From positions 1 through 12,957 of the forward strand of contig CAWVXU010000074.1 of the NCBI GenBank assembly GCA_963934255.1: 12,957 nt of DNA, in the 5' to 3' direction. The notes beneath the pieces were generated by a model. That model had not been told where the DNA came from and made no database searches. It saw only the letters and a program-made list of their open reading frames with translations. The stretch comes from an uncultured Fibrobacterales bacterium (GTDB lineage Bacteria > Fibrobacterota > Fibrobacteria > Fibrobacterales > CAWVXU01). Shown in pieces: positions 1 to 12,957 of this stretch; the first letter of the stretch is position 1, and every line of letters starts with the position of its first letter. A program made the position numbers and the translations under genes.

Positions 1-43
1 ATCTACAATTACTTGAACATCTTGAGCTTTTTCACCAAAATGA

Positions 44-745
44 TCAAATTGATAAATTTGAATAAAAAAGCCAAGGATGTCCTTTGAATAGTTTGGATAT
101 TTCTTTGGCTGAGTTTTTAATTATTTCCAAGTGTTTCGGTTGGGAGGTGATTTTAGTTTTTTTTGTAATATTTGAGTTGTACTTACTCTTTGCCATTGAA
201 TTCTCTAGGTCATTTAACTGATAGATTGAATCAAAATTTAAAGGAGATAGATACCACGATGAGGCATCCTGAGGTCGTAATTGATTATTCGTCTTGACTA
301 TTTTATATGTAGATATAGCTGCTTCTACACTTTTAGTATATGCTTTAGCCATTTGTTTGGTTAATAGTATTGGATTGAATTCTTCACTCAACTTAAACGT
401 TTGTATATGATCAAATTGAATCGCGCCAAAATGTTCTTTGAGTGGTGTTGTATTATCTAGTTGTCGCTGTCCTGCTCGACTTTCAACACTAAGGTATTGA
501 TCATTCCAATCTGATGAATCTGCGAGTAGACCGTAGTTGTAGTTAATTTTTTGTCCAAAATGAGTCTGATGGCGCCATTGTTGGAAGTATAAACTACTGG
601 GGTTTTCTGAGGATGGAGTGACATGAGTAAAGAGATTTTTTGAAATTGAATCAATCAGTACAATGTTGAGTTCTCTTGAACTAGTATTACTCCAGGTCGA
701 GGGGATTAATATCCCCAAGTAGAGAACGACTAATTGAAGAAACAT
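44..745 (-). CDS. Hypothetical protein, probably exported (233 aa)
   Basis: Long ORF with a hydrophobic N-terminus (MFLQLVVLYLGILIPSTWS). The start overlaps the upstream stop by 1 nt (TAATG at 747-743), suggesting translational coupling. No family recognised. Confidence 0.7.
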   Translation of the reverse strand: MFLQLVVLYLGILIPSTWSNTSSRELNIVLIDSISKNLFTHVTPSSENPSSLYFQQWRHQTHFGQKINYNYGLLADSSDWNDQYLSVESRAGQRQLDNTTPLKEHFGAIQFDHIQTFKLSEEFNPILLTKQMAKAYTKSVEAAISTYKIVKTNNQLRPQDASSWYLSPLNFDSIYQLNDLENSMAKSKYNSNITKKTKITSQPKHLEIIKNSAKEISKLFKGHPWLFYSNLSI

Positions 746-1338
746 TACTCTTTCCTACGAAGTACTCTATATGCGTCAATCATTAAGTTGTCTATAGATT
801 TTTTCAAAAGTTTTTCTTTTATTTTTAGATTCTCATGAGCCGGGCGCTTGTCTGAATTACAGTCAATTAATCCACACCATCCCAGTTCAATAATGCTGTC
901 AGCTTGAGTTCTCCCTTCAAATACGGAGGCACCTTGATCACTAATCTTAAGTACTGCCGAATAAGTTTGTCTTTCTTCAGCCATGACAAAAAAAACATTT
1001 CGATAAACCTCCTGAGTATAAGAACCTGTTTCAAATTCGAACTGCCATCGAACCTTCATGATAGAAGCTAACGAATCTCTAAGGAGTTGGTTTCCTATGG
1101 GCCAATTAAAATTATGAATTTCAGCAATGAGTTTGATGGAGTCAGTCTTCAAAAAAGAATAATGAGGATGCTCTAACATGGACTTTTTTAATTCCGAATG
1201 AATGCGTAATTTGAATTCAGGATCGCCTTCATTGGCAGTTGGCCAGAGTATCACCTTTTGAGAATATTCTTTAGGTTGAGTGAATCCAAAATTCAATGCA
1301 CACAGTACTAAGGCGAGAATAAAAAAAGTAGAATTCAT
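745..1338 (-). CDS. Hypothetical protein, probably exported (197 aa)
   Basis: Signal-peptide-like N-terminus (MNSTFFILALVLCALNFGFTQ). Starts 3 nt after the mutL stop. No family recognised. Confidence 0.75.
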   Translation of the reverse strand: MNSTFFILALVLCALNFGFTQPKEYSQKVILWPTANEGDPEFKLRIHSELKKSMLEHPHYSFLKTDSIKLIAEIHNFNWPIGNQLLRDSLASIMKVRWQFEFETGSYTQEVYRNVFFVMAEERQTYSAVLKISDQGASVFEGRTQADSIIELGWCGLIDCNSDKRPAHENLKIKEKLLKKSIDNLMIDAYRVLRRKE

Positions 1339-1341
1339 ATT

Positions 1342-3147
1342 TTAACCTTTGGTGAATTTATTGGCTAGCTCTTCTAGTGTTAGTCGGATAAAAATAGACT
1401 TACCTTGAGGAGTATAGTGAGGGTTTTCAGTTAAAAATAGCTGATTAACAAGTTGAGCCATTTCCTCATAGTTTAATCTCTGCCCTCGAGGTATCGCATT
1501 GGACCTACCCCAGGCGATGGCCAGATTGAGACGAATATCTTCATTTTTAGAATGTTCAATATCTGTAAGTATATTCTCAAGAGATTCAATGGCTCTGTTT
1601 GGTTTGAGGGTCGCTGGAATACCACGAATATGCCAGGTGTTTTTACCAAATTCTTGCAAATCGTATCCTAAGACTTCAAAGCGATCTCTATTCTCTTCGA
1701 TAATAAAATTTTGTTCGGGATTGACTTCAAGTAATTCAGGAAACAATAATTGCTGAACAGATAAAATTGAATGTTCTTCTAGATGAATATACGCCTGTTC
1801 GAAAAGCACGCGTGAATGAGCAAGATATTGATCTACAATCATCAGTCCATTGGATGTTTCAAACAATATGTACTGTTTATGCCACTGGAAAAAAAGAGCT
1901 TTCTCCATAAATGGTTCAGGTGTCGTTTGACTTTTGTCTGGTTTGGGGAACTTGACTAGGCTAGGGTTGTCAACACTCGCTTCTTGATTATCAAAAAGGT
2001 CTGTAGTTTCTACTATTTCTTTGGGCCCTTCTTGGACGAGCAGGTGATCCCAATCAAACTTGGCAAAGGATTTGGAGTCTGAAGTGGATGTTTCACCTGA
2101 TTCTGTTTTTGCCACTGATGTATCTGAATGGATGACAGTTAGCGGGGTCCGATGTTGTGTTTCAAGGTATTCACGAAGAGTTTCTCTAATTATTTTACTA
2201 ACTCGACTAAAGACACTTTTTTCGTTCGAAAATCTAACTTCCCGCTTAGTGGGATGAACATTTACATCATAATCAAGGCGGTTGAGCTCAATATTAAGTA
2301 CATAAACAGGGTATCGTCCTGGATGAAATGTCTGAAAACCCTGGTCTATTGCTCTTAGTATGGATCCATTCCAAATAGGCCTGTTCTCAATGTAGAGATA
2401 TTGTCCACTGCGTCTACCCTTGCTGATCTCTGCTGCACCGATGTATCCACTAATAGCAATCTCCGGTGACTGATAATCAATGGGAATCATATGACGCGCA
2501 ACTTTAGGACCTAAAATCTCGGATATACGTGCTTCGGGGCGTCCAACTCGAGTTCGAATTATCTCTTTGGTGTCATGATAAAGCTCAAAACCTACACTTG
2601 GGTGTATGAGGGCTAATCTTGTGATAATATCCGTCACTTTATTGGTTTCAGTTTGAATCCCTGCAAGAAATTTGGCATTGACTATCGAATTATAAAAAAG
2701 CTTGCGAACTTCAATTGTTGTTCCAACCTCACGCGCGATGGGTAGTTTTTCTTTTAATTCTTCATCTCTAATGACAATTGAGTATCCCGAATCCTGCTCT
2801 GGGGTCCTTGAATGTATATCGAGGAGTGAAACCGAAGCTATGGCTGATAGAGCTTCGCCTCGAAAACCATTTGTTTGAATTTCAAATAATTCATCTACTG
2901 ATTTGAGTTTTGACGTGGTGTGACGTTTAAAACATAAATCCAAATCATCTTCTCCGATGCCTTTGCCATTATCTGTAATCTTGATTAAATCTTTGCCGCC
3001 TTCAAGTAACCGGACTTGTATATGGGTGGCATCAGCATCTAGGGCATTTTCAACCAATTCTTTGACCACACTAGCAGGCCTTTCAATGACTTGACCTGCT
3101 GCAATCCTATTGATGCACTCTTCTGATAATTGCTGAATGTTGTTCAT
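1342..3147 (-). CDS. mutL: DNA mismatch repair protein MutL (601 aa)
   Basis: GHKL ATPase motifs IERPASVVKELVENALDA, DNGKGI, RHTTSK, GFRGEAL; transducer motif DVNVHPTKREVRF; C-terminal dimerisation domain with beta-clamp-type motif QQLLFP. Confidence 0.97.
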   Translation of the reverse strand: MNNIQQLSEECINRIAAGQVIERPASVVKELVENALDADATHIQVRLLEGGKDLIKITDNGKGIGEDDLDLCFKRHTTSKLKSVDELFEIQTNGFRGEALSAIASVSLLDIHSRTPEQDSGYSIVIRDEELKEKLPIAREVGTTIEVRKLFYNSIVNAKFLAGIQTETNKVTDIITRLALIHPSVGFELYHDTKEIIRTRVGRPEARISEILGPKVARHMIPIDYQSPEIAISGYIGAAEISKGRRSGQYLYIENRPIWNGSILRAIDQGFQTFHPGRYPVYVLNIELNRLDYDVNVHPTKREVRFSNEKSVFSRVSKIIRETLREYLETQHRTPLTVIHSDTSVAKTESGETSTSDSKSFAKFDWDHLLVQEGPKEIVETTDLFDNQEASVDNPSLVKFPKPDKSQTTPEPFMEKALFFQWHKQYILFETSNGLMIVDQYLAHSRVLFEQAYIHLEEHSILSVQQLLFPELLEVNPEQNFIIEENRDRFEVLGYDLQEFGKNTWHIRGIPATLKPNRAIESLENILTDIEHSKNEDIRLNLAIAWGRSNAIPRGQRLNYEEMAQLVNQLFLTENPHYTPQGKSIFIRLTLEELANKFTKG

Positions 3148-3194
3148 AAGATAAATATACTTATTTGAACACTCGGGGTTTGTATATTTAATCC
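3148..3194. promoter_or_regulatory. Divergent promoter region with two mirror-image TATATT -10-like boxes
   Basis: Perfect 9-bp inverted repeat TAAATATAC (3152-3160) / GTATATTTA (3182-3190). On each strand TATATT is followed by 6 nt and then ATG. Confidence 0.5.
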
Positions 3195-3220
3195 ATGGAT
3201 TTATCGTATTTTAACTTTAT

Positions 3221-4582
3221 ATGGAACGAAATATGAGCACAGACAATAAGTCGGCACAAATTTTTTTTAAATCAGATATACAAGATGATTTATCTGTATC
3301 TGTTAATGTGCTCAAGCATCTCTATATGTCGATGTTGGTGGAACTTCCAAAAGAGAAAATTATTGAATTTTGGAATCAACATCCGTTCGAGTTCAATGAA
3401 GGATTATTTAAAGGGAGGCAACTTTTAGAGTCACTTTGGGAAGCCAATGTTGCTATTCCTTTGAAGTATCAATTAAAAATTTTTAATGATCTAGAAATAT
3501 TCCTTGAAAAAGACAATGTCTCACTTAAAGGCTTTTTAGACAGTTTTTATAATAAAGTTTATAAAGGTCGATTTCATTCAGCGAGTTCCTGGTTAATTAT
3601 CCTTAAACCATATTTTCGTCGAATTTTTGAAGAGAAAGACTTAAGACATTGGCTTCTTGCTCACTTTAATGAGTTTAACGAAGAATTTTATGAACATTCT
3701 GCTCATGAAATGATTCATGATAGTTTATCCGGGCAAATGCGTAAATCGGTGATGCTTTATTCTGTAGACAATGTTTCAGAGCAACCATTAGATTATGAAA
3801 CATGGGTGCTTCCTTGGGTTGTTCAGTGTCCAAATATTCTTGGTATGAAATCTTATGAGCATGTGAGAATGCTTGCAGATGCTAGACGATTGGACCAAAT
3901 TACCAGCATTGATATATCTGAACATACGGCTACTTTTAATGGCGATGTTATAGGGACAGTGATCAAATTTAAAGATTGGGTAGATAAGAATCATTTTGAT
4001 CTTGATTATCTTGGACTAGTAGATTTAGAATGTGTTTTATGCGAAGTAGATATGTTGTTGCCTTCCGGTAAAAGTCTTCAACAAGGATGTATTTATGGTG
4101 CTCCGGTCTACTTAACTGAATTTAGATATCGAGAAAACCAAAAAGCTCCTGAAAATCCATTGGCTGATTTGATTGATGCTGTCGTGTCGGAAGAGGAGCA
4201 AATTCGCAGTAATATTTCTCAAATTCATAATTCATTACTCCAGGAATTACTGCCTCAGTTTAATATCAAATATTATGAGAAGGACGAATCACTTTCAATA
4301 AATGGTGTTCATTTTATTCGAAATGTTCCAGCTAAAATTTTCGCTAAAATTATCGATGGAAACCTTAACGAGAACCAAACAATTTTCGAACATAGAGAGT
4401 TTAAACGCGATTCGAGTATTTGTTATGATTCATCAAACCCTAATTTTGAAGGACGTCTAGCTCGCCTGATGAAAAAGTTGGAGGCTGAATACCCTAGTCT
4501 TGCTATTCAAAAAACTGATCGTGGATTATTTGAATTTAACCCGCCTGCTAATATTGAATATGAAATAATTAAAGAGAATTAA
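3221..4582 (+). CDS. Putative one-component transcriptional regulator: unknown N-terminal domain plus C-terminal winged-helix-like domain (453 aa; start could be 3233)
   Basis: The C-terminal ~100 aa (YYEKDESLSING..IRNVPAKIF..FEHREFKRD..NFEGRLARLMKKL..IQKTDRGLFEF) has an OmpR/PhoB-like winged-helix pattern, recalled from the C-termini of GAF-domain regulators. Function is inferred. Confidence 0.6.
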   Translation: MERNMSTDNKSAQIFFKSDIQDDLSVSVNVLKHLYMSMLVELPKEKIIEFWNQHPFEFNEGLFKGRQLLESLWEANVAIPLKYQLKIFNDLEIFLEKDNVSLKGFLDSFYNKVYKGRFHSASSWLIILKPYFRRIFEEKDLRHWLLAHFNEFNEEFYEHSAHEMIHDSLSGQMRKSVMLYSVDNVSEQPLDYETWVLPWVVQCPNILGMKSYEHVRMLADARRLDQITSIDISEHTATFNGDVIGTVIKFKDWVDKNHFDLDYLGLVDLECVLCEVDMLLPSGKSLQQGCIYGAPVYLTEFRYRENQKAPENPLADLIDAVVSEEEQIRSNISQIHNSLLQELLPQFNIKYYEKDESLSINGVHFIRNVPAKIFAKIIDGNLNENQTIFEHREFKRDSSICYDSSNPNFEGRLARLMKKLEAEYPSLAIQKTDRGLFEFNPPANIEYEIIKEN

Positions 4583-7500
4583 AAAGTTTTAGATATCCAA
4601 ACATTTTCAGGTCCCAATAAGTCTTTGAGTTCACCAAGAAGTTCACTCTCTGGGGTTACTAAGAATTGTGGGCCCATTTCATCTGGGTGTTTCATCTTTT
4701 TTCTTTTGTTAGCAAGAAGTGTGTGTTCGCTGCCTGACTCCCCGGATTCCAGTCCAGTTGTGATGTGAAATACGATATTAGCACCTGTATCATCACCCTC
4801 AAAAGCTTCAAAACAGTATTCTAATTCTTTAAGGTCTCTCTCAAAGAAGGTCTCAGCTGGAATTCGAACATGAATAAATTTAGTCCATTTTAACCTAGCA
4901 TCTTCAATTGCAATCATTTTTTCAGCAATGAGCTGCTTGACATCTGTGGGTTGTTTGGTGTCCATATCTTTTTTGAATTCTAAACGTCCCTCTATTAGAA
5001 CCATAGAACCTTGTTCAAATTTGCCTTGAATATCTTCATAAACTTCAGGCCAAAAACAAACTTCAATATTCCCAAAGAAATCTTCGAGTGCACCAAAAGC
5101 AAAAGCTTTATTGTTTTTATTCATACGAGAATTCATACGAGATAAATACCCACCTAAAATAACCTTACCAGTATCGTCGCCATTGTCTCGAATTTTCCCG
5201 TATTTAGGCTTCTCACTTATAGGGTAGGCAAGTATTTGACCCGGGGAAAGATTGCCTGTCGTGAAGCCTTTGAGTTCGACTTGAACTGTTTCTAGTGGAT
5301 GCCCTGTAACAAAAAGGCCCATAACTTCTTTCTCTTTATCAAGCACAGCTACTTCAGTCCAAGGCACAGCTCTCTTGAGTTCTGGTTCATCTGAAACGCC
5401 ACTTTCATCTGCTCCAAATGCTTCATCAAAAAGTCCAAACTGTCCTGATTCTACGTCTTTTTTGACTTGAACAGCATAAGTAAGTGCTAAGTCAATTGAA
5501 GCATATTGTTGTGCACGATTTCCAGCAACACAATCCAAAGCTCCGGCCATCACAAGGCTTTCTAAAGCTTTGCGGTTGAGCTGCCCACATGTTGCTAAAC
5601 GTTTGACTAGATTAAATAAAGATGTATACTCACCGTCTTTATTGCGTTCACTTACCAGAGCATCAATAAAAGATTGACCGACATTTTTAATGCCAGCAAG
5701 CCCATAATTGATTTTGCCATCTAGAACTGAGAATAAGGTTTTAGATTGATTAATACTCGGTGGATAAATTTCAATTCCAATGTTTTTACATTCATCAAGA
5801 AGAATCACCAGGCGTTCAGTTGAATCAATTTCCGAACTCATATTGGCGGCCATAAATTCTGGTCCATAATGAGCTTTTAAAAATGCAGTTTGGTATCCGA
5901 TGTAAGCGTATGCGGCCGAGTGAGATTTGTTAAATGCATAAGCACAAAATGGCCCCAAATCTTCCCAAATCTTGCGAGCAACATCTTCAGGGTATCCATT
6001 GTCTAATGCGCCACCAATAAATTTAGGTTCTTCAATTGCCATCGCTTCAGGTTTTTTCTTAGCCATGATACGACGCAGAATATCTGCTCCACCTAGTGAG
6101 AATCCAGACATTTGCTGGGCAATCAGCATTACTTGTTCTTGATAAACAATAATACCATAGGTATCACCGAGAATATTCTCAAGGCGTGTATGATAACAAT
6201 CTACCTCACTCGGGTCTTTTTTGCGTTTAATAAAATTGGGAATCTGTGCAATTGGGCCTGGACGATAGAGTGCATTCATTGCAATCATATCTTCTAAATT
6301 AGTGGGCTTGAGCTGACGGAGGTAATTCTGCATTCCACCAGATTCAAACTGGAAAACCCCTACAGTTAGACCACGTCCCAATAGTTCATATGTGGTTGTA
6401 TCATTGACATCAATCTCACTAGGGATAACTTCTATGCCACGCTGTTCTTTGATTAGAGCGACTGTATCTTTAATTACTGAGAGATTTCGGAGTCCCAAAA
6501 AGTCCATTTTAAGGAAGCCAACATCTTCAGCATAAGTTTTGTCATATTGAATAACTACGGCATCATCACCAGGAGCTTTATAAAGTGGTGCAAGTTCAAC
6601 AAGAGGTTTGGGGGCAATAATAACGGCAGCGGCGTGAATACCTGGCTGTCGAACAAGGCCTTCTAACTTTAGTGAATCTAGCCATACATCACGTAAAGGT
6701 GCACCCGATTTGACAAAAGCATCTTGAATTTCATCAAAGTCATCTGCATATTCCTCACCCTTAGTACCAGGTGGAAGAGCTTTACTTGCTGGGCGCTTAA
6801 GACCCTTAAGTAGAGCCGGAAGAAACTTAGTCAGAGCATTTATTTCATTATGATCTTTGTCCCGAACACGACCTACATCTTTAAGAACTGCTTTGGCTTT
6901 GAGGCGGCCATATGTGACAACTTGAGACACACAATCTGCACCATAGTGATCGGTCACATATTTGATAACTTTTTCACGGTCTTTATCTGAGAAATCAGTG
7001 TCAATATCCGGCATGGATACACGTTCAGGGTTGAGAAATCGCTCAAAAAGAAGGTCAAATTTCAGTGGATCAATATCTACAATGCCAGCAATGTAACAGA
7101 CTACGGATCCCACAGCTGATCCACGTCCAGGACCTACAGGGATGTCTTGATCTCGAGCCCAGTTAATGAAATCCTGTACAATCAACATATATCCAGAGAC
7201 CTTCATCTCTTTCATAATGCGAAGCTCTGTGTTGATTCGATCTTTAATTGCTTCTGTTACCTCAGCATAACGTTCATGAACTTTGGACCATGTGAAGTGA
7301 GCCAAATAATCATCTGAATTATTAAATCCTTCAGGGAATTCATATTTGGGCCAATAGGTGTCACCAATCTCAGGCTGCTCTCTCAGGTTAATCTGACAAC
7401 GCTCAGCAATTTTTCCAGTATTTGCCAAGGCCTCTTGGTCATTCGGAAAAAGAGATTCCATTTCTTCAGTGCTCTTAAGGTAGTATTGATTGGTAGGGAA

Positions 7501-8232
7501 GTCATTTGACATTGACCCATTTTCAACCATCTGGTCAAAATCTTTGAGTTTTATTTTCTTTTCTATACACCTAAGAATTTTATGTGAATCATGATCATCA
7601 GGAGTAACATAGTGATTTGAATTGGTGACAACAAGCTGGGCTTGTCTTTCATCGGCACTGATCCGAGTAGCTTTTAGAAGTGTTTTTTCTTCAGGAAGAC
7701 CATGATCTTGTAGCATGAGATAAAAATCATCATAGGAATAAATGTCTTGATAAGACTTAATCCAATGGTCTGCATTTTGCTTTTTGTCGTGAAGAATGTG
7801 CTTGGCGTAAAGAGAGTCTATCCCGCCATAGAGTACAATAAGTCCCTTGGAGTTGGCACGAAGTACATCCAAAGTAACGAGTGGTTTTTGATCAAAGCCT
7901 TCTAAATGACCATATGTGACAATCTTAGTTAAACTTTGATAGCCATCTTGATTGGAGGCAATTAGAACTAAACGATCATGATGATAGGGGTCGGATTGAC
8001 CTGAAGATTGTGCATCCACATAAATTTGACAACCTAAAAGAGGCTTAATAGCTCCTTTGAGCTTTTTAATGGCTGTAAAATAAAACTCAAGAACTCCAAA
8101 CATATTACCGTTGTCAGTGAGAGCAGCGGCTACTTGATTATTTTCTATAGCCTTGGAGAGAATGTCATTTGTGCGGCAAGTTGCTTGAAGCATTGAATAT
8201 TCAGAGTGATTCAATAAATGAACAAAAGACAT
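4579..8232 (-). CDS. dnaE: DNA polymerase III alpha subunit (1217 aa)
   Basis: N-terminal PHP fold; GPGRGSAVGS, FERFLNPERVSMPDIDTDF, KMDFLGL, GVFQFES, YAFNKSHSAAY; clamp motif QFGLF; OB fold; SD-like GGGAG upstream. No intein seen. Confidence 0.98.
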   Translation of the reverse strand: MSFVHLLNHSEYSMLQATCRTNDILSKAIENNQVAAALTDNGNMFGVLEFYFTAIKKLKGAIKPLLGCQIYVDAQSSGQSDPYHHDRLVLIASNQDGYQSLTKIVTYGHLEGFDQKPLVTLDVLRANSKGLIVLYGGIDSLYAKHILHDKKQNADHWIKSYQDIYSYDDFYLMLQDHGLPEEKTLLKATRISADERQAQLVVTNSNHYVTPDDHDSHKILRCIEKKIKLKDFDQMVENGSMSNDFPTNQYYLKSTEEMESLFPNDQEALANTGKIAERCQINLREQPEIGDTYWPKYEFPEGFNNSDDYLAHFTWSKVHERYAEVTEAIKDRINTELRIMKEMKVSGYMLIVQDFINWARDQDIPVGPGRGSAVGSVVCYIAGIVDIDPLKFDLLFERFLNPERVSMPDIDTDFSDKDREKVIKYVTDHYGADCVSQVVTYGRLKAKAVLKDVGRVRDKDHNEINALTKFLPALLKGLKRPASKALPPGTKGEEYADDFDEIQDAFVKSGAPLRDVWLDSLKLEGLVRQPGIHAAAVIIAPKPLVELAPLYKAPGDDAVVIQYDKTYAEDVGFLKMDFLGLRNLSVIKDTVALIKEQRGIEVIPSEIDVNDTTTYELLGRGLTVGVFQFESGGMQNYLRQLKPTNLEDMIAMNALYRPGPIAQIPNFIKRKKDPSEVDCYHTRLENILGDTYGIIVYQEQVMLIAQQMSGFSLGGADILRRIMAKKKPEAMAIEEPKFIGGALDNGYPEDVARKIWEDLGPFCAYAFNKSHSAAYAYIGYQTAFLKAHYGPEFMAANMSSEIDSTERLVILLDECKNIGIEIYPPSINQSKTLFSVLDGKINYGLAGIKNVGQSFIDALVSERNKDGEYTSLFNLVKRLATCGQLNRKALESLVMAGALDCVAGNRAQQYASIDLALTYAVQVKKDVESGQFGLFDEAFGADESGVSDEPELKRAVPWTEVAVLDKEKEVMGLFVTGHPLETVQVELKGFTTGNLSPGQILAYPISEKPKYGKIRDNGDDTGKVILGGYLSRMNSRMNKNNKAFAFGALEDFFGNIEVCFWPEVYEDIQGKFEQGSMVLIEGRLEFKKDMDTKQPTDVKQLIAEKMIAIEDARLKWTKFIHVRIPAETFFERDLKELEYCFEAFEGDDTGANIVFHITTGLESGESGSEHTLLANKRKKMKHPDEMGPQFLVTPESELLGELKDLLGPENVWISKTF

Positions 8233-8305
8233 AATTTCTCCCTATCAAAAAGTTGATTCTTAGAATATAGTATCACAACAGTGACAATACTTGTCAGTTT
8301 AAGTT

Positions 8306-10177
8306 TTAGAAATTCTCAAGTATTTTTAGATTTGAAATTGTCCCAATCTCAATTTCAATTTTTTCATTAGTTTTTTCTAATTGAGCTCGAAGGATTTCTT
8401 GAGTTTCAGGGTCGACCTCTTTGGGATGAATGACAGCCTTTTGAGTGGTCTTTGTTTTCCAAAAAATTTCTAACTGAAAGTCACATATAATACAATATCT
8501 TAGGATTCTTAGAATTTGTGGAGGGTTTAAATCTTTAAAGCTACTACCGTATTGACTAAGTTCACCCATTTGAATTTGGTTATCTAAGTTGATTTCTCTA
8601 CTAGGATATTGGATTGTATCTTCTTCTTGAGTGGCTCTAGATGTTGATGTAGAGAAATTATTTTGCCCGACAAATATTTCATCATCATAACTTGGATGAT
8701 ACCCGAGTTGTTCTAAAAGATATTTTGCGTTTTCTTCGCCCGCTTCTTGGAGTATAAATCCAAATTCAGGAAGTTCTTTAATAATATACTGAGAGAAGCT
8801 TGTAATTCCTTTGAGAGTTTCACGAGTACTTTTAGTTGACACTTCTAATAGAAGTGGACGACTAAATTTGGCTTCTTTGAATGAATTCATCCAATCATTG
8901 ACACTGACTCGCGGAGTAGGAGGAAGTTTTACCCAGTCAAGACAGTCTTCTACATCTTGAAGGTTGATTTTTGAGCTTAAAGCTTTAATAAATCGAGATT
9001 TCTCCAGGCGATATTTCATCACTCGGTCATCTGTTGTGGCTTTAGCTATGCACTCTAAGATAAATAGATGCTGACTTTGCTGTTGAACACCAACAACGAC
9101 TTCAAAATCTGGAGTACTAAACGCAGATTGATCCACAAACATTTTATCTAACTCTCCGCCCTGCAATACATGTCGGGCAAGAGGAGTCATTTGACCTAAA
9201 GTAATCTCATTGTTTTTGGCGCTAAACTGAACTAAGCCTAAACACCAAGCTTCTTTCAAAGCATTAGGAAGGTCAGTCCAATGAATTGAATGTGTTTCCT
9301 GAGTTAGTTTTGGAATAAGATTATCTGGAGCAAGCACCCACCAATCAGCTAAAATATCATTGATATTGGCTGGGTTTTCGGCACGCATAAGAACTTCAAT
9401 TAAATGAGACTGTGTCCAATTCACTTTGTGGAGCCAGAAGTCAATTAATTTTAAGTAAATCTCACCGGGTGTTTCAATTGATTTTTTAAAATCAGGATTA
9501 AGAACCATTCCTTCATCTGTGTATTGTAAGTCTTTGGTCTCTTTTCCAAATTCAATAAGAAAGTTAAGCTCACTTGAGGCAAGCGATTTGTCCACATTTA
9601 GAGCAAATTCGAATCTTGATTCCATTGAGGTGATGTTGCGACGATGGGGTTCACCTGTTTGCGAAAGTTTCCAGGGGCTCAATTGAACTTGAGCTGCAAG
9701 TGAGATATAGTGATAACTAATCATCATACTATAATCAAGCCACGCAGGGCGAGATGTATCCGTTACCACAGTATAGGAAAGAGTTTCAAAAACAAAACTG
9801 CGAAGCTCTTTAAATCCATATATACGCTCTTCGTTTTCGCTTTCGCCTTTGGCTGTATAACAAATCAAGTGCCACGAAAAATTAAGAATTGTGTCTTTAA
9901 TGAGAAATCGTTCAGATTCGGGTACAAAAAGTAGAATTTGACTTTTGGTGATGCCGCGCTTACCTGAAGAATATATTGCTCTGACTATGGATTTCTGTAG
10001 ATCAGAAAGTTCAGATATTTGTGCCTTAATCCTTTCATCATCAATAGCCCAAGAAGTAATATCCTGAATAAGCCTTGAATTTTGAATAAGACCACCAGAT
10101 TGTTCTAGATTACTTTGGTGAACCTTGTTTAAAAATGTTTTAGGAGCTTGATTTAAATAATATTCTAATGATTGCAA
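8306..10177 (-). CDS. Helicase-associated protein with XPB/Ssl2 N-terminal (Helicase_C_3-like) domain and possible WYL-like C-terminus (623 aa, TTG start)
   Basis: Segment TPDFEVVV...LECIA...DRVMKYRLEKSRFIKAL...LPPTPRVSVNDW fits the Helicase_C_3 pattern. The C-terminal helix plus beta strands (ILRYCI..LEIFW..IHP..IEIGTISNL) resembles WYL/Sm-like domains. No Walker A/B motifs seen. Confidence 0.65.
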   Translation of the reverse strand: MQSLEYYLNQAPKTFLNKVHQSNLEQSGGLIQNSRLIQDITSWAIDDERIKAQISELSDLQKSIVRAIYSSGKRGITKSQILLFVPESERFLIKDTILNFSWHLICYTAKGESENEERIYGFKELRSFVFETLSYTVVTDTSRPAWLDYSMMISYHYISLAAQVQLSPWKLSQTGEPHRRNITSMESRFEFALNVDKSLASSELNFLIEFGKETKDLQYTDEGMVLNPDFKKSIETPGEIYLKLIDFWLHKVNWTQSHLIEVLMRAENPANINDILADWWVLAPDNLIPKLTQETHSIHWTDLPNALKEAWCLGLVQFSAKNNEITLGQMTPLARHVLQGGELDKMFVDQSAFSTPDFEVVVGVQQQSQHLFILECIAKATTDDRVMKYRLEKSRFIKALSSKINLQDVEDCLDWVKLPPTPRVSVNDWMNSFKEAKFSRPLLLEVSTKSTRETLKGITSFSQYIIKELPEFGFILQEAGEENAKYLLEQLGYHPSYDDEIFVGQNNFSTSTSRATQEEDTIQYPSREINLDNQIQMGELSQYGSSFKDLNPPQILRILRYCIICDFQLEIFWKTKTTQKAVIHPKEVDPETQEILRAQLEKTNEKIEIEIGTISNLKILENF

Positions 10178-10207
10178 AGTTACACCCTTGTTTAAGCGCG
10201 TAAAAAT

Positions 10208-10237
10208 AAAAAAAAAGTCAGGGAATAAGTCCCTGAC
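10208..10237 (-). terminator. Rho-independent terminator of the flagellin at 10264-11121
   Basis: Minus strand GTCAGGGA-CTTAT-TCCCTGAC followed by a T9 run. Confidence 0.9.
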
Positions 10238-10263
10238 CTTTAAATGATTTAACCAAACTGTGA

Positions 10264-11121
10264 TTATCCTATTAAGCTTAGTGCGCCTTGAGGTACAGCA
10301 TTTGCTTGTGCAAGCATTGAAGTTGCTGATTGACTCAAAATCTGGCTCTTAGTGAATTGAGTTGATTCAGTTGCAAAGTCAACGTCACGGATACGAGATT
10401 CAGCATCTTGTGTGTTGAACTCCTGATTGGAGATGTTGTTAATCGCATGTTCAAGACGATTCACATAAGCACCCACATCAGAACGCATGTTGTTCACAGA
10501 TGTAATTGCATCATCAATTGAGCCAATTGAAGCTAGAGATGCTGCCTGAGTAGATACACCAACTGAGGTAGCAGCACCTGAAAGTCCAAGAGCTCCAGCA
10601 GTAATGCCGTCAATCTGGAGGGTCAAGTTATCAACTCCAGCAGCATTATTAGCGCCAATGTGAAGAACTGATGAAGCTGATCCTACGCCACCAAAGGAAG
10701 AAGATCCACCTGCGACTAGTGTTTGTCCGTTATACTGCGCACTATTTGCGATACGGTCAATCTCATCTGTTAGAGCCGTAAACTCTTGATCTAGATAGCT
10801 GCGGTCAGTCGAAGTCAAGGTATCATTCGCTGATTGGATAGCAAGTTCACGCATACGTTGAAGGATATCAGAAATTTCGTTACCAGCACCCTCAGCAATT
10901 TGCAAAAGTGCAATTCCGTCTTGAGCATTAGAGCGAGCTCTTCCCAAGCCACGAACCTGAGTGCGTAATTGTTCAGAAACTGATAGTCCAGCAGCGTCAT
11001 CCGATGCACGGTTGATGCGAAGACCTGTTGATAGTTTTTCTAAAGACTTTCCTTGAGCATGGTTTGAAGCAGCCAAAGAATTTTGTGTGATCATTGATGA
11101 AATATTATGATTAATACGCAT
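10264..11121 (-). CDS. fliC: Flagellin, minimal type (285 aa)
   Basis: MRINHN, LEKLSTGLRINRASDDAAGL, LQRMRELAIQSAN, NRLEHAINN, ESRIRDVDFA, QILSQSATSMLAQAN; strong SD GGAGG. Confidence 0.98.
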   Translation of the reverse strand: MRINHNISSMITQNSLAASNHAQGKSLEKLSTGLRINRASDDAAGLSVSEQLRTQVRGLGRARSNAQDGIALLQIAEGAGNEISDILQRMRELAIQSANDTLTSTDRSYLDQEFTALTDEIDRIANSAQYNGQTLVAGGSSSFGGVGSASSVLHIGANNAAGVDNLTLQIDGITAGALGLSGAATSVGVSTQAASLASIGSIDDAITSVNNMRSDVGAYVNRLEHAINNISNQEFNTQDAESRIRDVDFATESTQFTKSQILSQSATSMLAQANAVPQGALSLIG

Positions 11122-11125
11122 GTTA

Positions 11126-11180
11126 GTAACCTCCGTGTTACGTTATTTATTAACCCCCAATTGCATCCTTGCGTTGGGGG
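11126..11180 (-). promoter_or_regulatory. Two CsrA-type GGA hairpins in the flagellin 5' UTR, the second overlapping the SD
   Basis: CCCCCAA-C-GC-AAGGAU-GC-AA-UUGGGGG (11180-11154) and GUAAC-ACGGAG-GUUAC (11141-11126), both with ANGGAN loops. Confidence 0.8.
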
Positions 11181-11206
11181 TGTTGAGCAATGTGTCTCTA
11201 CTTAAC

Positions 11207-11234
11207 ATATCGCCTTTTCAAGGAAAAATCTTTA
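11207..11234 (-). promoter_or_regulatory. Sigma28 (FliA/SigD)-type promoter of the flagellin at 10264-11121
   Basis: TAAA-N16-GGCGATAT, one mismatch from the SigD consensus TAAA-N16-GCCGATAT. Confidence 0.85.
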
Positions 11235-11454
11235 CTCTTTTATGGGAAATAATTTCTTTTAATATTTTAACTCTATATTTCAAAGGGAGTTATGGCGGTG
11301 TTTTTTTTGGCCACTTTTTTTTAGAGTGTGTTAATGTTAATCTAGAAGTTAAAGTAAAACTTAGCCTAAGGGAGTGTTTGAATATCGAACGGATAAATTT
11401 GCCGATTGGTAGAGAGATTCAAGATTGTTTTGCTGGAATTATTCTGAAGACCTC

Positions 11455-11490
11455 AAAAAAAGAAAAGCTCCGGAGTTACCGGAGCTTTTC
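11455..11490 (-). terminator. Rho-independent terminator closing the intergenic small transcript
   Basis: Minus strand GAAAAGCTCCGG-TAACT-CCGGAGCTTTTC (perfect 12-bp stem) followed by T7. Confidence 0.85.
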
Positions 11491-11556
11491 ATGGAGGTTT
11501 AAATATCGAAGCTTTTAAAGACTTGTAATTTAAAATACGTGTCGCCATACACGTAC
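11455..11556 (-). ncRNA. Candidate sigma28-dependent small RNA (~100 nt)
   Basis: Bounded by a sigma28-type promoter and a terminator. Has a 5' hairpin UACGUGU-AUGGCG-ACACGUA and an AU-rich middle ending in AAACCUCCAU. Transcript ends are inferred. Confidence 0.65.
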
Positions 11557-11561
11557 TTTCT

Positions 11562-11589
11562 ATATCGCCTCATAGCGAGAGATTCTTTA
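11562..11589 (-). promoter_or_regulatory. Orphan sigma28-type promoter
   Basis: TAAA-N16-GGCGATAT. It shares TAAAGA, GGCGATAT and a downstream AAGTA at the same offset with the promoter at 11207-11234. Confidence 0.8.
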
Positions 11590-11651
11590 GCTTTTTATTT
11601 AATAGGTAGATTTTATTTTAAAAAGAATAGCCTATATATAGCGAAGTAATC

Positions 11652-11682
11652 AAAAAAAGCCCCACCTAAAGAGGTGGAGCTT
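11652..11682 (-). terminator. Rho-independent terminator of the flagellin at 11705-12559
   Basis: Minus strand AAGCTCCACCT-CTTT-AGGTGGGGCTT ending in a T7 run. Confidence 0.9.
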
Positions 11683-11706
11683 AAATATTTGAACCAAAAT
11701 CTTATT
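11652..11706. repeat. 55-bp direct repeat, copy 1 (flagellin stop codons, 3' UTR and terminator)
   Basis: Identical to 12903-12957. Confidence 0.95.
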
Positions 11707-12559
11707 AGATGAGTCCAAGAGCTCCCTGAGGAACGGCATTTGCTTGAGATAACATAGAAGTAGCAGATTGTGATAAGATCTGTGCTTTGGTAAACTGAGT
11801 AGACTCAGTTGCAAAGTCAACATCCCGAATACGCGATTCTGCATCTTGGGTATTAAACTCTTGATTAGAGAGGTTGTTAATCGCATGTTCAAGACGATTG
11901 ACATAAGCACCTACATCAGATCTCATATTGTTCACAGAGGTAATTGCTGTGTCAATAGTTCCGATGGCTGCAAGTGAAGATGCTTGAGTCGATACACCTA
12001 CATTAGTTGCCCCACCAGTTATCCCAATAGCGCCTGCAGTGATGCCATCAATTTGAAGGGTCAAGCTATCAGTACCAGCAACATCATTTGCACCAATGTG
12101 AAGAATAGATGTGGCAGAACCAGTGCCACCAAATGATGAAGATCCACCAGTCACAAGCTCTTGTCCATTATATTGAGTAGAATCTGCAATACGGTCAATT
12201 TCATCAGTGAGAGCAGTAAACTCTTGATCGAGATATGAACGGTCAGTCGAAGTCAAGGTATCATTGGCAGATTGAACCGCAAGCTCACGCATACGTTGTA
12301 AAATGTCTGAAGTTTCGTTTGCAGCACCTTCAGCGATTTGAAGAAGTGCAATGCCATCTTGAGCATTTGAACGAGCGCGACCTAGGCCACGAACTTGTGA
12401 ACGTAATTCTTCTGACACCGAAAGTCCAGCTGCGTCATCTGATGAACGATTGATGCGAAGACCAGTTGAAAGTTTTTCTAGTGATTTACCTAGTGATTTG
12501 CCTGTAGAACCCAGTGCATTCTGTGTGATCATTGAATTGATATTGTGATTGATACGCAT
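11705..12559 (-). CDS. fliC: Flagellin, minimal type (284 aa), paralog of 10264-11121
   Basis: Same conserved flagellin N- and C-terminal motifs. About 39 substitutions in 284 aligned residues by manual count (~86% identity). Tandem TAATAA stop. Confidence 0.98.
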   Translation of the reverse strand: MRINHNINSMITQNALGSTGKSLGKSLEKLSTGLRINRSSDDAAGLSVSEELRSQVRGLGRARSNAQDGIALLQIAEGAANETSDILQRMRELAVQSANDTLTSTDRSYLDQEFTALTDEIDRIADSTQYNGQELVTGGSSSFGGTGSATSILHIGANDVAGTDSLTLQIDGITAGAIGITGGATNVGVSTQASSLAAIGTIDTAITSVNNMRSDVGAYVNRLEHAINNLSNQEFNTQDAESRIRDVDFATESTQFTKAQILSQSATSMLSQANAVPQGALGLI

Positions 12560-12562
12560 TTT

Positions 12563-12621
12563 GGTAACCTCCGTGTTTCCGTTTATGCTTTGTTTTCCAA
12601 TGGTCCCATCCGTGGGGCCAT
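12563..12621 (-). promoter_or_regulatory. Two CsrA-type GGA hairpins in the flagellin 5' UTR, the second overlapping the SD
   Basis: AUGGCCCC-ACGGAU-GGGACCAU (12621-12600) and GGAAAC-ACGGAG-GUUACC (12580-12563). Confidence 0.8.
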
Positions 12622-12659
12622 GTTTAGGAAATTTTAGAGATATCTTCTCTTATTTTTGT

Positions 12660-12687
12660 GAATCGTCGTCTCGTAGAAAATACTTTA
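12660..12687 (-). promoter_or_regulatory. Sigma28-type promoter of the flagellin at 11705-12559 (weaker match)
   Basis: TAAA-N16-GACGATTC, preceded by an A-tract. Confidence 0.65.
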
Positions 12688-12902
12688 ATTTTTTTTTAAG
12701 ATAAATCCAGAGGTGTTCGTAAGTCCTTGTTTAGTATACGTTTAAGTTTTAGGTGAAAACAAAAAAAGTAGAGTAAAAGTTAAAGTTATTATTTTGAAGT
12801 TGTTGTTTTCCAATAATTTAGGGTATCAGGGGATACTATTTATGAACCATTAAAATCAGTAAAACCACTCTCATAATCCTTCAAAAGTTAAAACTCACAC
12901 AT

Positions 12903-12933
12903 AAAAAAAGCCCCACCTAAAGAGGTGGAGCTT
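12903..12933 (-). terminator. Rho-independent terminator of a gene beyond the window edge (probably a third flagellin)
   Basis: Identical to the terminator at 11652-11682. Confidence 0.85.
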
Positions 12934-12957
12934 AAATATTTGAACCAAAATCTTATT
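12903..12957. repeat. 55-bp direct repeat, copy 2, running to the window end
   Basis: Identical to 11652-11706 (offset 1251 bp). Confidence 0.95.

Follow-up and report, generated by a model that had tools for sequence, protein, structure and literature searches.

A conserved sigma28-type unit between two flagellin genes of an uncultured Fibrobacterales bacterium: a candidate small RNA with predicted pairing to the leader of a third flagellin

The window (the whole analysed stretch of DNA, 12,957 nt) is contig C74 of the assembly of an uncultured Fibrobacterales bacterium (genome G000; 2.67 Mb, 92% complete), and the sequencing runs containing this stretch are marine. It carries mutL, dnaE and two tandem flagellin genes on the minus strand, whose products share 77–81% identity with flagellins of Fibrobacterales MAGs. 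The same genome has further flagellins (C128 and C48) and flagellin-like genes (C36 and C131), and genes for FliA, CsrA and FliW are present in the assembly. Searches of this 92% complete assembly gave no match for Hfq (PF17209; controls matched in 5 of 14 cases) or for ProQ (PF04352), which leaves the absence of either protein unproven.

The final 55 bases of the window (12903–12957) are an exact copy of 11652–11706, and a contig from run X2 extends past the window end into the 3′ end of a flagellin gene. This indicates at least one further, unassembled flagellin upstream, with a near-identical 3′ end; its leader could be a second target of the candidate RNA described below. The C128 flagellin was ruled out as the gene immediately preceding the window, because L096 has a different 3′ flank. 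Two long frames, 8306–10177 (minus strand, 623 aa) and 3221–4582 (plus strand, 453 aa), had no match in NCBIfam or Pfam; in the genome G001, a gene of a length similar to the former is placed between the flagellins and dnaE. The region of interest comprises the following features:

11705..12559, minus strand: upstream flagellin, 284 aa
11652..11682, minus strand: terminator of the upstream flagellin; it insulates the unit, whose promoter box lies 60 nt downstream
11562..11589, minus strand: sigma28 (FliA)-type promoter box of the unit, TAAAGA-N14-GGCGATAT, the same boxes as at 11207–11234
11455..11556, minus strand: candidate small RNA of about 102 nt, start inferred to about ±2 nt; homolog at L095:3–105
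11535..11556, minus strand: 5′ hairpin of 7–8 bp, 20 consecutive bases of which are identical in L095
11499..11534, minus strand: weak central stem, predicted in L095 too; its 3′ strand carries seed A and the first half of seed B (see below)
11455..11490, minus strand: intrinsic terminator, 12-bp stem (11490–11462) and U run to 11455
11207..11234, minus strand: sigma28-type promoter of the downstream flagellin itself, TAAAGA-N14-GGCGATAT
10264..11121, minus strand: downstream flagellin, 285 aa

A preliminary description of this DNA had proposed a stand-alone sigma28 unit with the boxes of the neighbouring flagellin promoter, and the motif search agrees with it: at up to one mismatch, TAAAGA-N14-GGCGATAT matches the window only at 11589–11562 and 11234–11207, while 200 shuffles yielded 0.01 matches on average and never two. 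Under a weight matrix built from the flagellin promoters at related loci, the box of the unit reaches 19.0 bits, the top value in the window and the 13th among the 62 genome hits of at least 14 bits. The two hairpins were also found as described. The 5′ hairpin (11555–11536), at the expected (inferred) transcription start, has 7 bp, or 8 bp counting one G-U pair, and the 12-bp terminator with its U-tract follows about 100 nt later. The insulation of the unit likewise holds on both sides, upstream through the flagellin terminator hairpin (11682–11657) and downstream through its own terminator and the separate promoter of the next flagellin (11234–11207).

The folding of a 105-nt strand (−32.6 kcal/mol, z = −5.5, 0 of 200 shuffles as good) is owed mostly to the terminator, since z is only −1.5 without it. 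Between the central stem and the terminator sits a free stretch, CCUCCAU. Among the 145 sigma28-like boxes of at least 12 bits in the genome, six are accompanied within 150 nt by a terminator-like hairpin, the strongest of these being that of the unit. At a further box of 15.7 bits (G000:C25:8488, plus strand), a hairpin with a U run comes after only about 40 nt and probably terminates the upstream gene. Some 70–85 nt below the terminator of the unit, a degenerate copy of seeds A and B (11371–11389, minus strand) lacks a promoter box of its own and is perhaps a relic of duplication. The Rfam search that the preliminary description had called for found no family at the gathering threshold (best scores over the unit 16.7 and 14.4 bits, E = 1 and 4.7) and had no matches in seven related loci.

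One true homolog was found, in the first 105 bases of the metagenome contig L095 from a second species. There the RNA lies upstream of an orthologous flagellin (83–84% amino acid identity; sister branch support 96/92). The RNA is identical in 84 of 110 aligned columns, against 114 of 226 in the spacer behind it. Besides the unchanged 5′ hairpin, the central stem is kept with an altered sequence, and one terminator pair is changed from C-G to U-A. Conservation of both hairpins, proposed earlier as a check, was thus seen in this relative; the promoter lies outside its contig, which begins at the hairpin, as does the target leader. Covariation is confined to that one terminator pair, with none from RNAalifold, which was run on two homologs whose terminators MAFFT had misaligned. 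Both frames in the RNA, of 19 and 17 codons, stop after seven codons in L095 and leave no space for a ribosome-binding site (RBS), which argues that the unit is non-coding. At the stop codon of the downstream flagellin of L095, positions 1261–1270 form a 10-nt complement of the 5′ loop region of the RNA, possibly a 3′-UTR sponge like Vibrio FlaY and possibly a chance match.

Within the species, the X2 sequence differs from window positions 11100–11621 by nine substitutions and one deletion, none of them within 11455–11556, where about two would be expected, a difference that is not significant; this strain comparison covered 4 of the 13 DNA runs. Model R2, built from the window and L095 sequences, matched only the genome of the window among 151 genomes of the class (including G004 and G007). 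A DNA search of 40 relatives returned short terminator-like matches only, and a search of viral contigs with the 5′ hairpin had no match. An overlapping plus-strand frame of 132 aa (11120–11518) was rejected as a gene: it has no Pfam match, beyond the flagellin leader it is not kept in L095, and in two runs it carries a frameshift at 11315. Taken together, conservation, the lack of an Rfam match and the FliA gene in the genome support the earlier proposal of a stand-alone, non-coding, sigma28-type candidate RNA of no known family.

Standard RNA libraries lose RNAs of about 100 nt. Metatranscriptome contigs from four of the six RNA runs (X14, X15, X17 and X18) cover both window flagellins and none covers 11212–11670; such contigs show presence, not absence. 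The X14 and X15 contigs, which come from one study, stop at 11198 and 11199, immediately below the flagellin promoter, and were not counted as support.

The preliminary description had named no target. According to our analysis, the evidence points to likely base pairing with the leader and RBS of a third flagellin, the tsaD-linked one on contig C128, which lies outside the window and has a sigma28-type box of its own (19.6 bits). Three seeds of the RNA are exactly complementary by computation to the C128 leader, with 8 + 8 + 13 = 29 nt in total:

11542..11549, minus strand: seed K, 8 nt, in the 5′ hairpin loop; complements the loop of a C128 leader hairpin at −63..−56 (predicted loop-loop kiss)
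11503..11510, minus strand: seed A, 8 nt; complements −26..−19 of the C128 leader, with an alternative weak pairing across the start codon
11490..11502, minus strand: seed B, 13 nt, anti-Shine-Dalgarno; complements −15..−3 of the C128 flagellin

The 2.67 Mb contain the complement of seed B at two places, one being the unit and the other the RBS of the C128 flagellin. Seeds K and A match, besides C128, only 3 and 9 of the 2349 start regions, none of them a flagellin; these regions were predicted mechanically. None of 20,000 dinucleotide shuffles of the RNA reached 29 nt and one had three sites; with seed B excluded, two further sites of at least 8 nt appeared in 8 of 20,000. These statistics are not blind, as the seeds and the 8-nt cut-off were picked after the match had been seen. 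When the start regions were ranked by summed duplex energy, the C128 flagellin came first in six of eight settings and second and fourth in the others; by plain base count its ranks were 1, 1, 2, 3, 3, 4, 16 and 82. In a comparison of 201 flagellin leaders from Fibrobacterota it again ranked first. Seed B finds only 7 Watson-Crick pairs in each of the two window flagellins, and for this reason the upstream flagellin is not the best target.

Seed B forms the strongest of the three duplexes (−18.1 kcal/mol against opening costs of 6.0 + 3.8), and with a weak extension over the start codon the duplex was calculated at −24.3 kcal/mol. Seed K is favourable as well (−10.9 against 1.7 + 1.3 kcal/mol), while seed A is marginal (−6.6 against 3.5 + 2.9 kcal/mol). 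In L095, seed K is unchanged, 11 nt of seed B are kept, and seed A differs by one base, a change that would improve pairing to an AUG instead. A seed of the anti-Shine-Dalgarno type favours RBSs in general, and flagellins of other species are matched by seed B too, among them a G007 leader over 14 nt. The seeds K, A and B follow one another 5′–3′ in the same order as their sites on the mRNA, where sites A and B are 3 nt apart. This order suggests that simultaneous pairing of A and B would hardly be possible in a 1:1 complex, and it shows that the unit is not a simple inverted copy of the leader. The C128 leader carries one GGA in a hairpin loop and a second in the RBS, the latter covered by seed B.

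Our reading of these sequence features, which we consider probable, is that the unit encodes a FliA-driven small RNA acting as a translational repressor of one flagellin paralog, the C128 flagellin. The RNA would be made together with the late flagellar genes, and its 5′ loop would first kiss the matching loop of the C128 leader. The free CCUCCAU would then invade the Shine-Dalgarno region, with the weak central stem unzipping to give 13 bp, maybe across the AUG. The 30S subunit would be shut out, the C128 flagellin would drop relative to the paralogs having only the 7-nt match, and the make-up of the filament or its timing would shift as this flagellin falls. Because seed B covers the Shine-Dalgarno GGA, the RNA may act alongside the CsrA-FliW switch, competing or relaying with CsrA at this GGA. 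Since Hfq and ProQ were not found, the two RNAs may pair unaided by a chaperone, or with help from CsrA, which can promote sRNA-mRNA pairing in Bacillus (PMC6546359). The sign of the regulation is read from the position of the pairing, since FlaX of Vibrio also activates some flagellins.

This activation by FlaX (bioRxiv 10.64898/2026.08.28.747715, in its available part) leads to another reading, in which the same RNA and the same target would produce a net rise or protection of the flagellin, through displacement of CsrA from the Shine-Dalgarno GGA, remodelling of the leader or stabilisation of the mRNA. The presence of CsrA and FliW, the two GGA motifs of the C128 leader and the pairing of the G004/G007 unit mostly with upstream GGA loops and not with the RBS would all fit. 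We nevertheless regard it as unlikely, because the strongest helix covers −15..−3, the RBS itself, and the exclusion of the 30S subunit by a small RNA lying over the RBS is an established mechanism. A real sigma28 RNA might also carry a general anti-Shine-Dalgarno seed repressing many late or middle flagellar and other mRNAs, with C128 as only one target. The complement of the 7-nt core occurs 137 times in the genome, 10-nt matches lie at the RBS of the C36 flagellin-like gene and of a C76 gene, and CJnc170 has been suggested, in the available part of PMC11187230, to control several genes; the 13-mer matches C128 alone, however, and the few other start regions that seed K or seed A matches include no flagellin, which makes such a broad action quite unlikely.

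That the unit is no functional trans-acting RNA, and that it is instead an insulator, an attenuator or a remnant of promoter duplication or of an inverted copy of the leader, with complementarity by chance or history, appears improbable. Flagellin arrays do duplicate promoters and terminators, as in the copy of 11652–11706 at the window end. Against this stand the conservation of the RNA but not of the spacer, the separate promoter of the downstream flagellin and the shuffles, none of which scored as well in 20,000; an inverted copy, moreover, predicts a reversed order of segments, whereas the order here is the same. As for a CsrA-titrating RNA or a small-peptide gene, CsrA is present and the RNA holds the two short frames, but its one GGA is paired in the terminator stem and absent from L095, where both frames are also broken, so that either function is very improbable. 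Repression of the C128 flagellin is the probable reading, for a unit that is real, conserved and non-coding and has a specific predicted target.

Regulation of this type is already known from Vibrio and Campylobacter. As described in the available parts of the sources, Vibrio FlaX contacts the flaB leader by pairing at three sites, prevents binding of the 30S subunit and alters filament composition (PMC11879080); RNase E releases it from the 3′ UTR of the mRNA for the sigma54-dependent major flagellin, and it binds ProQ (PMC11879080; bioRxiv 10.64898/2026.08.28.747715). The window RNA resembles FlaX in originating from a flagellin locus and in having three sites, here computed only, in the leader of a paralogous flagellin, one of them over the RBS; an effect on filament composition is predicted likewise. 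It differs in possessing its own sigma28-type promoter behind a terminator in place of 3′-UTR processing, in the predicted loop-loop kiss, in its phylum and in a genome whose 92% complete assembly gave neither the FlaX partner ProQ nor Hfq. By this comparison of descriptions, the window RNA in its predicted action works like FlaX but is not a FlaX member.

In Campylobacter jejuni, a CsrA-FliW organism, FlmR (CJnc170) is an unprocessed FliA-dependent non-coding transcript of 47 nt, suggested to act on RpoN-dependent genes, and FlmE (CJnc230) has two stem-loops around a single-stranded anti-Shine-Dalgarno seed, is RpoN-dependent and processed, and represses FlgM (available part of PMC11187230). 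The window unit is like FlmR in origin, being stand-alone and non-coding with a FliA-type promoter box in a genome with FliA and CsrA/FliW genes (for the window, the likeness extends to the box and the genes), and like FlmE in the shape of stem-loops around an anti-Shine-Dalgarno seed. Its best target, however, has its own sigma28-type box and is not an earlier-class RpoN-dependent gene, and three dedicated sites on one flagellin leader are not described for either RNA in the available part of that paper. The sigma28-dependent UhpU, MotR, FliX and FlgO of E. coli are Hfq-bound and UTR-derived; three of them pair with flagellin mRNA, mostly inside the coding sequence of fliC, the single flagellin (PMC10578931, available part). 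A sigma28-type promoter and a flagellin mRNA as the predicted partner are shared with these RNAs, whereas the window unit is bounded by terminators on both sides, is not UTR-derived and lies in an assembly where Hfq was not found. CsrA-FliW is a protein-based repression of flagellin leaders with two GGA motifs, as for C. jejuni flaA and B. subtilis hag (PMC4894983, available part); the C128 leader has this two-GGA design and csrA and fliW are present, but in this case the molecule lying over that RBS site would be an antisense RNA. CsrB, CsrC and RsmZ have many single-stranded GGA loops, in contrast to the single paired GGA of the window RNA and none in L095.

Units of like design were found in other Fibrobacterota. 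Scans of fetched loci (188 in one of them) for a sigma28 box followed by a terminator revealed units 60–100 nt long close to flagellins: two each in G001, G004 and G007, and others in L025, L085, L044 and L097; G004 and G007 are close relatives and not independent. These units share a sigma28 box, a terminator and a seed against a flagellin leader or start, and most of them pair with a flagellin start of their own genome. When each RNA was compared with the flagellin leaders of its own genome for the longest exact helix (90 nt, 500 shuffles, L044 left out), the window RNA gave 13 nt (reached by 0 shuffles), L025 16 nt (0), L085 15 nt (0) and L097 10 nt (1), and helices of 10 nt were obtained for G001a (7), G001b (9), G007a (21) and G004a (24). 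The last two have a 15-nt site at −96/−97, outside the 90 nt tested, and L095, whose target is absent from its contig, was reached by 239 shuffles. Pairing of G001a over the RBS and start codon amounts to −31.3 kcal/mol (1 of 500 shuffles).

Some candidates were set aside. The G004 and G007 “b” units are weak (18 and 33 of 500 shuffles), as they match many flagellin starts equally and their cognates rank 14 and 15 of 201. The L094 unit (410 of 500 shuffles as good) and the L143 unit, with an anti-Shine-Dalgarno facing its own downstream RBS (11 of 500), look like parts of flagellin leaders. Long flagellin leaders in L143 (2791–3001) and L137 (2795–3001) have an internal anti-Shine-Dalgarno stretch facing their own RBS, and in L143 this stretch is followed by a terminator-like hairpin; an attenuator or a leader-derived RNA is possible there. 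L204:6227–7819 (G007) and L205 (G004) encode a flagellin of 530 aa, which carries a large insertion in its centre and starts at TTG, behind a weak RBS; in the second sigma28 unit, which follows this gene, the first hairpin differs between the two genomes by a compensatory change. In G001, a second unit of the stand-alone sigma28 kind lies away from any flagellin (L206, about 6020–6135); its two seeds, of 10 and 9 nt, are directed at a flagellin encoded on a different contig, where they face the GGA loop and the start region.

In G000, G001, G004, G007 and L085, the flagellin predicted as target is the first one to follow tsaD; this linkage was not seen in the loci of L068, L044 and L097. In the protein tree the flagellins cluster by genome and not by target status. 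Agreement in order between seeds and sites, as in the window RNA, is seen for two sites in the “a” unit of G004/G007 and in the “b” unit of G001. Start-region seeds also fit foreign flagellins with the same start, which is specificity for a class and not for a species. The terminator loops match the 5′ end of the leader of their own target over 6–7 nt, with both sides changing together in four cases only: UGCCCU/AGGGCA in L085 and in L025, UGCCCA/UGGGCA in L044 and CGCCCU/AGGGCG in L097. Model R1 recovered the L044 unit, which is outside its training set, at E = 4e-6. Model R3 of these units had no match in G000 at E = 0.001 and matched 0 of 151 genomes of the phylum, and among 40 genomes it found only its own three training genomes. 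The units share a design with the window RNA; these models detected no sequence homology to it.

It is possible, although we put it forward only tentatively, that motile members of the Fibrobacterota possess a class of stand-alone sigma28 small RNAs not described before, and that each lineage would have rewritten the seeds to keep up with the leader of one designated, usually tsaD-linked, flagellin. Such RNAs would use two to three sites in a non-nested order, here a kiss followed by invasion of the RBS, would act without Hfq or ProQ on top of CsrA-FliW, and would represent an independent invention of FlaX-like control. Our literature search, which left most subscription journals outside, found no paper describing such an RNA in Fibrobacterota or Fibrobacteres; PMC9029176 mentions Fibrobacterota in a table footnote only.

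The control of flagellin ratios in bacteria with several co-induced flagellins is only partly known, with Vibrio FlaX as the worked example. The unit described here would be a second, apparently independent case, and its named target and three exact sites allow tests by compensatory mutation. It may also bear on how trans-acting RNAs find their targets without Hfq or ProQ, and on how they meet CsrA at the same site.
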